NCBI GenBank assembly: GCA_963722185.1
Contig: CAVRKD010000001.1
Location: 306,015-370,014, forward strand
DNA from: an uncultured Actinomycetes bacterium
GTDB lineage: Bacteria > Actinomycetota > Acidimicrobiia > Acidimicrobiales > JACCXE01
Length of the DNA stretch: 64,000 bases
Direction: 5' to 3'
In this document: positions 1-64,000 of the stretch, one piece after another
Layout: every line of letters begins with the position of its first letter
Numbering within the stretch: position 1 is the first letter of the stretch
Made by a program: the position numbers and the translations under genes
The notes under the pieces: generated by a model
Databases searched by the model: none
Told to the model about the DNA's origin: nothing
Seen by the model: the letters and a program-made list of their open reading frames with translations, nothing else

Positions 1-1
1 C

Positions 2-3001
2 CGCACCCGCCTCTGGGGTCTGTCCTTCGCCGAGTTGAACGAGCGCGCCGAAGTCGCCTCGGCGATCGACGAACCCGTTCGCGGTATCCGCGTGGTGCGC
101 GCCTTCGGGCGCGAGGAATACGAGCGCGGCCGGGTCGCGGCGACGGCGCTGCGCACGTACCGCTTCGCCATGACCCGCTGGCGCCTCCTGGCGCGCTTCG
201 ACATCCCGCTGAAGTTTGCACCGGCCATGTTGCAAGGGTTGCTGCTGTTCATCGGGGCCCGCCTGGTCCGGTCCGACTCGCTCACGCTCGGCACCTTCAT
301 GTTGGCGTTCCAGGTCTGCGCGTACGTCGTGCTCGTCGCCGGCTTCGTCGACGAAGGAGCGAGCCTGTGGCAGTACCTCCGCAGCGCGCAGCAGCGGCTC
401 GGCGAAGTGCTCGGCTTCGGCGAAGACGCCCCGGCACCGGGCCGCGACGTGCCGCCCGCGGCCGACGGTCTGCGCCTCGACGCAGTGTCGGTCGCCTTCG
501 ACAGTCGCACCGTGCTCGACGGATTCGACCTGGCGGTCGCTCCGGGACAGCTGGTCGTGGTCACCGGCGGACCGAGCTCCGGTAAGTCCACGTTGGCGGC
601 GATCGCGTCCGGGGCGCTGCTTGCGGACGACGGCGCCGCCCGCCTCGAAGGGGTGCCGCTCGACGAGCTCGACGCGCCGCAACTGCGCGGAGCGATCCGC
701 GTGGCGTTCGAGGAGCCGTACCTGTTCGCCGCGACGGTGCGCGACAACCTCGAGCTGGGCGTGGTGGGGCATGCCACCGACGAAGCGATGGCGTTGGCGC
801 TGCGGGTCGCGGCGGCCGATGACTTCGTGGCGGAGCTCGACGGAGGTCTGGCGGCCGCCGTCGGTGACCGCGGCCTCACGCTCTCGGGCGGGCAACGTCA
901 GCGGCTCGGCCTGGCGCGCGCTCTGGTCGAGCCGCCGCGTGTGCTTGTACTCGACGACGCGCTTTCGGCCGTCAACCCGTCCCTGGAAGTCGAGATCTTG
1001 CGGCGCATCCGCGCCGAGTACCCCGACGTGGGAATCCTCTGCCTGAATCGGCGCTCGGGCACGACCACCATCGCCGACTTGCACGTGCCGCTGCCCGACC
1101 GTCACGAAGATGCGCCCGTGCTCACCGCGCCGGTGGGCGACGACATGATGGCCGACATCACCGCAGTAGCCGCCGACATCGTCTCCCAACTCGAGCTGTC
1201 GGACGACGAGCCCGGCGTGAGCGACGCCGATATCGTGCGCGATACGCCGCCATTGGCGCGGGAGGTGTTCCGCCCGTTCCGTCTCATCGCGGTGACGGCG
1301 GCCCTGGTCCTCGCCGGGCAGTCGCTCATCAAGTTCGCGCCCGAGTACTTCCTTGGCGAAGTGGCGGATGCAGTCAAGGAGCCGAGTTCTTTCGCCACCG
1401 ACTGGCGCGCCGGATTCCTCGTCGTCCTCGGGCTCGTCGGCGCGCTATCGGCCTATGCGTTCCGCGTTCTGGCGCAGCGATGTGCCCAGGGTGTGATGTA
1501 CCTGATGCGGCGCCGCGTCTTCGAAAGGCTGTCGCGGCTCGGGATCGATTTCTACGACCGGGAGCTGCCGGGCCAGGTCGCCGCCCGCGTCATCTTCGAC
1601 CTCGACACGTTGCAGATCTACATCTCACACACGTTGTATCTGACGTTCACGAGCGCCGGCACGATCCTCGCTGGCCTGTCTGTGGTGCTGGTGCTGGCGC
1701 CCGGCGTATTCCCCATCGTGGCCGGTCTCATGGGGTTGATCGCGCTGGTGCTGGCCTTGCAGTATCCGATCGCGAACCGGGCTTACGCCCGTCAGCGCGA
1801 TGCGCTCGGCCTGGTGACGTCGACCTTCGAGGAGGACTTCGTCGCCCGCGATGCCATCCGTGGTTACGGCGCAGTTCCGCGTCAGACGGCGCGGTTCGTC
1901 GCTCGCTCGATGGAGCTACGAAGTGCTCGGCGGTGGGTCGCGTTCGTGACGACCAGCTTCGGCGACATCGTGCAGTTTGGTTCGCACACGCTGGCGGCGC
2001 TGGTGCTCTACCGATCGGGCAACCTCGCGCTTGCCGGCACGATCAGCGTCGGAACGGTTCTGACACTGCGCGCCGTCGCGCAAACAGCGACCACGCCGCT
2101 ATCGGCCTTGTCGCGCATGTACACCGAGTTCCTCGAGGTACGCGTGTCGTGGCGGCGCCTGCAAGAGCCGTTCAACGTGCCGATGCTCCTCGTCGAGCGC
2201 GACGACGCGCGGGAGTGCCCGCGATTGCGCGGCGAGATCGAGTTCGACGGCGTCGCGTTCGCCTACCCGCACACGGGACGCACCGTGCTGCATGACGTGT
2301 CGTTCCGCGTTCCGGCAGGCACGGTGCTGTCGATGGTCGGCTACACCGGAGCCGGCAAGTCGACGATCTCGAAACTGCTGCTGCGCACGTACGACCCCGA
2401 CGCTGGCGCGGTGCGCGTCGACGGCATGGATCTGCGCGACCTCACGCTCGACTCGTACCGCCGCCGCATCTCCGTCGTGCCACAGGACGCGTTCCTGTTC
2501 AAGGGCACCGTCGCCTCCAACATCGCCTACGGCAATCTCGACGCCACGCGCACCGAGATCGAGGCTGCGGCGATTGCCGTGTGCGCCGACGTCGTGCTCC
2601 ACTCATTGCCGGGCGGTTTCGACTGCGTCGTCGAGGAGGAGGCGCGCAACCTCACCGCCGCCCAGCGGCAGCTCATCGCGCTGGCGCGGGCGTGGTTGGC
2701 CGGGCCCGATGTCCTCGTACTCGACGAAGCGACGTCGTGTCTCGATGCGCGATTGGAGCAGCGCGTGCTCGAAGCCGTCGGCCGCCTCAACTGCACGACG
2801 GTCATGGTCACCCACCGCGACAACGTCGTCGCCGCGTCCGACCTCGTCGTCGTGCTCGACGAGGGCCGCGTCGCCGAAGTGGGCACGCCAAGCGACCTCC
2901 GCGGCGCCGGCGGCGCCTACGACCGCCTGTGGGTCCAAGAACCCGAGAAGCGGGCGGAAGACGCCGAGGCAGAGACCGAACCGGAGCCCGCCCCCGCCTA
3001 G
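2..3001 (+). CDS. Fused full-length ABC exporter (TMD-NBD-TMD-NBD); 5' end cut by window edge
   Basis: The frame is open from base 2, so the listed TTG at 35 is not the true start. NBD1 has Walker A GGPSSGKST, signature LSGGQRQR and Walker B VLVLDD. NBD2 has Walker A GYTGAGKST, signature LTAAQRQ, Walker B VLVLDEAT and H-loop VTHRD. A hydrophobic TMD lies between the two NBDs. Confidence 0.9.
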   Translation, partial: RTRLWGLSFAELNERAEVASAIDEPVRGIRVVRAFGREEYERGRVAATALRTYRFAMTRWRLLARFDIPLKFAPAMLQGLLLFIGARLVRSDSLTLGTFMLAFQVCAYVVLVAGFVDEGASLWQYLRSAQQRLGEVLGFGEDAPAPGRDVPPAADGLRLDAVSVAFDSRTVLDGFDLAVAPGQLVVVTGGPSSGKSTLAAIASGALLADDGAARLEGVPLDELDAPQLRGAIRVAFEEPYLFAATVRDNLELGVVGHATDEAMALALRVAAADDFVAELDGGLAAAVGDRGLTLSGGQRQRLGLARALVEPPRVLVLDDALSAVNPSLEVEILRRIRAEYPDVGILCLNRRSGTTTIADLHVPLPDRHEDAPVLTAPVGDDMMADITAVAADIVSQLELSDDEPGVSDADIVRDTPPLAREVFRPFRLIAVTAALVLAGQSLIKFAPEYFLGEVADAVKEPSSFATDWRAGFLVVLGLVGALSAYAFRVLAQRCAQGVMYLMRRRVFERLSRLGIDFYDRELPGQVAARVIFDLDTLQIYISHTLYLTFTSAGTILAGLSVVLVLAPGVFPIVAGLMGLIALVLALQYPIANRAYARQRDALGLVTSTFEEDFVARDAIRGYGAVPRQTARFVARSMELRSARRWVAFVTTSFGDIVQFGSHTLAALVLYRSGNLALAGTISVGTVLTLRAVAQTATTPLSALSRMYTEFLEVRVSWRRLQEPFNVPMLLVERDDARECPRLRGEIEFDGVAFAYPHTGRTVLHDVSFRVPAGTVLSMVGYTGAGKSTISKLLLRTYDPDAGAVRVDGMDLRDLTLDSYRRRISVVPQDAFLFKGTVASNIAYGNLDATRTEIEAAAIAVCADVVLHSLPGGFDCVVEEEARNLTAAQRQLIALARAWLAGPDVLVLDEATSCLDARLEQRVLEAVGRLNCTTVMVTHRDNVVAASDLVVVLDEGRVAEVGTPSDLRGAGGAYDRLWVQEPEKRAEDAEAETEPEPAPA

Positions 3002-3052
3002 ACGTTTGGGTGCGCGTAGCTGAACATCGTCAAATAGACGCACCCAAACGTC
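3001..3052. terminator. Bidirectional terminator-like inverted repeat
   Basis: Perfect 14-bp arms GACGTTTGGGTGCG / CGCACCCAAACGTC with a 24-nt spacer. It fills the entire gap between the convergent stop codons (TAG 2999-3001 and TCA 3051-3053). Confidence 0.55.
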
Positions 3053-3995
3053 AGAGGAGGTCGCGGACCCAGCGGTCGAGGGCGTCGTACAGGACCGAGC
3101 GGCCCTCGAAGGCGTGGTGGGAGTGCCCCGTCTCGGGGAGGACGACGGTGGTGACTTCGGGCGACTTGGGGAACCCCGCCGGGATGTCTTCGATCGGGCC
3201 GGTGATGTCGAGTTCGCCGTTGGCGATCAGTACCGGTACGTCGATGACGGCCATCTCGGGCTTGATGCTGCCGGGCACAATCGAGGTCATCGCCGCGAGC
3301 GGCGGCGGTGGCGCGGCGATGCGCCGCACGGCGTCGGCGACGTCGGGCGACAGCTTGTTGCTGTGGAACATGACCGGTCGCCGGGGCGGCGGATCCGTGG
3401 CCGACGTGGTGTCGATCGGCGCGTCGTCGGGCGGCCGCTGCTGCATCGGGTACTCGCCCCGCGCAGCGACGATCTTCGGCAGCGCGGCGCGTAGCGCCAA
3501 TGGGTCGTCGATGTAAGCGACGAGATCCGGCGGTACGAAGTCCGGCAGGCCGCGGTTGGCGAAGCCCGTGAGGGCGATGGCCGAGAACGTGCGGTAATGC
3601 GCTTGTTGGATGGCGATGAGCATCGAGCCCATCGAGTGGCCGACACCGATCGCCGGCAGGTCGGGGAGTCCCTTCAGCACGCGCGAAAACGCTTCGTGTT
3701 GCTCGGCGGCCAGGACCTCGACGGTGAGCTCCATGGGCGGCGGCTTCGAACTCTCGCCGACACCCAAGTGATCGGCGAGCAGGACGTAATGACCTTTGGC
3801 CGCCAGCGTGCGGGCGAAGCTGTGCGAGCCGTTGGCACCGGGCACATCGAGATCCCAGTAGCGCCGCGTAACGCCGCCTCCTGCCAAGCAGCAGAGGATC
3901 GAAACCGGGGCCCGCGTCGGTTCGAACACCTCCACGGCCATGTGGCGCTCACTCTGCATCTTCGGTTCGCTCGCCGGCTCGCTCACTGTTTCCAC
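3051..3995 (-). CDS. Alpha/beta-fold hydrolase
   Basis: 314-aa ORF with nucleophile elbow GHSMGS and a C-terminal His region (PETGHSHH). Internal Met starts at 3959 or 3941 are possible. Confidence 0.8.
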   Translation of the reverse strand: METVSEPASEPKMQSERHMAVEVFEPTRAPVSILCCLAGGGVTRRYWDLDVPGANGSHSFARTLAAKGHYVLLADHLGVGESSKPPPMELTVEVLAAEQHEAFSRVLKGLPDLPAIGVGHSMGSMLIAIQQAHYRTFSAIALTGFANRGLPDFVPPDLVAYIDDPLALRAALPKIVAARGEYPMQQRPPDDAPIDTTSATDPPPRRPVMFHSNKLSPDVADAVRRIAAPPPPLAAMTSIVPGSIKPEMAVIDVPVLIANGELDITGPIEDIPAGFPKSPEVTTVVLPETGHSHHAFEGRSVLYDALDRWVRDLL

Positions 3996-4621
3996 ATCCC
4001 GTTCCTGATGTCGCGCACGGTTGCGGGATCGAAAGCCGCGATCTGCTCCGCCAGGGCGATGGCGGTCGGCAGAACGTCCGCCGACGGGACGACGCGGTTG
4101 ACCACGCCGAGCTCGTACAGCCGGCTCGCGGGCACCCGCTCACCCAGGAGCGCCCACTCCAGCGCCGTCGGCAGCGGCACGCGCGACGGGAAGTCGAGCG
4201 CGCCGCCGTGAGGAACCATGCCGGCCTTCACCTCGGGGAGGCCGAAGTCGCAATGTTCGCCGGCCACGATCAGGTCGCAGCGCATGGCGATCTCGAACCC
4301 ACCGCCCATGGCCATGCCGTTGACCGCCGCCACCGTCGGCAACCGGTCGGGCGAGCCCATCGCCGCATTCCACGCCGTGAACGCTTCGCCGGCGGCGCCG
4401 CGGTCCGCCGCCAGCGCCTTGAGATCCATCCCGGCACTGAAGGCGACGTCACCAGCGCCCGTCAGCACGGCCGAGCGGTACCCGTCGCTTGCCGCGGCAT
4501 CGCTCAACACACCGGCGACTTCGATGATGGTGGCCGGGTCGAGAGCGTTGCGGACTTCCTGGCGATCCCAGCGCAGAACGACGACCGCGCCGTGCTGTTC
4601 GACGGCGAGCGCGTCCCCCAT
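3983..4621 (-). CDS. Enoyl-CoA hydratase/isomerase (crotonase) family protein
   Basis: Crotonase-type segments FSAGMDL and AAVNGMAMGGGFEIAMRCD. Its end overlaps the start of the downstream hydrolase gene by 13 nt, which suggests an operon. Confidence 0.85.
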   Translation of the reverse strand: MGDALAVEQHGAVVVLRWDRQEVRNALDPATIIEVAGVLSDAAASDGYRSAVLTGAGDVAFSAGMDLKALAADRGAAGEAFTAWNAAMGSPDRLPTVAAVNGMAMGGGFEIAMRCDLIVAGEHCDFGLPEVKAGMVPHGGALDFPSRVPLPTALEWALLGERVPASRLYELGVVNRVVPSADVLPTAIALAEQIAAFDPATVRDIRNGMWKQ

Positions 4622-4644
4622 AGCGCCCGCAATGATGCACTAGT

Positions 4645-5103
4645 TTGCGCTTCGTGGTCGACACGGCGCTGCTCTCGCGCCTCGGCGTCGTCTTGCGAGA
4701 GATCCGCCGCGGTACCGCGCAGGATCTGCGCTCCCGCCTGTACGGCGAACTCGTCGACCTCGCCCAGGCCGACTGCCTCGAAGTCATCGCCCTGCGCGGT
4801 TCGTGCACGATGTCCGAGCTGGCCAGCGAGTTGCGGGTCGATGCGTCGGCCGCCACCCGCACCGTGCGCCGCTTGGTCGACGGGGGCTATGTGACCCGGG
4901 CGGCGGCGCCCTCCGACGCGCGGGCCGTGGTGGTCAGCCTCACCGATGAAGGCCTCGTGCTGGTGAAAGAGATCGGGCAGCGCAGCCTGGCCGCCGTGCT
5001 CGACATCTTCCGCGAGTTCAGCGACGACGAGCAGAAACAGCTTGTTGACCTGCTGGAACGCTTCGTCAAGGGCATCGACAGGACTCGCGCAACCGCGCCC
5101 TGA
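4645..5103 (+). CDS. MarR-family transcriptional regulator
   Basis: 152 aa with a winged-HTH segment MSELASELRVDASAATRTVRRLVDGGYVTR...DARAVVVSLT. It is divergent from the crotonase gene with a 23-bp gap. Confidence 0.85.
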   Translation: MRFVVDTALLSRLGVVLREIRRGTAQDLRSRLYGELVDLAQADCLEVIALRGSCTMSELASELRVDASAATRTVRRLVDGGYVTRAAAPSDARAVVVSLTDEGLVLVKEIGQRSLAAVLDIFREFSDDEQKQLVDLLERFVKGIDRTRATAP

Positions 5104-5150
5104 CCAACCTGGTTGACTGCGCCTCCCAGGCGCGGCATAGTCATCACTAT

Positions 5151-6545
5151 GTGGGGGTCCAAGTAGTGGCGCGCCGCGGCACGTCACCCATCCTGATCGG
5201 CAACGGTCAGGGGTTCTGGGGCGACTCCGTGCTGGGCCCGGTGCAGCTGGTCGAGCAGGGCCCGCTGCACTACCTCACGCTCGATTACCTGGCCGAAGTG
5301 ACCATGAGCATCATGCAGAAGCAGCGCTCGCGTGACGCCAGCGCCGGCTACGCCCGCGACTTTCTCGGGGTGGTCGAGCGCGTGCTGCCCACCTGCAAGG
5401 AGCGCGGCATCCGCATCATCGCCAACGCCGCGGGCGTCAACGCCGCGGCGTGCGCCGAGGCCCTGGCGGCGGTGGTGCGCAAGCTCGGTCTGCCCGACGT
5501 CCGTATCGGCGTGGTCGAGGGCGACGACATCCTCGACCGCCTCGACGACGTAATCGCCAACGGCGAGCCGCTCGCCAACATCGACACGGGGGCGCCGCTA
5601 TCGACCGTGCTCGACAAGGTGCTGAGCGCCAATGTCTACCTGGGCGCCGAAGGCATCGCCGAGTGCCTCGACAACGGCGCCGACATCGTGGTCACCGGTC
5701 GCTGCACCGACCCCTCGCTCACCTTGGCGCCGATGGTCTACGAGTTCGGCTGGAGCATGAGCGACTACGACCAGCTCGCCGCCGGGACCGTGGCCGGGCA
5801 CATCATCGAGTGCGGTGCCCAGTGCACGGGCGGCAACTTCACGCACTGGCGCGAGGCCGGTGACCTCACGAACATCGGCTACCCGGTGGTCGAGGCCAAC
5901 GCCGACGGCTCTTTCGTGGTCACGAAGCACCCCGGCACAGGTGGTGCGGTCACTACCGACACCGTCACCGCCCAGCTGCTGTACGAACTCGGCGACCCGA
6001 ACCGCTACCTCACGCCCGACTGCGTCGCCGACTTCACCACCATCGAGCTGGAGCCAGACGGCGCCGACCGCGTGCGGGTCTCGGGCGTCACGGGCTCGGC
6101 GCCCACCGACACCCTCAAGGTCTCCATCGCCACCGAGGGCGGCTTCAAGGCGCAAGGCGAGCTCACCGTCGGCGGCCCCGACGCCATCGAGAAGGCCAAC
6201 TTCACCGCCGAGCTGCTGTTCAAGCGCCTCGCGCTCGACGGGGTGAGCTTCGAGCCGCACGAGCGCCACGTCGAGCTGGTCGGCAACAACGTGCTCTACA
6301 AGGGCATGACGGCGGACCCGAGCGACCCGAGCGAAGTGGTGATGCGCGTCGGCGTGCGCGGCGACAACAAGCGCAAGCTCGATCGCTGGGGCATGGAACT
6401 GGCGTCGCTGCTCACCAGCGGGCCCCCAGGCCTGACCGGCTTTGCCGGCGGGCGGCCCAAGGCGACCGAGATCGTGGCCTACTGGCCTGCGCTGATTTCC
6501 CGCGACGCCGTGTCGTGGTCCACGAACGTGGAGACGGTGGCGTGA
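5151..6545 (+). CDS. AtuA-like protein (acyclic terpene utilisation family, DUF1446)
   Basis: About 460 aa with N-terminal IGNGQGFWGDS and an overall DUF1446-like layout. GTG 5166, preceded by GGGGG, is an alternative start. Confidence 0.75.
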   Translation: MGVQVVARRGTSPILIGNGQGFWGDSVLGPVQLVEQGPLHYLTLDYLAEVTMSIMQKQRSRDASAGYARDFLGVVERVLPTCKERGIRIIANAAGVNAAACAEALAAVVRKLGLPDVRIGVVEGDDILDRLDDVIANGEPLANIDTGAPLSTVLDKVLSANVYLGAEGIAECLDNGADIVVTGRCTDPSLTLAPMVYEFGWSMSDYDQLAAGTVAGHIIECGAQCTGGNFTHWREAGDLTNIGYPVVEANADGSFVVTKHPGTGGAVTTDTVTAQLLYELGDPNRYLTPDCVADFTTIELEPDGADRVRVSGVTGSAPTDTLKVSIATEGGFKAQGELTVGGPDAIEKANFTAELLFKRLALDGVSFEPHERHVELVGNNVLYKGMTADPSDPSEVVMRVGVRGDNKRKLDRWGMELASLLTSGPPGLTGFAGGRPKATEIVAYWPALISRDAVSWSTNVETVA

Positions 6546-6859
6546 CCCATATCAAGGTCGGCGACATCGCAATGGCCCGCAGCGGCGACAAGGGTGCCGA
6601 CGCCAACGTGGGTGTGTGGGCCCGCACCGACGCCGACTACGAGGTCTTGCGAAGCGCTCTAACCACAGAGGTCGTGAAGGCGCACTTCGCCGACATGTGC
6701 CGCGGCGAAGTGCTGCGGTACGAGCTGCCCAAGCTGCGAGCGCTCAACTTCATCCTGCGCGACGCCCTCGACGGAGGGGCCAGCGCCAGCCTGCGCACCG
6801 ACGCCCAAGGCAAGACCTACGGCAACGGCCTGCTGCTGCTGGAGATCTCGACCTCGTGA
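6542..6859 (+). CDS. Small AtuA-associated protein (DUF4387-like)
   Basis: GTGA start/stop overlap with the upstream gene. Carries the MARSGDKGADANVGVWAR motif. The ORF-track start at 6515 is an in-frame upstream extension. Confidence 0.65.
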   Translation: MTHIKVGDIAMARSGDKGADANVGVWARTDADYEVLRSALTTEVVKAHFADMCRGEVLRYELPKLRALNFILRDALDGGASASLRTDAQGKTYGNGLLLLEISTS

Positions 6860-7635
6860 CTGTGCGCATCGCCTTCGCCGACACCGAGGACGATCGCGTC
6901 ACCGCGGCGGTCGCCGCGCTCGAAGGCGTCGGCAGCATCACGCCCGTCTACGCCGACAGCGTGCTCTCCGCCGCTGAGATGACGCGTGACGGCCACGTCG
7001 ACGCCGGCATTGCCGGCAGCCTGACGTCGAGTCCCGACTGCATCCGCGCCGCCCTCAAGATCATCGGCACGGCGACGCCCGGCGGGTTCGCTTGCGGCTG
7101 CTTCTTCATGCACCTCGGCGAGCGCGTCTTCACCTACGCCGACCCGGCGGTGGTGCCGCACCCCGACGCCGACCAACTCGCCGCCATCGCCATCGCCGCG
7201 GCCGACGCGCACCGCCAAGTCGTCGGCGATGAACCGCTCGTGGCCATGCTCTCGTTCTCCACGCTCGGCACCGCCGACCACCCGGACGTGCTCAAGGTGC
7301 GCGAAGCCGTGCAGCTCGTTCGCGAGCGGCGTCCCGACATCAAGGTCGACGGCGAGTTCCAGTTCGACGTCGCCATCGACGCCGCGGTAGCCGCGCGCAA
7401 GTGCCCGGAGTCCACCGTCGCCGGACGGGCCAACGTGTTCGTGTTCCCCGACCTCGATGCCGGCAACATCGCCTACAAGATCACCGAGCGACTCGCCGGC
7501 GCCCGCGCCATCGGATCCTTCCTGCTCGGCCTGCGCCGGCCATGGGTCGACCTGTCCCGCGGCTGCAACGTCGATGACATCGTCGGCGCCGCCAACGCCG
7601 TCGCCCGTTTCGTAGAAGAGAAAGTGCCGGTATGA
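6856..7635 (+). CDS. Phosphate acetyl/butyryl-transferase family protein (short, ~260 aa)
   Basis: PTA_PTB-like C-terminal motifs FVFPDLDAGNIAYKI and LSRGCNVDDIV. GTGA overlap at 6856-6859. The ORF-track start at 6616 lies inside the previous gene. Confidence 0.7.
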   Translation: MTVRIAFADTEDDRVTAAVAALEGVGSITPVYADSVLSAAEMTRDGHVDAGIAGSLTSSPDCIRAALKIIGTATPGGFACGCFFMHLGERVFTYADPAVVPHPDADQLAAIAIAAADAHRQVVGDEPLVAMLSFSTLGTADHPDVLKVREAVQLVRERRPDIKVDGEFQFDVAIDAAVAARKCPESTVAGRANVFVFPDLDAGNIAYKITERLAGARAIGSFLLGLRRPWVDLSRGCNVDDIVGAANAVARFVEEKVPV

Positions 7636-8813
7636 CGAAAGAACTGACCGTGTTGTCGCCTGAGGTGACGGAGGTGCGCGACGCCATACGCGAAGTCGCC
7701 GCGGGCATCGCCGCCAAGTACGACCGGGCGTTCTGGGTCGAGTCGTCGCGCAAGCACCGCTTCCCCGAAGAGATCTGGGATCTCATGGGGACCCAAGGAC
7801 TGCTCAGCCTCGGCGTGCCCAAGGAATACGGCGGCTCCGGCGAGGGCATCGTGCCGGTCGTCGCCGCCATGGAAGCAATGGCGGCCAACGGCATCCCCAT
7901 CGCGCTGTATCTCCTCACCGCCTTCTCCCGCGAGGCCATCCTGCGCCACGGCTCCGAAGAGCAGAAGCAGCGCTTCGTGGTGCCGACCGTCGACGGCAGC
8001 GAGAAAATCTGCTTCGCCATCACCGAGCCCAACGCCGGGACCAACTCGTTCAAGATGGAAAGCGTCGCCGTGGCCCAAGATGACGGCACCTACCTACTCA
8101 ACGGCTCGAAGATCTTCATCTCCGGAGCCGACGCCGCCGATCGCATGCTGGTCGTGGCCCGCACGACCCGCGCCGGCGAAGTGGCTGACCGCCGCGCCGG
8201 CATGTCGCTGTTCGTGCTCGACACCAAGCAGAAGGGCGTCGAACTCGTTCCGCAAGACATCGACATCCTCATCGCCGACCTGCAGCACACCGTGTTCTTC
8301 GACAACGTCGTGGTCACGCCCGACCAGCTCATCGGCGAAGAGGGTCAGGGCTTCCGCTACATGTTCGACGCGCTCAACCCCGAGCGCGTCCTCACCGCGG
8401 CATGGGCGTGCGGCATCGGCGACTACGCGCTAGCCAAGGGCGTCGAATACGCCTGCGAACGGGCGCCGTTCGGCGCGCCCATCGGGTCGTACCAGGGGCT
8501 GCAACATCCCCTCGCCCGGTCCAAAGCCAATCTCGACGCCGCCCGGCTGATGATGTACACCGCGGCCAAGACCTTCGACGACGGGGGCGACGCCGGTTAC
8601 CTGGCGAATGCTGCGAAGCTGCTGGCATCCGAGGCGGCGGTCAACACCGTCGACTGCGTCATGCAGACGTTTGGCGGATACGCGTTCACAGCTGAATACG
8701 ACGTATCCACGTTGTGGCCTATGGCACGGTTGTTGCGGATCGCTCCCGTCAACAACGAAATGGTGCTGAATTACATCGGCGAGCACGTGCTCGGACTACC
8801 GAAGAGTTACTGA
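7632..8813 (+). CDS. Acyl-CoA dehydrogenase
   Basis: 393 aa with ATGA overlap to the upstream gene. ACAD-type segments CFAITEPNAGTNS and QTFGGYAF. Confidence 0.9.
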   Translation: MTKELTVLSPEVTEVRDAIREVAAGIAAKYDRAFWVESSRKHRFPEEIWDLMGTQGLLSLGVPKEYGGSGEGIVPVVAAMEAMAANGIPIALYLLTAFSREAILRHGSEEQKQRFVVPTVDGSEKICFAITEPNAGTNSFKMESVAVAQDDGTYLLNGSKIFISGADAADRMLVVARTTRAGEVADRRAGMSLFVLDTKQKGVELVPQDIDILIADLQHTVFFDNVVVTPDQLIGEEGQGFRYMFDALNPERVLTAAWACGIGDYALAKGVEYACERAPFGAPIGSYQGLQHPLARSKANLDAARLMMYTAAKTFDDGGDAGYLANAAKLLASEAAVNTVDCVMQTFGGYAFTAEYDVSTLWPMARLLRIAPVNNEMVLNYIGEHVLGLPKSY

Positions 8814-8840
8814 GCGATCCAAGAGGCCTGGGGGGGTCCA

Positions 8841-10535
8841 ATGAAACAAAGTGTGTTGAACAGGTATGCGCCGTTCTTGGCGTTAGCCGCGTTGCAGTTG
8901 TTCCTGGTGACGATGTCGGATCCGGTGGCAACGACCACCGCGCTCAATGCCGGCACCGGTACCAACGGTGCGACCAACGGGTCGCTCGCCGCGGGGGCCG
9001 CCAACGGCGGGGTTGTCGGTGCCGCGACTGATGGCGCCGTCGGCGGTAACGGAGTGGTCGGCACTGGAGGCGGCACCAACAACACCGTGCCCGGCGCCAC
9101 CGGCACCGCCAATCAGGCGACGGCGGTGGCGAATGACCGCAGCAAGTGCGCTCCCGGCGGATTGCTCCAGGAGAACGTCACCTGGCAATCGCCGCCTTGC
9201 ATGCCGAAGTTCGTGGGCGACAACGGCGGCGCCACCTTCCGCGGCGTGACCAAGGACAAGATCACCGTCGTCGTCTTCTATCCGAAGTACGAGCAGGGAA
9301 CCCAGCAAGTGCTGGCCGCTAACAACCTCGCCATGACCCCCGAGAAGGGCGAAGAGGTCCACGCCATCCTGGAGAAGTTCTTCAACAAGCACTACGAGTT
9401 CTACGGCCGCAGCATCGACGTGCAGTACTACAGCACCGAGGTGCCAGACGCCGCCACGTTGCGCGCCACCGCCAAGGCGATCGTGCAGAAGTTCAATCCG
9501 TTCGCCGTGCTCTTTTACGCGCAGGGCCTCGGCCCGGCGGCCTTCCACGAGCAGCTGGCGCGTGAGGGCGTGTTGAACCTGGGCGTGATGCCGGTAGGCG
9601 ATGAGTTCTTCATCAACAACGCGCCGCTGGTGTGGAGCCAAGTGATTCAGGGCTACCGCTTCGCCGACATGGCCGCCGAGTACTACTGCAAGCGGATGCA
9701 CGGCAAGAACGCGACGCTGTCGGGCGATCCGCAGATGAGGCTGAAGAAGCGCAAGCTCGGCGTCGTCACCTCCGAAGCGCCCGAGTCCAAAGCCGTCGGC
9801 GACCGCTTCTTCAAGCAGGTGACCGGTGGCATGTGCGGCAGCAAGAACGACGGCACGCAGCAGTACACCTATTCGTCGGATCCGGCGATCGCCGAGGACC
9901 AGCGGCCGGCGTTGGTGACCCGGCTCAAGGAAGACGGCATCACGACTCTGCGCGGCGTGGCGGTGTGCGCCGAAGGCGATCAGCAGCGGTACTTCCCGGA
10001 GATCTTCGCCGCTGAGGTATTCGACGACGACTTCGTAGGACGGGTGTACGGCGCGCTGTGCGGCCCGACGCAGATGAACCAGGTGTTCGGCATTGGCCTG
10101 TTCCCGCGCGCGCATCCGGTGCGTGAGAAGGAGTGGTACAAGGCAATGCAGGACGTGCAGCCCGGTTACGAGGGGCCGTACCTGGCCGAGGGCCCGTTCC
10201 AAGGCCTCGCCTTCCTCGCCCGGATGATTCAGTACGCGGGCCCGAACCTCAACCCGCAGAACGTGTTCGCCGGCACTCGGAAGACGCCGCAGATCGGCGG
10301 CTTCGTGAACGGCAGCCCGTGGCCAGGTTGGAAGTGCTGCAACCCGTTCACGCCTGAGTTCAACATTGCCGTCGACGCCAACTCGTTCACGGCGAAGAAC
10401 GACGCCCGTCAGATCTACTGGAGCAACGCCGAGCGTTCCGAGGGCGACGGGGTGCAGGGCTCGTGGGTCGGCGTGGACGGCTCGAAGCGCTACCGCCGCG
10501 GCGCTTGGACGAAGGGCGAACCGAAGCAGCCGTAA
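8841..10535 (+). CDS. Secreted protein, possible type-I periplasmic-binding-fold (Leu/Ile/Val-binding-like) protein
   Basis: N-terminal hydrophobic signal or anchor (FLALAALQLFLV). This is followed by a ~70-aa G/T/N/A low-complexity region and a ~450-aa globular part. A GGGGGG RBS precedes the ATG. The function assignment is weak. Confidence 0.6.
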   Translation: MKQSVLNRYAPFLALAALQLFLVTMSDPVATTTALNAGTGTNGATNGSLAAGAANGGVVGAATDGAVGGNGVVGTGGGTNNTVPGATGTANQATAVANDRSKCAPGGLLQENVTWQSPPCMPKFVGDNGGATFRGVTKDKITVVVFYPKYEQGTQQVLAANNLAMTPEKGEEVHAILEKFFNKHYEFYGRSIDVQYYSTEVPDAATLRATAKAIVQKFNPFAVLFYAQGLGPAAFHEQLAREGVLNLGVMPVGDEFFINNAPLVWSQVIQGYRFADMAAEYYCKRMHGKNATLSGDPQMRLKKRKLGVVTSEAPESKAVGDRFFKQVTGGMCGSKNDGTQQYTYSSDPAIAEDQRPALVTRLKEDGITTLRGVAVCAEGDQQRYFPEIFAAEVFDDDFVGRVYGALCGPTQMNQVFGIGLFPRAHPVREKEWYKAMQDVQPGYEGPYLAEGPFQGLAFLARMIQYAGPNLNPQNVFAGTRKTPQIGGFVNGSPWPGWKCCNPFTPEFNIAVDANSFTAKNDARQIYWSNAERSEGDGVQGSWVGVDGSKRYRRGAWTKGEPKQP

Positions 10536-10545
10536 GAACGCGAAC

Positions 10546-10599
10546 GCGACTTTCTGCGTTTTGGGGCGCGGCACCCGTCCCTGAAACGCAGAAAGTCGC
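10546..10599 (+). terminator. Intrinsic-terminator-like long hairpin
   Basis: Perfect 16-bp arms GCGACTTTCTGCGTTT / AAACGCAGAAAGTCGC. In RNA the stem can extend by 2 G-U and 3 G-C pairs, leaving a 12-nt loop. It lies 11 nt after the stop of the 8841..10535 gene. Confidence 0.6.
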
Positions 10600-10651
10600 C
10601 TGTGCCGGCTCGATAGATAGCGATTACTATGCACCCCTAAGGGGGAGCACG

Positions 10652-12250
10652 TTGCGCGTACTTGACACGAAAGTGGATAAGCGGTCCGACCTCTTCGCGG
10701 CCAATCGCGAAGGGATGCTCGAGCGCATTGCCGTCATGGAGGAACAGCAGGCGCTGGCCATTGCCGGGGGTGGCCAGCGTTACGTCGAGCGTCATCGCGA
10801 CCGGGGCAAGTTGCTTGCCCGCGAGCGCATCGAGTTGTTGCTCGACCGCGACGCGCCCTTCCTCGAGTTGTCGCCGCTGGCGGCGTGGGGCACCGACTAC
10901 ACGGTCGGCGCCAGCCTCGTCACCGGCATCGGTGTCATCTCGGGCACCGAGTGCGTGGTGATCGCGCACGACCCGACGGTGCGCGGCGGCGCGTCGAACC
11001 CCTTCACGTGGAAGAAGGTCCTGCGGGCGTTGCAGATCTCGCGGGAGAACCGTCTGCCCCTCGTCCAGCTGGTCGAGTCTGGTGGCGGCGACCTGCGGGC
11101 GCAATACGAGCTGTTCATCCCCGCCGGCCGGTTGTTCCACGACATCACCGCCCTGTCGGCCGCCGGCATCCCCACGATCGCGCTGGTGTTCGGCAACTCC
11201 ACCGCCGGCGGCGCCTACGTGCCCGGCATGTGCGACTACGCGGTCATGGTGCAGAACGGCGCCAAGGTGTTCCTCGGCGGGCCGCCCCTGGTGAAGATGG
11301 CCACGGGCGAGGAGTCGACCGACGAAGAACTGGGCGGCGCCGAGATGCACTCCCGCGTGTCCGGCCTGTCGGACTACCTGGCCCGCGACGAGCACGAGTG
11401 CATTCGCATGGGACGCGACATCGTCGCCCACCTCAACTGGCGCAAGCACGGCCCGGCGCCGGCGATGTCGGCCGACGAGCCGCTGCACGATCCCGAAGAC
11501 CTGCTCGGCATCGTGTCGGTCGACCTCAAGGTGCCGTTCGACCCGCGCGAAGTGATCGGTCGCGTCGCCGACGGTTCGCGCTACGAGGAGTACAAGCCGC
11601 TCTACGGCGCCGCGCTGACAACTGGTTGGGCGTCGATCCACGGCTACCCCGTCGGCATCCTCGCCAACGTGCAGGGCGTGCTCTTCAACGAGGAAGCGCA
11701 GAAGGCGACCGAGTTCATCCTGCTGTGCAACCAGACCGACACGCCGCTGGTGTTCCTGCAGAACACGACCGGCTACATGGTCGGCAAGTACTACGAGCAG
11801 CGCGGCATCATCAAGGACGGCGCCAAGATGATCAACGCCGTGACCAACTCGGCGGTGCCGCACCTCACGATCAACATGGCGTCTTCGTATGGTGCCGGGA
11901 ACTACGGCATGTGCGGCCGGTCCTACGACCCGCGACTGCTGTTCACCTATCCGAATTCGAAGACGGCGATCATGGGCCCGGAGCAACTGGCGGGCGTGAT
12001 GTCGATCGTGGCGCGCGAGTCGGCCCGCTCGGCGGGCCGTCCGTTCGACGAAGAAGCTGACGCCATCCAGCGCAAGGCCACCGAGGAACAAATCGAGCGC
12101 GAGTCATTGGCGCTGTTCATGACCGGCCAGGTTTACGACGACGGCATCATCGACCCGCGCGATACGCGCACCGTGCTCGGCATGGGTCTGTCGGCGTGCC
12201 ACTCCGCCACTGTTGAAGGACGCCGCGGCTTCGGCGTCTTCCGGATGTAG
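10652..12250 (+). CDS. Acyl-CoA carboxylase carboxyltransferase (beta) subunit, methylcrotonyl-/geranyl-CoA carboxylase type
   Basis: About 532 aa from TTG 10652, preceded by a GGGGGAG RBS. Carboxyltransferase-type sequence throughout (e.g. FGNSTAGGAYVPGMCDY, NMASSYGAGNYGMCGR). The ORF-track start at 10463 is an artefactual extension. Confidence 0.9.
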   Translation: MRVLDTKVDKRSDLFAANREGMLERIAVMEEQQALAIAGGGQRYVERHRDRGKLLARERIELLLDRDAPFLELSPLAAWGTDYTVGASLVTGIGVISGTECVVIAHDPTVRGGASNPFTWKKVLRALQISRENRLPLVQLVESGGGDLRAQYELFIPAGRLFHDITALSAAGIPTIALVFGNSTAGGAYVPGMCDYAVMVQNGAKVFLGGPPLVKMATGEESTDEELGGAEMHSRVSGLSDYLARDEHECIRMGRDIVAHLNWRKHGPAPAMSADEPLHDPEDLLGIVSVDLKVPFDPREVIGRVADGSRYEEYKPLYGAALTTGWASIHGYPVGILANVQGVLFNEEAQKATEFILLCNQTDTPLVFLQNTTGYMVGKYYEQRGIIKDGAKMINAVTNSAVPHLTINMASSYGAGNYGMCGRSYDPRLLFTYPNSKTAIMGPEQLAGVMSIVARESARSAGRPFDEEADAIQRKATEEQIERESLALFMTGQVYDDGIIDPRDTRTVLGMGLSACHSATVEGRRGFGVFRM

Positions 12251-14250
12251 TGATGACAGAACGACGCGTCATTCGCCGGCTGTTGGTGGCCAATCGGGGC
12301 GAGATCGCCCGCCGCGTCATGCGGACGTGCCGCGACCTTGGTATCGCCACGGTCGCCGTGTACTCGGATCCCGACGCCAACGAGCCGTTCGTGCGCGATG
12401 CGGATATCGCCGTGCCGATCGGCGGTGCCACGCCGGCCGAGTCGTACCTGCGGGCCGACGTGATCATCGACGCCGCCAAGCGTGCCGGGGCCGACGCCGT
12501 GCACCCCGGCTACGGGTTCCTGGCCGAGAACGCGGCGTTCGCCCAAGCGTGCGCCGACGCCGGGTTGGTCTTCGTCGGCCCGTCGCCCGACGCCATCGAG
12601 CAGATGGGCTCCAAGATCGGCGCCCGCGAGATCATGGAGAACGCCGGCGTGCCGGTCCTCCCCGGCGTCGACCTCACCGGCTTGGACGACGCGGCGATCA
12701 AGCAGGCGGCCGACAAGATCGGCTGGCCGGTGCTCGTGAAGGCGAGCTACGGCGGCGGCGGGCGCGGCATGCGCATCGTGCGCGACCCCGCGGACCTGAT
12801 CGAAGCAGTGCAAGGCGCCAAGCGCGAAGCCGCCTCGGCCTTCGGCAACGACACCGTGTTCCTCGAGCGCTACGTCGACAACCCGCGCCACGTCGAGATC
12901 CAGATCATCGGCGACGAGCACGGCACCGTCGTGCACCTCGGCGAGCGCGAGTGCTCGATCCAGCGGCGCCATCAGAAGATCATCGAAGAGGCACCGTCGC
13001 CGGTCGTCGACGAGACGCTGCGCGCCCAGATGGGTTCCGCCGCCGTGCTCGCTGGCAAGGCGATCGACTACGTGGGTGCCGGCACCGTCGAGTTCCTGCT
13101 GGCCAACACCGGTGAGTTCTTCTTCCTCGAGGTGAACACCCGGATCCAGGTGGAGCACCCCGTTACCGAGCTGGTGACCGGCCTCGACCTCGTGCGCCTG
13201 CAACTGCTGGTCGCCCAAGGAGACTCACTGCCGCCCGAGGCGTTCGACCCGCCGATCCGCGGCTGGGCGATCGAGGCGCGGCTGTACGCCGAAGACCCGG
13301 CGAACGACTTCTTGCCGTCGGCGGGCCCACTGCACCGTTTCGACTTGCCCGAAGGTCCCGGCGTGCGTATCGACAGCGGCTTCCAGGCGGGCAGCGTCGT
13401 GAGCGTCAACTACGACCCGATGCTGGCGAAGGTCATCGCCCACGCGCCGACCCGTACCGAAGCGGCGCGCCTGCTGGCGTCGGTCCTGGAGCGTTCCCGC
13501 GTGCACGGCGTGGTGACCAACCGCGACCTGCTCGTCGGCATCCTCGGCGAAGCCGAGTTCCTCGCCGGCGACATCGACACGCACTATTTCGATCGCCACG
13601 CGCCCACCGAGCTGATGGCCGACGCGCTCGACGAGTCACTGGCGCCGCTCGCCGCGCTGGCGGCCGCGCTAGCCGCGCAAGCAGGCCGACGCGCGGAGGC
13701 GCGCGTGCTTCCGGGTGTGCCCTCGGGGTGGCGCAACGCGCCGTCGCAGCCGCAGATCCAGACCTACGCCCACGGCGACACCGAGGTCACCGTCGGCTAC
13801 CGCCTGGGACGCGATCAGCTATTCCAGGTCGACGGCGTCGCCCTCGAAGACGTGGAGGTTGTCACCGCGAGCGAGTCCGAAGTGGTGTTGTCGGTCGGCG
13901 GGATCCGGCGCCGCTTCGAGGTCGACCACCACGACGACTCGATGTACGTCGAGACCTACGGCTACCGCGTCGTGCTCGCCGACGTACCGCGCTTCCCCGA
14001 CCTCGACCACCACGTCGCCGCGGGATCGCTGCTGGCACCTATGCCGGGCACGGTCGTGCGCGTCGAAGTGTCGGCGGGCGATCGCGTCGAGGCCGGCCAA
14101 GTCCTGGTGGTCATTGAAGCCATGAAGATGGAGCACCGCATTACCGCGCCGGTCGACGGCGTCGTGGCCGAGGTGGACGTCGCCGAGGGCGACTCGGTCG
14201 ACGGGGGCCAGGTGCTCGTTGTGCTGACGGAGGAGACAGCCAATGAGTGA
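12250..14250 (+). CDS. Acyl-CoA carboxylase alpha subunit (biotin carboxylase + BCCP)
   Basis: ATP-grasp biotin carboxylase N-terminal region (LLVANRGEIARRV, GGGGRGMR). C-terminal biotinyl-lysine motif EAMKMEH. The start abuts the beta-subunit stop. Confidence 0.92.
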   Translation: MMTERRVIRRLLVANRGEIARRVMRTCRDLGIATVAVYSDPDANEPFVRDADIAVPIGGATPAESYLRADVIIDAAKRAGADAVHPGYGFLAENAAFAQACADAGLVFVGPSPDAIEQMGSKIGAREIMENAGVPVLPGVDLTGLDDAAIKQAADKIGWPVLVKASYGGGGRGMRIVRDPADLIEAVQGAKREAASAFGNDTVFLERYVDNPRHVEIQIIGDEHGTVVHLGERECSIQRRHQKIIEEAPSPVVDETLRAQMGSAAVLAGKAIDYVGAGTVEFLLANTGEFFFLEVNTRIQVEHPVTELVTGLDLVRLQLLVAQGDSLPPEAFDPPIRGWAIEARLYAEDPANDFLPSAGPLHRFDLPEGPGVRIDSGFQAGSVVSVNYDPMLAKVIAHAPTRTEAARLLASVLERSRVHGVVTNRDLLVGILGEAEFLAGDIDTHYFDRHAPTELMADALDESLAPLAALAAALAAQAGRRAEARVLPGVPSGWRNAPSQPQIQTYAHGDTEVTVGYRLGRDQLFQVDGVALEDVEVVTASESEVVLSVGGIRRRFEVDHHDDSMYVETYGYRVVLADVPRFPDLDHHVAAGSLLAPMPGTVVRVEVSAGDRVEAGQVLVVIEAMKMEHRITAPVDGVVAEVDVAEGDSVDGGQVLVVLTEETANE

Positions 14251-15013
14251 GGAACAGGCGGTCCTGTACCGCGTCGAAGACGGCGTGGCGTGGCTGGAGA
14301 TCAACCGGCCGGACGCGCGCAACGCGCTCTCGCAAGCCGTGCGCGAAGGGCTGTGGGACGGGTTCCGTCGCTTCAACGACGACGACGCCGCCAAGGTCCT
14401 CATCCTCACCGCGGTGGGCGACAAGGCGTTCTGCGCCGGCGGCGACCTCAAGGAGATGGCCACGAACGCGCTGACCATCCCGCCGCCCGACTTCCTCCCC
14501 TACCCCGGCCGCAACATCGAAGTCGTCAAGCCGCTCATCGCCGCGGTGAACGGCGTGGCGTATGCCGGCGGCTTCCTGTTGGCGCAGCTGTGCGATCTCG
14601 TGATCGCCGCGGACACCGCGGTGTTCGCCATCACCGAAGCCAAGGTGGGCCGCGGCACGCCGTGGGCGGCGCCTCTGCCGAACCTCATCCCGCCGCGCGT
14701 CGCCATGGAGTTGCTGCTCACGGGCACGCCCATCAGCGCGGCCCGCGCCTATGAAGTCGGCCTCGTGAACAAGGTCGTGCCGCTGGCAGAACTGCGGGAC
14801 ACGGCGCTGGAGATGGCGCAGACGATCGCCGCCAACGCCCCGCTGTCGGTACGCGCCGCCAAGGCGCTGGTGCACGCCGCCGCCGAACTACCCGAGCAGG
14901 CGGCGTGGGACGAAGGCGACCGCCTGTTCGAATCCGTGTACCTCAGCGCCGACGCCCAAGAAGGACCGCAGGCCTTCCGCGAGAAGCGCGCCCCGCAGTG
15001 GAAGGGCCGGTAG
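14243..15013 (+). CDS. Enoyl-CoA hydratase (methylglutaconyl-/isohexenylglutaconyl-CoA hydratase-like)
   Basis: 256-aa crotonase fold (FCAGGDLKE, AAVNGVAYAGGFLLAQLCD). Overlaps the alpha-subunit stop by 8 nt. Confidence 0.88.
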   Translation: MSEEQAVLYRVEDGVAWLEINRPDARNALSQAVREGLWDGFRRFNDDDAAKVLILTAVGDKAFCAGGDLKEMATNALTIPPPDFLPYPGRNIEVVKPLIAAVNGVAYAGGFLLAQLCDLVIAADTAVFAITEAKVGRGTPWAAPLPNLIPPRVAMELLLTGTPISAARAYEVGLVNKVVPLAELRDTALEMAQTIAANAPLSVRAAKALVHAAAELPEQAAWDEGDRLFESVYLSADAQEGPQAFREKRAPQWKGR

Positions 15014-15807
15014 TCGAGTTGGATTACTCGGCGCTGCTCGACGACCTGCAGGCGGAGCACGACGACCTCGCCGCCGCGATGGCCGGAATCAGCGAGACGG
15101 ACTGGGACAAGCCGACACCCGCGCCCCGCTGGTCGGCGCGGGATCAGGTCAGCCATCTGGCGTTCTTCGACGGCATGACGGTCACCGCTCTCACCGATCC
15201 CGACGCGTTCGCCGTCGTGCGCGAAGAGATCATGCGCGACCTCTCCGCGTACGTCGAAGGCGTGGGCGCCCGCAACCGCGACAAGAGCGGCGACGAGTTG
15301 CTGGCGTGGTTCGCCGAAGAGCGCGGCGCGCTCGTGAAGGCGCTGCGCGACATCGACCCCAAGACCAAGGTGCCGTGGTTCGGCCCGTCGATGGCGGCGG
15401 CGTCCAAGGCCACGGCGCGCATCATGGAGACCTGGGCCCACGGTCAAGACATCGTCGACGGCCTCGGCCTCGATCGCCTCGTCACCGATCGCATCGAACA
15501 CGTCGCCCACATCGGTGTGCGCGCCTTCCCGAACAGCTTCAAGGCGCGTGGGTTGGCCGTGCCCGAAGAGCCGGTGCGCGTCGAGCTGACCGGTCCGAAC
15601 GGGCAGCAGTGGCAATGGGGCGACGAGAGCGCGGCGAACAGCGTGCGCGGCCCCGCCGTCGACTTCTGCCTCGTGGCTACCCAGCGGCGCCACCACTCCG
15701 ACACCTCCCTCGAAATCACCGGCCCGGTTGCCAGCGCGTGGATCGACATCGCGCAGGCGTTCGCCGGGCCGCCCGGAGAAGGACGGAAGCCAGGCCAGTT
15801 TCGATGA
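14998..15807 (+). CDS. DinB/maleylpyruvate-isomerase-N-like metal-binding protein (TIGR03084-like)
   Basis: N-terminal LLDDLQAEHDDL...WDKPTPAPRWSARDQVSHLAFFD pattern. The start is GTG 14998 or TTG 15019. The ORF-track start at 14905 lies inside the hydratase gene. Confidence 0.7.
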   Translation: MEGPVVELDYSALLDDLQAEHDDLAAAMAGISETDWDKPTPAPRWSARDQVSHLAFFDGMTVTALTDPDAFAVVREEIMRDLSAYVEGVGARNRDKSGDELLAWFAEERGALVKALRDIDPKTKVPWFGPSMAAASKATARIMETWAHGQDIVDGLGLDRLVTDRIEHVAHIGVRAFPNSFKARGLAVPEEPVRVELTGPNGQQWQWGDESAANSVRGPAVDFCLVATQRRHHSDTSLEITGPVASAWIDIAQAFAGPPGEGRKPGQFR

Positions 15808-17627
15808 CGGATGCGCTGGGGAGCGAGCAGGACGAAGCGGCGCCGGTTCTGGACCCGGCCCTGCGGCGCGGCGGTTGGCGCATCGCCGGCAAGTCGCTGC
15901 GCGACACCAAGGGCTGGATCGTGCTCGGCATCTTCGTGTCGCTCACCTGGGCGGTGCTCAAGCTGTGGTTGCCGCTGATCGTGAAGGACACGATCGACAA
16001 AGGCCTCGATCCCTTCAAGGCCGGGTCGGTCATCGCGTACGGCGCGGTGATCCTCGGCATCACCGTGTTCATCGCCGCGTCGTCGTCGCTGCGGCGCTAC
16101 GCGGCGTTCGCCATCGCCTTGCGATCCGAGACGCACCTGCGCGAGCAGTTGTTCGCCCATCTCCAGCGGCTGCACTGGGGCTACCACGACGAAGCGCACA
16201 CCGGACAGCTGATGGCGCGCGGCACCACCGACCTGCGCCAGATCTCGATGATGGTCGTGTTCATCCCGGCGACCGGCGCCAACTTCGTGATGATCGGCGG
16301 CGCCGCCGCGCTGATGCTGTCGATCAACGTCAAGCTCACACTGGCCGCGCTGGTGTCGCTTCCGTTCCTTGAAATGGCCACCGTCCGCTTCTCCCGCAAG
16401 ACCCAGCCTGAGTCGATGCTCATGCAGCAGCGGCTGGCCGAGATCTCTGGCATCGTCGAAGAGTCGGTCACCGGCGTGCGCGTGGTGAAGGGCTTCGGCG
16501 CCGAAGACATGCAGTTCGGCCAGATGCGCACGCTGTCGCAGCGGGCCTACGACCAGGCGATGAAGCTGGCCCGGCTGCGCGCCACCTTCAACCCGCTGAT
16601 GGAGGTGCTGCCCACGCTCGGCCTGGTCGCCGTGCTCTGGGTCGGCGGCCGCGAGGTCATCGCCGGGCGGCTCAGCGTCGGCGAGCTGACGCAGTTCAAC
16701 CTCTACGTGCTGTACCTCGTGTTCCCGCTGCGCATCCTCGCCAACGCCATCGCGGCGATGGCGCGGGGCGCGGCGTCCGCGGCGCGCGTCTACGAGGTGC
16801 TGTCGACGGTGCCCTCGATCGCCGACGCGCCCAACCCGGTGCCGCTGCCCACCGTCGACAAGGGCGAAGTGCGCTTCGAGCACGTCAGCTTCAGCTACGG
16901 CCACGAGTCGCCGGTGCTCGAAGACCTGTCGTTCACCATCCAGCCCGGCGAGGCCGTGGCGCTGGTCGGGCGCACCGGTTCGGGCAAGAGCACCGTCGGC
17001 CGCTTGCTGCCGCGCTTCTACGAACCGAGCGCGGGAACCATCACCCTCGACGGCGTCGAGATCCGCGACATCGCCACGCATGAGCTGCGCGGCGCCATCG
17101 CCATCGTGTTCGAGGAGACGTTCCTCTTCACCGACACGGTGCGCGACAACATCGCCTTCGCCAACCCCGACGCCTCGGATGACGACGTGGTGCGCGCCTC
17201 GCAACTCGCCGGCGCCCACGAGTTCATCTCCGCCATGCCCGACGGGTACGCCACGATGCTCGGCGAGGCAGGGCTCAGCCTGTCGGGCGGACAGCGCCAA
17301 CGCATCGCGATCGCCCGCGCCATCCTCGCCCAGCCCCGCGTGCTGATCCTCGACGACGCCACCTCCGCCGTCGACCCGACCAAGGAACACGAGATCCGCG
17401 CCGCGCTCGAAACCGTCACCAGCGGCACGACCACGATCATCATCGGGCACCGACCGGCCACCATCGCCCTGGCCGACCGCGTGCTGCTGCTGGCCGACGG
17501 CCGCATCGTGGCCGAAGGCACGCACGAAGAGTTGCTGGCTACCTCCGCCGCATATCGCGAGGTGTTGGCGCAAGCCGAAGCCGAAGAGATCGCCCGCACG
17601 GTGACCGAGGAGGTCGTGTCGTCGTGA
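15804..17627 (+). CDS. ABC exporter half-transporter (TMD-NBD), degenerate-site partner
   Basis: ATGA overlap with the upstream gene. Six-helix TMD, Walker A GRTGSGKST, signature LSGGQRQR, Walker B LILDDATS (Asp where the catalytic Glu normally sits). The ORF-track start at 15306 is an artefact. Confidence 0.9.
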   Translation: MTDALGSEQDEAAPVLDPALRRGGWRIAGKSLRDTKGWIVLGIFVSLTWAVLKLWLPLIVKDTIDKGLDPFKAGSVIAYGAVILGITVFIAASSSLRRYAAFAIALRSETHLREQLFAHLQRLHWGYHDEAHTGQLMARGTTDLRQISMMVVFIPATGANFVMIGGAAALMLSINVKLTLAALVSLPFLEMATVRFSRKTQPESMLMQQRLAEISGIVEESVTGVRVVKGFGAEDMQFGQMRTLSQRAYDQAMKLARLRATFNPLMEVLPTLGLVAVLWVGGREVIAGRLSVGELTQFNLYVLYLVFPLRILANAIAAMARGAASAARVYEVLSTVPSIADAPNPVPLPTVDKGEVRFEHVSFSYGHESPVLEDLSFTIQPGEAVALVGRTGSGKSTVGRLLPRFYEPSAGTITLDGVEIRDIATHELRGAIAIVFEETFLFTDTVRDNIAFANPDASDDDVVRASQLAGAHEFISAMPDGYATMLGEAGLSLSGGQRQRIAIARAILAQPRVLILDDATSAVDPTKEHEIRAALETVTSGTTTIIIGHRPATIALADRVLLLADGRIVAEGTHEELLATSAAYREVLAQAEAEEIARTVTEEVVSS

Positions 17628-19450
17628 TGGTGCCGTCGATGGTGCGCGAGGAGCGACTCGACCCCGGCGACCGCTCCAAGGTCTTCAAAAGGCTGTGGAA
17701 GTCGCTCAAGCCCTACCGCGGCCGCGTCTACCTGGCGTGGGCGCTGGTGATCACGCAGACCGCCGCGACGCTCGCCGGCCCAGCGCTGGTGCGGTGGGGC
17801 ATCGACCGCGGGGTCGCCAGCAAGAACCTCTCGGCGCTCAACGTCGCCGCGTTCTGGTACCTCATGGCGACGGTGACCATCTACGTCGCCGGGCGCGCGG
17901 CGATCCTCACTATGGCCCGCGTCGGCGAATCGTTCCTGCGCGACCTACGCGAGCGCGTGTTCCGGCACGTCAGCCACCTGTCGCTCGACTACTACGAGCG
18001 CAACCGCACCGGCGTCATCGTCAGCCGCGTCACCGCCGACGTCGACGCGATGCAGGAACTGGTCGGCCAGGGCCTGTCGACCTTCATCGTGAGCGGCCTG
18101 CTGTTCGTCGGCGCCTGCATCGTGATGGTGGCCATGAGCTGGCAGCTGGCCTTGGCCTGTCTGTTCCTCGTGCCGATCGTGATCCGCGCCAGCGTCTGGT
18201 ACCGCAACGCGTCCAATGTCGCCTACCTGGCAGTGCGCGACAGCATCGGCCAGACGCTCACCGCGCTCCAGGAAGGCATCGTCGGCGTGCGCGTCATCCA
18301 GGCGTTCCGCCAGGAGCCAACCCGCGCCGACCGCTTCAGCGTGGTCAACCAGGCCCAGCTCCGCGCCCAGATGCGCACCGAGAAACTCGCCGCGCTCTAT
18401 TTCCCCGTCATCGACATGAGCCAGGGCATCGCCATGGTGGCCATCCTGCTGCTCGGCGGATTCCTCGCCGACCAGGGCAGCATCACCATCGGCGTGGTCG
18501 TCGCCTTCGTGCTGTACATGCAGAACCTGTTCGAGCCGATCCAGCAGCTCTCGCAATTGTTCGCGCAACTCCAGGCCGCCGGCGCGGCGTTGAAGAAGCT
18601 GTTCGGCCTGCTCGACGAGGTGCCGTCGGTCGACGAGCGCCCGGGCGCCGTCGAGTTGCCGACCTCCGGTGGCATCGACGTACACAACGTGTCGTTCCAC
18701 TACGGCGACGACGGCCCACCGGTGCTCTCCGACGTGTCGCTCTCGGTGCGCCCCGGCGAACGGCTCGCGCTCGTCGGCCCGACCGGCGCCGGCAAGTCCA
18801 CGCTGGCGAAGCTCATCTCGCGCTTCTACGACCCGAGCGAAGGCAGCATCACCTTCGGCGGCGTCGACCTGCGCGACGCCACGCTGGCCTCGCTGCGCAA
18901 GCGCATGGTCGTCGTGCCCCAGGAGGGCTTCCTTTTCTCCGGCACGGTGCGCGACAACCTGCGCATCGGCAAGCCCGACGCCACCGACGACGAGATCCTC
19001 GCGGCGCTCGAGCGCTACGACCTGCGCGACCGCATCGGCTCGTTCACCGCCGGGCTCGACACCGTGGTCAACGAGCGCGGCGCCAACTTCTCCGCCGGCG
19101 AGCGCCAGCTCATCTCCATCGCTCGCTGCGCGCTGGCCGACCCGGCGGTGATGGTGCTCGACGAAGCCACGTCGTCACTCGACCTCGGCACCGAGCTACT
19201 GATCGAGCAGGCGCTCGACCGGCTGATGGAAGGCCGCACGGTCATCGTGATCGCCCACCGCCTCACCACGGCCGAACGCGCCGACCGCGTGGCGGTGTGC
19301 GACGACGGCCGGTTGGTGGAACTTGGCACCCACGCCGAACTGGTGGCGAAGGGCGGCGCCTACGCCGCGCTGTACGCCGCCTGGATCGGCGAGGAGAGCG
19401 AGCAGTCGGCGGCCTCCCCAGCTGGGACCGCCAACTCGCTCACCGCCTAG
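17624..19450 (+). CDS. ABC exporter half-transporter (TMD-NBD), consensus-site partner
   Basis: GTGATG junction with the upstream gene. Walker A GPTGAGKST, non-canonical signature FSAGERQ, Walker B MVLDEATS, H-loop IAHR. Confidence 0.9.
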   Translation: MMVPSMVREERLDPGDRSKVFKRLWKSLKPYRGRVYLAWALVITQTAATLAGPALVRWGIDRGVASKNLSALNVAAFWYLMATVTIYVAGRAAILTMARVGESFLRDLRERVFRHVSHLSLDYYERNRTGVIVSRVTADVDAMQELVGQGLSTFIVSGLLFVGACIVMVAMSWQLALACLFLVPIVIRASVWYRNASNVAYLAVRDSIGQTLTALQEGIVGVRVIQAFRQEPTRADRFSVVNQAQLRAQMRTEKLAALYFPVIDMSQGIAMVAILLLGGFLADQGSITIGVVVAFVLYMQNLFEPIQQLSQLFAQLQAAGAALKKLFGLLDEVPSVDERPGAVELPTSGGIDVHNVSFHYGDDGPPVLSDVSLSVRPGERLALVGPTGAGKSTLAKLISRFYDPSEGSITFGGVDLRDATLASLRKRMVVVPQEGFLFSGTVRDNLRIGKPDATDDEILAALERYDLRDRIGSFTAGLDTVVNERGANFSAGERQLISIARCALADPAVMVLDEATSSLDLGTELLIEQALDRLMEGRTVIVIAHRLTTAERADRVAVCDDGRLVELGTHAELVAKGGAYAALYAAWIGEESEQSAASPAGTANSLTA

Positions 19451-19466
19451 ATACTGCTGGCTGATC

Positions 19467-19515
19467 CTTTTGGTGATGCGTGGTGAGGGTCTTTCTCACT
19501 AGGCATCACCAAAAG
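19467..19515. terminator. Bidirectional terminator hairpin
   Basis: Perfect 13-bp arms CTTTTGGTGATGC / GCATCACCAAAAG. The inner segment pairs further (GGTGAG/CTCACT). It lies between convergent stops at 19450 and 19520. Confidence 0.7.
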
Positions 19516-19519
19516 CGAA

Positions 19520-20953
19520 TTAGGCCGGGTCTTTGACGCGGCCCGGGTCTTTGTACACGATGCGAGTCTGCAATTCGCTGTAGCCGTCGAGGCCGGCGTT
19601 GCCGTTGGAACGGCCGACGCCTGAGGACTTGGAGCCACCGAAGGGCACGTGCGGCGCCACCTCGATGTGGTTGTTCACCGACGCCGTGCCGCACTCGAGG
19701 CGAGCGGCGATCTCGGCGCCGCGGGCCACGTCGCTCGTCCACACCGAACCGTCGAGGCCGTACTCCGTGGAGTTGGCTTGCTCGATCGCCCACTCGAGGT
19801 CGCTGTAGGGAATCACCGGGAGGACGGGGCCGAACTGCTCCTCGTCGACGATGCGCATGCCGGCCTTCACGTTGGTGAGGATGGTCGGCGGATAGAAGAA
19901 GCCCTCACGGTCGACGGGCGCGCCGCCGGTCATCGCCTTGGCGCCTTGCTCGATGGCCTCGTCGACCAACTCGATCACGCGCTCGTACTGCGGACGGGTG
20001 CCGAGCGGGCCCATGTTGCCGCCCTCTTCGACCGGTGCCGGCGTCGACAGTCCGGCGAACGCCACGAGCTCGTCGACGAACGCGTCGTAGATCGACTCGG
20101 GCACGAACACCCGCTTGACCGCCGCGCAGATCTGGCCCGTGCCGCCCATGGCCGCGCCGTAGATCGACGGGGCGACCTTCTTGATGTCGATGTCGTCGAG
20201 GATGATGGCGGCGTCGTTGCCGCCGAGCTCCATGACCATGTTCTTGAGCGGCGCCGCGGAGGCGATCGCCTTGCCGGCGGCCACCGAACCGGTGAAGCCG
20301 ATCAGGCGGGTCGTCGGGTGCGCCACCATGGCCGCGCCGAGGTCCTTGCCGCCGGCGAGGATGTTGACCACGCCCGGCGGCACGATGTCTTTCCACGCCT
20401 GCGCGACGACGAGCGTGCCGAAGGGCGTGAACTCCGACGGCTTGCCGACGACGGTGTTGCCCACGAGCAGTGCCGAGAAGATCTCTTCGCACAGGATCAG
20501 CACCGGCGCGTTCCACGGCGCGATGCAGGCGGCGACGCCGACGGGCTTGCGCACCAACGAAACGGTCTTGACCTCGTTGTCCTCGATGATGTCGACCGGG
20601 ATTTCCTTCTCGGCCAGGGCCTTGCCCCAGACGCTGCCCATCCACGCTTCGCCGCCGGCGCCGGTGTGGCCCTTCTCGAGCGAGGCGATCTCGTTGATAG
20701 TGGCGAAGTTGTCTTCGATGGCTTGGGCCATCTTGACGATCACTTCGCGGCGCAGCTTCTCGTCGGCCGCCCACGCCGGCAGCGCGGCGGCGGCCGCGGC
20801 CATCGCGGCGTCGACCTCGGCCTGCCCCGCTTCGGGGCACTGGGCGAACACCTGGCCGGTGCCCGGGTTGGTCACGTCGAACGTCTTGCCGTTGGTGACG
20901 ATTTCGCCGTTAATCAGATGGCCCAGGCCACCCACGATCTCTTCTGCCGACAC
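19520..20953 (-). CDS. NAD(P)-dependent aldehyde dehydrogenase
   Basis: About 478 aa from GTG 20953, preceded by a GGGGGG RBS. ALDH motifs FTGS, VMELGGN and an EEQFGPV-type segment. The ORF-track start at 21190 is an extension. Confidence 0.9.
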   Translation of the reverse strand: MSAEEIVGGLGHLINGEIVTNGKTFDVTNPGTGQVFAQCPEAGQAEVDAAMAAAAAALPAWAADEKLRREVIVKMAQAIEDNFATINEIASLEKGHTGAGGEAWMGSVWGKALAEKEIPVDIIEDNEVKTVSLVRKPVGVAACIAPWNAPVLILCEEIFSALLVGNTVVGKPSEFTPFGTLVVAQAWKDIVPPGVVNILAGGKDLGAAMVAHPTTRLIGFTGSVAAGKAIASAAPLKNMVMELGGNDAAIILDDIDIKKVAPSIYGAAMGGTGQICAAVKRVFVPESIYDAFVDELVAFAGLSTPAPVEEGGNMGPLGTRPQYERVIELVDEAIEQGAKAMTGGAPVDREGFFYPPTILTNVKAGMRIVDEEQFGPVLPVIPYSDLEWAIEQANSTEYGLDGSVWTSDVARGAEIAARLECGTASVNNHIEVAPHVPFGGSKSSGVGRSNGNAGLDGYSELQTRIVYKDPGRVKDPA

Positions 20954-21041
20954 TTGGTCTATCCCCCCTGGTGGATGACTGAAACGGGTGCCTATAGTAA
21001 CCACTAGGTCGGCGCCTGTGCCGAGGGAGTGGGGGGAAGCC

Positions 21042-21929
21042 ATGAAGGATCTCAACGGAGCAGTCGCGGTCATCACGGGCGGCGGCAGCCCACGCGGTAT
21101 CGGCCGCGCCACCGGCACGCTGCTGGCGGAGAACGGCGCCAAGTTGGTGCTGGCCGATGTCAATCCGGAGACGCTCGAAGCCACGGTCAAGGACCTGCAA
21201 GGCCAGGGTCACGACGTCATCGGCGTGCCCACCGACGTCAGCGACTTCGCCTCGATGAAGGCGCTCTCCGACGCCGCGTACGACCAGTACGGCAAGGTCA
21301 ACATCGCCTTCCTCAACGCCGGCATCGGCGGGGGCGGCGACCTCTTCAGCGAAGACCTCGAAGGCTGGAACCGTGTCATCGGCGTCAACTACTTCGGCGT
21401 GCTCAACGGCATCAAGGCCTTCGGGCAACGCATGATCGACTCCGGCGAAGAGGGCCACATCCTGGCCACGTCGTCCGGCGCCGGCGCCACGGGTGTCATG
21501 TACACCGGTGCCGGTTACGCCGTCACCAAGCAGGCCGTGTGCACGCTCATGGAGTGCCTTTACGGCCAGCTGCGCGACATGGGCTCCAAGATCAAGGCCA
21601 CGGTCGTGTTCCCGCCGCTGACCAAGTCCAACCTGGCCGGCGACCCCGAGTTCATGACCTTCGTCGCCCAAGGTCTCGAAGCCGGCGGCGTGCCCGCCGG
21701 TCTGGCCGAGCCCGAAGAGGTGGCGCAGTTCGTACTCGAAGCCATCCAGTCAGACAGCTTCTGGGCGCACGGCACCGTCGAGCAGGATGCCCGCATCTCC
21801 GAGGGTCGCCTCAAGACCAACATCGAGTGGGAGCACGACATCCTGCGCGCCCGCGCCGAGGCGCTCATCGCCCGCAGCGCCCCCGACCCCTACCTCTGGG
21901 GCGGCTCGGGCGCGGCTGCACCGAAGTAA
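21042..21929 (+). CDS. Short-chain dehydrogenase/reductase (SDR)
   Basis: ATG 21042 follows a GGGGGGAAG RBS. Rossmann motif ITGGGSPRGIG and catalytic Y in AGYAVTKQAV. Confidence 0.88.
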   Translation: MKDLNGAVAVITGGGSPRGIGRATGTLLAENGAKLVLADVNPETLEATVKDLQGQGHDVIGVPTDVSDFASMKALSDAAYDQYGKVNIAFLNAGIGGGGDLFSEDLEGWNRVIGVNYFGVLNGIKAFGQRMIDSGEEGHILATSSGAGATGVMYTGAGYAVTKQAVCTLMECLYGQLRDMGSKIKATVVFPPLTKSNLAGDPEFMTFVAQGLEAGGVPAGLAEPEEVAQFVLEAIQSDSFWAHGTVEQDARISEGRLKTNIEWEHDILRARAEALIARSAPDPYLWGGSGAAAPK

Positions 21930-21954
21930 CGCCCAACTTCGTTACCGTGACGGC

Positions 21955-24900
21955 GTGGGGGTAGGGGCCGCCGACGGGCACGTAAGCCGCCCGCGGTTGA
22001 CCGAGGTCGTCGACACCAACCGCGTCACGGTTGTCGAGGCGGGAGCAGGCTTCGGCAAGACGGCGTTGGCAGCGGAATGCCAGGACGTGATCCCGGCCAT
22101 CGCAGTGATCACGCGGCTCCAGCCAGACGACGCCGACGCGGACGTGTTCCTCGCGCGGCTGAAACGGGCGTGCGCCCGCGCTGGTCTTTCAGATCTCGCG
22201 TCGGCATCCGACATCGACGACGTCCTCGATCTGCTCGCCGACACGAGCGAGCCCGTGATGCTCGTGCTCGACGACGTGCACAACGTCGGGCCTGAGGTGG
22301 TGGCGATGGTGCTCGAGTTGGCCGCCGGGGTGCCGCGCCCGCATCGACTCCTGGTGCTCGGGCGCACGCTGCCGGATTCAGCCCGCAAGCTGCGCTACGC
22401 CCATGGCGTCATCTGGCTCTCGGCCGACGACCTCGCCTTCGCCCCAACCGAACTCGTCGACGTGCTCGACGCCTGGGGCGTGGCGGGCGACGTCCACTTC
22501 GATGCCGTGCAGCGCGCCACCGGCGGATGGCCCGCCGCCGTGGTGCTGGCGGCCAGGCAACTGGCCCGCGACGGCGACACCGACGCGATCGAACACCTCC
22601 AGGACCCGCGGGCTTCCGTGGCTGAACTGATGCAGATCGTGCTCGGCAACCTCGGGTCGTCCGACCGCGCCGCCGCCGTGCAGCTGGCGCACCTACCCCT
22701 GCTGTCGCCAGGTGTCGTTGCCGAAGTGTTCGCCGACGACGCTCTGTGGACGCGGGTGACCGCGGCCGGGTTGCCGCTCGGAGCGCGGCTCGGGGGCGGC
22801 TACGAGCTTCCGGGCCCGGTCCGGGACTACCTCGAGGGGCTGGGAGGCATAGACGCCGCCGTCGGGCACCGCGCCGCCGCCGCCTACAAGGAGCTGGGCG
22901 AGACCCGAGCCGCGATCGACGTCGTGATGCAAGCGGGCGATCCGGCGGCCGCGGCCGCCAGCATCTCCGATCTTTCCCGCGCCTTGTGGGCGCCGTTCGA
23001 GTTTGCGGAACTGGCAGGGCTCGTCGAGGCGCTGCCCGCCGACGCGATCGACGCACACCCGCGCGTCTTGTTGTATCTCGCCCGCGCCGCGGGACGAGCT
23101 GATCGCTTCGCCCACCGGTACGTCGCGCTCAACCGGCTGGAGCAACTGGCGGCCACTTCGGCCGATGCCGTGCTGCGCGACGAGGTGAACATCGAGATTG
23201 CCTATGACCTCCTGCGCCTGCGCCGCGCCGACGAGGTGCCGGAACGGATAGCCGGCATCGATGCGCGTCTGGGTTCCGACCAGTTGCACGTGCGCGTGCA
23301 ATTCCTCGAGGTGCGTGGCCAGCACGCCTGTCGGACCGACGACTACGCCGAAGGCGAGCGTCTCTTGGAGGAAGCGAAGCGGCTGGCGACTCAGCTCGGT
23401 GACCGCGAACGCGCCGGAATCATCGCCTATCGGCTGGCCACCGAGGTCTACTTCTACGCGGGTCGCATCGAAGACGCGCTGGCGATGGCCAAGGAGAGTC
23501 TCGCTCTGCATTCGGCTCCACTCACCCGGCTCGGCCGCGTCAATCTCGTCGCCGACTTCGCCACCGACCTTGGCTATTACGAGGAGGCCGAGGCCGCGCT
23601 CCGGGAGCAGGCACGGCTCGCGCGGCGGTTTCGTTCCGAGAGATGGACGGCCTACGTCCCCTGGGGGCACGCTCGGATCGCGTCGCAACAAGGCGACACC
23701 GAGCGCACCGTGCGCGCCATCAAGGACGTACTCGACCATCACTCTTCCGACCAGTGGTTCGATACTTTCGAAGGCACGTTCTTCTACTGCGACGCCGCGG
23801 ACATGCTCGACCGCGTCGGGGAGACGGCGTGGGCACGAACGTGCCTTGCCGCCGCCTTCGAAAAGTACGACGGCCACCCGGCGCCGATGATCGACGCGAT
23901 CATCGAAGCGCGCAGCGGCGATCCGAAGCTCGCCGAGGTGAAATTCGCGGCGCTCGACGACATTCGCGACAGCCGGGAGCAATGGCGCCTCGAACTGTTC
24001 CGGGCGCTCGCCGCCTTCCGGCGCGGCGACGTCGACGCGGGCGCGCTGGCCGCCGCGGCGTTCGAGCGCGCCGCGGCCGATGGTCTCGAGACAGCACCGA
24101 TGATCCGCGAGCGCGCCGTCAGCGAGCAACTCGTGGCGCTGGCCGCGGACGCCGGGTCGTTGCTGGCCCGCGAGCTGCTCGCCGGCGACCTGCCGTGGAC
24201 GGTCGCCTTGCTCGGCCCGTTCGAAGTGCGCCGGGGCGGGATGAACGTGACGTTGGCACCGGGCAAACCGACGCAGGCCGTCAAACTGCTGGCCGTGTCC
24301 GGTGGCCGCCTCACCATCGACGAAGTCATCGAGGCGCTGTGGCCCGAGCAAGACCTCGAGGCCGGACGCCGTGGCATTCGCAACCTCTTGAACCGCCTGA
24401 AGCCGACCGCGCCCGGCCTGGTTCGCCGCGACGCCAGTGACCTCGTGCTCAGTCCCACGGTCACGGTCGACGTCGACGCATTCGAAGCCGAAGCGCGTGC
24501 CGCGCTCGCCGCTCCGCCAGGTGACCCGGCACGCTGGGGCGCCGCCCGCGCCGCCATGGCGCGCTATCGGGGTGAACTGCTGCCATCGGATCGCTACGAG
24601 CCGTGGGCGACGCTCCCGCGTGAGCGCGCGCAACGCCGGTTCGGTGAATTGATCGACCTGCTGATCGGTGAGGCTGAGGGGCGCGGCGAGATCGACGAAG
24701 CCGTCCGCCTCTGCGAGCAGGCGATCGAGGTCGACGTCTACGAGGAGCGCCGCTACGTCCGGGCGGCGCGGTTGCTCTCCGACCACGGCCGGCGCACCCA
24801 CGCGCGTGCGGTGGTGGGCCGGGCAGCCGCCGTGCTCAGCGACTTGGGACTAGAGCCGTCCGGCGAGTTGCGCGATCTAACGAAGCTTTTGGCCGTCTAG
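21955..24900 (+). CDS. Large transcriptional regulator: N-terminal P-loop ATPase + helical/TPR-like region + C-terminal SARP module (OmpR-type wHTH + BTAD)
   Basis: Walker A EAGAGFGKTALA and Walker B MLVLDDVHNV. The C-terminus has LLGPFEVRRGG...VIEALWPE...VDVDAFEAE...RYRGELLP...LGLEPSGELRDL, which is typical of SARP/BTAD proteins. The GTG 21955 start is chosen downstream of the SDR stop. Confidence 0.8.
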   Translation: MGVGAADGHVSRPRLTEVVDTNRVTVVEAGAGFGKTALAAECQDVIPAIAVITRLQPDDADADVFLARLKRACARAGLSDLASASDIDDVLDLLADTSEPVMLVLDDVHNVGPEVVAMVLELAAGVPRPHRLLVLGRTLPDSARKLRYAHGVIWLSADDLAFAPTELVDVLDAWGVAGDVHFDAVQRATGGWPAAVVLAARQLARDGDTDAIEHLQDPRASVAELMQIVLGNLGSSDRAAAVQLAHLPLLSPGVVAEVFADDALWTRVTAAGLPLGARLGGGYELPGPVRDYLEGLGGIDAAVGHRAAAAYKELGETRAAIDVVMQAGDPAAAAASISDLSRALWAPFEFAELAGLVEALPADAIDAHPRVLLYLARAAGRADRFAHRYVALNRLEQLAATSADAVLRDEVNIEIAYDLLRLRRADEVPERIAGIDARLGSDQLHVRVQFLEVRGQHACRTDDYAEGERLLEEAKRLATQLGDRERAGIIAYRLATEVYFYAGRIEDALAMAKESLALHSAPLTRLGRVNLVADFATDLGYYEEAEAALREQARLARRFRSERWTAYVPWGHARIASQQGDTERTVRAIKDVLDHHSSDQWFDTFEGTFFYCDAADMLDRVGETAWARTCLAAAFEKYDGHPAPMIDAIIEARSGDPKLAEVKFAALDDIRDSREQWRLELFRALAAFRRGDVDAGALAAAAFERAAADGLETAPMIRERAVSEQLVALAADAGSLLARELLAGDLPWTVALLGPFEVRRGGMNVTLAPGKPTQAVKLLAVSGGRLTIDEVIEALWPEQDLEAGRRGIRNLLNRLKPTAPGLVRRDASDLVLSPTVTVDVDAFEAEARAALAAPPGDPARWGAARAAMARYRGELLPSDRYEPWATLPRERAQRRFGELIDLLIGEAEGRGEIDEAVRLCEQAIEVDVYEERRYVRAARLLSDHGRRTHARAVVGRAAAVLSDLGLEPSGELRDLTKLLAV

Positions 24901-24915
24901 CTCCACGAGACGTCG

Positions 24916-25128
24916 ATGAGACGGCCCACGAGGATCCTGGCCGGCGTGACGATCTCGTTCGTTGTGCTCGTCGTCGCATCGGAGCTCGGTTCCGGCGGCC
25001 TCGTCGGCCGCGTCACCGACGTCGACGCCGGCGTGACCACGGTGTTCCGCACGGCGGACGAACTCGTCGCGTTCCTGCACGGCGCCGCCGTCGAACGCTC
25101 GCCTGCGCGGGCGAAGGACGACGCGTAA
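24916..25128 (+). CDS. Small hypothetical membrane-anchored protein (70 aa)
   Basis: ATG start 16 nt after the regulator stop, with one predicted TM helix (ILAGVTISFVVLVVA). There is no recognisable family, so it may not be expressed. Confidence 0.35.
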   Translation: MRRPTRILAGVTISFVVLVVASELGSGGLVGRVTDVDAGVTTVFRTADELVAFLHGAAVERSPARAKDDA

Positions 25129-25197
25129 GACGCTGGCGAGACGGGCGGTTCCTACCGTGAGATCCACGGGGCAACACCTAAGCGGAAGTAGGGGAAA

Positions 25198-27183
25198 ATG
25201 GCGGGCAACAAGAGGCGCATGTGGTTCTTGGGGGCAGTCGTGGCCGTAGTAGCCGCGATCGCGGGAGTGATACCGACTCCGGCACAGGGAGACACGGCCG
25301 CGAATTCGAGTTGGGACTTCGCCGCCGACTTCGGCGGCGAAGCCGACGAAGCGAATCCGACGAGCGATAGCTACGGCAATGCCGGCGTGTGGGCCTACAT
25401 GCGCGGCACGCCGCAGTCGAGCGCGGGGTACACGCTGCTCGACGCCTACTTGCCATCGGTCTGCAACAACGCGGCGGTTGACAACTGGGCGGACGACCCC
25501 GCGGGTCTTCCGTGGGCGAAGAACAACCGCGGCGGCGCGACGGCGTGCGCGACCGCTGCTCTGGGAGCGGGCATTGGAGCGGTGCACCCGAGTGGGAGCG
25601 AGGCGGCAATCCTGCGCTGGACGAGTCCTATCACCGGAACCGTGTCTGTAACCGGTGCGGCCACCGACATCGACGTCCACGGGGGCAACGGAGTCGCCTG
25701 GTCGATCGACAAGGCCGATACCGTGATCGCATCGGGTTCGATCTTCAACAACAGCCAGTCGTTCGCATCCGGCACCGGCGGCTCGGCGCTCGGGGCAATC
25801 TCGGTCGTCGCCGGTGACAAGCTTTACCTGTCAGTCTCGGCGAACGGCGGCGAGGGCTACGACTCAACCCAGATCGCCTTGACGATTCGTGTTGTCGAGT
25901 GCTTCGCCTATGGCGACTTCGCCGACACGACCGGCCTGCAAACTTTCGGCGACGCGGCGCAGTCCGCCTCGTCCATGCAGCTGACACCGGCCGTGAACAG
26001 CAAGGTCGGCGCGGTGTACCGCACATCACGCAGCGCGCTGGCGGAAGGGTTCACGTCGACGTTCAACTACGAGATCAACGGTGATGGCGCCGACGGCTTC
26101 GCCTTCGTGATGCACAACACGACATCGGCGCTCGGCAGCGGCGGCGGCAGCGTCATGGGCTACGACCTGCCCAACAGCCTCGCCGTCGAATTCGACACCT
26201 TCACGAACACCGAGCAGAACGACCCCGACGGCAACCACATTTCGGTGCACTCGAAGGGCGCGGCTGTGAACACGGCGAACGAGAACGATGCGCTCGCGCG
26301 CAACTCCAGCATCCCGCAGCTCAACGACGGCAACGCGCACACCGTCGTCGTCAGCTACGACCCCGGCATTGGAAGCTCGGCGCCGCTCGTCGTCACGCTC
26401 GACGGAACGCAGGTCATCAGCCACGTGCTCGACCTCGCGGCAACCTTCCCGCTGGAAGACGGTACGTCCGCCTTCCTCGGGTTCTCCGGCGCAACCGGTG
26501 GCTTCAACCAGGAGCAGTTGATCCACTCGTGGAGCGTTTGCTCGATCGCAACCGCGCCCACACCGACGACGACCACGACATCCACGTCGACGACGACATC
26601 GACGTCCACCACGTCAACGTCGACCACATCCACGACGTCGACCTCAACGACGACGACAACGCCCGCGGCCCCGAGCTGCGCGCGTCCGTCGATCGTGGCG
26701 CAACCCGGCGTGGAGACGACGGGCACCGAAGGTGCCGACGTCATCGTCGGCACCGCGGGTCCGGACAAGATCAATGGCCTCGGCGGTGACGACCTCATCT
26801 GCGCGGCCGGCGGGGCCGACACCATCGACGGCGGGTGGGGGCGAGACGAGATCCACGGCGGTCTCGGCAACGACACGCTCATGGGAGTCGGTGGCAATGA
26901 CCGTCTCTTCGGCGGGGGTGGTCGCGATCGGATCAATGGTGGAGCGAACACGGACGTCGTCTTCGGTGACGACGGTGACGACATCCTGTCTGGCGGTGCG
27001 GACAACGACGCTGTCTTTGGTGGCGCCGGCCATGACAACCTCGGCGGCGGCACCGGCCGCGATCAACTCGAGGGCGGACCCGGCGATGACAGCCTCGACG
27101 GTGGATCCCAGTTCGACGATTGCAACGGCGGCGCCGGGTCAGATACCGCGGGCAACTGCGAGAAGGTGGAGCAGATTCCTTAG
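25198..27183 (+). CDS. Secreted multidomain protein: unknown N-domain + L-type (legume-like) lectin domain + Thr/Ser linker + RTX Ca-binding repeats
   Basis: Signal peptide MWFLGAVVAVVAAIAGVIPTPAQG. Lectin-like block ...ADGFAFVMHN...LAVEFDTFTN...GNHISVH...FLGFSGATG... TTTTSTSTTTSTSTTSTSTTSTTSTSTTTT linker. More than 12 GGxGxD-type nonapeptide repeats at the C-terminus. Confidence 0.85.
   Translation: MAGNKRRMWFLGAVVAVVAAIAGVIPTPAQGDTAANSSWDFAADFGGEADEANPTSDSYGNAGVWAYMRGTPQSSAGYTLLDAYLPSVCNNAAVDNWADDPAGLPWAKNNRGGATACATAALGAGIGAVHPSGSEAAILRWTSPITGTVSVTGAATDIDVHGGNGVAWSIDKADTVIASGSIFNNSQSFASGTGGSALGAISVVAGDKLYLSVSANGGEGYDSTQIALTIRVVECFAYGDFADTTGLQTFGDAAQSASSMQLTPAVNSKVGAVYRTSRSALAEGFTSTFNYEINGDGADGFAFVMHNTTSALGSGGGSVMGYDLPNSLAVEFDTFTNTEQNDPDGNHISVHSKGAAVNTANENDALARNSSIPQLNDGNAHTVVVSYDPGIGSSAPLVVTLDGTQVISHVLDLAATFPLEDGTSAFLGFSGATGGFNQEQLIHSWSVCSIATAPTPTTTTTSTSTTTSTSTTSTSTTSTTSTSTTTTTPAAPSCARPSIVAQPGVETTGTEGADVIVGTAGPDKINGLGGDDLICAAGGADTIDGGWGRDEIHGGLGNDTLMGVGGNDRLFGGGGRDRINGGANTDVVFGDDGDDILSGGADNDAVFGGAGHDNLGGGTGRDQLEGGPGDDSLDGGSQFDDCNGGAGSDTAGNCEKVEQIP
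26563..26660 (+). repeat. In-frame ACG/TCG/ACC codon low-complexity tract (Thr/Ser linker)
   Basis: A run of ACG/ACC/ACA/TCG/TCC codons encoding a poly-Thr/Ser linker inside the lectin-RTX gene. Confidence 0.9.
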
Positions 27184-27827
27184 TCGCTGGAGTCGGCGGC
27201 GCCGAAGTAGCGGCCGCTCTTCCCGAGCGGGAGAGCGGCCAACACCGCCACCAACGCGAACACCGCGAGTCCGGCGGCGACGCTGCGCGCCGCCTGCACT
27301 GTCGCCACCGGTAGGTCGTCGAAAGCGCGGATGCGATCTGGCGCGAGCGTGACGACGAACGCCGCCACCACACCGAGCACGGCGAGGATCGAGTTGCCGG
27401 TGCTGGCGCGCCCGCGCCACACGGAGACGGCGATGACGGCCGCCGTGACGACACCGAGCACCACGGCACGTTGACTTGGCTGGGCGGCGACGCTGCCGGC
27501 GATCCCGGCCAGGCCGGGCAACGCGATCACGGCGTCGATGACGTGTCGCCACTCGACCAGGCGCTGATCAGCGGCGGCTATGTCGAGACTCAGCACCACG
27601 CCGCTGGTGACGAGCAACGCGCCGAGTCCGTCGGCTGAGACGAAGGCCGCCGCCGCGCCCACACCGAGCGCGGCCAGCGCGGCGCCGCGCTCGCGCAACA
27701 GCACCGCGAGCAGGGCAACCGCCGCGGCCACACCGACGATGGTCGGGCCGTGCGTCGGGTTGTGCCGCGCGATGGCCACGCCCGCGGCGCCCAGCCCGGC
27801 CACGACATAGGGGCGAACCCAGATCAC
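27180..27827 (-). CDS. Polytopic membrane protein (hypothetical)
   Basis: GTGA overlap with the VOC gene stop at 27824-27827. About 216 aa, Ala/Val/Gly-rich, with about 6 hydrophobic segments. The ORF-track start at 28097 runs through the VOC gene in another frame. Confidence 0.55.
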   Translation of the reverse strand: MIWVRPYVVAGLGAAGVAIARHNPTHGPTIVGVAAAVALLAVLLRERGAALAALGVGAAAAFVSADGLGALLVTSGVVLSLDIAAADQRLVEWRHVIDAVIALPGLAGIAGSVAAQPSQRAVVLGVVTAAVIAVSVWRGRASTGNSILAVLGVVAAFVVTLAPDRIRAFDDLPVATVQAARSVAAGLAVFALVAVLAALPLGKSGRYFGAADSSD

Positions 27828-28327
27828 ACGGACACGCCCACGCCGCCGCGGGTGTCGCCGCCGAAGCGGGCGATCTCGCGGGGCAGGTCGAGCGGCTTGA
27901 TCGACGATCGCGCCGCGAGGATGCCCTCGTCGATCAGCGCGGCGGGCACCACCCACGCCAGTTCGAACTCGAGACCGTCGGGGTCCTTCACGTACAGGCT
28001 CTTGGTGGTCGAGTGATCCGACGCCCCGGACAGCGCGCCGCGACGCGACAACTCGTCGGCCAAACGCGACAATTCGTCGAGCGTGTCCACTTCCCACGCC
28101 AGGTGGTACAGCCCAACCGTGCCGCGGCCTGCGTCCGACGCCGCGGCCTGCGATCCGATCTGGAACAGGCCCAGGTCGTGATCGTTGGTCGAACCCGGCG
28201 CCTGCAGGAACGCCGCGCCCGGCATCGCCATCACCTGCTTGAAGCCGAGGGCGTCGCTGTAGAACGAGACGCTGACGGCGACATCACGGACGTAGAGCAC
28301 GGCATGGTTCAGACGGGTGACGGGCAT
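27824..28327 (-). CDS. VOC (glyoxalase/bleomycin-resistance/extradiol dioxygenase) family protein
   Basis: 167 aa with N-terminal RLNHAVLYVRDVAVSVSFY and a second beta-alpha-beta-beta-beta half LYHLAWEV...YVKDPDGLEFEL. Confidence 0.85.
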   Translation of the reverse strand: MPVTRLNHAVLYVRDVAVSVSFYSDALGFKQVMAMPGAAFLQAPGSTNDHDLGLFQIGSQAAASDAGRGTVGLYHLAWEVDTLDELSRLADELSRRGALSGASDHSTTKSLYVKDPDGLEFELAWVVPAALIDEGILAARSSIKPLDLPREIARFGGDTRGGVGVSV

Positions 28328-28330
28328 GGC

Positions 28331-28783
28331 TTAGTGATACCCCGCGATCACGCCGAAGGCGACTCCCGCGGCGCCGACGGCCAACGCGACGAAGGCCTGC
28401 CACCGGCGCGCCCCGTCCGGCGGCACCATCACGAACCCCACTGCCGCGCCAGCGGCGAGCCCGGGAACCCATACCGCGACCGACTCGGCGCCACCCGACA
28501 ACGACGGACCCGCAATCAACGCGCCGGCCAACAGGCCGAGTCCGACGCCGACGGCGCGTTGACGGGCGACGGTGATCAGGCTCACGGCGCTCGCCCACGT
28601 CGCGGCGACGGCGGCCGCCGATCCGGTGAAGCCCGCGGCGCCGAGGACCGCCTGGCTGCCGGCGATGTCGGTCAGCGCCGCACTACCCGCGCGCGCCAGC
28701 GTGGCTACCCCCGCGCCGGCGACAGCCAGCGCGGTCAGCATCGACGCGTCGGCCACGCCCAAGGCGATGGCCAGGGTCCACAA
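28331..28783 (-). CDS. Small polytopic membrane protein (hypothetical)
   Basis: Ala/Gly-rich with about 4 TM segments, ending 4 nt before the VOC start. TTG 28783 is the first canonical start downstream of the DUF5318-like gene. Longer in-frame forms would overlap that gene. Confidence 0.5.
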   Translation of the reverse strand: MWTLAIALGVADASMLTALAVAGAGVATLARAGSAALTDIAGSQAVLGAAGFTGSAAAVAATWASAVSLITVARQRAVGVGLGLLAGALIAGPSLSGGAESVAVWVPGLAAGAAVGFVMVPPDGARRWQAFVALAVGAAGVAFGVIAGYH

Positions 28784-28914
28784 GTCGCCGCGTCCGGTGA
28801 GAGTGAGGGTGCCGCCGGCGAAGAGCGCGGCGGTACGAGCGGGGCCGGGGAGCGCCGGTCTGGTGACGCGCCGACGCGTTTGGGCGTGGGCGGCGCGTTG
28901 CCGGGCGCGCGTCT

Positions 28915-29343
28915 TCAGGATTGGCGTCGCCGGCCGCCGACGGGCACGCGGCGCACGAGGTGATTCCACGAGCACTGCGGACACACCTCGACGACGTAAC
29001 AGTTCAGCTCTTCGCCGGAGCGGTCGAGGCGGCGCATCTCGGCCGCGCTCTCGACGCAACGACCGCGCGACGGCAGCCGCGGCCCGAAGGCGTAGGTCAC
29101 GTGCACCAGGTCGGCTTCGTCGCACACCGGACACGACTCCTCGGTGCGGCGCCCGGCCTTGGCGGCCCGCAACAACTCGGGGTGGGCGTCGCACACGTCC
29201 TCGCGGGCCAATCGGTTGGCCCGCAGTTCAACCAGCACAGCGTTGCGGGCGAGCCGGAAGTCGACCGCGGCGCTGCGGTCTTCAACCGAACGAGCGAGGG
29301 ACTCCGATCGTGACACCACGGCGCGGCAGAGTACAACGCCCAT
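28915..29343 (-). CDS. Conserved actinobacterial Cys-rich protein (DUF5318-like)
   Basis: Motifs DVCDAHPELLRAA, CPVC, YVVEVCPQCSWNHL. The family name is recalled from memory and not verified. The start is uncertain (ATG 29343 or 29379). Confidence 0.65.
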   Translation of the reverse strand: MGVVLCRAVVSRSESLARSVEDRSAAVDFRLARNAVLVELRANRLAREDVCDAHPELLRAAKAGRRTEESCPVCDEADLVHVTYAFGPRLPSRGRCVESAAEMRRLDRSGEELNCYVVEVCPQCSWNHLVRRVPVGGRRRQS

Positions 29344-29398
29344 TCCCCGGGCGCGTGCGCGCGGGTAACGGGCAGGCAAGTCCGGACAGGATTCCCGT

Positions 29399-29929
29399 GT
29401 GGACCGCTCCGCCCGCTTTCGCGCGCTCTTCCAGGAGGCCTATCCAGCCCTCCGGCGCTGGGCGCACCACCGGGGCATCCCCGACGAGGCCGCCGACGAC
29501 GTCGTGGCCGAGGTCTTCACCATCGCGTGGCGCCGGTTCGACGACATCCCCGCCGACGCCGCCATCCCCTGGCTCTACGGCGTGGCCAAGAACGTCGTGC
29601 GCAACCACCGGCGGGGCGAACGACGCCGCGCCGCCCTCACGCTGGTCGCCCCGCCGGCCGCGCCCACGCCAGCACCCGCCGAACCGTTCGACACGAGAGT
29701 TATTCGCACCGCGCTCGATTCGCTCAATGCGGCCGACCGCGAGGTCCTCGTCCTGATCGCGTGGGACGGGCTGTCGCCCGCCAAGCTGGCCGTCGCCCTG
29801 GGTTGTTCCGCCACCGCGGCGCGCGTGCGGTTGCACCGCGCCCGCAAACGCTTCGGCGACGCGGTAACGCGCGCCGAGGCGCAGACACGTAGCAGGCGAG
29901 ACCTGCAGGAGGTGCCCGATGTCCGATGA
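29399..29929 (+). CDS. ECF-type RNA polymerase sigma-70 family factor
   Basis: Region 2 (DDVVAEVFTIAWRRFDDI...WLYGVAKNVVRNHRR) and region 4 HTH (LSPAKLAVALGCSATAARVRLHRARKRF). Confidence 0.88.
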   Translation: MDRSARFRALFQEAYPALRRWAHHRGIPDEAADDVVAEVFTIAWRRFDDIPADAAIPWLYGVAKNVVRNHRRGERRRAALTLVAPPAAPTPAPAEPFDTRVIRTALDSLNAADREVLVLIAWDGLSPAKLAVALGCSATAARVRLHRARKRFGDAVTRAEAQTRSRRDLQEVPDVR

Positions 29930-30884
29930 ACTCATGACGCGCTTGGCCAATGCCCGACCGGAAACGCCTGATGGTCTCCTCACACCCGACGCCCGACTGC
30001 TCGAGGAGATCCTCATGACTGACGTTCCGATCCCACGCCGCTTTGTCACACCAGTGCGATTGGCGAGTGTCGCCGCGCTGGCCGCCGCGCTCGTAGCGTT
30101 CGCACTCGTCATCCCCACGCGCGACAACGCCAACCCGAGCGCGCCGCGCGCGATCGACATGGCACAGATCGCGGCGTCGACGAGCGCGGCGCTCAAGTCG
30201 GGCCGTGCCCACGTCGTAGTCACCACCAAGACCGACAAGATCGCACCCCGCGTGAGCGCGGCTGACTTCACGGTCGAGTTCAACGGCGACGATCGTTCGA
30301 TGTTCGGCACGATCGATCCCGGCGACGGTCGTTCGTCGGTGTTCCCCATCGCCAACAAGGTGATCGGCGGGCAGTTCTATTTGCAGGACGGCACGCGGTG
30401 GGTCCTAGACACGAATGCTTCCGCGATGAGCGGCGACGACATCTTCAACTTCGACCCGCGCACGTTCGTCGGCGGCGCCGCCCAAGCCGCTGGCTTCGAG
30501 GAGGTCGGGAAGGAAGCCGTCGACGGCACGCCCACGCGTCACCTCGCGGCCTCCTATCCCGACCGCGTGCCGACGATCAACGTCGGCCTCGGCCCGTCAC
30601 CTGAAGTCGACATCACCAAGTTCGAGGTGTGGGTCGACGACGCCAACGTCGTGCGGAAACTGGCGATGACGACCAAGGACGTGCAGCAGACCTATCCGCT
30701 GGCCCGCACCAAGCTGACCAAGGACGCGGATGGCACCGTGCAAAAGGCAATCGACCCGGCCACGATGGGCGAGCCGGTCGAGGTCACCACGATCACCGCT
30801 ACGACGGTGACCTTCACCGACATCGGCGACGCCATCACGATCACGCCACCGGAGAACCCCGCATCGGTGGCCGGCAAGGGCTAA
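29919..30884 (+). CDS. Single-pass membrane protein downstream of ECF sigma (putative anti-sigma / sigma-associated extracytoplasmic protein)
   Basis: Overlaps the sigma gene stop by 11 nt. It has a ~45-aa cytoplasmic N-terminus, a TM helix VRLASVAALAAALVAFALVI, and a ~250-aa external domain. Confidence 0.6.
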   Translation: MSDELMTRLANARPETPDGLLTPDARLLEEILMTDVPIPRRFVTPVRLASVAALAAALVAFALVIPTRDNANPSAPRAIDMAQIAASTSAALKSGRAHVVVTTKTDKIAPRVSAADFTVEFNGDDRSMFGTIDPGDGRSSVFPIANKVIGGQFYLQDGTRWVLDTNASAMSGDDIFNFDPRTFVGGAAQAAGFEEVGKEAVDGTPTRHLAASYPDRVPTINVGLGPSPEVDITKFEVWVDDANVVRKLAMTTKDVQQTYPLARTKLTKDADGTVQKAIDPATMGEPVEVTTITATTVTFTDIGDAITITPPENPASVAGKG

Positions 30885-31735
30885 CGAATCGCGGCGACGA
30901 GCGCGTCGACCGTCGGGTCGGCGGGTCCGTCGGCGCGGCGGGCGACGAGCAACGTGCGGCGCACGAACGGCTCGTGGCCGACGCGCCGCAACGCGACGCC
31001 GAAGCGCTGCACTTGCGCCGTGGGCAGCACCGACCAGCCGATGCCAAGCGCGACCATCTGTGCCAGCACCTCGGGCTGGTGTGATTCGGCCACGACAGTG
31101 ACGGACCGACCCGCGCTCCGCAGCGCCTCGCTGACGAGCGTGCGCGTCTCGGACCCGACGGGATACATGACCCAAGGGCCCCAGGCGCGCGACCGATCGT
31201 CGGCCGGTGCGTAGACCGCGAGGTCTTCCTCCAGCAACGGCGTCGCCGTGACGCCGCCGGGCAGCACCGAGGGCGCGACGCACACGACCACGTCGAGCCG
31301 GGCGGCGACCAGGTCGCGGAGAAGCTCCGCCGACGGGCTCACCTGCAGCTGGAGCTCGACCGCTGGCCGCTCGGCACGGAACGCGGCCAGACCCGCCGCG
31401 CAATGGATCGTCGCCGCTGCGTCGATCATGCCGACGCGGACGCCACCGGTGGTCCCCGCCCGGCGACGCTCGGCCCACCGGGCCAGGTCCTGCGTGCGAG
31501 CCAAGACCGCGCGTGCGTGATCGAGGACTACGGCCGCCGCTTCGGTCGGCACACGGCGCCGCCCGTCGCGCGCGAACAGGGCCACTCCCAGCCGGCGTTC
31601 CAGCTCCGCCAGTCCCTGGCTCAGTGCCGAGGGCGTCACCCCAACGGCCGCGGCGGCGTCGGTGAACGTCGGCACCTCGTGCACCGCCACCAGGTACTCA
31701 AGCTGCTGGACCGAGATGTTGGGAAGCGACGCCAC
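30881..31735 (-). CDS. LysR-family transcriptional regulator
   Basis: N-terminal HTH ISVQQLEYLVAVHEVPTFTDAAAAVGVTPSALSQGLAELERRLG plus a LysR substrate-binding domain. It is divergent from ino1. Confidence 0.88.
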   Translation of the reverse strand: MASLPNISVQQLEYLVAVHEVPTFTDAAAAVGVTPSALSQGLAELERRLGVALFARDGRRRVPTEAAAVVLDHARAVLARTQDLARWAERRRAGTTGGVRVGMIDAAATIHCAAGLAAFRAERPAVELQLQVSPSAELLRDLVAARLDVVVCVAPSVLPGGVTATPLLEEDLAVYAPADDRSRAWGPWVMYPVGSETRTLVSEALRSAGRSVTVVAESHQPEVLAQMVALGIGWSVLPTAQVQRFGVALRRVGHEPFVRRTLLVARRADGPADPTVDALVAAIR

Positions 31736-31794
31736 ATCGTTAAGTATTACTGAACGGTAGAACGTCTTGCCGCAGCATCACTTACGCTTGCCAA

Positions 31795-33096
31795 ATGACC
31801 GCTCGCACCATCGCCCCGGCCACCGGGAAACTTGGCGTCCTCCTGCCCGGCCTCGGCGCCGTCGCCTCCACCGTGATCGCCGGCGTGCTGCACGCCCGGC
31901 GGACGGGCGTCGCTCCCATCGGATCGGTGAGCCAGATGGCGCACGTCCGACTCGGCGAGCGCGCCGAGGGCCGCAACCCGTTGATCAAAGACTTCGTCCC
32001 CCTGGCCTCGCTCGACGACATCGTCTTCGGCGGCTGGGATCCGATCTCGCCCAACGCCCTCGAGGCGGCCCGGACGTGCGGCGTGCTTGAAGAGCGCGAC
32101 ATCAATCCGATCTCAGGCGAACTCGAAGGCGTCGTCGCCATGGACGCGGTGTTCGACCAGAGTTGGGTGAGTCGGCTCGACGGCAAGCGCGTCAAGACCG
32201 GTTCCAACAAGATGGAACTCGCCCAAGCGTTGATGGCCGACATCGAGCGCTTCAAGGTCGAGAACGACTGCGACCGTCTCGTGATGGTGTGGTGCGCGTC
32301 GACCGAGGCATACCGCGACGTCACCGACGTGCACCAGTCGGTCGAAGCGTTCGAGGCGGGCCTCGTAGCCAACGACGAGCTAATCAGCCCGAGCCAGATC
32401 TACGCCTACGCGGCGATCATGAGCGGAGTCCCCTACGCCAACGGTGCGCCGAACCTCAGTTGCGACCTGCCGTGCATGATGGAGCTGGCCGAACGCAACG
32501 GCGTGCCGATCGGCGGCAAGGACTTCAAGACCGGGCAGACGCTGATGAAGACGATCGTGGCGCCCGGCCTCAAGGCGCGGATGCTCGGCCTCAACGGGTG
32601 GTTCTCGACCAACATCCTCGGCAACCGCGACGGTGAAGTGCTCGACGATCCCGAAAACTTCCGCTCGAAGGAAGTCTCGAAGCAAGGCGTGCTCGACACG
32701 ATCTTCCAAGCCGAGGACCACCCCGAGCTGTACTCCGACATCTCGCACGTGATCCGCATCAACTACTACCCGCCCCGCGGTGACAACAAGGAGGGCTGGG
32801 ACAACATCGACATCTTCGGGTGGATGGGCTACCCGATGCAGATCAAGATCGACTTCCTCTGCCGCGACTCGATCCTCGCCGCTCCCCTCGTGCTCGACCT
32901 CGCGCTGTTCTTCGACCTCGCGGCGCGCGCCGGCGAGAAGGGCGTGCAGGAGTGGCTGAGCTTCTACTTCAAAGCGCCGATGACGTCGAGCGAAGAGCTG
33001 CTACCCGAGCACGACATCTTCATTCAGCAGATGAAGCTGAAGAACACGCTGCGCGAGTGGATGGGCGAGCCCGCCGTCACCCACAGCGAGGCGTAA
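31795..33096 (+). CDS. ino1: myo-Inositol-1-phosphate (inositol-3-phosphate) synthase, long ~430-aa type
   Basis: MIPS motifs STNILGNRDG, SKEVSK and LCRDSILAAPLVLDL. An N-terminal Rossmann-like segment is present. Confidence 0.85.
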   Translation: MTARTIAPATGKLGVLLPGLGAVASTVIAGVLHARRTGVAPIGSVSQMAHVRLGERAEGRNPLIKDFVPLASLDDIVFGGWDPISPNALEAARTCGVLEERDINPISGELEGVVAMDAVFDQSWVSRLDGKRVKTGSNKMELAQALMADIERFKVENDCDRLVMVWCASTEAYRDVTDVHQSVEAFEAGLVANDELISPSQIYAYAAIMSGVPYANGAPNLSCDLPCMMELAERNGVPIGGKDFKTGQTLMKTIVAPGLKARMLGLNGWFSTNILGNRDGEVLDDPENFRSKEVSKQGVLDTIFQAEDHPELYSDISHVIRINYYPPRGDNKEGWDNIDIFGWMGYPMQIKIDFLCRDSILAAPLVLDLALFFDLAARAGEKGVQEWLSFYFKAPMTSSEELLPEHDIFIQQMKLKNTLREWMGEPAVTHSEA

Positions 33097-33100
33097 CACC

Positions 33101-33138
33101 GCGCTCGTCGTTGTGTCGGGCGACACAGCGCTGAGCGC
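33101..33138 (+). terminator. Intrinsic terminator-like hairpin after ino1
   Basis: GCGCTCGTCGTTGTGTC-GGGC-GACACAGCGCTGAGCGC: an imperfect ~17-bp stem with a tetraloop. Confidence 0.55.
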
Positions 33139-33244
33139 ACCGGGCTCGGTACCGCCCCGTCAGGCAACAAACAGGGGGCGGGAGCACATGCGATAACGAA
33201 CACCGCAGCAAAGGCGCACTCCTCGAACCCGACTGATCTTGCAA

Positions 33245-35032
33245 TTACTCGCGGAATCCTTCCCGAGAAATCCGCGCGGCCGCGGCCGCAGCAATCGCCG
33301 CCACGCCGAGCACCAGAGCGGGCGACTGGTCGGCGCCGGTACGCGGGATGATGCCGGTCGGCTGCGGTGCCGCCGGCGCGGCGGTATGGAGCGGCGGACG
33401 GGGTCCGAGCGGGCCGGCCGCCTGCTCGAGCACCGACGTACCGCGTGCCACCTTCCACGATGCCGTGCTCGTCGCCGCGGTGTTCGGGTCGTTGCGGTTA
33501 TCGACGAACCAGAAGTCGTACTGCATGCCGTCGGCTCGGAACTCGGCGACGCCGTAGCCGTTGCGGAAGCCCTCGTGGTAGCTGACCCACGGGTTGCTGG
33601 CGACCAGGTTCGCTTCGAAGATCGTGTTGATGGTGAGCGCTTCGGGCAGCTCCCCCATCTGCAGGACTTCGGAGAGTCCGGGCGAGGTAACGGCAGGAGC
33701 GATGAACTCCACCGCTGCGCTGTTGGCGTCGAGCTGCCACGTCGACCGGTCGACGGGGAGGTGCGACGCGAACGACTCGTGATAATCCCCCGTGAGCACG
33801 ACGACGTCTTTGATGGCGCGCTCGTCGATGAACGACATGATCTTCTGCCGTTCACCGCGATACCCGTCCCATCCGTCGACGTACAGCGGCGGCGGGATCG
33901 GCGGCAGCGGCGTACCCAGCCCGGTGACCGCCGCGCTCAACACACCGGCGAGCGGCGGGCCGACGTCGACGGGCACCATCACCACCGGGTTGCCGAGCAC
34001 TTTCCACGCGGCGGCGGCACTGCCGAGTCCGTTGAACAACCAATCACGCTGGGTTGCACCGAGCATGGTGCGATCCGGATCGTCGGTGGCCGGATCGACC
34101 GAGAGATATCCGACCACGGCATTGGTGGGCTGCACGTCGCGGTAGAGGCGCTCGTCGAGCATGAACAAGTCGACCAGGTTGCCGATCGTGAATCGCCGGT
34201 ACACCTTGGTCGGCTCGACAGGATCGACGCGGATCGGCATCCACTCACGAAACGCCTGTAGCCCCGCGCTGCGACGCGCGTTCCAATCGCCCTCATCCGC
34301 CGAGTGCTGTTGCGCGCCGCCCTTCCACCAGTCGTTAGCGACCTCGTGGTCGTCGTAGATCGCGATGACCGGGTGACGGGCGTGCAGAAGCTTCAAGCCG
34401 GCGTCGCTGTGGTACTGGCGGTAACGCGCCCGGTAATCCCCGAGGGTGTGCAGTTCGTGTTTCGGATCGTGGGTACGGCCGCCCGGCTTCGGCGTCGCCA
34501 GCCCGCCGTAGGTCGTATCGAATTCGTAGATGTAGTCGCCGAGCGAGAGCACAACGTCGATGTCGTCGCGCTCGGCCAGGACGCGATAGGCGCCGAAAAA
34601 GCCGAACTCCCATTCGGCGCAGGTCACGGTGCCGACGCGCACGCGGTCGACCACCGCTCCCGGCGCGGGCAAGGTACGCGTGCGGCCGACGGGGCTGGTC
34701 GCCGCGCCCGCACGGAAGCGGTACCAGTACGACGTGGCCGGGCTGAGCCCGTCGACGTCGACGTGAATCGTGAAGTCGTTGGACGCCAGAGCGGCCGCGG
34801 TGCCTTGGCGGACGATGTTGCTGAAGCCTGGATCGCGCGCCACTTCCCACGCCACCTGCGGTGCCGCGTTGGTGTGGGTCCAGATGATCACGCGATCAGC
34901 CAACGGGTCGCCAGAAGCAACACCGAAGGCGAACGGCTCTTCGGCCGCCCGCGCCCAGTGCGGCGTCACCGCGACGGCGGCGACGCCCGCCGCACCGGCG
35001 AGAAACGCGCGCCGAGTCGTCTTATCCCCCAT
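33245..35032 (-). CDS. phoD: Tat-exported alkaline phosphatase D family protein with C-terminal sorting-signal-like tail
   Basis: Twin-arginine signal MGDKTTRRAFLAGAAG...ARA. PhoD-like metallophosphatase body (GDYIYE, YDDHEVAND). TTG 35044 is an alternative start. Confidence 0.88.
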   Translation of the reverse strand: MGDKTTRRAFLAGAAGVAAVAVTPHWARAAEEPFAFGVASGDPLADRVIIWTHTNAAPQVAWEVARDPGFSNIVRQGTAAALASNDFTIHVDVDGLSPATSYWYRFRAGAATSPVGRTRTLPAPGAVVDRVRVGTVTCAEWEFGFFGAYRVLAERDDIDVVLSLGDYIYEFDTTYGGLATPKPGGRTHDPKHELHTLGDYRARYRQYHSDAGLKLLHARHPVIAIYDDHEVANDWWKGGAQQHSADEGDWNARRSAGLQAFREWMPIRVDPVEPTKVYRRFTIGNLVDLFMLDERLYRDVQPTNAVVGYLSVDPATDDPDRTMLGATQRDWLFNGLGSAAAAWKVLGNPVVMVPVDVGPPLAGVLSAAVTGLGTPLPPIPPPLYVDGWDGYRGERQKIMSFIDERAIKDVVVLTGDYHESFASHLPVDRSTWQLDANSAAVEFIAPAVTSPGLSEVLQMGELPEALTINTIFEANLVASNPWVSYHEGFRNGYGVAEFRADGMQYDFWFVDNRNDPNTAATSTASWKVARGTSVLEQAAGPLGPRPPLHTAAPAAPQPTGIIPRTGADQSPALVLGVAAIAAAAAARISREGFRE

Positions 35033-35801
35033 GCCGCCGCCCAACGTAGAGCAGAATCAAGACGTGCCGACCGACAACGCCGCCGCGTGGGACCGCCACT
35101 CCGCCGCGTATCAGGCCGGCGCGCAGCTGCCGACCGACGTTGCCCACTACGGCCCCGACATCGGCACCGAAGCCGATTACCGGCTGCTCGGTGACCTCAA
35201 AGGCAAGCGCGTGCTCGAACTGGGCTGCGGCGGCGCGCAGTGCTCGATCGCGTTCGCCAAGCAGGGCGCGGTGGCCATCGGGGTCGACTTCTCGTCCGAG
35301 CAGCTGGCGTTCGCGCGCCGCTTGTGCGACCGGGAAGATGTGAAGGTCGAACTGCATCACGGCGACTTGGCCGACTTAGCATTCGTGCGGGCCGAGTCGA
35401 TCGACATGGTGTTCTCGGCCTACGCCTTCGGCTACGTGGAAGACCTTGGGCGGGTGTTTCGCCAGGTGCACCGCGTGCTGCGGCCGGGCGGGCCGCTGGT
35501 GTTCAGCCTCCCCCACCCGTCCTACGACATGATCGACGACGACTCCGATCAGCCGCTGCTGATCCGGCGCTCCTACTTCGACCGCACGCCGATCGACTAC
35601 GAGTGGAATGGCATCGCCTTCACCGACTACCGCCACACCATGGCCGACATCTATATGGGCCTGCTTCGGGCGAACTACCGAGTCGACGTGGTCATCGAAC
35701 CAGAGCCGGTCAGCAACGGCCCGCGCAGCCAGCACTGGCGCGAGACCTACAAGTACGTCCCGCGCACGCTGATCATCCGGGCAAGAAAAGAAGGCCTCTA
35801 A
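35031..35801 (+). CDS. Class I SAM-dependent methyltransferase
   Basis: Motif I VLELGCGGAQ and post-I VDFS. The start is ATG 35031 or GTG 35064. The ORF-track start at 34770 is antisense to phoD. Confidence 0.8.
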   Translation: MPPPNVEQNQDVPTDNAAAWDRHSAAYQAGAQLPTDVAHYGPDIGTEADYRLLGDLKGKRVLELGCGGAQCSIAFAKQGAVAIGVDFSSEQLAFARRLCDREDVKVELHHGDLADLAFVRAESIDMVFSAYAFGYVEDLGRVFRQVHRVLRPGGPLVFSLPHPSYDMIDDDSDQPLLIRRSYFDRTPIDYEWNGIAFTDYRHTMADIYMGLLRANYRVDVVIEPEPVSNGPRSQHWRETYKYVPRTLIIRARKEGL

Positions 35802-35818
35802 CACGCTAGACCGGCGCG

Positions 35819-36715
35819 ATGGATCCCCTCAGTGCTGCGGCGCGCCGTCTGGCGGCCGCGCTCGAACCGTTCGCCGGCCAGGTCTACTTCTCGGCCGAGT
35901 GCCACGCCGAGTACGAGAAGCTTGGCTTCCAACCGAGCCCCGGCGACTTCGGCAGCGGTGTCAACCTGCCCGACGGTCCGGCCTACTTCACGTCGCGCGG
36001 CTCGGTCATGGGCCAAGTGGCCGGCGAAGTGATCGCGTCGGCCTTCGCCGTGTTCAATCCGGCGGCCGTCGTGCCCGCGGTCGACTTCGGCTGGTCGCTC
36101 ACCGACGCTCCGACGATCTGCGCCGCCCGCGACCGTGGCGCCATCGGCCAGCTCGAGCGCATCCTCGGCGAGAAGCCCGACGGCATCGACGCCGTCGGCG
36201 ACTTGTTGGAACGCGCCTGCGCGCCGCTGCGTCCCGAAGGCCGGCCGCTGTTCGCCGGCCTGTTGTCCCAAGAGGTGCCCGATTCACCCATCGGCCGCGC
36301 CTGGCGCTACGCCGACCGCCTGCGGGAGTACCGCGGCGACTGTCACACGGCGGCGTGGACCTCGGCCGGTTTCGACGCCACCGAGATCGGCTTGGCCAGC
36401 GAGCTGTACTGGGGATTGGCGATGGGGTCCTATATCCGCACCCGCGCCTGGTCCGACCAGCAGCTCGAAGAAGCCAAGGGCCGGCTCCGCTCGCGCGGTC
36501 TGGTCGACGGCGACGCCTTCACCGACGCCGGCCGCGCCGCCCGCGAAGCGGTCGAGACCGCCACCGACGTGCCCCTGCAACCCGCCATCGAGGCGCTGGG
36601 CGGCGACCTCGAGACCGTGTGCTCGATGCTCGACGGTTACGGCAAGGACATCAAAGCCGCCGGCGGCTACCTCGGCGGCGGTCCCAACGACCTCGTGCGG
36701 GCTGCATCGTCGTAG
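35819..36715 (+). CDS. Conserved hypothetical protein (SCO6745-like family, recalled from memory)
   Basis: 298-aa ORF with N-terminal LEPFAGQVYFSAE...YFTSRGSVMGQV pattern. The function is unknown. Confidence 0.6.
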   Translation: MDPLSAAARRLAAALEPFAGQVYFSAECHAEYEKLGFQPSPGDFGSGVNLPDGPAYFTSRGSVMGQVAGEVIASAFAVFNPAAVVPAVDFGWSLTDAPTICAARDRGAIGQLERILGEKPDGIDAVGDLLERACAPLRPEGRPLFAGLLSQEVPDSPIGRAWRYADRLREYRGDCHTAAWTSAGFDATEIGLASELYWGLAMGSYIRTRAWSDQQLEEAKGRLRSRGLVDGDAFTDAGRAAREAVETATDVPLQPAIEALGGDLETVCSMLDGYGKDIKAAGGYLGGGPNDLVRAASS

Positions 36716-36737
36716 CAACGCGTGACAAAATGCCCAC

Positions 36738-36944
36738 ATGGGGAAACGACTGCTTCTTGTCCTCGCGTTCGCCGCGTCACTGCTCGGCACCGCGATCGTC
36801 ACCGCCGCTCCTGCGCCCGCCGCGCAGGTCATCGGCAAGACCGGCGTCTACAAGGACGCCTGCGGTAACTCGCAGATCTGGGTGAACGGCCAGAACCTCG
36901 GCCCGCATTACCTGATCTGCATGCCGCCGGACGCGCCGCAGTAG
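36738..36944 (+). CDS. Small secreted Cys-containing protein (68 aa)
   Basis: Sec signal MGKRLLLVLAFAASLLGTAIVTAAPAPAAQ, then a ~38-aa mature part with two Cys residues. Confidence 0.5.
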   Translation: MGKRLLLVLAFAASLLGTAIVTAAPAPAAQVIGKTGVYKDACGNSQIWVNGQNLGPHYLICMPPDAPQ

Positions 36945-36954
36945 CGCCTAGCGC

Positions 36955-37932
36955 CTAGACCGGCTGGCGCACCCACTCGGCGAAGGTGTTCGTGAACAGT
37001 GCTGGCACGCCCCCGGTGTGCATGAACACGACCGGCTCGTCGGGCAACCGACTGGTGCGCGCGTAGTCCACAAGGCCCGCCGCGGCTTTGCCGCTGTAGA
37101 CGGGGTCGAGGAGAAGACCTTCGTTCGTCGCGAACAGGTGCAGCGCTTCGCGCGCCCCGTCCGTGGGTGCGCCATAGTCAGCGCCGAAGAAGTCGTGGTC
37201 GACGCGTACGTCGCCGACCGGCGCCGCCCGACCGCACAACGCCGCCGCCGCGTCGGCCTCACGCGGCACTACCTCGTCGAGATCGGGCCGCGTGCCGACG
37301 TCGAAGCCAACCACGCGCGCGTGATCGCCGAAGCCGGCGACCAGACCGGCGTGCGTGCCTCCGGAGCCGTCGGCGGTAATCGTCAGCGCCGGCACTTCGC
37401 CGAGCTGCTCGACGATCTCGTCAGCCGCGTCGATGTAGCCGAGCGCGCCGACGGGTGTCGCGCCGCCGATCGGGATTTGATAGGGCACCCGTCCGGCGGC
37501 GCGCAACTCGTCGCACACGGCTGTGATCTTCTCCTCCAGCGGGTAGTAACTGAGCGCGCCCGCCCACACGAACTCGGGTGCGAGCACGTAGTCGAGCACC
37601 ACGTTTCCCGAAGGCCTCGTCGGTTCTTTGCTCGACAACACGGCGACGGCTTTGATGCCCAACCGGTTCGCCGCCGCGATGGTCATGCGCACGTGGTTGC
37701 TTTGCCGCCCACCGCCGGTGACGAGCGTGTCGGCGCCCTGCGCCAGCGCGTCGGCGCACAGGTAGTTCAGCTTGCGCGCCTTGTTGCCGCCGCCGGCGAG
37801 CCCGGTGCAATCGTCGCGCTTGACCCACAGCTGCCCGGCCGCCAGACCCAGCGCGGCCGCCAGCCGATCCATGCGTTCGAGCGGCGTCGGCAGGTGTGCC
37901 AGCGCGAGCGGCCGAGAAAAGGATGCTGTCAC
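36955..37932 (-). CDS. PLP-dependent D-cysteine desulfhydrase / ACC deaminase family protein
   Basis: About 325 aa from GTG 37932. Motifs LPTPLERM, WVKRDDCTGLAGGGNKARKL (PLP Lys), and the C-terminal FMHTGG region. The ORF-track start at 38292 is an extension. Confidence 0.85.
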   Translation of the reverse strand: MTASFSRPLALAHLPTPLERMDRLAAALGLAAGQLWVKRDDCTGLAGGGNKARKLNYLCADALAQGADTLVTGGGRQSNHVRMTIAAANRLGIKAVAVLSSKEPTRPSGNVVLDYVLAPEFVWAGALSYYPLEEKITAVCDELRAAGRVPYQIPIGGATPVGALGYIDAADEIVEQLGEVPALTITADGSGGTHAGLVAGFGDHARVVGFDVGTRPDLDEVVPREADAAAALCGRAAPVGDVRVDHDFFGADYGAPTDGAREALHLFATNEGLLLDPVYSGKAAAGLVDYARTSRLPDEPVVFMHTGGVPALFTNTFAEWVRQPV

Positions 37933-37949
37933 CCAGGCAAGATACGTCG

Positions 37950-38561
37950 GTGCCCACTCCCCTGACCGCGGCTTTGCAAGATCTCGTCGACGCCGCCACC
38001 GCGGCGCTCGACGCCGACCTGCCGAACGAGCGCGCCCGCTGCGACGCCATGCGCGACGCCATGGCCGCCTTGCTGGCGACCGAAGGCTCCGTGCCCGAGA
38101 CCGAGTGCCAGTCCCTCGACGGCGCCGCGGTGGGCAACCTGCTGTACGCCGATCCGCAGGGCCGGTTCCACATCCTCGGCGTCGTGTTTCCCGAAGGCAC
38201 GTCGTCGGGCGTGCACCACCACGGTTGCTGGGGCGTGATCGGCTACCTCCGCGGCGGCGACGAGGAGACGCGGTACGCCTCGGAAGCCGCACCCCACGAA
38301 GGCGACGAGATGGAGCTCACCGAGGTGTCGCGCCACGTCTGGCACACCGGCGACATCACCTATCTCTTGCCTGACGAGGGCGACGGCTGGCACCGCGTGC
38401 GCAACCCCGGCCCCGGTGACGGCGTGAGCATCCACGTGCTCTGCATGACCCCCTCGGATCACCCGCACCTGTTCTGGGATCGCTCGTCCGGCCACATTTC
38501 CGGCTACCCCTTCCTCGAAGTCGCCCCCGACCGCTGGCAAGCACGCATTAGCGAGTCCTAG
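37950..38561 (+). CDS. Cupin-fold protein (cysteine-dioxygenase-like)
   Basis: His cluster SSGVHHHGCWGVIGYLRG and a later WHRVRNPG...SIHVL, consistent with a cupin metal site. Start is GTG 37950. Confidence 0.65.
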   Translation: MPTPLTAALQDLVDAATAALDADLPNERARCDAMRDAMAALLATEGSVPETECQSLDGAAVGNLLYADPQGRFHILGVVFPEGTSSGVHHHGCWGVIGYLRGGDEETRYASEAAPHEGDEMELTEVSRHVWHTGDITYLLPDEGDGWHRVRNPGPGDGVSIHVLCMTPSDHPHLFWDRSSGHISGYPFLEVAPDRWQARISES

Positions 38562-39939
38562 CCGACCACCACTCGTCGAGGCGGCGGCGCGCTTCGTCCT
38601 CGCCGAGGGGACCGTGTTCGAGTCGCAACTCCAGTAAGAAGTTGAGCGCGTCGCCGACATCGCGGGACGGCTTAATGGCCAGTTGTTCCATCACTTGCTG
38701 GCCGTCGAGATCGGGACGGATGGCGTCGAGCTCCTCCTGCTCGCGCAGGCGGGCGATCTCGCTCTCGAGCGTGTCCATGCGATCGGACAGGCGTTTGGCC
38801 TTGGCTTCGTTGCGCGTCGTGCAGTCGGCGCGGGTCAGCGCGTTCAATCGGTCGAGCAACGGCCCCGCGTCGCGCACGTAGCGGCGAATGGCGGAGTCGG
38901 TCCACCCCATGGCGTAGGTGTGGAAACGCAGGTGCAGTTCGACCAGCTTCACGACGTCGTCGAGGTCGTCGCTCGGCCAGCGCAGCTCGGTCAGCCGCTT
39001 GCGCGCCATGCGGGCGCCGACGACTTCGTGATGGTGAAACGACACGCCCTTGTCGCCGAACTGACGCGTCGCCGGCTTGCCGATGTCGTGCAGCAGCGCC
39101 GACATGCGCAGCACGCGGTCGGGCTTGGTGTTGGCGACCACGGCGATCGTGTGGGCGAGTACGTCCTTGTGCCGATGAATCGGGTCCTGTTCGACGGCCA
39201 GCGCCGGCAACTCGGGCAGGAAATGCTCGGCCAGCCCCGTTTGGGCGATGAACCACAGTCCGGGCGACGGATCCTCGACGAGCAACAACTTGTCGAGTTC
39301 GTCACGGATGCGTTCCATCGACACGATCGAAAGTCGTCCGGCCATGGCCTTGACCGCGGCCACGAGCCCGTCGTCGGGCACGAGTTGGTAGCCGGCGATG
39401 AACCGGGCGGCGCGCAGCATGCGCAGCGGGTCGTCGCTGAAAGACTCCTCGGGCGACAGCGGCGTGCGCAGCCGGCCGGCGGCGAGATCGACGAGACCGT
39501 CATAGGGATCGATGATCTCGCTGCCCGGTAGCCGCAGCGCCATGGCGTTAACCGTGAAGTCGCGGCGCGCCAGGTCCTCCTCCACCGCGGTGGCGAAAGC
39601 CACGTCGGGCTTGCGGGAATCGGGGCTGTACGCCTCGGCGCGGTGGGTGGTGATTTCGTAGACGCGATCGCCCTTCCTGGCGCCGATCGTGCCAAAGCGC
39701 TTGCCTTGGGTCCACACGGCGTCGGCCCAGCCCGAGAGCAGTTTTTCGGTCTCGTCTGGAAGCGCGTCGGTGGTGAAATCGAGGTCGTCGGCGTCGTCGA
39801 GACGGTTCACGATGGCGTCGCGCACCACGCCGCCGACGAGATACAGCATGTGGCCAGCGTCGGCGAAGCGTTGCGCCAAATCGGCCGTAGCCGCGACAAG
39901 CCCCTCCAGACGCTCGGGAATCACGGTCGACGCCGACAC
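38548..39939 (-). CDS. cca: CCA-adding tRNA nucleotidyltransferase / poly(A) polymerase family with HD domain
   Basis: GTG 39939 is preceded by a GGAGG RBS. Motifs LYLVGGVVRDAIV, DLDFTT, RDFTVNAM, and the HD region LLHDIGKP. The ORF-track start at 40128 is antisense to tnpB. Confidence 0.9.
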   Translation of the reverse strand: MSASTVIPERLEGLVAATADLAQRFADAGHMLYLVGGVVRDAIVNRLDDADDLDFTTDALPDETEKLLSGWADAVWTQGKRFGTIGARKGDRVYEITTHRAEAYSPDSRKPDVAFATAVEEDLARRDFTVNAMALRLPGSEIIDPYDGLVDLAAGRLRTPLSPEESFSDDPLRMLRAARFIAGYQLVPDDGLVAAVKAMAGRLSIVSMERIRDELDKLLLVEDPSPGLWFIAQTGLAEHFLPELPALAVEQDPIHRHKDVLAHTIAVVANTKPDRVLRMSALLHDIGKPATRQFGDKGVSFHHHEVVGARMARKRLTELRWPSDDLDDVVKLVELHLRFHTYAMGWTDSAIRRYVRDAGPLLDRLNALTRADCTTRNEAKAKRLSDRMDTLESEIARLREQEELDAIRPDLDGQQVMEQLAIKPSRDVGDALNFLLELRLEHGPLGEDEARRRLDEWWSARTR

Positions 39940-39955
39940 CGCGGTGCCTCCGACG

Positions 39956-41233
39956 GGGGTTCTGTTGATACACCCCTTCCGTATCGTGCTGGCATGGCGG
40001 AAGGTTTCCGAGCGTTCCAGTTTGTGCTTTCTCCGACAGTAAAACAGGAGCGCGCGCTGACCACTCTTTTCCTTGAGCAGTGCCGGTTGTACAACGCCGC
40101 GTTGGAGGAACGTCGCGGCGCGTGGCAACTCGAGCGGCGAGCGGTGAGCCGATTCGACCAGTACAAGACGTTGACCGGCATGGCGGACCAGGAGCCCACG
40201 CTGATGGCGTTCGGGGTCACCGCGGCTCGAGGCACTCTTCTCCGATTAGACCGCGCATTCAAAGCCTTCTTCCGCCGCGCCGCCGCGGGCGAAACGCCGG
40301 GGTTCCCGCGGTTCCGGTCAGCGCGGCGATTCGATTCGGTCGAGTGGCCCGACACAGACGGCTGGCGAATCGACGAAACCACCGGACGACTCTATCTGCG
40401 AGGTATCGGCCACCTGAAGGTCCGCCTGCACCGCGCGATTCGCGGCTTGCCGAAGACGATCACTGTGAGACGGCGCGGTAGGCGGTGGGAGGTCACCGTG
40501 TTTTGCGCGGGCGTTCCCGCACAACCGCTGGCGCCGACAGGCAACGCCGTCGGAATCGATGTGGGCGTCACCGTGGCTTTCGCACTCTCCGACGGCCGCC
40601 TCATCGACAACCCGCGGCACCTCGCCCGCTCGGCCGAGTCGCTGGCTAAGGCTCAACGCGTCGTGTCAGGGCGCAGAAGGAGTTCGCGCCGGCGTGTTAA
40701 AGCCACGGAGGCGGTCGGGGTTCTGCATCGAAAGATCGCAAACCAGCGTCGCGACTTCCTCCACAAGCAGTCCCGGGCGCTGGTCAACGACCACGACCTC
40801 ATCGTGATCGAAGACCTGCGGGTGACGAACATGACCCGACGGCCGAAGCCGGTGCCGGATGAAGACGGCGGTTTCGATCCCAACGGCGCGGCCACCAAGG
40901 CGGGGCTTAACAAATCAATTCTCGATGTCGGGTGGAGAAGGTTCCGGTCGATGCTGGCCTACAAAGCGGAAGAAGCTGATAGGCAGCTCGTCGTCGTGAA
41001 CCCGCGCCACACGTCCCAAACTTGTGCGCAGTGCCGGCACATCGACAAGGACAACCGGCACGGCACCGTATTCCGATGCATCCGTTGTGGCCACCACGGC
41101 CACGCCGATGTCAACGCCGCGGTGAACATCCTTCGGGCCGGGCTGGCCTTGCGCCTTGCGCGCGAAGCGAAACGACGAGTCGCGTAACTACACACGCGAC
41201 GAGTCACCTCGCGAGCCTTATTCTTCGCCGCTA
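39956..41233 (+). mobile_element. IS200/IS605-family (IS1341-like) tnpB-only element; boundaries approximate
   Basis: Contains only tnpB, with no transposase ORF. Small subterminal hairpins lie at 39956..39976 and 41179..41200. It sits between cca and the GNAT gene. The ends are not defined by sequence alone. Confidence 0.5.
39994..41187 (+). CDS. tnpB: TnpB (OrfB) RNA-guided endonuclease-type transposon protein
   Basis: N-terminus FRAFQFVLSPTVKQERAL. RuvC-I GIDVGVTV, RuvC-II LIVIEDLRVTNM, zinc ribbon CAQCRH...CIRCGH, RuvC-III HADVNAAVNILRAG. 397 aa from ATG 39994. Confidence 0.92.
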   Translation: MAEGFRAFQFVLSPTVKQERALTTLFLEQCRLYNAALEERRGAWQLERRAVSRFDQYKTLTGMADQEPTLMAFGVTAARGTLLRLDRAFKAFFRRAAAGETPGFPRFRSARRFDSVEWPDTDGWRIDETTGRLYLRGIGHLKVRLHRAIRGLPKTITVRRRGRRWEVTVFCAGVPAQPLAPTGNAVGIDVGVTVAFALSDGRLIDNPRHLARSAESLAKAQRVVSGRRRSSRRRVKATEAVGVLHRKIANQRRDFLHKQSRALVNDHDLIVIEDLRVTNMTRRPKPVPDEDGGFDPNGAATKAGLNKSILDVGWRRFRSMLAYKAEEADRQLVVVNPRHTSQTCAQCRHIDKDNRHGTVFRCIRCGHHGHADVNAAVNILRAGLALRLAREAKRRVA

Positions 41234-41953
41234 GTGACAACCGCGCTCGTAACCGATGGCGCCGAGCGCGCCCGAATAGGACCGTGGCACGGCGACCCCA
41301 CCGTGGGCTGCGTCACGCCGCAACCCGGGAGCCCGCCGGCATCGGCGCGGCTCGTGAAACGCTGCCTCGAGCAGCTGGCGCGTCTGGGCTTTCGCGAGGC
41401 GATCACCGCGGCGATGCCGACCACCGAGTCCGCCGGCTTCGTCGCCGCGGGCTTTGAAGTCTCCGAGCGACTCCACCTGCTCGAGCGACCGGTAAAGGCC
41501 GCCGACCGCGCCGCGGTCGCCATACCCGAAGGCGTCACGTTCCGTCGCGCCCGCGCCACCGACATCGAAGCGGTGCTGGCGGTCGACGCCCGCTCGTTCG
41601 GCTCGTTCTGGCGGCTGGACGTACCGGGCATCCATGACGCGCGTACCGCGACGAGCCACGCGCGTTTCCGGGTCGCCCGGATCGACGAGACCGTCGTCGG
41701 CTACGCCATCACCGGTCGCCAGGGCCGGACCGGGTACCTCCAGCGGCTCGCCGTTGACCCGGAGCGGCGCAGCGGCGGCATCGGTACCGCGCTCGTGATG
41801 GACGGGGTGCGTTGGCTGGCGCAGTGGAGGGCCAACCGCGAATTGGTCAACACGCAGGAATCGAACGGGACCGCGCTGGCCCTGTACGAGTCGCTCGGCT
41901 TCCAACGCAAACCTCATGGCTTGACGGTGTGGTCAGCGCGCCTGCCGCAGTGA
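41234..41953 (+). CDS. GNAT-family N-acetyltransferase
   Basis: Acetyl-CoA motif A YLQRLAVDPERRSGGIGTALV and C-terminal ALALYESLGF. The GTG 41234 start is provisional. Confidence 0.75.
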   Translation: MTTALVTDGAERARIGPWHGDPTVGCVTPQPGSPPASARLVKRCLEQLARLGFREAITAAMPTTESAGFVAAGFEVSERLHLLERPVKAADRAAVAIPEGVTFRRARATDIEAVLAVDARSFGSFWRLDVPGIHDARTATSHARFRVARIDETVVGYAITGRQGRTGYLQRLAVDPERRSGGIGTALVMDGVRWLAQWRANRELVNTQESNGTALALYESLGFQRKPHGLTVWSARLPQ

Positions 41954-43890
41954 CGCGTCTGCGACGCGTCCGCCTCCTAGTCACCGCCGCGGCAGTCCTC
42001 GGCAGCGTGCTCACCTCTACGAGCGCGCACGCACAAACGTCTTCGTCGGTCAGCCCGCTGGTGCTGGAGAGCCAGACGCCGTGGGTGGGCGCCGGCGGGA
42101 CCTTCCAAATCCGCATCGCCGCGCCACCGCCGCAGCGCGTCGCGCCGAACGATCTCGAATACGCCGTGTCGATTCACCCGTCGTCGCCGTCGCGCAACGC
42201 GTTTGCCGCCACGCTGACAACGCGGGCTACGACGGCGGCGCTCGCCGTGGTCGTCACTGCGGTCCCCGAAGCTCCAGCCGACGAAACCGGCGCCGTCACC
42301 CTCGACGTCGGCGTGCAAGATCCGACGCTGCCGCGCGACCCGAAGCGCATCGGACTGCGCGGTGCCGGGGTGTATCCCGTCGCCGTGGAGCTGCGCACCG
42401 TCGGTGGAGCGGTGCACGCCCGCCTGCTGACCCACCTCATCTTCGTTCCGACGACACCAACCGGTCCGCGTCTCGCGGTCGGCGTCGTCGTTCCGGTGCG
42501 GGCCCCGCTGGCGCTGCAACCCAACGGCGAGGACGAACTCGCGCCCCGCGACGTCACCGCGATCACGAACGCCGCCCGGACGTTGGCCACGCTGCCCGCA
42601 CCCGGCGTCCTGCTCGCTCCATCACCGGAGACCCTCGCCGCGCTGCTGCGCGGGGGACGCCCCACCCAGGACGCGGTCGCCGCGCTGCGTGCCATAGCGG
42701 CGTCGCACACGATCATCCCGTCGCCATTCGTACCGACGCAGGCCTCGGCCGCGCCCGAGCGCGACCGCGAGGTCGCGCGCGATCGCGGGCGGGCGCTGGT
42801 CAGCCAGGCGTTCAGTCCCGCTGTGCTGACCGATATCGCTGTGGTCGAGCACGGCGGCGACGACCGCGTGGTCGGCGAGCTGCCGCCACGGTTGATCGTG
42901 ACCGACTCGGTACTACAGCCGGCATCGCTGCGGTTCACCACCGCCGAGCCGATCCTTGTACGCCGCAGTACCAGCCGAACGATCACCGCGCCGGCGCTCC
43001 TCGCCGACAAGGGCCTGGCGGCGCATCTCACGAACCGCGCCTCGCCCGTACTTTCGGCCCACCACCTCCTGGCCGACCTGGCGACGGTGTACTTCGACAG
43101 TCCGGGCCGCTTCCGCTCGATCGTCGTGCTGCCTTCGGACGAGTGGCGCGCCGACGCCGCAGTGCTCGCCCCTTTGATCGCCGCTCTGGCGTCGAGCCCG
43201 ATCCTCGAAGCCGCTGCCCCCGAGCGCCTCTTCGCACTGGCGACCAAGAAGACGCGGCCCAAGACTCGGATCCTGGTGACGCCACCCCTGCCGTCCTCAC
43301 TACCCGACGCTTTCACATCGGTACGCAGGACCGTCGAGTCGCTGCGATTGGTGATGGCCGACGCTCCCGCCACGTTGCAAAATCTCGACGACCGCATGCT
43401 GATCGCCGAGTCAGCCGCCTTCAGCCCATCCGAGCGCCGCAGCTACGTGTCCCGCCTGTCGAGTGCGATCACCGCTGAGCGCCGCCAGTTCCAACTACCC
43501 AAGGGCGGATCGCTCACACTGACCTCGCGCCGCGGCGCCATTCCCATCACCGTCAGATCAAGCGCTGGCTACCCGGCGCGCGTGCTCTTGCAGGTCGCCA
43601 GCGACCGCCTCAAATTCCCCGGCGGTGACACGCGCATGATGTTGCTGACGCGCCACGACACGACCGAGCGGTTCAACGTCCAGTCCCTCGGATCCGGCGC
43701 CTTCCCCTTGCGGATCCTGCTCAAGTCGCCTGACGGCAAGGTGCTTCTGAGCCAGACGCGCCTCACCGTGCGTTCGACGAACGCGTCCGGCGTCGGTGTG
43801 GCGCTGTCCGTCGGCGCCGGAGTGTTCTTGCTCGCCTGGTGGTACCGGTCCTCGCGGCGCCGGCGAGCGCTCCCTGCGGGAGCCGCGTGA
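41950..43890 (+). CDS. Secreted conserved protein with C-terminal TM anchor (Rv3909/DUF6049-like by position)
   Basis: GTGA overlap with the GNAT stop. Signal VRLLVTAAAVLGSVLTSTSAHA and C-terminal TM GVALSVGAGVFLLAWWY plus an RRRR tail. It sits immediately upstream of murJ, as in mycobacteria. Confidence 0.7.
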   Translation: MTRLRRVRLLVTAAAVLGSVLTSTSAHAQTSSSVSPLVLESQTPWVGAGGTFQIRIAAPPPQRVAPNDLEYAVSIHPSSPSRNAFAATLTTRATTAALAVVVTAVPEAPADETGAVTLDVGVQDPTLPRDPKRIGLRGAGVYPVAVELRTVGGAVHARLLTHLIFVPTTPTGPRLAVGVVVPVRAPLALQPNGEDELAPRDVTAITNAARTLATLPAPGVLLAPSPETLAALLRGGRPTQDAVAALRAIAASHTIIPSPFVPTQASAAPERDREVARDRGRALVSQAFSPAVLTDIAVVEHGGDDRVVGELPPRLIVTDSVLQPASLRFTTAEPILVRRSTSRTITAPALLADKGLAAHLTNRASPVLSAHHLLADLATVYFDSPGRFRSIVVLPSDEWRADAAVLAPLIAALASSPILEAAAPERLFALATKKTRPKTRILVTPPLPSSLPDAFTSVRRTVESLRLVMADAPATLQNLDDRMLIAESAAFSPSERRSYVSRLSSAITAERRQFQLPKGGSLTLTSRRGAIPITVRSSAGYPARVLLQVASDRLKFPGGDTRMMLLTRHDTTERFNVQSLGSGAFPLRILLKSPDGKVLLSQTRLTVRSTNASGVGVALSVGAGVFLLAWWYRSSRRRRALPAGAA

Positions 43891-45269
43891 CGGAGCCGCA
43901 GCAACCCGCGGTCAACCTCGGTCGCCGCAGCACGGTCATGGCGGCGGGCACGGTGGCCTCGCGGGCGACGGGATTCCTGCGCGTCCTCGCGTTGGGTTAC
44001 GCCCTCGGCTTCAACCGGCTGTCGGACGCGTACAACCTCGCCAACACGTTGCCGAACATCGTGTACGAGCTCGTGCTCGGCGGTGTGGTGAGCGCCACCC
44101 TCGTGCCGATCTTCGTGGGGCTATTCGAAGACGAAGCCGACGAGGATCCGTGGCGCGGCGTGGCCGCGATCACCTGGCTCGTGCTCGCGGTGACCGCGGG
44201 GCTCAGCGTGCTGTTCGCGCTGGCCGCGCCCCTACTGGCCTCGCCGTACGCCGCGCTCAACCACACGACGCAGGCCGCGGCGCAAAAGGACCTCACCGTC
44301 GCGCTGATGCGCTACTTCGCTCCGCAGGTCGTGCTGCTCGCGGGGATGGCCGTGGGTTCGGCCATCCTCAACGCCCGCCGTCGATTCGCCGCGCCGATGT
44401 TCGCCCCGGTGCTCAACAACGTCGTCGCCATCGCCGCGCTGATCGCGGCGCCACACTTCATCACCGACGCCGGCATGCGATCACTGCATCTCGGAACGGG
44501 ACTGATCGTGCTCGGTCTCGGGACGACGCTTGGTTACGTCGCACAACTACTCGGAATCGCGCCGTCGCTGCGGGCCATCGGCGCCAAGTTGCGCCCGGTG
44601 TGGGACCCCCACCACCCGGCAGTGCGCCGCGCCGCCGCTTTGTCGGGTTGGACCTTCGGCTTCGTCGTCGCCAACCAGGTGGCGTACTTGATCGTGGTCG
44701 CGCTGGCCAACCGTCGCGGCGGCGAACTCTCGAGCTACCAGGCCGCCTTCCAGTTCTTTCAGTTGCCACACGCGGTGATCGCCGTCTCGATCACCGGCGC
44801 CCTCCTGCCCGAACTCAGCGTGGCCGCGGCGCGCGCCGATGCCGCCGCCTTCGACGCCCTGTTCCGCCGCGGGCTGCGCGTTATCGCCACCTTCCTGATT
44901 CCGGCGGCGGTCGTCGCCGCCGTGTTCGCTACCCCCCTGCTGCGGCCCCTGATCGCCCACGGCGAGCTCACGGACAACGCACTCGAGACAACGGCGTCGA
45001 CCCTCTCTGCCTTTGCTCTCGGCCTGCCCGGCTTCTCAGCGTTCATCCTGTGCACCCGCGCCTTGCAAGCCCGTCGCGACACGCGGCGCGTGTTCTATCT
45101 GTACGTCGTCGAGAACGGAATCAACGTGGCGTTGGCTCTCGCGCTGTATCCGTCGCTACACGTGCGCGGGCTCGCGCTGAGCTACTCCGCGGCGTACACC
45201 ATCAGCGCGGTTCTCGCGGCGGTTACCGTTTGGCGCGTGAACGGGTCCAACCCGTTGACTACTGCTTGA
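43887..45269 (+). CDS. murJ: Lipid II flippase MurJ/MviN (flippase domain only, ~460 aa)
   Basis: GTGA overlap with the upstream gene. N-terminus MAAGTVASRATGFLRVLALGYALG...LANTLPNIVYELVLGGV and multiple TM segments. Confidence 0.88.
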   Translation: MTEPQQPAVNLGRRSTVMAAGTVASRATGFLRVLALGYALGFNRLSDAYNLANTLPNIVYELVLGGVVSATLVPIFVGLFEDEADEDPWRGVAAITWLVLAVTAGLSVLFALAAPLLASPYAALNHTTQAAAQKDLTVALMRYFAPQVVLLAGMAVGSAILNARRRFAAPMFAPVLNNVVAIAALIAAPHFITDAGMRSLHLGTGLIVLGLGTTLGYVAQLLGIAPSLRAIGAKLRPVWDPHHPAVRRAAALSGWTFGFVVANQVAYLIVVALANRRGGELSSYQAAFQFFQLPHAVIAVSITGALLPELSVAAARADAAAFDALFRRGLRVIATFLIPAAVVAAVFATPLLRPLIAHGELTDNALETTASTLSAFALGLPGFSAFILCTRALQARRDTRRVFYLYVVENGINVALALALYPSLHVRGLALSYSAAYTISAVLAAVTVWRVNGSNPLTTA

Positions 45270-45278
45270 GAGGACCTT

Positions 45279-46136
45279 ATGGCTGGCATTCGCATCATCA
45301 CCGACAGCGCCTGCGACCTTCCGGAGGCGACGGCGGTTGAACACAAGATCGACATCGTGCCGCTCACCGTCCGCATCGGTGACACCGAATTCGTCGACCG
45401 CCGCGACCTGACGCCCAAGGAGTTCTGGACCAAACAGAGTGCTTCGAAGCAGCTGCCGGAAACCGCCGCGCCATCACCCGGCGCCTTCGAAGAAGCATTC
45501 CGCGCCGCGGCGGCCCAAGGCGCCGACGGCGTCGTCTGCATCACGCTGTCTTCCGATCTCTCGGCCACCTTCCAGTCGGCCCAGCTCGCCGCCGAGGCGG
45601 TGAAGGACGCCGTCAAGGTACGAGTGATCGACAGCCGCACCGTCACCATCGCGCAGGGTCTGCTGGCCGTGGCTGGAGCCGAGGCGGCGGCCGCCGGCCA
45701 GTCGATCGAGCAGATTGTCGCCATCGTCGAAGACAAGATCCCGCGCATGCGCGTGTTCGCCGCACTCGACACCCTCGAGAACCTCAAGAAAGGCGGCCGC
45801 ATCGGGGCGGCGCGCGCCGCGCTCGGCTCCATGCTTTCGGTCAAGCCGCTGATCAAAGTCGAGGATGGCGCCGTCGCCGAAGAAGGCAAGCAACGCACGC
45901 GCGGACGCTCGCTCGAGCACCTCATCGACTTGGGCAGGCAACACGGCGCGGCTACCGCCAAGCCGCTCGCGGTCATGCACGGCGACGCGCCCGACATCGA
46001 CAAGTTCGTCGACGACCTGTGCGCGGCGCTCGGCCGCACCCGCGACGAGATCCTTCTCGGTGACATCGGCTCGGTCGTGGGCACCCACGCGGGACCGCGC
46101 GTCATCGGCCTCGCCTACGACGAGTTGTCCAGCTAA
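45279..46136 (+). CDS. DegV-family fatty-acid-binding protein
   Basis: IRIITDSACDLP start, ETAAPSPGAF and a GTHAGPRVIG ending. 285 aa. Confidence 0.88.
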   Translation: MAGIRIITDSACDLPEATAVEHKIDIVPLTVRIGDTEFVDRRDLTPKEFWTKQSASKQLPETAAPSPGAFEEAFRAAAAQGADGVVCITLSSDLSATFQSAQLAAEAVKDAVKVRVIDSRTVTIAQGLLAVAGAEAAAAGQSIEQIVAIVEDKIPRMRVFAALDTLENLKKGGRIGAARAALGSMLSVKPLIKVEDGAVAEEGKQRTRGRSLEHLIDLGRQHGAATAKPLAVMHGDAPDIDKFVDDLCAALGRTRDEILLGDIGSVVGTHAGPRVIGLAYDELSS

Positions 46137-46141
46137 GGAGC

Positions 46142-47398
46142 TTGATTCGCAACGTGGCTGGCGACGCGACCATCGTCACCGGACGGCGCGTCGCTGACCG
46201 CTATCGACTGATCGCGCCACGGGGCGACGGCGCCTGGAACGCCGTCGACGAGACCTTGAAGCGCAACGTGGTCGTGCATCTCCTCAGGGCCGACGCCGCC
46301 GCCGACGCCAAGACCCACTTCGCCGCCGAAGCGCGATCGCTGGCGCGTCTCAACCATCGGAACGTGGTCGCCACCTATGACACGGGTGTCGACGGCGACG
46401 GGACCAGCTACCGCGTCGACGAGCTCGCCGGTGGTGAGCCGCTCGATCTCTCGGCGGTGGCAAACCAGCGACGCTTGGCCTACGCCGTGCAGATCGCCCG
46501 CGCCATCGCCGACGCCCACGACCGCGGCCTCATTCACGGCCGGCTCACGTCGAGCAGCGTGCTTGTCGACGACGAAGGACGGGTGCAGGTCCGCGGCCTG
46601 CGGCTCCCACCTCCCGACGATGCGCTCGAAGACGCCCCGCAAATCGACATTCACGCGCTCACGAATCTCATCGCCGCCCTGGCGCCGTCCACGGCGTCGC
46701 CGTTGCGGGACCTCGCCGTCGGCTGGCGCACCGATACCCCACCGAGCGCCGCCTCGGTGCTCAGCGCGCTCGAAGCCATACCTGAAGACGTCGACGCCGA
46801 GATCCCCGAGCCGCCACGGCCTACGCCGTCCGCCGGAGTCCCCGCCGTCTCAAGCCGTCGCCGCGGGCGCCAACTGCTGATTCTGGGAGCGGCGGTCATC
46901 GTCGCTGCGCTCATCGCCGCCGTCGCGTTGCCGGCGCGGAACAGCGGCGCACCCAGCGGCGAATCCCACGCCCTCACGCTGACGGCGACCTCCTTCGACC
47001 CTGAGGCGAAACCGCCGACGGAGAACGAGGCCGAGGCCCGTTTCGCCGTCGACAACGACGAGACCACCCGGTGGTCGACCGAGCGATATCGCCGCGCGAA
47101 CTTCGGCAACCTCAAGGACGGTGTCGGCCTGGTGCTGCGCACCGACTCCTCGGCCGCGTTCGACCAAGTGACGATCACCAGCCCCACCAGCGGCTGGAAG
47201 GTGGAGATCTACGCGGCCGAACAGCCGGCCGCCGCCCTGTCGGGATGGGGAGAACCGATCGCCCGCGCCGATGTCAACGGCGACGCCACGCTCGAGCTGG
47301 GCGGTGCCGAAGGTGCCGCACTGCTCGTATGGATCACAGATCCCGGACCGAGCCGGCAAGTCCGCATCAACGAGATCCGAGCCCAGGGCCGCACCTAA
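46142..47398 (+). CDS. Pseudokinase (Ser/Thr-kinase-like) - TM - extracellular discoidin/CBM-like domain protein (MviN C-terminal module as a separate gene)
   Basis: Kinase-like fold with key residues lost: VVVHLL in place of VAIK, LIHGRLTSSSVLV in place of HRDxKxxN, RGL in place of DFG. TM helix LLILGAAVIVAALIAAVAL. C-terminal ...RFAVDNDETTRWSTE...VRINEIR. Confidence 0.8.
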   Translation: MIRNVAGDATIVTGRRVADRYRLIAPRGDGAWNAVDETLKRNVVVHLLRADAAADAKTHFAAEARSLARLNHRNVVATYDTGVDGDGTSYRVDELAGGEPLDLSAVANQRRLAYAVQIARAIADAHDRGLIHGRLTSSSVLVDDEGRVQVRGLRLPPPDDALEDAPQIDIHALTNLIAALAPSTASPLRDLAVGWRTDTPPSAASVLSALEAIPEDVDAEIPEPPRPTPSAGVPAVSSRRRGRQLLILGAAVIVAALIAAVALPARNSGAPSGESHALTLTATSFDPEAKPPTENEAEARFAVDNDETTRWSTERYRRANFGNLKDGVGLVLRTDSSAAFDQVTITSPTSGWKVEIYAAEQPAAALSGWGEPIARADVNGDATLELGGAEGAALLVWITDPGPSRQVRINEIRAQGRT

Positions 47399-47973
47399 TG
47401 GAGGCCACGCGCGCGGCAGAAGACGACCAGGTCGCGGCCGCGCAAGGCGGTGACCGGCGCGCCCTCGACTCGCTTCTGCGTACGCACTACGACCGCCTCT
47501 ACGCCGTCTGCCGCCGGCTAACCGGCAACGACACCGACGCCGCCGACGCCTGCCAGGAAGCGCTCATAGCGATCGTCCGCAACCTGCACCGCTTCGACGG
47601 GCGCAGTCGCTTCGGCACGTGGAGCTACCGCATCGCCGTCAACGCCAGCCTCGACGAGCTGCGGCGACGCCGCCGGCGGCCCCAGGCGACCGACGAGGCC
47701 AGACTCGACGTCGGCACGGCGACGGTGACCGACCTCTCCAGCGGTGTAGTTGACCGCATCACGCTCGACGCTGCCCTGGCCGGGCTTTCACCGGAGTTCC
47801 GGGCGGCGGTCGTGCTGCGCGACGTCGCCGGGCTCGACTACGCCGAGATCGCGACGGCCCTCGAGATCCCGCCGGGCACCGTTCGCAGCCGCATCGCCCG
47901 CGGCCGGGCGGCACTGGCTGACGCCCTCGGGGAACCCCCGGCCATTCACGGGACGTCTAAGGAGACGCCATGA
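47398..47973 (+). CDS. ECF sigma factor (SigM-like by synteny)
   Basis: TAATG junction with the upstream gene. Region 2 DACQEALIAIVRNLHRFDGRSRFGTWSYRIAVNASLDELRRR and region 4 LDYAEIATALEIPPGTVRSRIARGR. Confidence 0.88.
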   Translation: MEATRAAEDDQVAAAQGGDRRALDSLLRTHYDRLYAVCRRLTGNDTDAADACQEALIAIVRNLHRFDGRSRFGTWSYRIAVNASLDELRRRRRRPQATDEARLDVGTATVTDLSSGVVDRITLDAALAGLSPEFRAAVVLRDVAGLDYAEIATALEIPPGTVRSRIARGRAALADALGEPPAIHGTSKETP

Positions 47974-48827
47974 CGCACGTGTCCGACGAATTCCTGAGCG
48001 CAACGCTGGATTATGAGGTTGCCCCGGCCTCGGACGACGCCGCGCATTTGGACGGATGCGCGCAGTGCCAGGATCGACTCGGCGTGCTGCGTGGCGTGGC
48101 CCTGGCTTTGGCATCTCATACGACGGTGCCCGCGGCTCATTTGCGCGAAGCGGCGGTGGCGGCCGCTGTTGTCGAGACCACGGGCGCCACCGCGACGATG
48201 CGCCGACTCATCCGGTCGAATCGCAACCGCCCCGCCGCTTCGCGCGCACCGGCTCGCCGGATAAGCCCGATTTCGGCGGCGGCGGCGCTCGTGGTGGCAC
48301 TGGCCGTGGGCGGGTGGGCGCTCAGCCAAACCGGGAGTGGCACTGGCACGGACCCCACGACGTTCGCCGGCCCCGAGCAGCAATCCAAGTCCGCGGCCGC
48401 CGACCTGTCCGCAACCGCGCCGACCGATGCGTTCGCCGATTCGACCGCCGGAGGCCCCGAATCGGGGGGCGGATCCGGCGAGGAGGTCCCGCTGGGTGCC
48501 GATGAGACCAGTTCGATGATCGCCGCCGGTTACGACGCCGGCGCCATCGGCGCGTACTCCGACATCGCCGACGTCGCCACGCGAGCAAATCAAGACCTCG
48601 AGAAGTCGTCGGAGGAAAAAGCCGAGCACCCCTACGTCGCCACACCGCCATGCCCGGTTCCGGAAGGCCAAGGCCTCGAGTGGCACGCGTCGCTGACCTT
48701 CGACGGCGTCGCCGCCTACGCGCGGGTGCTGACGGTTACGGCGTCGAGTCGGATTCTTCAGGTGCTGGCGCAAGCAGACTGCGCGGAACTCGCGACCCAA
48801 GAGATCGCACCCACCACCCCGCGCTAA
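47970..48827 (+). CDS. Anti-sigma factor-like protein (zf-HC2-like N-terminus, one TM)
   Basis: ATGA overlap with the sigma gene. HLDGCAQCQDRL motif and TM helix ISAAAALVVALAVGGWAL. Confidence 0.7.
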   Translation: MTHVSDEFLSATLDYEVAPASDDAAHLDGCAQCQDRLGVLRGVALALASHTTVPAAHLREAAVAAAVVETTGATATMRRLIRSNRNRPAASRAPARRISPISAAAALVVALAVGGWALSQTGSGTGTDPTTFAGPEQQSKSAAADLSATAPTDAFADSTAGGPESGGGSGEEVPLGADETSSMIAAGYDAGAIGAYSDIADVATRANQDLEKSSEEKAEHPYVATPPCPVPEGQGLEWHASLTFDGVAAYARVLTVTASSRILQVLAQADCAELATQEIAPTTPR

Positions 48828-49116
48828 CCAGCGCGATGCCCGACGCCACCCAGCGCATGCCGGCGATCCAACCGACGCGGTCGCCCGCCTCGATGTAGGC
48901 GGCCCACGTCATCCCTAACGCAGCGGCGAGGGCCGTCACGCCGACCAACAACCAGTCGCTGCTCCGGCCCGCGGTGATGGCCGCTTCGGCCACGAACAGC
49001 CCGAACAAGACTCCGGCGATCACAGCCGTCACACCGTGCAACGGATGCTCCCCCATGATGAGCCCGCCGAGCGCGGCTACCACCACCGCCGCAACACAAC
49101 CGAAGATCACACGCAT
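48736..49116 (-). CDS. Small 4-TM membrane protein (hypothetical)
   Basis: Four clear hydrophobic helices. Its 3' end overlaps the convergent anti-sigma gene by 92 nt. Confidence 0.5.
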   Translation of the reverse strand: MRVIFGCVAAVVVAALGGLIMGEHPLHGVTAVIAGVLFGLFVAEAAITAGRSSDWLLVGVTALAAALGMTWAAYIEAGDRVGWIAGMRWVASGIALVSAGWWVRSLGSRVPRSLLAPAPEESDSTP

Positions 49117-49144
49117 TGAACGCGAACGGTAGCGTCACCGCCCA

Positions 49145-49450
49145 ATGGCCGAACCGTCACCCGTCCGCAAGGACGACTGGATCACGCAGATACTCGACAA
49201 GCTCGACGAGGGCATCGAGTTCGTCCGCTCCAAGACCACCGAGCCGCTGGCCAAAGTGGCGCGGTACCTGGTGTACCTGGTGCTGTTCACCGTTGTCGGC
49301 GTCACGCTCATCACGTTGCTGATCATCCTCACCGTGCGCGCTGTCGCCTACATCCCGGGCCCGATGTGGACCGGCTACGCGGGAATCTCGGTGTTGTGTC
49401 TGCTGTTGGGAACGTTCTTCTGGCGAAAGGCAATGAGGGCCACTCGATGA
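49145..49450 (+). CDS. Small 2-TM membrane protein (hypothetical)
   Basis: 101 aa with a charged N-terminus and two TM helices. It has an ATGA overlap with the trxB start. Confidence 0.55.
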   Translation: MAEPSPVRKDDWITQILDKLDEGIEFVRSKTTEPLAKVARYLVYLVLFTVVGVTLITLLIILTVRAVAYIPGPMWTGYAGISVLCLLLGTFFWRKAMRATR

Positions 49451-50397
49451 GCAGCCATAGAAGAGTTGTGATCGTTGGATCCGGGCCCGCCGGCCTCACC
49501 GCGGCGATCTACGCCGCCCGGGCCAACCTGGCGCCGCTGGTGATCGAAGGCGAACCCTCCTCCGACAGCGACCAGCCCGGCGGCCAGCTCATGCTGACCA
49601 CCGAAGTAGAGAACTTTCCCGGCTTCCCCGACGGGATCATGGGCCCCGAGTTGATGCAGAACTGCCGCCTGCAGGCCGAACGCTTCGGCGCGGAGTTCCT
49701 CACCGCCAAAGTAACCAGCGTCGACGTCGCCAGCCGCCCCTTCACCCTCGAGACGACCGTCGGTGAGACCTTCGGCGCCGACGCCGTCATCGTGGCCACC
49801 GGTGCGCGCTCGCTCATGCTCGGCCTCGAAGCAGAGAAGCGCCTGCTGGGCTACGGCTTGTCGACCTGCGCCACCTGCGACGGCTTCTTCCACCGCGGTT
49901 TCGAGGTGGCGGTGGTCGGCGGTGGTGACTCGGCGCTCGAAGAGGCGATGTTCCTGTCGAAGTTCGCCACCAAGGTCCACGTCATCCATCGCCGCGACCA
50001 GCTGCGCGCCTCGAAGATCATGGCCGACCGGGCGCGCGCCAACCCGAAGCTCGAGTTCGTGTGGAACTCCGTCGTCACCGACCTCACAGGCGACCCGACA
50101 CTTGAGTCAGCCCAGCTGCGCAACACCGTCACGGGCGAAGAGTCGACGCTTCCCGTGCACGGCCTGTTTGTCGCCATCGGCCACGTCCCCAACACCGACG
50201 TGTTCACCGGGTTCCTCGACCACGAGGACAACGGCTACCTCAAGACGATCGGCAACTCGACGTTCACCAACGTCGAGGGCATCTTCGCCTGCGGTGACGT
50301 GCAGGACCACGTGTACCGGCAGGCGATCACCGCCGCCGGTTCGGGCTGCATGGCCGCCATCGACTGCGAACGCTGGTTGGAATCCCAACACGGGTGA
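49447..50397 (+). CDS. trxB: Thioredoxin-disulfide reductase
   Basis: FAD motif VVIVGSGPAGLTAAIYAAR, redox-active CATCDG, NADPH motif VVGGGDSALEEA. Confidence 0.95.
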   Translation: MSSHRRVVIVGSGPAGLTAAIYAARANLAPLVIEGEPSSDSDQPGGQLMLTTEVENFPGFPDGIMGPELMQNCRLQAERFGAEFLTAKVTSVDVASRPFTLETTVGETFGADAVIVATGARSLMLGLEAEKRLLGYGLSTCATCDGFFHRGFEVAVVGGGDSALEEAMFLSKFATKVHVIHRRDQLRASKIMADRARANPKLEFVWNSVVTDLTGDPTLESAQLRNTVTGEESTLPVHGLFVAIGHVPNTDVFTGFLDHEDNGYLKTIGNSTFTNVEGIFACGDVQDHVYRQAITAAGSGCMAAIDCERWLESQHG

Positions 50398-50476
50398 CGG
50401 AATACGCCGACGTACCTCGTTGGTTGAAGACCTGACCGGGTACGATTTGACCCGAGAGAGCGCCTCAGGAGGGCCC

Positions 50477-50803
50477 GTGTCCGACAATCTGTTGACCCTT
50501 ACCGACTCCAACTTCGACGAGACGTTGGTTGGCGCCGACACTCCTGTGTTGGTCGACTTTTGGGCCGAGTGGTGCGGGCCGTGCAAGACCATCGCCCCGA
50601 TCCTCGAGCAAATCGCGACCGAGCGCGAAGGCCGCATCACTATCGGCAAGCTCAATATCGACGACAACCTGGCCACCCAGGCGCGGTTCGACGTCATGAG
50701 CATCCCCACCCTGATCCTGTTCAAGGGTGGCGAACCGATCCACCGCCTCGTAGGTGCCAAGGGCAAGGGCCAGCTGCTCGAGGAGCTCGACCGGTATCTC
50801 TAG
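50477..50803 (+). CDS. trxA: Thioredoxin
   Basis: GTG preceded by an AGGAGG RBS. Active site WAEWCGPCK. 108 aa. Confidence 0.95.
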   Translation: MSDNLLTLTDSNFDETLVGADTPVLVDFWAEWCGPCKTIAPILEQIATEREGRITIGKLNIDDNLATQARFDVMSIPTLILFKGGEPIHRLVGAKGKGQLLEELDRYL

Positions 50804-51791
50804 GAGTGCCGACGATCTCCCCCTAGAGGCCGGGGCCACCGGCCCCGCGGTCGTCGACCTACAACGGCGGCTTCTTGCCCAGGGTCTGCCGGTTACTGGC
50901 GAAGACGGAGTCTTCGGCGCTGAGACCGAAGCCGCTGTCAGGTCTTTTCAGGAGCTCCGCGGCCTCGTCGTCGACGGCGTGTGCGATGCCACCACGTGGT
51001 CGCGCCTCGTAGAGGCCGGCTACAAGCTGGGTAATCGCGTGCTCTACATGCGAAGCCCCATGCTGCGCGGCGACGATGTCGTCGACCTGCAACAACGCCT
51101 TAACGCGCTGGGATTCGACGCCGGCCAGATCGACGGCAGGTTCGGTCCGGACACCGAAAATGCATTGCGTTCGTTCCAGCGCAACGCCGGTCTGCTCGTC
51201 GACGGTTATTGCGGCTGGAAGTCGGTGCAGACCCTGTTGCGCCTGCGGTCCAAGGGGCCGGCCTCAGACCCGAACGCATTACGCGAATCCGTACGATTCA
51301 CGCCGACGACGCTGCGCGGCCGTCGGGTTGCACTCTGCGAGCGCGGGGGTCTAGGCGCTTTTCTTCGCGAGACGCAGCACGCGCTGGCGGGTGAAGGTGC
51401 AGTCGTAATACTATTATCACACCCCGACGACTCAATCCTCGCCGCGCAAGCGAATCTCAGCGGGGCGGAGGTCTGCCTCGGCGTGGCGCTGTCGCCCCCT
51501 GGGCACGCCTGTCGTGCCGCCTACTGGGGTGCCCACGGCACTGTCTCCCCCGCCGGCCGCCGCCTCGCCGGCCTCCTGCTCGATGAACTGTCGATCAGCG
51601 GCGCCGGCATCGACGGGCCTCCCGTGCCAATGGCGACGCCGCTCTTGCGAGAAACACGGAAGGACCTGCCAGCGGTGACCCTCGACCTTGGACCGGCCCG
51701 CTTTGCCGTCGAACGGGCCTCGACCGCGGCGGCCGCCATCGCTCGCGCAGTCACTCGCTGGGCCGATGCGCCCTGCCTCGACCTGCCATAG
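50754..51791 (+). CDS. cwlM: CwlM-like protein: two PG_binding_1 repeats + degenerate Amidase_3-like domain
   Basis: Two PG-binding repeats (GPAVVDLQRRLLAQG...DGVFGAETEAAVRSFQ and DDVVDLQQRLNALGF...DGRFGPDTENALRSFQ). C-terminal amidase-3-like fold with VALCERGG where DPGHGG is expected. The only canonical start, ATG 50754, overlaps trxA by 50 nt. Confidence 0.8.
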   Translation: MPRARASCSRSSTGISRSADDLPLEAGATGPAVVDLQRRLLAQGLPVTGEDGVFGAETEAAVRSFQELRGLVVDGVCDATTWSRLVEAGYKLGNRVLYMRSPMLRGDDVVDLQQRLNALGFDAGQIDGRFGPDTENALRSFQRNAGLLVDGYCGWKSVQTLLRLRSKGPASDPNALRESVRFTPTTLRGRRVALCERGGLGAFLRETQHALAGEGAVVILLSHPDDSILAAQANLSGAEVCLGVALSPPGHACRAAYWGAHGTVSPAGRRLAGLLLDELSISGAGIDGPPVPMATPLLRETRKDLPAVTLDLGPARFAVERASTAAAAIARAVTRWADAPCLDLP

Positions 51792-51836
51792 AGGCTTGCG
51801 GGAAGCTACTCCTCAGTAATGAGGTTCCCCACAGAC

Positions 51837-51855
51837 TTCCCCACAGCCTGGGGAA
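51837..51855 (+). terminator. Terminator-like hairpin after cwlM
   Basis: TTCCCCA-CAGCC-TGGGGAA: 7-bp stem, 5-nt loop. Confidence 0.45.
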
Positions 51856-51905
51856 ACTCGCGACGCTGAGGCTCAACCCTCAATAAAGGCAGTATTCACG
51901 GGGTC

Positions 51906-52811
51906 TTAAGCCGTGGTTGGCTCGGTGAGACGCCGGTAGATGCGCTCAAGATCCTCGAGATCGGCGAATTCGATCACGACTCGGCCTTTGTTCTTGCCCA
52001 TGTCGACCGCGACCTTCGTATCGAGCAATTCGGCCAGTAGTTCTTCCAGTTCGCGGAAGCCCGGAGGTCGCAGTCGCCGCGTCGCTGGCGTCGGCGACGA
52101 GGTTGAATTCTCGGTATCGGAATCCGCGGAGTCTTCGCTCTGATTGCTACGGGCCCGAACGGCGTCTTCGACGGCACGGACGCTCATCGATTCGGCTACC
52201 GCCCGCTTGGCCAACGCCTCCTGGAAACTGCGATCGGGTGTACCGAGCAGTGCCCGGGCGTGACCAGCGGCCAGCAGCCCGTCGGCGACCATTCGCTGCA
52301 CGCTCGGCGGCAGCTGGAACAGGCGCAGCGTATTGGTGATGGCCGCCCGGCTTTTGCCCATTCGGGTGGCCAACTCGTCGTGCGTGAGCTGGAAATCCTC
52401 GATGAGCTGCTGATACGCCGCGGCTTCCTCCAGGGGATTGAGATTTTCCCGGTGCAGATTTTCGACGAGTGCCTGCTCGAGCGACAGGGTATCGGTAGTT
52501 GTCTTGACAATTGCCGGGATCGAGACCATCCCGGCACGTTTTGCCGCGCGCCATCGCCGCTCTCCGGCGATGAGCTCGTACCGGCCGTCTTGGCCTTCGC
52601 GCACCAGGATCGGCTGCAACACCCCCAGTTCCCGTACCGACGCCGTCAACGACGCCAGTGCCTCTTCGTCGAAGTGCTTGCGCGGCTGGAGACGGTTCGG
52701 TTCCACGTGGTCTAGGGCCACGTCGATCAGGCTGGAACCCCTGTCGACCGTGACATCGGTTGGAATGAGGGCCGACAACCCTCGGCCCAGACCGCTAGGG
52801 CGCGCCACCAC
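51906..52811 (-). CDS. parB: Chromosome partitioning protein ParB
   Basis: GLGRGLSALI N-terminus, ParB box LQPILVR...ELIAGERRWRAAK, and the HTH region. Confidence 0.95.
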   Translation of the reverse strand: MVARPSGLGRGLSALIPTDVTVDRGSSLIDVALDHVEPNRLQPRKHFDEEALASLTASVRELGVLQPILVREGQDGRYELIAGERRWRAAKRAGMVSIPAIVKTTTDTLSLEQALVENLHRENLNPLEEAAAYQQLIEDFQLTHDELATRMGKSRAAITNTLRLFQLPPSVQRMVADGLLAAGHARALLGTPDRSFQEALAKRAVAESMSVRAVEDAVRARSNQSEDSADSDTENSTSSPTPATRRLRPPGFRELEELLAELLDTKVAVDMGKNKGRVVIEFADLEDLERIYRRLTEPTTA

Positions 52812-53919
52812 TGACCTCCTTTGCCAACTCCCGGTAGGCGACGGCGCCCCGGGACGTTGGATCGAACGTGAGAATTGGTTGGCCGAACGACGGTGCTTCG
52901 GAGAGCCGTACCGTTCGGGGGATCACCATGCGGCACACCTTCTCGCCGAAGTGATTACGGACTTCCTGGGCCACCTGTTCGGCCAGCTTGGTCCGGGAGT
53001 CGTACATCGTCAGCACGATGGCGCTGATTTCGAGGTTCGGATTCAGGTTGCCGCTGACCAGATTGACGTTCTTGAGCAGCTGACCGAGGCCCTCCAGGGC
53101 GTAATATTCGCACTGAATCGGAACAATTACCTCATTCGCCGCCGCCAAACCGTTCACCGTGATGAGGCCGAGCGACGGTGGGCAGTCGATGACGGTGTAG
53201 TCGAACGAGTCGTCCAGGCCCTCGATTGCCCGCCGCAGTCGCAGCTCACGGCTGAACGCGGGCACCAATTCAATGTCGGCGCCCGCCAAGTCGATGGTGG
53301 CCGGCGCCACGAAGAGATTCCGCACGGCGGTGGGCTCGACACAGTCGTCGAGCGCCACATCATGCAGCAGGACGTCGTACACCGAGTGTTCGAGGTTGCG
53401 GGGGTTGATGCCGAGACCCGTGGTGGCGTTGCCCTGCGGATCCAGGTCTATCAGGAGGACCCGGTAGCCCAACTCAGCCAGGCCGGCGCACAGGTTGACA
53501 GCTGTCGTTGTCTTACCCACTCCGCCTTTCTGATTGGCGATCGCAATGACCCGGGGGAGCGAGCGGAGCGACGCCGGGTGGGGTTTGCGACCTTCAACGG
53601 CTCCTGCGACCGGTTCGGTCGGCGGAGCCGGCGCCAGGTTGGCCGCCGCCTCCTCGATGATTTCCGACACCGAAGGGGGATCCGGCTGGAAGGCAACTTC
53701 GGGCTCGGGTTCGTGCAGCGGCGCGAGCGCGGCCGATTCCGCACCTTCGTCAACGATGTCTTCCACGACCTCGTCTGCTTCTTCTACCGGCTCCTCGACG
53801 ACCTCGTCGACCTCTTCTTGAGGCAGCTCGGGGTCAGCAGGTACCTCGGGAGACGCGCCGCGCAACCGATCGAAGATCGCCTGGCCGCGCCGAAGGATGT
53901 CCGGCTCGGGACTGCTCAT
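52795..53919 (-). CDS. parA: Chromosome partitioning ATPase ParA/Soj with ~115-aa acidic N-terminal extension
   Basis: Deviant Walker A IANQKGGVGKTTT. The N-terminal E/D/P/V-rich extension is unusual. Overlaps the parB start by 17 nt. Confidence 0.93.
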   Translation of the reverse strand: MSSPEPDILRRGQAIFDRLRGASPEVPADPELPQEEVDEVVEEPVEEADEVVEDIVDEGAESAALAPLHEPEPEVAFQPDPPSVSEIIEEAAANLAPAPPTEPVAGAVEGRKPHPASLRSLPRVIAIANQKGGVGKTTTAVNLCAGLAELGYRVLLIDLDPQGNATTGLGINPRNLEHSVYDVLLHDVALDDCVEPTAVRNLFVAPATIDLAGADIELVPAFSRELRLRRAIEGLDDSFDYTVIDCPPSLGLITVNGLAAANEVIVPIQCEYYALEGLGQLLKNVNLVSGNLNPNLEISAIVLTMYDSRTKLAEQVAQEVRNHFGEKVCRMVIPRTVRLSEAPSFGQPILTFDPTSRGAVAYRELAKEVSGGAP

Positions 53920-53972
53920 GCGCCCACACTCTCGCCCGCCAGGGACGCCAGGTCAAGGACTCATTCGCTGAA

Positions 53973-53988
53973 TGATTCCCGTGAAACA
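53973..53988. other. parS-like site (14/16 match to TGTTTCACGTGAAACA)
   Basis: TGATTCCCGTGAAACA, located 54 bp upstream of the parA start. Confidence 0.5.
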
Positions 53989-54019
53989 TATGAAATCCCA
54001 GGTCAGAGGGCTAATCGAG

Positions 54020-54640
54020 TCAGAAGAGGGGGCGTTTTGCTGCCACACCGACCCGCCGGGGGAACCTCTCCGGGCAGGGCTCGGCTTGCTCCAAGATCTG
54101 CAAGGTAGCTGTGGGAGCGAAGAGCACGTGGCCCGTTCGCATGCCCAGGTCCGCCAATCCGTCGGCGGGCCACCGGTCGGGGGCGCCGCCGGGCGGCTCG
54201 GCGATGACGGCTGTCCCGCCGACCTTAAGCAGCGGCGCGGCGTACTCGGCCGCGACCGCCGGCGCCGCCAGGGATCGAGCCACGACCACGTCGACCGACC
54301 GCGACCATCTCCCATCTCGGCCCATCTCTTCGGCGCGGGTCTCGATCACCTCTACGTCGAGACCCAGCTCGGCGACCGCTGACCGCACGAAGGCCACCCG
54401 CTTCACCATGGCGTCGACCAACACCCAAGTCAGATCGGTGCGCCACGACGCTAGTGGCAGGCCCGGCACTCCGCCTCCGGTGCCGAGGTCGACGATCAGT
54501 CCGCCGCGGCCGACGCGAGGGAGTGCGGGCAGGTACGAGCGGGCGTGCTCAATGTGGTCCCCAACCGGGCCTGGGCCGAGAAAGCCCAGGTCACGGGCCC
54601 TTTCTAGGACCCGAAGCAGGTCGTCGTCAGTGCGTGTTAT
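54020..54640 (-). CDS. rsmG: 16S rRNA (guanine527-N7)-methyltransferase RsmG/GidB; start codon unresolved
   Basis: SAM motif LIVDLGTGGGVPGLPLA and conserved upstream LGFLGPGPVGDHIEHARSY. Both lie in-frame upstream of the only canonical start (GTG 54469). The 5' limit given here is the ATA codon 2 nt after the jag stop. Confidence 0.75.
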   Translation of the reverse strand: MTRTDDDLLRVLERARDLGFLGPGPVGDHIEHARSYLPALPRVGRGGLIVDLGTGGGVPGLPLASWRTDLTWVLVDAMVKRVAFVRSAVAELGLDVEVIETRAEEMGRDGRWSRSVDVVVARSLAAPAVAAEYAAPLLKVGGTAVIAEPPGGAPDRWPADGLADLGMRTGHVLFAPTATLQILEQAEPCPERFPRRVGVAAKRPLF

Positions 54641-54642
54641 GT

Positions 54643-55629
54643 CTAGCCGACGGGCTGAGGACGCACGACCACGCGCCGCCGGGGCTCTTCGCCCTCCGAC
54701 GCCGTTTCGATGCCGTCGACGGTGGTCAGCACGTCGTGCACCACCTTGCGATCCGCCGGCGGCATCGGATCGAGACGCACGGCGACGCCGCCGCTGGTGA
54801 CCTGGTCGGCCACCTGGAGAGCGAACTTCTCGAGCGCCGCCCTTCGCTTGACCCGGTATTCAGCGACGTCGACGATCACCCAACCATCGCGCATCCCGGT
54901 TTCGCGCAGCACCGCGGTGCGCGTGAGGTCCTGGATCGCCTGAAGCGTGGCGCCCCGGGGACCAACCAACAGGCCGAGGTCATTGCCGTCGACGGCGACT
55001 TCGACCGCGGAATCATTGACTGACCGCACCCCGACGGTGGCTTCCAGCCCGAAGGCGTCGAGCAGTCCGTTCAGAAAAGTGACAGCTACTGCGCCTTGCG
55101 CTTCCAACGCCTCGACCGACACGGGTTCCCCTTGTCCTGATTCGTTATCCGACCGACGTGGCCGGCGTTCGCGTTCTCCGTTACTGCGACTTCCAGTCGC
55201 ACTACCCCCGCCGCTACGGCCACGGCCCCCGCGTCGGCGGCCGCCGCCGCTACTGCTGCGCCGTTCCGCCGTTTCCGCGTCGGGATCGGCGCTGACCTGG
55301 GCAATTGCCTCAGCCATCGCCGGATCCTTAGCGCCATTGCGGGTGCTGCGGTCGTCATCGTCGCCCGCCACCGCGACGGCGTCGGCGCTACCGGTACCGG
55401 CACTGGTCCCACCGCGCTTGGTGCGTCGGCGGCCGCCGTCCTTCGAGCGTGGCGCAGTGGGCCGCACGCGCGCGCGCACCCGAGCCTCGCCCCGCACGCG
55501 GCCGAACAGGCCGGCTTTCGGCTCCTCGATGATCTCGAACTCCGCCTCGTCGACGTCGACGCCGAGCTGGTCGAGGGCCAAGTCCTTGGCCTCTTCAACC
55601 GTTTTCGCTGTGATTTCCACCCATTCCAT
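54643..55629 (-). CDS. jag: Jag/KhpB-type RNA-binding protein (Jag_N + KH + R3H)
   Basis: MEWVEITAKTVEEAKDLALDQLGV N-domain, an Arg/Gly/Ser-rich linker, and C-terminal KH/R3H (DVAEYRVKRR..., PMPPADRKVVHDVL). Confidence 0.9.
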   Translation of the reverse strand: MEWVEITAKTVEEAKDLALDQLGVDVDEAEFEIIEEPKAGLFGRVRGEARVRARVRPTAPRSKDGGRRRTKRGGTSAGTGSADAVAVAGDDDDRSTRNGAKDPAMAEAIAQVSADPDAETAERRSSSGGGRRRGGRGRSGGGSATGSRSNGERERRPRRSDNESGQGEPVSVEALEAQGAVAVTFLNGLLDAFGLEATVGVRSVNDSAVEVAVDGNDLGLLVGPRGATLQAIQDLTRTAVLRETGMRDGWVIVDVAEYRVKRRAALEKFALQVADQVTSGGVAVRLDPMPPADRKVVHDVLTTVDGIETASEGEEPRRRVVVRPQPVG

Positions 55630-55636
55630 GGGTTGT

Positions 55637-56650
55637 CTACCTCTTTCGCTTCGAACGCTTGCGCGACGCGTTGCCGGGCCGCCCAGGCTGGGTCACGCGA
55701 CCGCTCGTCGGCTTGGAGCCGGTTGGCTTCGCCCCGTTGCCATTGGTGCTGCGCTTGTCCTTGGCGGCATCGGGCGTCGCCGCGGCGGCCCGTAGGCCGC
55801 TGAACAGGGATTTCTTAGGTTCGGCCTTCGCCGGGCCGGAAGCCGCCGTGCGGCTCTTGACCTCACGAACCTCTTCCATGTGGGCCCTCAGGTGGGGGTC
55901 GAACCGGTACATCAAGGTCTGCTGGGCAATGCGGTACAGGTTCGAGACGAAGAAGTAGAGCGTCACCCCGCCGGGAAGGGTGAACCCGAAAATGCCCGAA
56001 AACAGGGGCATAATGCGGTTCATCGCCTGCATCTGGGGGTTCATTTGGCTGGCGTTGACGTTGCGCGCTTGGGTCTGGCGCAGCTGGAAGTACGACGTCG
56101 CCACGACCAGGGCGATCAGGACGTAGAGCACGACCGAGCCGCGGCCTGCCTCGCTCGGCAAGGACGCGAAATCGACCCCGAACGACTTCATCCGGCCGCC
56201 GGACTCTCGCAGCGCTCGGTAGAGCGCGCTGTCCTCGCTGAGGTAAGACGGGTCGCCGACCATGCACTTGCCCTTGATGATCGAGCCGGCGCAGTCGACG
56301 GCCGACTTGACCTCGTCGGCGTTCTTCAGCTTGTTGATGACGTTGAACAGCACGATCATCACCGGGATCTGGGCCAGCATCGGCAGGCAGCCCGACAGCG
56401 GGTTGATCTTGTGCTCCTTGTAGAACGCCATCATCGCCTCGTTCGCGGCCTGACGATCGCCCTTGTGCATGTCTTGAATGCGCTTCATCTCGGGCTGGAG
56501 CTTCTGCATGGCCAGCATGCTGCGGGTGCCCTTGAGCGTGATCGGCGTCATGACGACCATGACCGTCAGCGTCAAGAGGATGATGGCGACGGCGTAAATG
56601 GGGACTAGGTCGTAATAAAAGGCCAGGATGCTGGCCAAGAGGTCAAACAC
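55637..56650 (-). CDS. yidC: Membrane protein insertase YidC
   Basis: Motifs KLQPEMKRIQ...YKEHKINPLSGCLPMLAQIPV and a basic C-terminal tail. Confidence 0.93.
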   Translation of the reverse strand: MFDLLASILAFYYDLVPIYAVAIILLTLTVMVVMTPITLKGTRSMLAMQKLQPEMKRIQDMHKGDRQAANEAMMAFYKEHKINPLSGCLPMLAQIPVMIVLFNVINKLKNADEVKSAVDCAGSIIKGKCMVGDPSYLSEDSALYRALRESGGRMKSFGVDFASLPSEAGRGSVVLYVLIALVVATSYFQLRQTQARNVNASQMNPQMQAMNRIMPLFSGIFGFTLPGGVTLYFFVSNLYRIAQQTLMYRFDPHLRAHMEEVREVKSRTAASGPAKAEPKKSLFSGLRAAAATPDAAKDKRSTNGNGAKPTGSKPTSGRVTQPGRPGNASRKRSKRKR

Positions 56651-56658
56651 GGTGTTCC

Positions 56659-56892
56659 TTACTTAGGACTTAGGGTCTCGGGGACGGGATCTACGCCGAA
56701 GCCTCCCCAAGGCTGGCAGCGGGCGAGTCGCTTGATGGTCAGCCACGTTCCCCGAGCCGCTCCGTGGCGCTCGAGGGCTTCGACGGCGTAGGCCGAACAG
56801 CTCGGGTGGAAGCGGCAGCGCGGCGGTCGGCCGGCGCTGAAGCCCTGGTACACGCGGATCAAGCCACGCAACGAGCGGGCGGTGCGGCTCAC
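56659..56892 (-). CDS. yidD: Membrane protein insertion efficiency factor YidD
   Basis: [15 protein letters not shown]...RCQPW motif. 77 aa. Confidence 0.9.
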
Positions 56893-57212
56893 GCAGGCAC
56901 CTGCCCCGCGACGGTTTCGACGGCGTCCACGAGCTCGGAAAATGCCGCGTCGGCGGCGGACGGGTCAGCCGAGATCAGATAGAAACCGCTGGTCAGAGGT
57001 GTTGTGGCGGTGGCCACGGCGGCCCGCAGGCGGCGGCGGATGCGGTTGCGCTCCACGGCGCCGCCCGCCCTTTTGCCGATGGCATAGCCCACCCGAGCGG
57101 AGTCAGGCGCGGCGAGGTAGCGCACGCGCAAAGGACCGCTGCGCACGGTGCGACCACGCTGCGCGAGGTCGGTAAACGCACGCCGTCCCCGAAGGCGATC
57201 GACGTTCGGCAT
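56889..57212 (-). CDS. rnpA: Ribonuclease P protein component
   Basis: 107 aa with the Arg-rich RNR motif [14 protein letters not shown]. Positioned between rpmH and yidD. Confidence 0.9.
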
Positions 57213-57227
57213 GAGCCGGAAGCCGAA

Positions 57228-57362
57228 CTAGGCGGAGAGCTTGGCGCGGCCCTTGCGGCGCCGCGCTGAGAGGATGGCGCGACCGGCTCGAGTGGACATC
57301 CGGTGGCGGAAACCGTGGCGCGTAGCGCGCTTCTTGGCATTGGGCTGATAGGGGCGCTTCAT
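57228..57362 (-). CDS. rpmH: 50S ribosomal protein L34
   Basis: My manual translation gives [44 protein letters not shown]. It is below the ORF-track length cutoff. Confidence 0.95.
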
Positions 57363-57499
57363 TGGAATCCTTGGCTGAAGAGACGTTGGCTGTTCCCCTT
57401 TTTGGGGGAGCAGCGGGCCGCGGATTGGCGGGCAGACGGGGCCCAGCCAACGCGACGGTGCGACAAGGCTACGTGCTCTTGGCCCGCTTTGCCAGCCGA

Positions 57500-57747
57500 G
57501 GTTGATAACGCCTGTGGATAACTGTGTTTGGCCTGGTCAGCGAGCAAATTAATCCACATCTTGCGCCTGTGGAAAACGGTGCTACGGTCGCCAGTTCGCA
57601 GTGACGGCGTCGGTGGTGGCGACGTCTCCCAGACAACCGCTTGCAATAGTTTGCTCTCCTTCCCCAAGGGCGCGCAGCAAGTAACCCGGGGGATCGTGGA
57701 CCGCAGTTGACGACGTTATCCACAGGTGTGGAGATAAGTGTGGAGAA
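57500..57747. other. DnaA-box cluster (rpmH-dnaA spacer, running into the dnaA 5' end)
   Basis: TGTGGATAA 57513..57521 (9/9), TAATCCACA 57550..57558 (8/9), TGTGGAAAA 57568..57576 (8/9), TTATCCACA 57716..57724 (9/9), TGTGGAGAT 57727..57735 (7/9), TGTGGAGAA 57739..57747 (8/9), GGTTGATAA 57500..57508 (7/9). Confidence 0.8.
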
Positions 57748-59149
57748 CCAGGACAGCGGGGAGGCGGAACGGCAGGTGACAGACGCAGAGCGGCTGTGGA
57801 AGGCGTGTGCAGACACCTTGCGAGCACAGGTGTCAGATGCGACGTGGATGGCGTGGTTTGAGGGACTTGTCCCAATTTCCAGCGACGAGCTCACCCTCAC
57901 GCTGGCGAGCCCAAGTTCGGTCGTGAAGCAACGCCTCGAGGAGCGATACCAGAACGAACTCAACGCGGCGGTAACCGACGCGCAGGGTTATCCGACCAAG
58001 GTTGTGATCGACGTGCGAGCGATCGAAGTCACGCCTGCCGCCGAACGAGCGCCCGAGAAGTTGGTCGAAGCCGTGACGGCCGACCTGTCGATCCCGCCGC
58101 CCCCGCCGGGCCGCGGCGAGCAGCGCCAACTCGATCCCGATTTCACCTTCGACGCCTTCGTCATCGGTGAGTCCAATTCGTTCGCCCACGCGGCGGCCCG
58201 CGCCGTCGCCGAGAACCCCGGGCGGGCCTACAACCCGCTGTTCGTCTACGGCGAGTCGGGCCTCGGCAAAACCCACCTCTTGCACGCCATCGGGAACTAT
58301 GTGCGCCAGAACTTCCCGCACCGCCACGTGCGCTACGTCACCACCGAGACGTTCATGAACGAGTTCGTCGACGCCATCCGCACCAACACCACCATCGCGT
58401 TCAAGCGCCGCTACCGCGAGTCCGACGTGCTCTTGATCGACGACATCCAGTTCATCGAAAGCAAGGAAGGACTCCAGGAGGAGTTCTTCCACACCTTCAA
58501 CGACCTCACCGGTGCTCGTAAGCAAGTAGTGATCACGTCCGACCGTCCGCCGAAAGACATCCCGACGCTGGAAGACCGGTTACGCAGCCGATTCGCCGCC
58601 GGCCTCCTCACCGACGTGCAGCCCCCGCAGCTCGAAACCCGCTTCGCCATCCTCCGGCGCAAGGCGGCACTGGATCCGATGGAGATCCCCGACGACGTGC
58701 TCGAGTTGATCGCCACGCACGTGAAGGACAACATCCGCGAGCTCGAAGGTGCGTTGACCCGCGTCGTCGCTTACGCCAGCCTCAACCGCCAGCCGATCAC
58801 CCTCGAGCTGGCCGAACAGCTCCTGATCGATCTGATTTCTGGCAACCAGCCACGCCAGATCACGCCGAAGCACATCCTCGACGCCACCGCCGAGACCTTC
58901 GGCTTCACCGTCGACGATCTGTGCGGGCAGAGCCGGCGCCGGCCCTTGGTAATCGCCCGCCAGGTCGGCATGTACGTGTTCCGCAACATCACCGACTTCT
59001 CGTATCCGGCCATCGCCAAAGAGTTCGGCGGCCGCGATCACACGACGGTCATCCACGCCGTCTCCAAGATCGAGGCTTTGATGAAGGAACGCCGCCAGAT
59101 CTACGACCAGGTCACCAGCCTGATCACCAAAATCAAGAGCGGGGGATGA
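57740..59149 (+). CDS. dnaA: Chromosomal replication initiator protein DnaA
   Basis: AAA+ Walker [12 protein letters not shown], Walker [10 protein letters not shown], box VII/VIII, and the C-terminal DNA-binding domain (DHTTVIHA). GTG 57740 has a GGAG RBS 6 nt upstream. TTG 57707 and GTG 57728 are alternative starts. Confidence 0.95.
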
Positions 59150-59234
59150 CCCGCGCGCTTCCTGTGGACCGCTGGGGACAAACCACACGCTTTTCGTCCC
59201 AAGTCCGGGCTGGTGTCACACCCCTGTGTGATTG

Positions 59235-59350
59235 TGTGGATAGCCCGCCTGAAACATTTCCCCGTCTGACCTGCACGAACGAGGTGTTGTTCACAATCCA
59301 CAGCACCTACTACTGCTACTGAATTTGAACTTAAAGAGTTAGGTAGGAAA
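59235..59350. other. Candidate oriC unwinding module (DnaA boxes + GC cluster + DnaA-trio-like repeats + AT-rich DUE)
   Basis: TGTGGATAG 59235..59243 (8/9), TTGTTCACA 59287..59295, CAATCCACA 59294..59302, GCAC 59303..59306. The top strand reads CTA CTA CTG CTA CTG at 59307..59321, so the bottom strand reads 3'-GAT GAT GAC GAT GAC-5'. A 29-nt tract of ~28% GC follows at 59322..59350. Confidence 0.6.
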
Positions 59351-59357
59351 ACCACCT

Positions 59358-60455
59358 GTGAAGTTTCGCTGCGAACGGGACGTTTTGGTCGAGGCGCTGA
59401 CATCAGCGAGTCGAGCCACATCTGGACGCGAACGCTTACCGGTTCTCGCCGGCGCGCGCGTCGAAGTCATTGGCGACGAGTTACGCATCATCGCCACCGA
59501 CCTTGATCTGACGATCGAGGTCGTGGCCACGGTGGCCGGCATCGCCGACGGCGTCGCTGTCATTCCCGCCAAGTTGGCGGCCGACATCGTGCGCTCACTC
59601 GAGCCGGGCGCGGTGACCGTCGAGGCCGACGACGATCAGGCCAAGATCGCATCTGGCCGCTCGCAATTCGCCGTGCGCGTGTTGCCCGCGGAGGAATTCC
59701 CGATGGCGCAAGGCGAGGTCGCGTCCGAAGCAGTGACCGTCACGTCGAACGAGCTGGCCGATGCGTTGCGGCAAGTAGTTCGCGCGGCGAGCGGCGACGA
59801 GGCCCGGCCGATTCTCACCGGTGTGTTGTTCATGGCGACGGCCGACGGCATGCAACTCATCGCCACCGACAGCTACCGCCTCGCGGTGCGCCAGCTGCCC
59901 GGCCAACACCTGGTGCGCGGCGACCAGAAGGTGCTCATCCCGTCACGCGCCTTGGCCGAACTGCAACGCCTGCTCGGCGGCGCCGGCGAGTGCGCGGTGC
60001 GGCTGGGCACGACCGAGGCGAGCTTCGAGGTCGGCACGGTGAAACTCACCACGCGGCTCATCGAGGGGGAGTTCCCCAACGTGTTGAATCTCATCCCGGC
60101 GAGTTTCCCGAACGAGCTCACCGTCAATCGCGACGCGCTGCTCGACGCCGTAAAGCGCGTCAAGCTCATGGCGCGCGACCAGACCACACCGGTGCGGTTG
60201 TCGTTGCGCTCCGACGGTGTGGAACTCACGGTCACCAACCCCGCCGAGGGCAACGCCACCGAAGACGTCGAGGCGAAGTACTTGGGCACCGACATGGCCG
60301 TGGCATTCAACCCGCAGTACCTCACCGAGGGAATCGAAGCAGTCACCGGCGACGAGCTGACGCTGGAAACCCAAGACACTCTCAAGCCGTGCGTACTGCG
60401 CGGCGTCGGCGCCGACGACTACCTGTACTTGCTCATGCCCGTGCGGGTGCCCTAG
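59358..60455 (+). CDS. dnaN: DNA polymerase III beta sliding clamp
   Basis: MKFRCERDVLVEAL N-terminus, three-domain length of 365 aa, C-terminal YLLMPVRV. Confidence 0.95.
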   Translation: MKFRCERDVLVEALTSASRATSGRERLPVLAGARVEVIGDELRIIATDLDLTIEVVATVAGIADGVAVIPAKLAADIVRSLEPGAVTVEADDDQAKIASGRSQFAVRVLPAEEFPMAQGEVASEAVTVTSNELADALRQVVRAASGDEARPILTGVLFMATADGMQLIATDSYRLAVRQLPGQHLVRGDQKVLIPSRALAELQRLLGGAGECAVRLGTTEASFEVGTVKLTTRLIEGEFPNVLNLIPASFPNELTVNRDALLDAVKRVKLMARDQTTPVRLSLRSDGVELTVTNPAEGNATEDVEAKYLGTDMAVAFNPQYLTEGIEAVTGDELTLETQDTLKPCVLRGVGADDYLYLLMPVRVP

Positions 60456-60474
60456 CCCGCGAGCGCCGAACGCC

Positions 60475-61575
60475 ATGCGGGTCAACTGGCTGGCCGTCCA
60501 GGACTTCCGTAATTACACGGCGGCCGAGCTGCATCTCGCGCCCGATGGGCTCACGGTCGTCATCGGCGAGAACGGCCAGGGCAAGACCAATCTGCTCGAA
60601 GCGCTGGCATGGTTGGCCACGCTGACGTCGTTTCGCGGGGCGCCAAATGACGCGCTGGTCCGGCAAGGCGCGACAGCGGCGTTCGTACGCGCCGAGGTCG
60701 ATCGCGACGGCCGGCAGCTCACGCTCGGAGCCGAAGTGCCGCCGCGGGGTTCGCCGCGTGTGCTCGTGAACGGCCAGCCGCTGCGCAAGGCGCGCGACCT
60801 GCTCGGTGCAATTCGCGTGAGCGTGTTCAGCCCCGACGATCTTGCTCTGATCAAGGGCGGGCCCGCTGAGCGTCGGCGACTGCTCGACGACGCGCTCGTG
60901 TCATTACACCCGCAGCACGCCGAGACGATCGCCGCCGTCGACCGCGTACTGCGTCAACGTGGCGCGTTGTTGCGCCAAGCCGGTGGCAAAGCAACGCCCG
61001 AGATCGTCACCACGCTCGACGTGTGGGACACCAAGTTGGCCGAACACGGCGCCGCGCTGGCCACCGCCCGCCGAGCACTGGCGGCGCGACTGGAACCGGT
61101 GGTCGCCAAGGCGTACGCCGGTGTGGCCGAGGGCGCGGCCACGGTCGCTATGCGGTACGCGCCGTCGTGGGCCAGCGACGATGACGACGAACGCGCCGCT
61201 CTGCACGCCGCGCTCACCGCGGCGCGCACCGATGACCTCCGCCGCGCCGTAAGCACGGTTGGTCCGCACCGCGACGAGCTCGACCTGCACATCGGCACGC
61301 TGCCGGCGCGCACGCACGCCTCGCAGGGTGAACAACGCTCGCTCGCCCTGGCGCTGCGCCTGGCCGTGCACGACGTCGTCACCGAAAGCACCGGGGCCGC
61401 GCCCATCCTCCTGCTCGACGACGTGTTCTCAGAGCTCGACCCGCACCGCTCGGCGGCGCTCGTGGCGAGCTTGCCTACGTGTCAGGCCATCCTCACCACG
61501 GCCGGCGCGCTGCCGCCAGGGGCGTCGCCCGCCGCGACCGTGCGGATTGAAGACGGAAGGATTGTCGACGCGTGA
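60475..61575 (+). CDS. recF: DNA replication/repair protein RecF
   Basis: Walker A GENGQGKTNLLEA, signature-like SQGEQRSLALALRLA, Walker B ILLLDDVFSELD. Confidence 0.95.
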   Translation: MRVNWLAVQDFRNYTAAELHLAPDGLTVVIGENGQGKTNLLEALAWLATLTSFRGAPNDALVRQGATAAFVRAEVDRDGRQLTLGAEVPPRGSPRVLVNGQPLRKARDLLGAIRVSVFSPDDLALIKGGPAERRRLLDDALVSLHPQHAETIAAVDRVLRQRGALLRQAGGKATPEIVTTLDVWDTKLAEHGAALATARRALAARLEPVVAKAYAGVAEGAATVAMRYAPSWASDDDDERAALHAALTAARTDDLRRAVSTVGPHRDELDLHIGTLPARTHASQGEQRSLALALRLAVHDVVTESTGAAPILLLDDVFSELDPHRSAALVASLPTCQAILTTAGALPPGASPAATVRIEDGRIVDA

Positions 61576-61901
61576 CTTGGAAACCGCTGCCGGAGGAAGA
61601 AGGATTCCGCGACCCGGAACGGATCGGATCGGCGGTTGACCGCGTGGCCCGCCGTCTGGGCGCGCCAACCGCCCACGCACTCAGCGGGCTGTTCAATCGC
61701 TGGGGCGAAATGGTCGGCGAGTCGATCGCCGCCCACGCCACGCCGGTGTCGCTCAAGAGCGGCCGCCTGCTCGTCGAGGTCGACTCGAGCGCGTGGGCCA
61801 CGCAGCTGAAATACATGACCACCGAATTGGTGGCGCGGTGCTGCGACGAACTCGGCGCCGGCGCGGTGAAGCAGATCGACGTCCGCGTAGCGCGGCGTTA
61901 G
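61572..61901 (+). CDS. DUF721 / DciA-like protein (Rv0004 position)
   Basis: GTGA overlap with recF. 109 aa. Pattern WGEMVGESIAAHATPVSLKSGRLLVEVDSSAWATQLKYM is typical of DUF721. Confidence 0.8.
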   Translation: MTWKPLPEEEGFRDPERIGSAVDRVARRLGAPTAHALSGLFNRWGEMVGESIAAHATPVSLKSGRLLVEVDSSAWATQLKYMTTELVARCCDELGAGAVKQIDVRVARR

Positions 61902-62953
61902 AGCTTCAACCGGGTGAGGTTCTTGAGCAGCGCCGCGAGCTCCTGCACGCTCAGCGTGGTCTTGGCCTGGAGGGTGGTGGCGCCGACGGTGATCTGTACC
62001 AGCGTGCCTTCCTCCTTCGACGAGCGCCCGTAGCCGCGATAGGCGCCCGCGGCGAACGGCTCACCGTCGAAGGGGAGCAGGCACCCGATCGGAAACTGGT
62101 ACAGGGACAGGTAGTTCCGTCCTGGAGACGCGGGGTCGGCGTACTGCAGCTCAACCTGGGCGCAGTCCTCTTTCGTTTCTTCCGCGGGGAGGACGACGGC
62201 GCGCACGAGTTTCCAGCCGGCGGGGATCGCTTTGGGCATGTACAGCTCGGTGTCCTTGAACGCTGCCACCTGTGCTTGCTCGATGCCGGGTGTCGGGTCG
62301 AGTTGATCGGCCGGCGGCGCCGCGACGGCCACCGCTTTCCCCCAGTCTTCGAATCGCAAAGTCACGGTTGTGGTTCCGCTGGCGTCGCGGGTGGCCTGCA
62401 CGAGCGAGCGGACCTCGCCTCCGTCGCGTACCGCGAGGCGAAGCGTCATCCAATCGATATCTTTCGCGACCGGCGCGCCGTAGAGCTTGGGCACGTCGAC
62501 ATCGGTGGTGATGTTCGTGAGCCCGTCGTGTTTGCTCGTGACCGTCGGGTGGTGCGCGGCGGCGAGCCACGCCGCCACGTCGATGTCTTCGCGCCGGCTG
62601 AGTCCGCCGCGCTTGGTTTCGGCGTCGAACGTGTCGTACTTGGCGCTCGCCAAGGCCGCGGGCGGAGCGGCCGAGCGCCGGTAGGTGACGTTCTCGAGCC
62701 TGACGAGTTCGATGGCGTCGTCGGCGTCGGTGACCACCGCGTGCACACGCGTCTGCGACTCGATCTCACCGGCGATGTGCACCTTGTCGAACGTCCCGTC
62801 GAACCGGACGCTGGGGTTCCGCTGCACGAAGGCGCGGGCTTGGTCGAGCACGGACTGCGCGTCCGGGGCCTGGTTGATCCGCAGCACGGTCGCCCCGGCG
62901 GCGACCACCAAAACGGCGGTGACCGCGAGCAGCACGCGGCGTGCGACCATCAT
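61898..62953 (-). CDS. N-terminally anchored extracytoplasmic hypothetical protein
   Basis: 351-aa ORF with TM/signal VLLAVTAVLVVAAGATVL. No family recognised. Confidence 0.6.
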   Translation of the reverse strand: MMVARRVLLAVTAVLVVAAGATVLRINQAPDAQSVLDQARAFVQRNPSVRFDGTFDKVHIAGEIESQTRVHAVVTDADDAIELVRLENVTYRRSAAPPAALASAKYDTFDAETKRGGLSRREDIDVAAWLAAAHHPTVTSKHDGLTNITTDVDVPKLYGAPVAKDIDWMTLRLAVRDGGEVRSLVQATRDASGTTTVTLRFEDWGKAVAVAAPPADQLDPTPGIEQAQVAAFKDTELYMPKAIPAGWKLVRAVVLPAEETKEDCAQVELQYADPASPGRNYLSLYQFPIGCLLPFDGEPFAAGAYRGYGRSSKEEGTLVQITVGATTLQAKTTLSVQELAALLKNLTRLKL

Positions 62954-63975
62954 GCGACCCTATCCAGGGGATCGGCGGTAGTCGGGGTCGCGGCCAGCAG
63001 GCCGATCGCCAACACACCCACGGTCAGCGCGATCGGGAGCTGGGGCGACGGGTCCCATCCCAGCTCGTGGAACCCGAACAGTCCGATGCCGGTGCGGGTG
63101 ATGGCGAGCGCGCCGAGGGCGGCGAAGTGCGCGGCGACGGCGATGACCTGGTTGCGGCGGGTGAAGGGCTGGGCGGCGAGCCACGCCGCCAGGACCGTGG
63201 CGGCGGCGGCCTCGATCACCAGCAGCGACCCGATTGGCTCGGGATAGTCGAGCGCGAATCGCAACTGCAGGTGCACGAGCGCGGTCACGAGCGTGCACCC
63301 GACGGCGACGAGCCGCAGCGCGTCGGCCCGCGCCATCCGAAGCCGCAACAGCAGCGCCACGGCCGCCGCGGCGAGAACAACAACCCCCGCGGCGACGCCC
63401 ATCGGCGACGGGCGCGCTGTGCCGCCTTGTACCGGACCTGATGTCACGGCAACCACGCTGGTGGGAACGGTCGTGGTGGTGGCGCTGGCGCTGGCGCTGG
63501 TGGCGACCGCGGTCGTCGTGGTCGGCGCGAGAGTGGAGGACGTCGTCCCGCCACCGATAGCGGGAATGACAATGGTGGTCGTGGTCGTCGTCGCGGCGGG
63601 CGCCGTCGTTGGCGGCGCGGGGCCGGTCACCGAAACGGTGCCGGTCATCTCCTCGTGCGGCTCGCAGAAGTACGGGTACACACCGGGGACGTTGAACGTG
63701 GCGGTGAAGGTCTGTCCCTGGTGCATCGAGGTCGACGCGAACTCGCCGCGACTCGCCGTCACGGTGTGCACCGTCGGGTCGAGGTTGGTCCACTCGACCG
63801 TGTCACCGACGGCGATGCGAACGTCAGGCGGCGTGAACTTGAAGCTGGCGATCGTCGCCGCGTGCGTTGCTGCCCGGGCTTCTTGTGTCACCACAAGGAC
63901 AAGACCTCCGCCTAGTGACACAAGAAGCGCCCAGCGACGCCAATGCGTCACGAAAGAGTGTCGTCGTCGCGCCAC
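62950..63975 (-). CDS. Cupredoxin (plastocyanin/amicyanin-like) domain fused to Thr/Ala linker and C-terminal polytopic membrane domain
   Basis: Signal peptide ...LVLVVTQEARA. Type-1 Cu ligand pattern DPTVHTV ... YFCEPHEEM. T/A-rich linker, then about 4-5 TM helices. Confidence 0.8.
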   Translation of the reverse strand: MARRRHSFVTHWRRWALLVSLGGGLVLVVTQEARAATHAATIASFKFTPPDVRIAVGDTVEWTNLDPTVHTVTASRGEFASTSMHQGQTFTATFNVPGVYPYFCEPHEEMTGTVSVTGPAPPTTAPAATTTTTTIVIPAIGGGTTSSTLAPTTTTAVATSASASATTTTVPTSVVAVTSGPVQGGTARPSPMGVAAGVVVLAAAAVALLLRLRMARADALRLVAVGCTLVTALVHLQLRFALDYPEPIGSLLVIEAAAATVLAAWLAAQPFTRRNQVIAVAAHFAALGALAITRTGIGLFGFHELGWDPSPQLPIALTVGVLAIGLLAATPTTADPLDRVA

Positions 63976-64000
63976 TCAGCCAACGCCGTGCGGAAGCGTC

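Follow-up and report, generated by a model that had tools for sequence, protein, structure and literature searches.

The window, by which we mean the whole 64,000-nucleotide stretch of DNA analysed here, contains the gene order cca / GNAT / DUF6049 / murJ, with dnaA at 57707–59149. The sequence-only reading had described this order, with a small enzyme after cca and a GNAT gene starting at 41234; the order was confirmed, and the GNAT acetyltransferase (41234–41953, + strand) has 239 aa, equal in length to those of its relatives. On the other side lies cca (38548–39939, − strand), encoding the CCA tRNA nucleotidyltransferase (TIGR02692, 602 bits). Its GTG start codon at 39939, the cctcc at 39947–39951 that reads GGAGG on the minus strand, and the 54-nt distance to the tnpB ATG are all present as that reading had reported them.

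The gene between them, tnpB (39994–41187, + strand), encodes a 397-aa protein that is an RNA-guided RuvC nuclease by homology. In Pfam it matched OrfB_IS605 (3.3e-25) and Cas12f1-like_TNB (1.3e-23), and it scored 267 bits against the NCBIfam model guided_TnpB (cutoff 100). The motifs GIDVGV, VIEDL and HADVNAA predict the catalytic residues D189, E273 and D372, and a zinc ribbon is formed by CAQC (344–347) and CIRC (362–365) with cysteines C344, C347, C362 and C365. Catalytic and zinc columns line up with those of ISDra2 TnpB (PDB 8BF8/8EXA; E = 9e-37, residues 7–385). The protein thus combines an OrfB_IS605 RuvC domain carrying the D-E-D triad with a C-terminal zinc-ribbon (TNB) domain, as expected of a TnpB, and the RuvC motifs and CxxC..CxxC ribbon first noticed by eye hold up in the HMM searches and in the alignment.

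Ends of the element and the predicted RNA

Comparison of six independent copies set the limits of the element at 39970–41217 (1,248 bp). Between its short left end and its right end lies tnpB, an RNA-guided nuclease gene, and no tnpA. Its GC content is 63–67%, against 68–72% in the flanks. There are no terminal direct or inverted repeats at its ends, and no second copy was found in the 64-kb window.

The left end (ACACCCCTTCCGTA..., 39970–40004, + strand) includes a hairpin at 39975–40004, with a fold energy of −15.0 kcal/mol, that encloses the tnpB ATG; hairpins of a similar kind are visible by eye in the copies L160 and L161. A left-end box, CACC..TCCGTA, is conserved in the window, L160, L161, L003, L004, L117 and L168. 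Directly abutting the family-consensus start of the left end is TTGAT (39965–39969, + strand), and the same spot holds GTGAT in L160, TTAAT in L004, AGAAT in L168, TCGAT in L117 and TTGAT in L080. The pattern N-N-R-A-T occurs at the left boundary of five of the eight subclade copies with a readable boundary, the window copy counted, and of the more distant L080; the RAT motif is missing in the other three (L002, L161 and L003). The left end of the window element also lacks the CG.. bases that come after the motif in L160, L004 and L168. Because it abuts the consensus left end and has N-N-R-A-T counterparts at the same place in relatives, we read TTGAT as the most likely TAM and the putative TnpA target. 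ISDra2 uses TTGAT as well (PMC8612924). The motif sits in the loop of GGGGT/ACCCC, which the sequence-only reading had thought a possible coincidence; its position and its recurrence in relatives speak against that suspicion.

At the other boundary, similarity among independent copies stops at the bases GAGCC (41213–41217, + strand). The window element, L002 and L168 terminate in ..TCGCGAGCC, L160 in ..GACCC and L161 in ..GCGTCC, and the DNA beyond is unrelated among independent copies. A terminal hairpin (41167–41213, + strand; GCGA..GAC..GTCGCGT / ACGCGAC..GTC..TCGC) straddles the tnpB stop codon. The 6-bp stem noted earlier (41179–41184 / 41195–41200) is the inner stem of this conserved hairpin, which also accounts for the repeated 9-mer CGACGAGTC (41173–41181 and 41197–41205).

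The last ~130 nt of the element are structured, with covariation. A covariance model of this region, R1, matches in 12 family copies, with compensatory changes in 18 of its 33 pairs; 89.9% of cells are paired, compared with 30–41% when the partner is slid. Helices 5–7 carry compensatory changes in L007, L117, L168 and L084. No Rfam family was matched over the whole window at the gathering threshold or over 40800–41300 at the E-value threshold. By analogy with ISDra2, this structure probably represents an omega/reRNA-like scaffold (41085–41217, + strand) that spans both the 3′ end of tnpB and the right end. Its 3′ limit is the right-end boundary at 41217, and its 5′ limit at 41085 is a placement suggested by the same analogy. 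Only 30 nt separate the tnpB stop codon from the end of the element, and almost all of the scaffold is therefore coding.

The right-end boundary and the rule described for ISDra2 (PMC8612924) would make the first 16–20 nt of the flank, TTATTCTTCGCCGCTAGTGA (41218–41237, + strand), the guide. Its 16-nt segment (41218–41233) ends directly before the start codon of GNAT, and a TATTCT −10-like box and the GNAT GTG both fall within the full guide segment. In the window the 16-mer occurs only once. A right end with an omega-like scaffold at this place, and a guide reading into the GNAT start at 41234, had both been anticipated from the sequence, and the boundary and the covarying structure agree with them.

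Empty and occupied sites in relatives

Three relatives (L163, L165 and L167) have an empty site, in which the cca and GNAT starts are 24 bp apart. The proposal that the element interrupts an otherwise conserved cca/GNAT junction is thereby supported. The right flank in the window begins TTATTCT without the AACCG found in the empty sites and in a further relative, L001; the junction has therefore been altered at least once. Family copies at 70–79% identity lie elsewhere, beside genes for an ABC transporter, ECH_1 (enoyl-CoA hydratase), tatA, peptidase_A4, hisD and Clp_N, and uncharacterised TnpBs from Acidimicrobiia and other actinobacteria (P0002–P0120) share 57–79% protein identity. At the compared loci of such TnpBs (L002, L160, L161, L168 and L004) the insertion site is never the cca–GNAT gap, unlike that of the window copy. 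Species-representative genomes and JGI metagenomes, when scanned, gave no relative above 58% identity, and copies at 90% identity or more are found on one database contig only, plus a short Logan contig from this locus.

L001, a diverged relative, holds the insertion at the same locus. Third-codon divergence between it and the window is 0.6% in tnpB, 8.5% in cca, 19.6% in GNAT and 24–30% further right, and the contrast between tnpB and the flanks is significant (Fisher p ~1e-7). With tnpB so much more similar than the flanking genes, the two copies share a recent origin, and the element is far younger than its flanks. The tract of near-identity extends from ~39905 to at most 41256, barely longer than the element. 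Within tnpB there are four differences, all C-to-T at CG sites. The L001 copy has lost 40981–41217, and with it the nuclease C-terminus and the entire RNA scaffold, leaving the right junction CTGAT|AACCG. A simple deletion of the window state does not account for it, since the ancestral AACCG, missing from the window, is still there in L001. That the two lineages acquired the element at this site by separate transpositions is also unlikely, given a density of roughly one TTGAT per kb in the window.

An independent assembly, the contig P0241 (Logan ERR12037361), likewise has 54 nt between tnpB and the upstream gene; its protein tail reads across the same right junction, and it is frameshifted after residue 388. 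With a cca 94% identical, P0203 was considered as a closer empty site and dropped, its contig stopping inside cca.

The insertion is accompanied by a 45-nt lineage-specific segment (39925–39969, + strand) that is absent from the empty-site relatives and ends in TTGAT. Ancestrally, cca started at the GTG corresponding to 39924, at which relatives begin with MIPERLEG; the window cca has five extra codons, and the segment supplies its new GTG (39939) and GGAGG ribosome-binding site. The segment shows 0 mismatches to L001, while the adjoining cca differs. It may be either lineage-specific intergenic DNA or DNA moved along with the element. We also considered it as an extended left end; local alignment to the upstream DNA of seven copies gave GC-rich noise only, and that reading was dropped.

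Class, proposed mechanism and rival readings

No Y1 transposase is encoded in the 64-kb window (tblastn, best E-value 0.42), and a Y1 (HUH) tnpA lies directly upstream of tnpB in more distant family members (L007, L033, L021 and the Thermus loci); on these grounds we class the element as non-autonomous IS200/IS605 (IS1341-type). IS200/IS605 elements typically insert 3′ of a fixed 4–5-nt motif, without target duplication or terminal inverted repeats; here TTGAT abuts the left end, terminal repeats are absent, and both ends have subterminal hairpins (39975–40004 on the left, 41167–41213 on the right). Mobility of the family is evident from the empty sites and from copies in at least seven unrelated contexts. 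NCBIfam scores of 219 bits for IS200_TnpB and 123 bits for IS607_TnpB point the same way. The segment 39970–41217 is thus very probably an IS200/IS605-family element of the IS1341 type, inserted 3′ of TTGAT between cca and GNAT. The sequence-only reading of a solo, intact TnpB element stands: the ORF is intact, TnpB models match with aligned catalytic residues, and empty sites and other copies exist in relatives. The element lies ~16.5 kb from dnaA, with tnpB head-on to replication from the nearby origin. The bias described for IS608 and ISDra2 is for the lagging-strand template, opposite to this orientation. Together with the three left boundaries that have no RAT, the missing CG.. bases and the altered right junction, this counts against our reading.

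On the model of ISDra2 and of the elements of Geobacillus (PMC8612924, PMC10055086), the tnpB transcript would be processed into a ~130-nt scaffold and a 16–20-nt guide from the flank (TTATTCTTCGCCGCTA..). The top strand of the element could be excised by a Y1 TnpA whose gene lies elsewhere, and the rejoined donor joint would consist of TTGAT and the guide-matching flank, TTGAT|TTATTCTTCG. This joint might then be cut by the TnpB–omega RNA complex and the break repaired from a sister copy, keeping the element in place. For the host, in one Acidimicrobiia-like lineage, insertion into the very short divergent cca–GNAT intergenic region would have split ancestral back-to-back promoters, which were probably leaderless. 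Translation of cca presumably now begins at the new GTG with its GGAGG in the 45-nt segment. On logical grounds alone, the cca promoter would have to be in the 45-nt segment, in the left end or in the 5′ region of tnpB; the sequence-only reading had named the last two. A sigma-70 consensus scan of 39700–41500 on both strands found no promoter, a consensus that says little for Actinomycetota. GNAT retains its TATTCT box, has lost its former upstream DNA and would be open to read-through from tnpB.

We give real weight, though well short of even, to the idea that the element is structurally intact and nonetheless immobile, stranded without a compatible TnpA and kept by drift and read-through, with an inactive TnpB. 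The lack of a Y1 gene within 64 kb fits such a relic, as do the confinement of copies at 90% identity or more to one database contig and the short Logan contig at the same locus, the decayed variants (L001 without 40981–41217, P0241 with its frameshift) and a right junction that deviates from the ancestral flank. Against it stand an intact ORF, intact catalytic residues and intact RNA hairpins; the absence of TnpA holds for the 64-kb window only, and one encoded elsewhere in the genome could act in trans. The relic would also have to explain a near-identical copy in two diverged backgrounds, which indicates recent movement or transfer. That near-identity could instead be an assembly artefact, from collapsed strains or a chimeric long-read contig, and we think this unlikely. 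The L001 contig, from a metagenome, is rich in indels (184 gap positions in 11 kb) and has broken genes and mosaic identity along its length, and the four C-to-T differences, if they are base-calling errors, would leave the copies identical. The indel rate inside the element is nevertheless similar to that of the flanks, and CTGAT|AACCG, a novel and clean joint, retains ancestral bases missing from the window; consensus polishing would not produce such a joint. There is a slight chance that the element, or an allele bearing it, passed horizontally between the two lineages into the same TTGAT site, their flanks being 8–30% apart at third codons. A near-identity tract barely exceeding the element is the signature expected of a TnpB–omega cut at the empty cca–GNAT site followed by repair from incoming DNA that bears the element, as with homing endonucleases. 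If true, nature would here provide evidence at the population level that TnpB elements can home between genomes, beyond their retention within one.

Adoption by the host, as a TldR-like or other RNA-guided factor regulating cca or GNAT, is very improbable, even though the guide position spans the GNAT −10-like box and start codon, the same locus is filled in two lineages, and tnpB lies directly upstream of a co-oriented gene in seven of eight family contexts. A TldR is recognised by loss of RuvC residues and a stable association with a host gene; here the triad is intact, the locus is empty in the closest empty-site relatives, and family copies sit at unrelated loci. The guide target in the occupied locus is moreover preceded by the right end and has no TAM, and the L001 copy has lost both the nuclease C-terminus and the whole RNA scaffold. 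Finally, the element is almost certainly neither of the IS607 type nor a miniature type V CRISPR effector. The matches that might suggest so (IS607_TnpB 123, C2c8 167 and Cas12f2 70 bits) lie far under their NCBIfam cutoffs (350, 350 and 450, respectively), and the relatives are paired with Y1 TnpA. No serine recombinase was noticed among the ORFs inspected near the element, an inspection rather than a dedicated search, and there are no CRISPR arrays between 30 and 50 kb of the window.

Comparison with known TnpB systems

What an IS1341-type element at this locus offers is a natural TnpB element with clean boundaries from an uncultured high-GC clade that has been little studied. Its predicted features (a TTGAT-like TAM, a compact and nearly all-coding scaffold and a defined guide) make it a candidate small genome-editing nuclease. 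It is also an example of an element tolerated inside a divergent promoter region of 24 bp between two housekeeping genes, one of which, cca, gained a start codon and ribosome-binding site. The comparison with L001 amounts to a natural experiment on the spread and decay of such elements between related lineages. The present understanding of TnpB is left unchanged.

The window TnpB is homologous over its full length to that of ISDra2 from Deinococcus radiodurans (PDB 8BF8/8EXA/8H1J; PMC8612924), and the two elements share the D-E-D RuvC triad, the CxxC..CxxC ribbon and TTGAT at the left boundary. In both, the scaffold, predicted in our case, overlaps the tnpB 3′ end and stops at the right end, and the guide, here a putative one, comes from the flank. 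Unlike ISDra2, the window element has no tnpA, its right end lies 30 nt past the stop codon with a scaffold that is almost all coding, and its TnpB carries a 21-aa insertion (284–304) after RuvC-II. The host is a high-GC actinobacterium, and the RNA hairpins are unrelated in sequence and match no Rfam family.

With the ISGst families of Geobacillus, of the IS1341 group (PMC10055086), the element has in common tnpB alone between short ends, a presumed TnpA in trans, a clade-specific TAM and the logic of donor-joint targeting. It differs from them in showing one copy, in a right junction altered relative to the ancestral flank, and in that no cognate TnpA was found within the 64-kb window. The uncharacterised actinobacterial TnpBs (L002, L160, L161, L168 and L004) occupy other insertion sites (tatA, peptidase_A4, hisD, Clp_N and others). 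They share with the window element the hairpins and the left-end box CACC..TCCGTA, and L002 and L168 also the terminus ..TCGCGAGCC.

TnpB and the boundaries of its element

The 397-residue TnpB open reading frame that a sequence-only reading had placed at 39994..41187 (+) is borne out by the profile search it had proposed, with matches to Pfam OrfB_IS605 (3.3e-25) and Cas12f1-like_TNB (1.3e-23), a weak, below-threshold match to HTH_OrfB, and 267 bits against NCBIfam guided_TnpB (cutoff 100). Using phmmer against PDB sequences, residues 7–385 aligned with the TnpB of ISDra2, the reference element of Deinococcus radiodurans (8BF8/8EXA, E = 9e-37). GIDVGV, VIEDL, HADVNAA and both CxxC pairs, from which complete RuvC motifs and a zinc ribbon had been claimed, fall on the ISDra2 catalytic and zinc columns (D189, E273, D372; C344, C347, C362, C365). 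The hairpin, repeated 9-mer, GGAGG site and TTGAT of that reading are likewise all where it put them.

The TnpB family comprised 4,148 hits, mainly in Acidimicrobiia metagenome-assembled genomes. Only the window contig and one short Logan contig cluster at 90% identity, the nearest non-self TnpB at another locus is 79% identical, and no second copy of the element was found in the window. In relatives' loci, tnpB lies upstream of tatA (L002, 70% identity), a peptidase_A4 gene (L160, 74%) and hisD (L161/L162, 70%); L168 is 71% identical, and L003–L006, L080 and L117 are 49–58% identical.

Among the independent copies, similarity passes the stop codon and stops at ..CAC(C/G)TCGCGAGCC in the window, L002 and L168 (elsewhere the termini are ..GACCC in L160 and ..GCGTCC in L161). 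Because similarity ends there and the DNA beyond is unrelated in every copy compared, we place the right end at 41217, just 30 nt past the tnpB stop. On the 5′ side, similarity starts with a CACC..TCCGTA box at 39970. The bases directly before it are TTGAT in the window; GTGAT (L160), TTAAT (L004) and AGAAT (L168), each then followed by CG..; TCGAT in L117; and, in a more distant copy, L080, TTGAT again. The motif is not matched in L002, L161 and L003. Chance is an unlikely source of this recurrence, since window DNA is poor in A/T bases and has about one TTGAT per kb. Since the motif recurs at the left boundary and equals the ISDra2 transposon-adjacent motif (TAM; PMC8612924), we assign 39965–39969 to the predicted TAM and 39970..41217 to the element. 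A hairpin formed by the left end (39975–40004) has the tnpB ATG inside it.

Counting both strands, the window has 66 TTGAT sites, compared with 40 ± 6.5 in 100 dinucleotide-preserving shuffles, none of which reached 66; this excess could be a codon-usage effect. Across 39800–41200, GC content is 63–67% in the element and 68–72% in the flanking genes, consistent with a foreign origin.

Insertion into the cca/GNAT junction

The element is flanked by cca (38548..39939, −; TIGR02692, 602 bits) and a GNAT acetyltransferase gene (from 41234), followed by DUF6049 and murJ, the gene order originally described. With dnaA at 57707–59149 among parB, parA, jag, yidC and dnaN, the locus lies ~16.5 kb from the origin region. 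Using the Cca protein as query, we compared contigs of close relatives (cca 86–88% identical) and found three loci (L163, L165 and L167) with GNAT and cca back to back and no tnpB. These empty sites uphold the claim of an interrupted conserved order and identify the element, by sequence comparison, as an insertion into this junction. In L165 and L167 the two start codons are 24 nt apart (5976–6001 in both); the junction, in window orientation, reads CAC|CGGTTAACCGTATTCTCAGCGCCG|GTG, equivalent to window 39924 | 41234. The Cca N-terminus, MIPERLEG in all relatives, corresponds to the GTG at 39924. The 45-nt segment that follows this GTG in window orientation (39925–39969), which contains GTG 39939 and the GGAGG site and ends in TTGAT, is absent from the empty-site relatives.

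The ancestral 24-nt spacer carries overlapping TANNNT boxes on opposite strands (ACCGTATTCT), TACGGT for cca and TATTCT for GNAT, at leaderless-type distances from the two starts. By analogy with known actinobacterial promoters, we infer that back-to-back promoters would produce two leaderless transcripts in these relatives. Upon insertion, cca would have gained a new start codon and ribosome-binding site, and its promoter would lie somewhere in the 45-nt segment, in the element's left end or in the 5′ region of tnpB; a sigma-70 consensus scan of both strands from 39700 to 41500 found none. GNAT may be open to read-through from tnpB.

A separate assembly (Logan ERR12037361, 1,850-bp contig) encodes a TnpB, P0241, that is 100% identical to the window's over 388 residues and, as in the window, begins 54 nt from the upstream gene. 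Its GCGC-N5-GCGC hairpin region differs by 1 nt, which shifts the frame after residue 388, and the ORF runs on across the right end to a TAG at window 41232–41234; the frameshifted tail (..SLILRR*) is an exact translation of the window right end and flank. Owing to the matching gap, residues and tail, P0241 confirms, as assembled, the window's own element structure.

The 111-kb ENA contig L001, encoding P0010, is collinear with the window and has an identical left junction. Third-codon divergence between the two is 0.6% in tnpB (2/327), 8.5% in cca (Fisher p about 1e-7 against tnpB), 19.6% in GNAT, 24% in DUF6049 and 30% in murJ. All four tnpB substitutions in 980 nt are C-to-T at CG sites; near-identity begins beyond 39904, ends short of 41257 and takes in the 45-nt segment. 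The insertion thus appears very young and shared by two diverged backgrounds, which is the element's one less usual aspect; this might reflect homing-like spread, although simpler explanations exist.

L001 lacks 40981..41217, comprising the zinc ribbon, the third RuvC residue and the entire predicted RNA scaffold. Its right junction, CTGAT|AACCGTATTCT, keeps the ancestral AACCG where the window has a single T, so a simple deletion from the window state cannot have produced L001. Two routes fit this structure: incoming element DNA may have recombined homologously on one side, anchored in cca, and been joined at a TGATA microhomology to an empty TTGAT|AACCG site; alternatively, excision may have removed the DNA from an internal TAM-like CTGAT to the true right end. 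An assembly artefact is possible and would leave the clean junction unexplained. A second stretch, in the sigma-factor region just upstream of trxB (window 47400–49400, L001 17300–19300), is 99–100% identical with flanks at 85–95%. The window and L001 lineages look mosaic, suggesting either that homologous exchange is frequent or that strains were collapsed in L001.

Predicted omega RNA and guide

The last ~130 nt of the element form conserved hairpins. No Rfam family matched; a covariance model derived from five of the copies, the check proposed at the outset, located the homologous region at the tnpB 3′ end in twelve copies, among them Mycobacterium sp. SM1 (46% protein identity). In the alignment fitted to this model, which favours structure, 89.9% of cells are paired, versus 30–41% with partners slid by 1–3 columns; 18 of 33 pairs changed on both sides, and none of 500 shuffles reached any observed measure. 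Helices 4–7 lie within the variable C-terminal tail and past the stop codon, so protein coding cannot account for their conservation. The 6-bp stem noticed initially is present, as the inner part of a longer terminal hairpin (41167–41213), and the symmetry of that hairpin accounts for the repeated CGACGAGTC.

By the ISDra2 rule, the predicted guide is the 16–20 nt that follow the right end (41218–41237), with the sequence TTATTCTTCGCCGCTA(GTGA). This segment is unique in the window and reaches into the GNAT GTG at 41234, in keeping with the anticipated guide position. Of eight family contexts, drawn from L001, L002, L160, L161 and the P0002 and P0004 contigs among others, seven have tnpB called directly upstream of a co-oriented gene (gap −4 to +79 nt), so the predicted guide would overlap the gene start. 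This pattern probably reflects compact genomes and intergenic survival.

Classification and comparison with known elements

In L007 (4588–6182, Mycobacterium sp. SM1, NZ_JAFLNH010000005.1), a Y1 tnpA lies directly upstream of a 46% identical tnpB; this is an autonomous relative. Its TnpA carries the HUH motif HVHLF and the tyrosine motif SPSYFAAS, and the L007 right-end hairpin is structurally equivalent, with an entirely different sequence. The same TnpA query found adjacent tnpA in L033, L021, several Thermus and Calidithermus loci and others, and nothing in the 64-kb window (best E = 0.42), as the claim of no nearby Y1 transposase had it. Because Y1 tnpA adjoins tnpB in relatives, we assign the TnpB family to IS200/IS605. 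The NCBIfam IS200-type model scored 219 bits, a clear lead over the IS607-type model at 123 bits; CRISPR effector models fell far below their cutoffs, and no CRISPR array was found between 30 and 50 kb. The IS607 and CRISPR readings were rejected.

A domesticated, TldR-like role at the cca/GNAT locus is unlikely: the catalytic triad is intact, the relatives' locus is empty, the L001 copy is decaying, and the predicted guide target in the occupied locus is preceded by the right end instead of a TAM. Overall, we read the locus as an ordinary, well-delimited and probably functional TnpB element. The Acidimicrobiia subclade including the window copy is a tnpB-only, non-autonomous form (IS1341-type), the commonest state of tnpB (PMC10055086).

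The window TnpB differs from that of ISDra2 by a 21-aa insertion at 284–304. As tnpB is on the + strand and cca, parA, parB, jag and yidC on the − strand of the same replichore, the element's top strand is head-on to replication; IS608 and ISDra2 are reported to show the opposite, a lagging-strand-template bias. The features seen fit a canonical TnpB–omega RNA element, and the defining ones tested agree save for the missing cis TnpA, the absence that defines the non-autonomous subgroup and hence places the element in it.

Follow-up and report, generated by a model that had tools for sequence, protein, structure and literature searches.

A probable DNA-opening core of the chromosomal replication origin in the dnaA-dnaN spacer of an Acidimicrobiia-like actinobacterium

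The window, i.e. the whole stretch of 64,000 nucleotides analysed here, has a GC content of about 0.68 and carries dnaA and dnaN on the plus strand, separated by a spacer of 208 bp (Table 1). Downstream of dnaN lies recF, and upstream of dnaA, past the rnpA/rpmH stretch, jag and yidC are found on the minus strand. The true start of dnaA is probably the in-frame GTG at 57740, giving a protein of 469 aa, and not the TTG at 57707; the string GGAGA at 57730-57734 precedes this GTG, and conservation in two relatives described below (L081 and L082) starts at TTATCCACAGGTGTGGAGATAAGTGTGGAG. At the start of dnaN, GTGAAGTT followed by T or C is kept in relatives. The usual actinobacterial continuation into gyrB and gyrA is not evident after recF (61793-63975). 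A plus-strand ORF in this region, 61793-63247 (484 aa), has no NCBIfam match, and judged by codon-position GC the minus-strand ORFs 61898-62953 and 62950-63975 are more likely to be genes.

Among species representatives, DnaA is best matched by metagenome-assembled genomes (MAGs) of Acidimicrobiales, Acidimicrobiaceae, Microthrixaceae and Ilumatobacteraceae. As their identity reaches just 51-60%, the window appears to derive from an Acidimicrobiia-like actinobacterium to which that scan offers no close representative, and by these matches the lineage is nearest to Acidimicrobiia rather than to the well-studied Actinomycetes. Closer relatives were recovered by a metagenome scan with DnaN, namely L081 (86% identity), L082 (84%) and L083 (74%). 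On the scale of the whole window, cumulative G-C declines and flattens out in a basin at 56-62 kb, the minimum falling at 61539; 4.6 kb remain to the right of the elements described below. The basin spans both the dnaA-dnaN and the rpmH-dnaA spacers without separating them. Gene-strand bias is weak, with 22 plus-strand and 13 minus-strand genes to the left of dnaA.

Table 1. Genes and sequence elements at the dnaA-dnaN locus (positions in the window)
Feature	Position	Strand	Remarks
Upstream DnaA-box cluster, rpmH-dnaA intergenic region and dnaA start	57513..57747	.	six box-like sites
Upstream site TTATCCACA	57513	-	
Upstream site TAATCCACA	57550	+	
Upstream site TTTTCCACA	57568	-	
Upstream site TTATCCACA	57716	+	
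Upstream site TTATCTCCA	57729	-	
Upstream site TTCTCCACA	57739	-	
dnaA	57740..59149	+	TIGR00362, E 2e-157; start in ORF list TTG 57707
Distal DnaA-box-like site CGGTCCACA	59163-59171	-	opposite orientation to tandem pair
Distal DnaA-box-like site TTGTCCCCA	59173-59181	-	opposite orientation to tandem pair
DnaA-box-like site CTATCCACA (TGTGGATAG as first read)	59235..59243	-	sequence read
Tandem co-oriented DnaA boxes, TTGTTCACA and (CA)ATCCACA	59287..59302	+	sequence read
DnaA box TTGTTCACA	59287-59295	+	sequence read
DnaA box CAATCCACA	59294-59302	+	shares 2 nt with box TTGTTCACA
GC-rich gap GCAC, 4 nt	59303..59306	+	unchanged in L081, L082 and L083
Five DnaA-trios, top strand CTA CTA CTG CTA CTG	59307..59321	-	minus strand 3'-GAT GAT GAC GAT GAC-5'
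AT-rich tract	59322..59350	.	29 nt, 21/29 A/T, 27.6% GC
dnaN ribosome-binding site AGGTAGGAAA	59341-59350	+	3' end of AT-rich tract
dnaN, GTG start	59358..60455	+	TIGR00663, E 2e-84, aligned from residue 1

Tandem DnaA boxes, the gap GCAC, five trios and an AT-rich tract follow one another at 59287-59350, and we refer to this block as the module. The two boxes stand in a register of 7 bp (TTCACA-A-TCCACA; consensus TCCACAATCCACA), which leaves 11 bp, against 12 in Bacilli, between the upstream box and the first trio. The upstream box TTGTTCACA has one mismatch to TTGTCCACA and two to TTATCCACA, and departs from TCCACA at its normally invariant C; the downstream box CAATCCACA has two mismatches and is followed by the 4-bp gap to the trios. 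From the module to the start of dnaN the distance is about 55 nt. A preliminary description of this DNA had given positions and strings for the boxes, GCAC, the trios, the AT-rich tract and the dnaN GTG, each of which matched on re-reading the sequence. It had also put the GC content of the tract at about 28%, with which the recount in Table 1 agrees, and had remarked that the tract must accommodate the dnaN ribosome-binding site as well, which is indeed found within it, ahead of the GTG at 59358. The distal box that it read as TGTGGATAG at 59235 stands as to string and position; L081, L082 and L083 read TGGGGATGA here, and the site is therefore retained just as a weaker box-like site.

The trio array is unique in the window. 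With both strands of the 64 kb counted, there is a single run of five or more [CT]T[AG] triplets, at 59307, the expectation from 200 first-order Markov simulations being 0.01. The published search for basal unwinding systems (BUS) was re-implemented as a box with at most two mismatches, a spacer of 0-16 nt and then trios, following either a strict or a permissive (NTN) pattern. With the strict pattern, the sole match in the 64 kb is the module at 59287-59321. The permissive pattern gives 12 sites with at least three trios, and five trios are reached just here and at 36730. The latter match (ATGCCCACA, spacer 11, five NTN triplets) fails the strict trio pattern and is most likely due to chance; it was placed within the span of the predicted ORF 35819-36715. 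Physical instability coincides with the array: the stretch beginning at 59316 has the lowest stability and the highest AT content of the 64 kb in windows of 30, 50 and 100 nt, its least stable 30 nt having -34.6 kcal/mol, compared with -40.0 in the rpmH-dnaA region.

DnaA boxes taken singly are less distinctive. Those with two mismatches are frequent, at 240 in the window or 3.75 per kb, and the consensus TTGTCCACA shows no enrichment by itself (9 matches in the window, 6.5 expected). Closer matches concentrate around dnaA: for TTATCCACA with at most one mismatch, seven sites are observed where 2.25 are expected, and six of the seven flank dnaA. TTRTCCMCA is matched exactly three times in the window, each time in one of the two intergenic regions flanking dnaA, which also hold 9 of the 23 matches with at most one mismatch. 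The lineage-adapted pattern TYNTCCMCA is found 10 times (3.9 expected in the window). When 7-mers in the dnaA-dnaN spacers of 68 related loci (5' part) are counted without bias, relative to dnaN coding sequence, TGTGGAT, TGTGGAC, TGGGGAC, TTGTCCA and TTATCCA come out on top, with 24- to 135-fold enrichment (TGGGGAC and TGTGGAC 30- to 60-fold), suggesting that TT[GA]TCC[AC]CA is a fair consensus for the lineage.

In a four-way alignment of the spacer, positions 59287-59321 are identical to the window at 34 of 35 positions in L081, 32 of 35 in L082 and 29 of 35 in L083 (83-97%), compared with 69%, 67% and 47% for the 5' part of the spacer and 52%, 49% and 54% for the 4-fold degenerate sites of dnaN. 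Purifying selection on the module is thus evident from its conservation far above that of neutral sites. The box pair retains 15, 14 and 12 of its 16 positions in L081, L082 and L083, respectively, and the trio array 15, 14 and 13 of its 15. Three of the four trio substitutions stay within [CT]T[AG] (CTA to TTA, CTG to TTG), the exception being CTG to CCG in L083.

In farther relatives the remaining spacer is unalignable, and the block is found again a short way upstream of dnaN (L001-L012 and most of L084-L147). From such loci we compiled 55 unique related modules, selected by the box pair alone, with DnaN 38-86% identical to that of the window. Their box consensus, T-[TC]-N-T-C-C-[AC]-C-A-A-T-C-C-A-C-A, is partly imposed by the selection pattern; positions downstream of the boxes are free of this constraint. 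There, the gap reads G-N-N-C (G in 0.87 at +1, C in 0.96 at +4), and the top strand carries T at +6, +9, +12, +15 and +18 with frequencies of 0.89, 0.67, 0.47, 0.45 and 0.60. This is accompanied by C or T at the first position of the triplets and A or G at the third, G being nearly absent from the first two, giving a periodic signal of 3 nt. Only a gap of 4 nt brings the trios into phase: at least three uninterrupted NTN trios are found in 22 of 54 unique relatives with a 4-nt gap, in 4 with 3 nt, in 3 with 6 nt and in none with 2 or 5 nt. At least five follow the 4-nt gap in 11 of the 54. The preliminary description had named in advance the conservation of trio phasing and of the GC cluster in relatives as the test of its reading, and both are conserved: GCAC is unchanged in L081-L083 and the 55 modules share the same phase.

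Beyond the second trio the array is loosely conserved and degenerate in many relatives; several marine lineages read CTA TGT ACC TCT ACT ATC in this region. Judging from these profiles, the boxes, the gap and the one or two trios nearest to them are under the strongest selection. In all 55 modules, the 25 nt beyond the fifth trio exceed their locus in AT content (mean 0.62 against 0.39). The distance from module to dnaN has a median of 58 nt among the 55 unique relatives, being 50-66 nt in 43 and 67-189 nt in 12. In L012, L112, L113, L117, L140 and L146 it is 127-189 nt, and past the AT-rich tract the extra DNA contains further DnaA-box-like words (GAGGACAAC, GTGGACAAC), which places boxes on both sides of the predicted unwinding site in these six loci.

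The basal unwinding system is reportedly due to Richardson 2016, for incC of the Bacillus subtilis oriC. By the rules of Pelliciari et al. 2021 (PMC8287927), it comprises a DnaA box with no more than two mismatches and, across a spacer not exceeding 16 bp, three or more 3'-NAN-5' trios; such systems were found in 85% of 2070 predicted origins, with tandem boxes in 57%, the better box lying upstream, and a spacer peak at 10-13 bp. The module in the window falls within these rules, having one or two mismatches (to TTGTCCACA or TTATCCACA), the 11-bp spacer and five trios, and it also shares the GC gap of about 4 bp, the GAT nearest to the box, 3'-[G/A]AT-5' being the preferred form of a trio, the unstable AT-rich flank and the trio-capture residues of DnaA. 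The boxes next to the trios are co-oriented; on the strand opposite to that of the trios, they read 5'-TTATCCACA-3' in the direction of the array. In B. subtilis, reversal of the trio-proximal boxes inactivates incC (PMC6669920).

The protein that would read this DNA likewise keeps the relevant residues. Residue roles in trio capture are taken from the cryo-EM structure of B. subtilis DnaA (8BTG, PMC10721633), in which the 3'-GA-5' of each trio is captured between neighbouring protomers and the third base is not; the two GAC trios found here are therefore compatible with the mechanism. In its ISM and trio-capture residues, aligned to chain A of 8BTG, DnaA of the window has (B. subtilis/window) N187/N218, I190/V221, I193/I224, R202/K233, K222/K253, E223/E254 and E228/E259, i.e. 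five of seven contact residues identical and two conservatively changed. The arginine finger (R264/R295) is kept, and the oligomerisation residues and the domain IV motif are conserved as well.

Taking these lines together, we consider it highly probable that 59287-59350 is the DNA-opening core of the chromosomal oriC, a basal unwinding system of the B. subtilis type. The order of elements that the preliminary description had likened to such a system is supported by the rules of PMC8287927, by its uniqueness in the window, by the instability of the AT-rich tract, by conservation in relatives and by the DnaA residues. By analogy with B. subtilis, we infer that DnaA binds, oligomerises on the minus strand and opens the DNA at 59307-59350. 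ATP-DnaA would use its domain IV to dock on TTGTTCACA and ATCCACA, the co-oriented boxes that would serve as a double-stranded anchor, and the AAA+ domains of the anchored protomers would reach over the 4-nt GC gap. A right-handed DnaA oligomer would then extend along the minus strand, bound as single-stranded DNA, each protomer interface capturing the 3'-GA-5' of one trio, and this capture would stretch and hold the strand. Melting would spread to the AT-rich tract, the least stable DNA locally, where the helicase would be loaded. To our knowledge, the helicase-loading partners of Firmicutes and their DNA motifs are not to be expected outside Firmicutes. The distal reverse boxes at 59163, 59173 and 59235, together with the cluster upstream of dnaA, probably raise the concentration of DnaA, loop the DNA or autoregulate dnaA.

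DnaA-box clusters flank dnaA on both sides, at 57513-57747 upstream and at 59163-59302 downstream, the upstream one being only partly conserved. Site 57568 and the triple TTATCCACA-GG-TGTGGAGATAA-GTGTGGAGAA (57716-57749) are conserved in L081 and L082, whereas the perfect box at 57513 and the site at 57550 are not. No trio array was found beside the upstream boxes in the window search, under either the permissive or the strict rule. The sites of the triple (TTATCCACA, TGTGGAGATAA, TGTGGAGAA) overlap GGAGA and GTG 57740 and vary little or not at all in L081 and L082. Given this overlap with the ribosome-binding site and start of dnaA, autoregulation fits and could by itself account for the upstream boxes; the triple looks like an autoregulatory operator on the region in which dnaA translation and transcription start. 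The existence of this second, partly conserved cluster means that the origin may be bipartite or that the cluster serves dnaA autoregulation; judged by its sites, it likely acts in dnaA autoregulation, as an auxiliary origin sub-region, or both.

The near-constant position of the module ahead of dnaN (50-66 nt in 43 of 55 unique relatives) and the identity of the 3' end of its AT-rich tract as a ribosome-binding site would also suit a block concerned mainly with dnaN expression, the box pair being an operator, the trios and AT-rich tract the 5' leader and translation-initiation region of dnaN, and the DNA being opened elsewhere. DnaA is commonly a transcription factor, and the boxes overlapping the dnaA start make regulation of this kind likely at the locus. 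From the near-fixed distance and the overlap it follows that part of the conservation could serve dnaN expression, and a role in expression can coexist with a role as origin. Yet a sigma-70 scan, in which actinobacterial promoters were not modelled, found no promoter in the spacer and no plus-strand terminator after dnaA, and no leader appeared in an Rfam scan of 56600-59600 (no family at E up to 1). The strand-specific 3-nt periodicity, locked to the 4-nt gap, is a signature of single-stranded DNA binding by DnaA and not of a promoter or leader, and in the 12 relatives with the module 67-189 nt from dnaN, extra boxes often lie between. As the main function of the block, control of dnaN is very unlikely in our view.

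It is very unlikely, too, that unwinding takes place in the rpmH-dnaA intergenic region, with the dnaA-dnaN boxes reduced to auxiliary loading of DnaA, the reverse of the bipartite arrangement in B. subtilis and Helicobacter pylori. This would account for the presence there of the best boxes in the window, two of them perfect TTATCCACA, of a secondary AT-rich patch near 57503-57560, and of the divergence in gene orientation between rpmH on the minus and dnaA on the plus strand. It is opposed by the lack of a trio array beside any upstream box, by the loss of the boxes nearest to the AT-rich patch (57513 and 57550) even in relatives at 85% protein identity, and by an upstream DNA whose least stable 30 nt are clearly more stable than those at 59316, while the upstream boxes that are conserved sit on the ribosome-binding site and start of dnaA, in keeping with autoregulation. 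There remains the idea of a chance resemblance, short motifs falling together in an ordinary intergenic spacer, which could draw on the abundance of two-mismatch boxes and on the 12 matches to the permissive NAN rule in the window. The strict array has an expectation of 0.01 per window, the module is conserved far above neutral sites, and it recurs in phase, at the 4-nt gap, in 55 distinct relatives, by which chance is effectively refuted and has next to no probability.

Returning to the unwinding core as the preferred reading, the module can be compared with known origins. It resembles B. subtilis incC (DnaA-boxes 6 and 7 and the AT-rich 27-mer; PMC6669920, PMC8287927) in lying between dnaA and dnaN on the same strand and in the same orientation, in having two co-oriented boxes with the better one upstream, a 4-nt GC gap of the form G...C, 3'-GAT-5' nearest to the box and an AT-rich tract, and in the presence of a second box cluster upstream of dnaA. 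DnaA itself is identical at N187, I193, K222, E223, E228 and R264, with conservative replacements at I190 and R202. Table S2 of PMC8287927 gives the top strand of B. subtilis as TTATCCACA-AATCCACA-GGCC-CTA CTA TTA CTT CTA CTA, with CTACTATTA... after GGCC and a spacer of 12, and that of Streptomyces coelicolor as TTATCCACG-GTATCCACA-GGCC-CTA CTA CTA CTG, with a spacer of 13, as also in Corynebacterium glutamicum and Bifidobacterium bifidum. In strand and orientation the module agrees with all four of these entries. B. subtilis differs in its box register (8 bp, here 7) and spacer (12 bp, here 11) and in having six trios, where the window has five, two being GAC; the AT-rich tract of the window is shorter and less extreme, set in a genome of 68% GC and running into the dnaN ribosome-binding site.

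The BUS predicted for S. coelicolor, C. glutamicum, B. bifidum and M. leprae (PMC8287927) belong to the same phylum and agree in intergenic place and order of elements, and the S. coelicolor array (GAT GAT GAT GAC) likewise ends in GAC; these four differ in having abutting 9+9 boxes and a 13-bp spacer. In the other Actinomycetes loci that were compared, the system lies 244-314 nt upstream of dnaN in a longer, box-rich spacer, against 55 nt here. Bacilli and Clostridia have a register of 8 bp, and Streptomyces, Mycobacterium, Amycolatopsis and Saccharomonospora one of 9 bp. With H. pylori oriC1/oriC2 (PMC8235120) the window shares box clusters on either side of dnaA and the combination of boxes, trios and unwinding element (predicted in our case) in the part downstream of dnaA; box consensus and spacing differ, the spacer there being 3 nt.

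A module with 7-bp register and trios is confined to the Acidimicrobiia-like set among the loci compared, which includes L007 and L008, and is absent from L013-L080 (other Actinomycetota and Firmicutes). Among the supplementary-table entries of PMC8287927 that were listed, there is no match to the 7-bp-register string, Acidimicrobium or Ilumatobacter. The strict trio expression proved too strict as a general detector, recovering just some of the known modules in loci of other Actinomycetota and Firmicutes. L007 (CAZCZM010000030.1) and L008 (CAMAWR010000024.1) are MAG contigs labelled Bifidobacterium, and their modules of the Acidimicrobiia type, TCGTCCACAATCCACA-GCAC-TTA TTA... and TTATCCACAATCCACA-GCAC-TTA TTA CTA TTA, are unlike the 9+9 arrangement given for B. 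bifidum in Table S2 of PMC8287927. Either the register is wider in Actinomycetota or these bins are mislabelled.

The differences in geometry fall within the published spacer range of 10-13 bp and do not make a new kind of element. Judged on the loci compared, the compressed geometry (7-bp register, 11-bp spacer) is lineage-specific and a mild novelty, and the module as such is canonical, the textbook arrangement, expected rather than surprising in a little-studied class of actinobacteria. A bolder proposal, which we regard as unlikely, is that origins of the Acidimicrobiia type have a compressed 7-bp/11-bp anchor that cannot be occupied in quite the same way as in the B. subtilis cryo-EM structure, that their unwinding zone is fused to the dnaN translation-initiation region, with about 55 nt from box to start codon, and that one or two canonical trios are enough in many relatives, the remaining oligomer running on a degenerate track. 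If this were true, opening of the origin would be physically coupled to expression of the sliding clamp.

The current picture of replication initiation is unchanged by the module. Within an uncultured, Acidimicrobiia-like genome of high GC content, it narrows the place where the origin probably opens to about 60 bp, which helps in annotating, in rotating assemblies to the origin and in designing replication-origin constructs. Among the papers searched, none dealt with oriC of Acidimicrobiia, and the evidence for the box, trio and AT-rich unwinding module as ancient and widespread is extended to this class. The 7-bp register, moreover, is a natural spacing variant with which the structural model from B. 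subtilis can be tested.

Two further elements are seen inside the dnaA-dnaN spacer. One is an inverted repeat at 59216-59231 (TCACAC-CCCT-GTGTGA, a perfect 6 bp with a 4-nt spacer), which is intact in L082, altered at one position in L081 and lacks conservation in L083, and which could be the site of an origin-associated regulator or could be due to chance. The other, a second conserved block at 59255-59286 that bears no resemblance to a DnaA box, reads TTTCCCCG(T/G)CTGACCTG...AACGAGGTGTTGT and is common to L081, L082 and, in part, L083.
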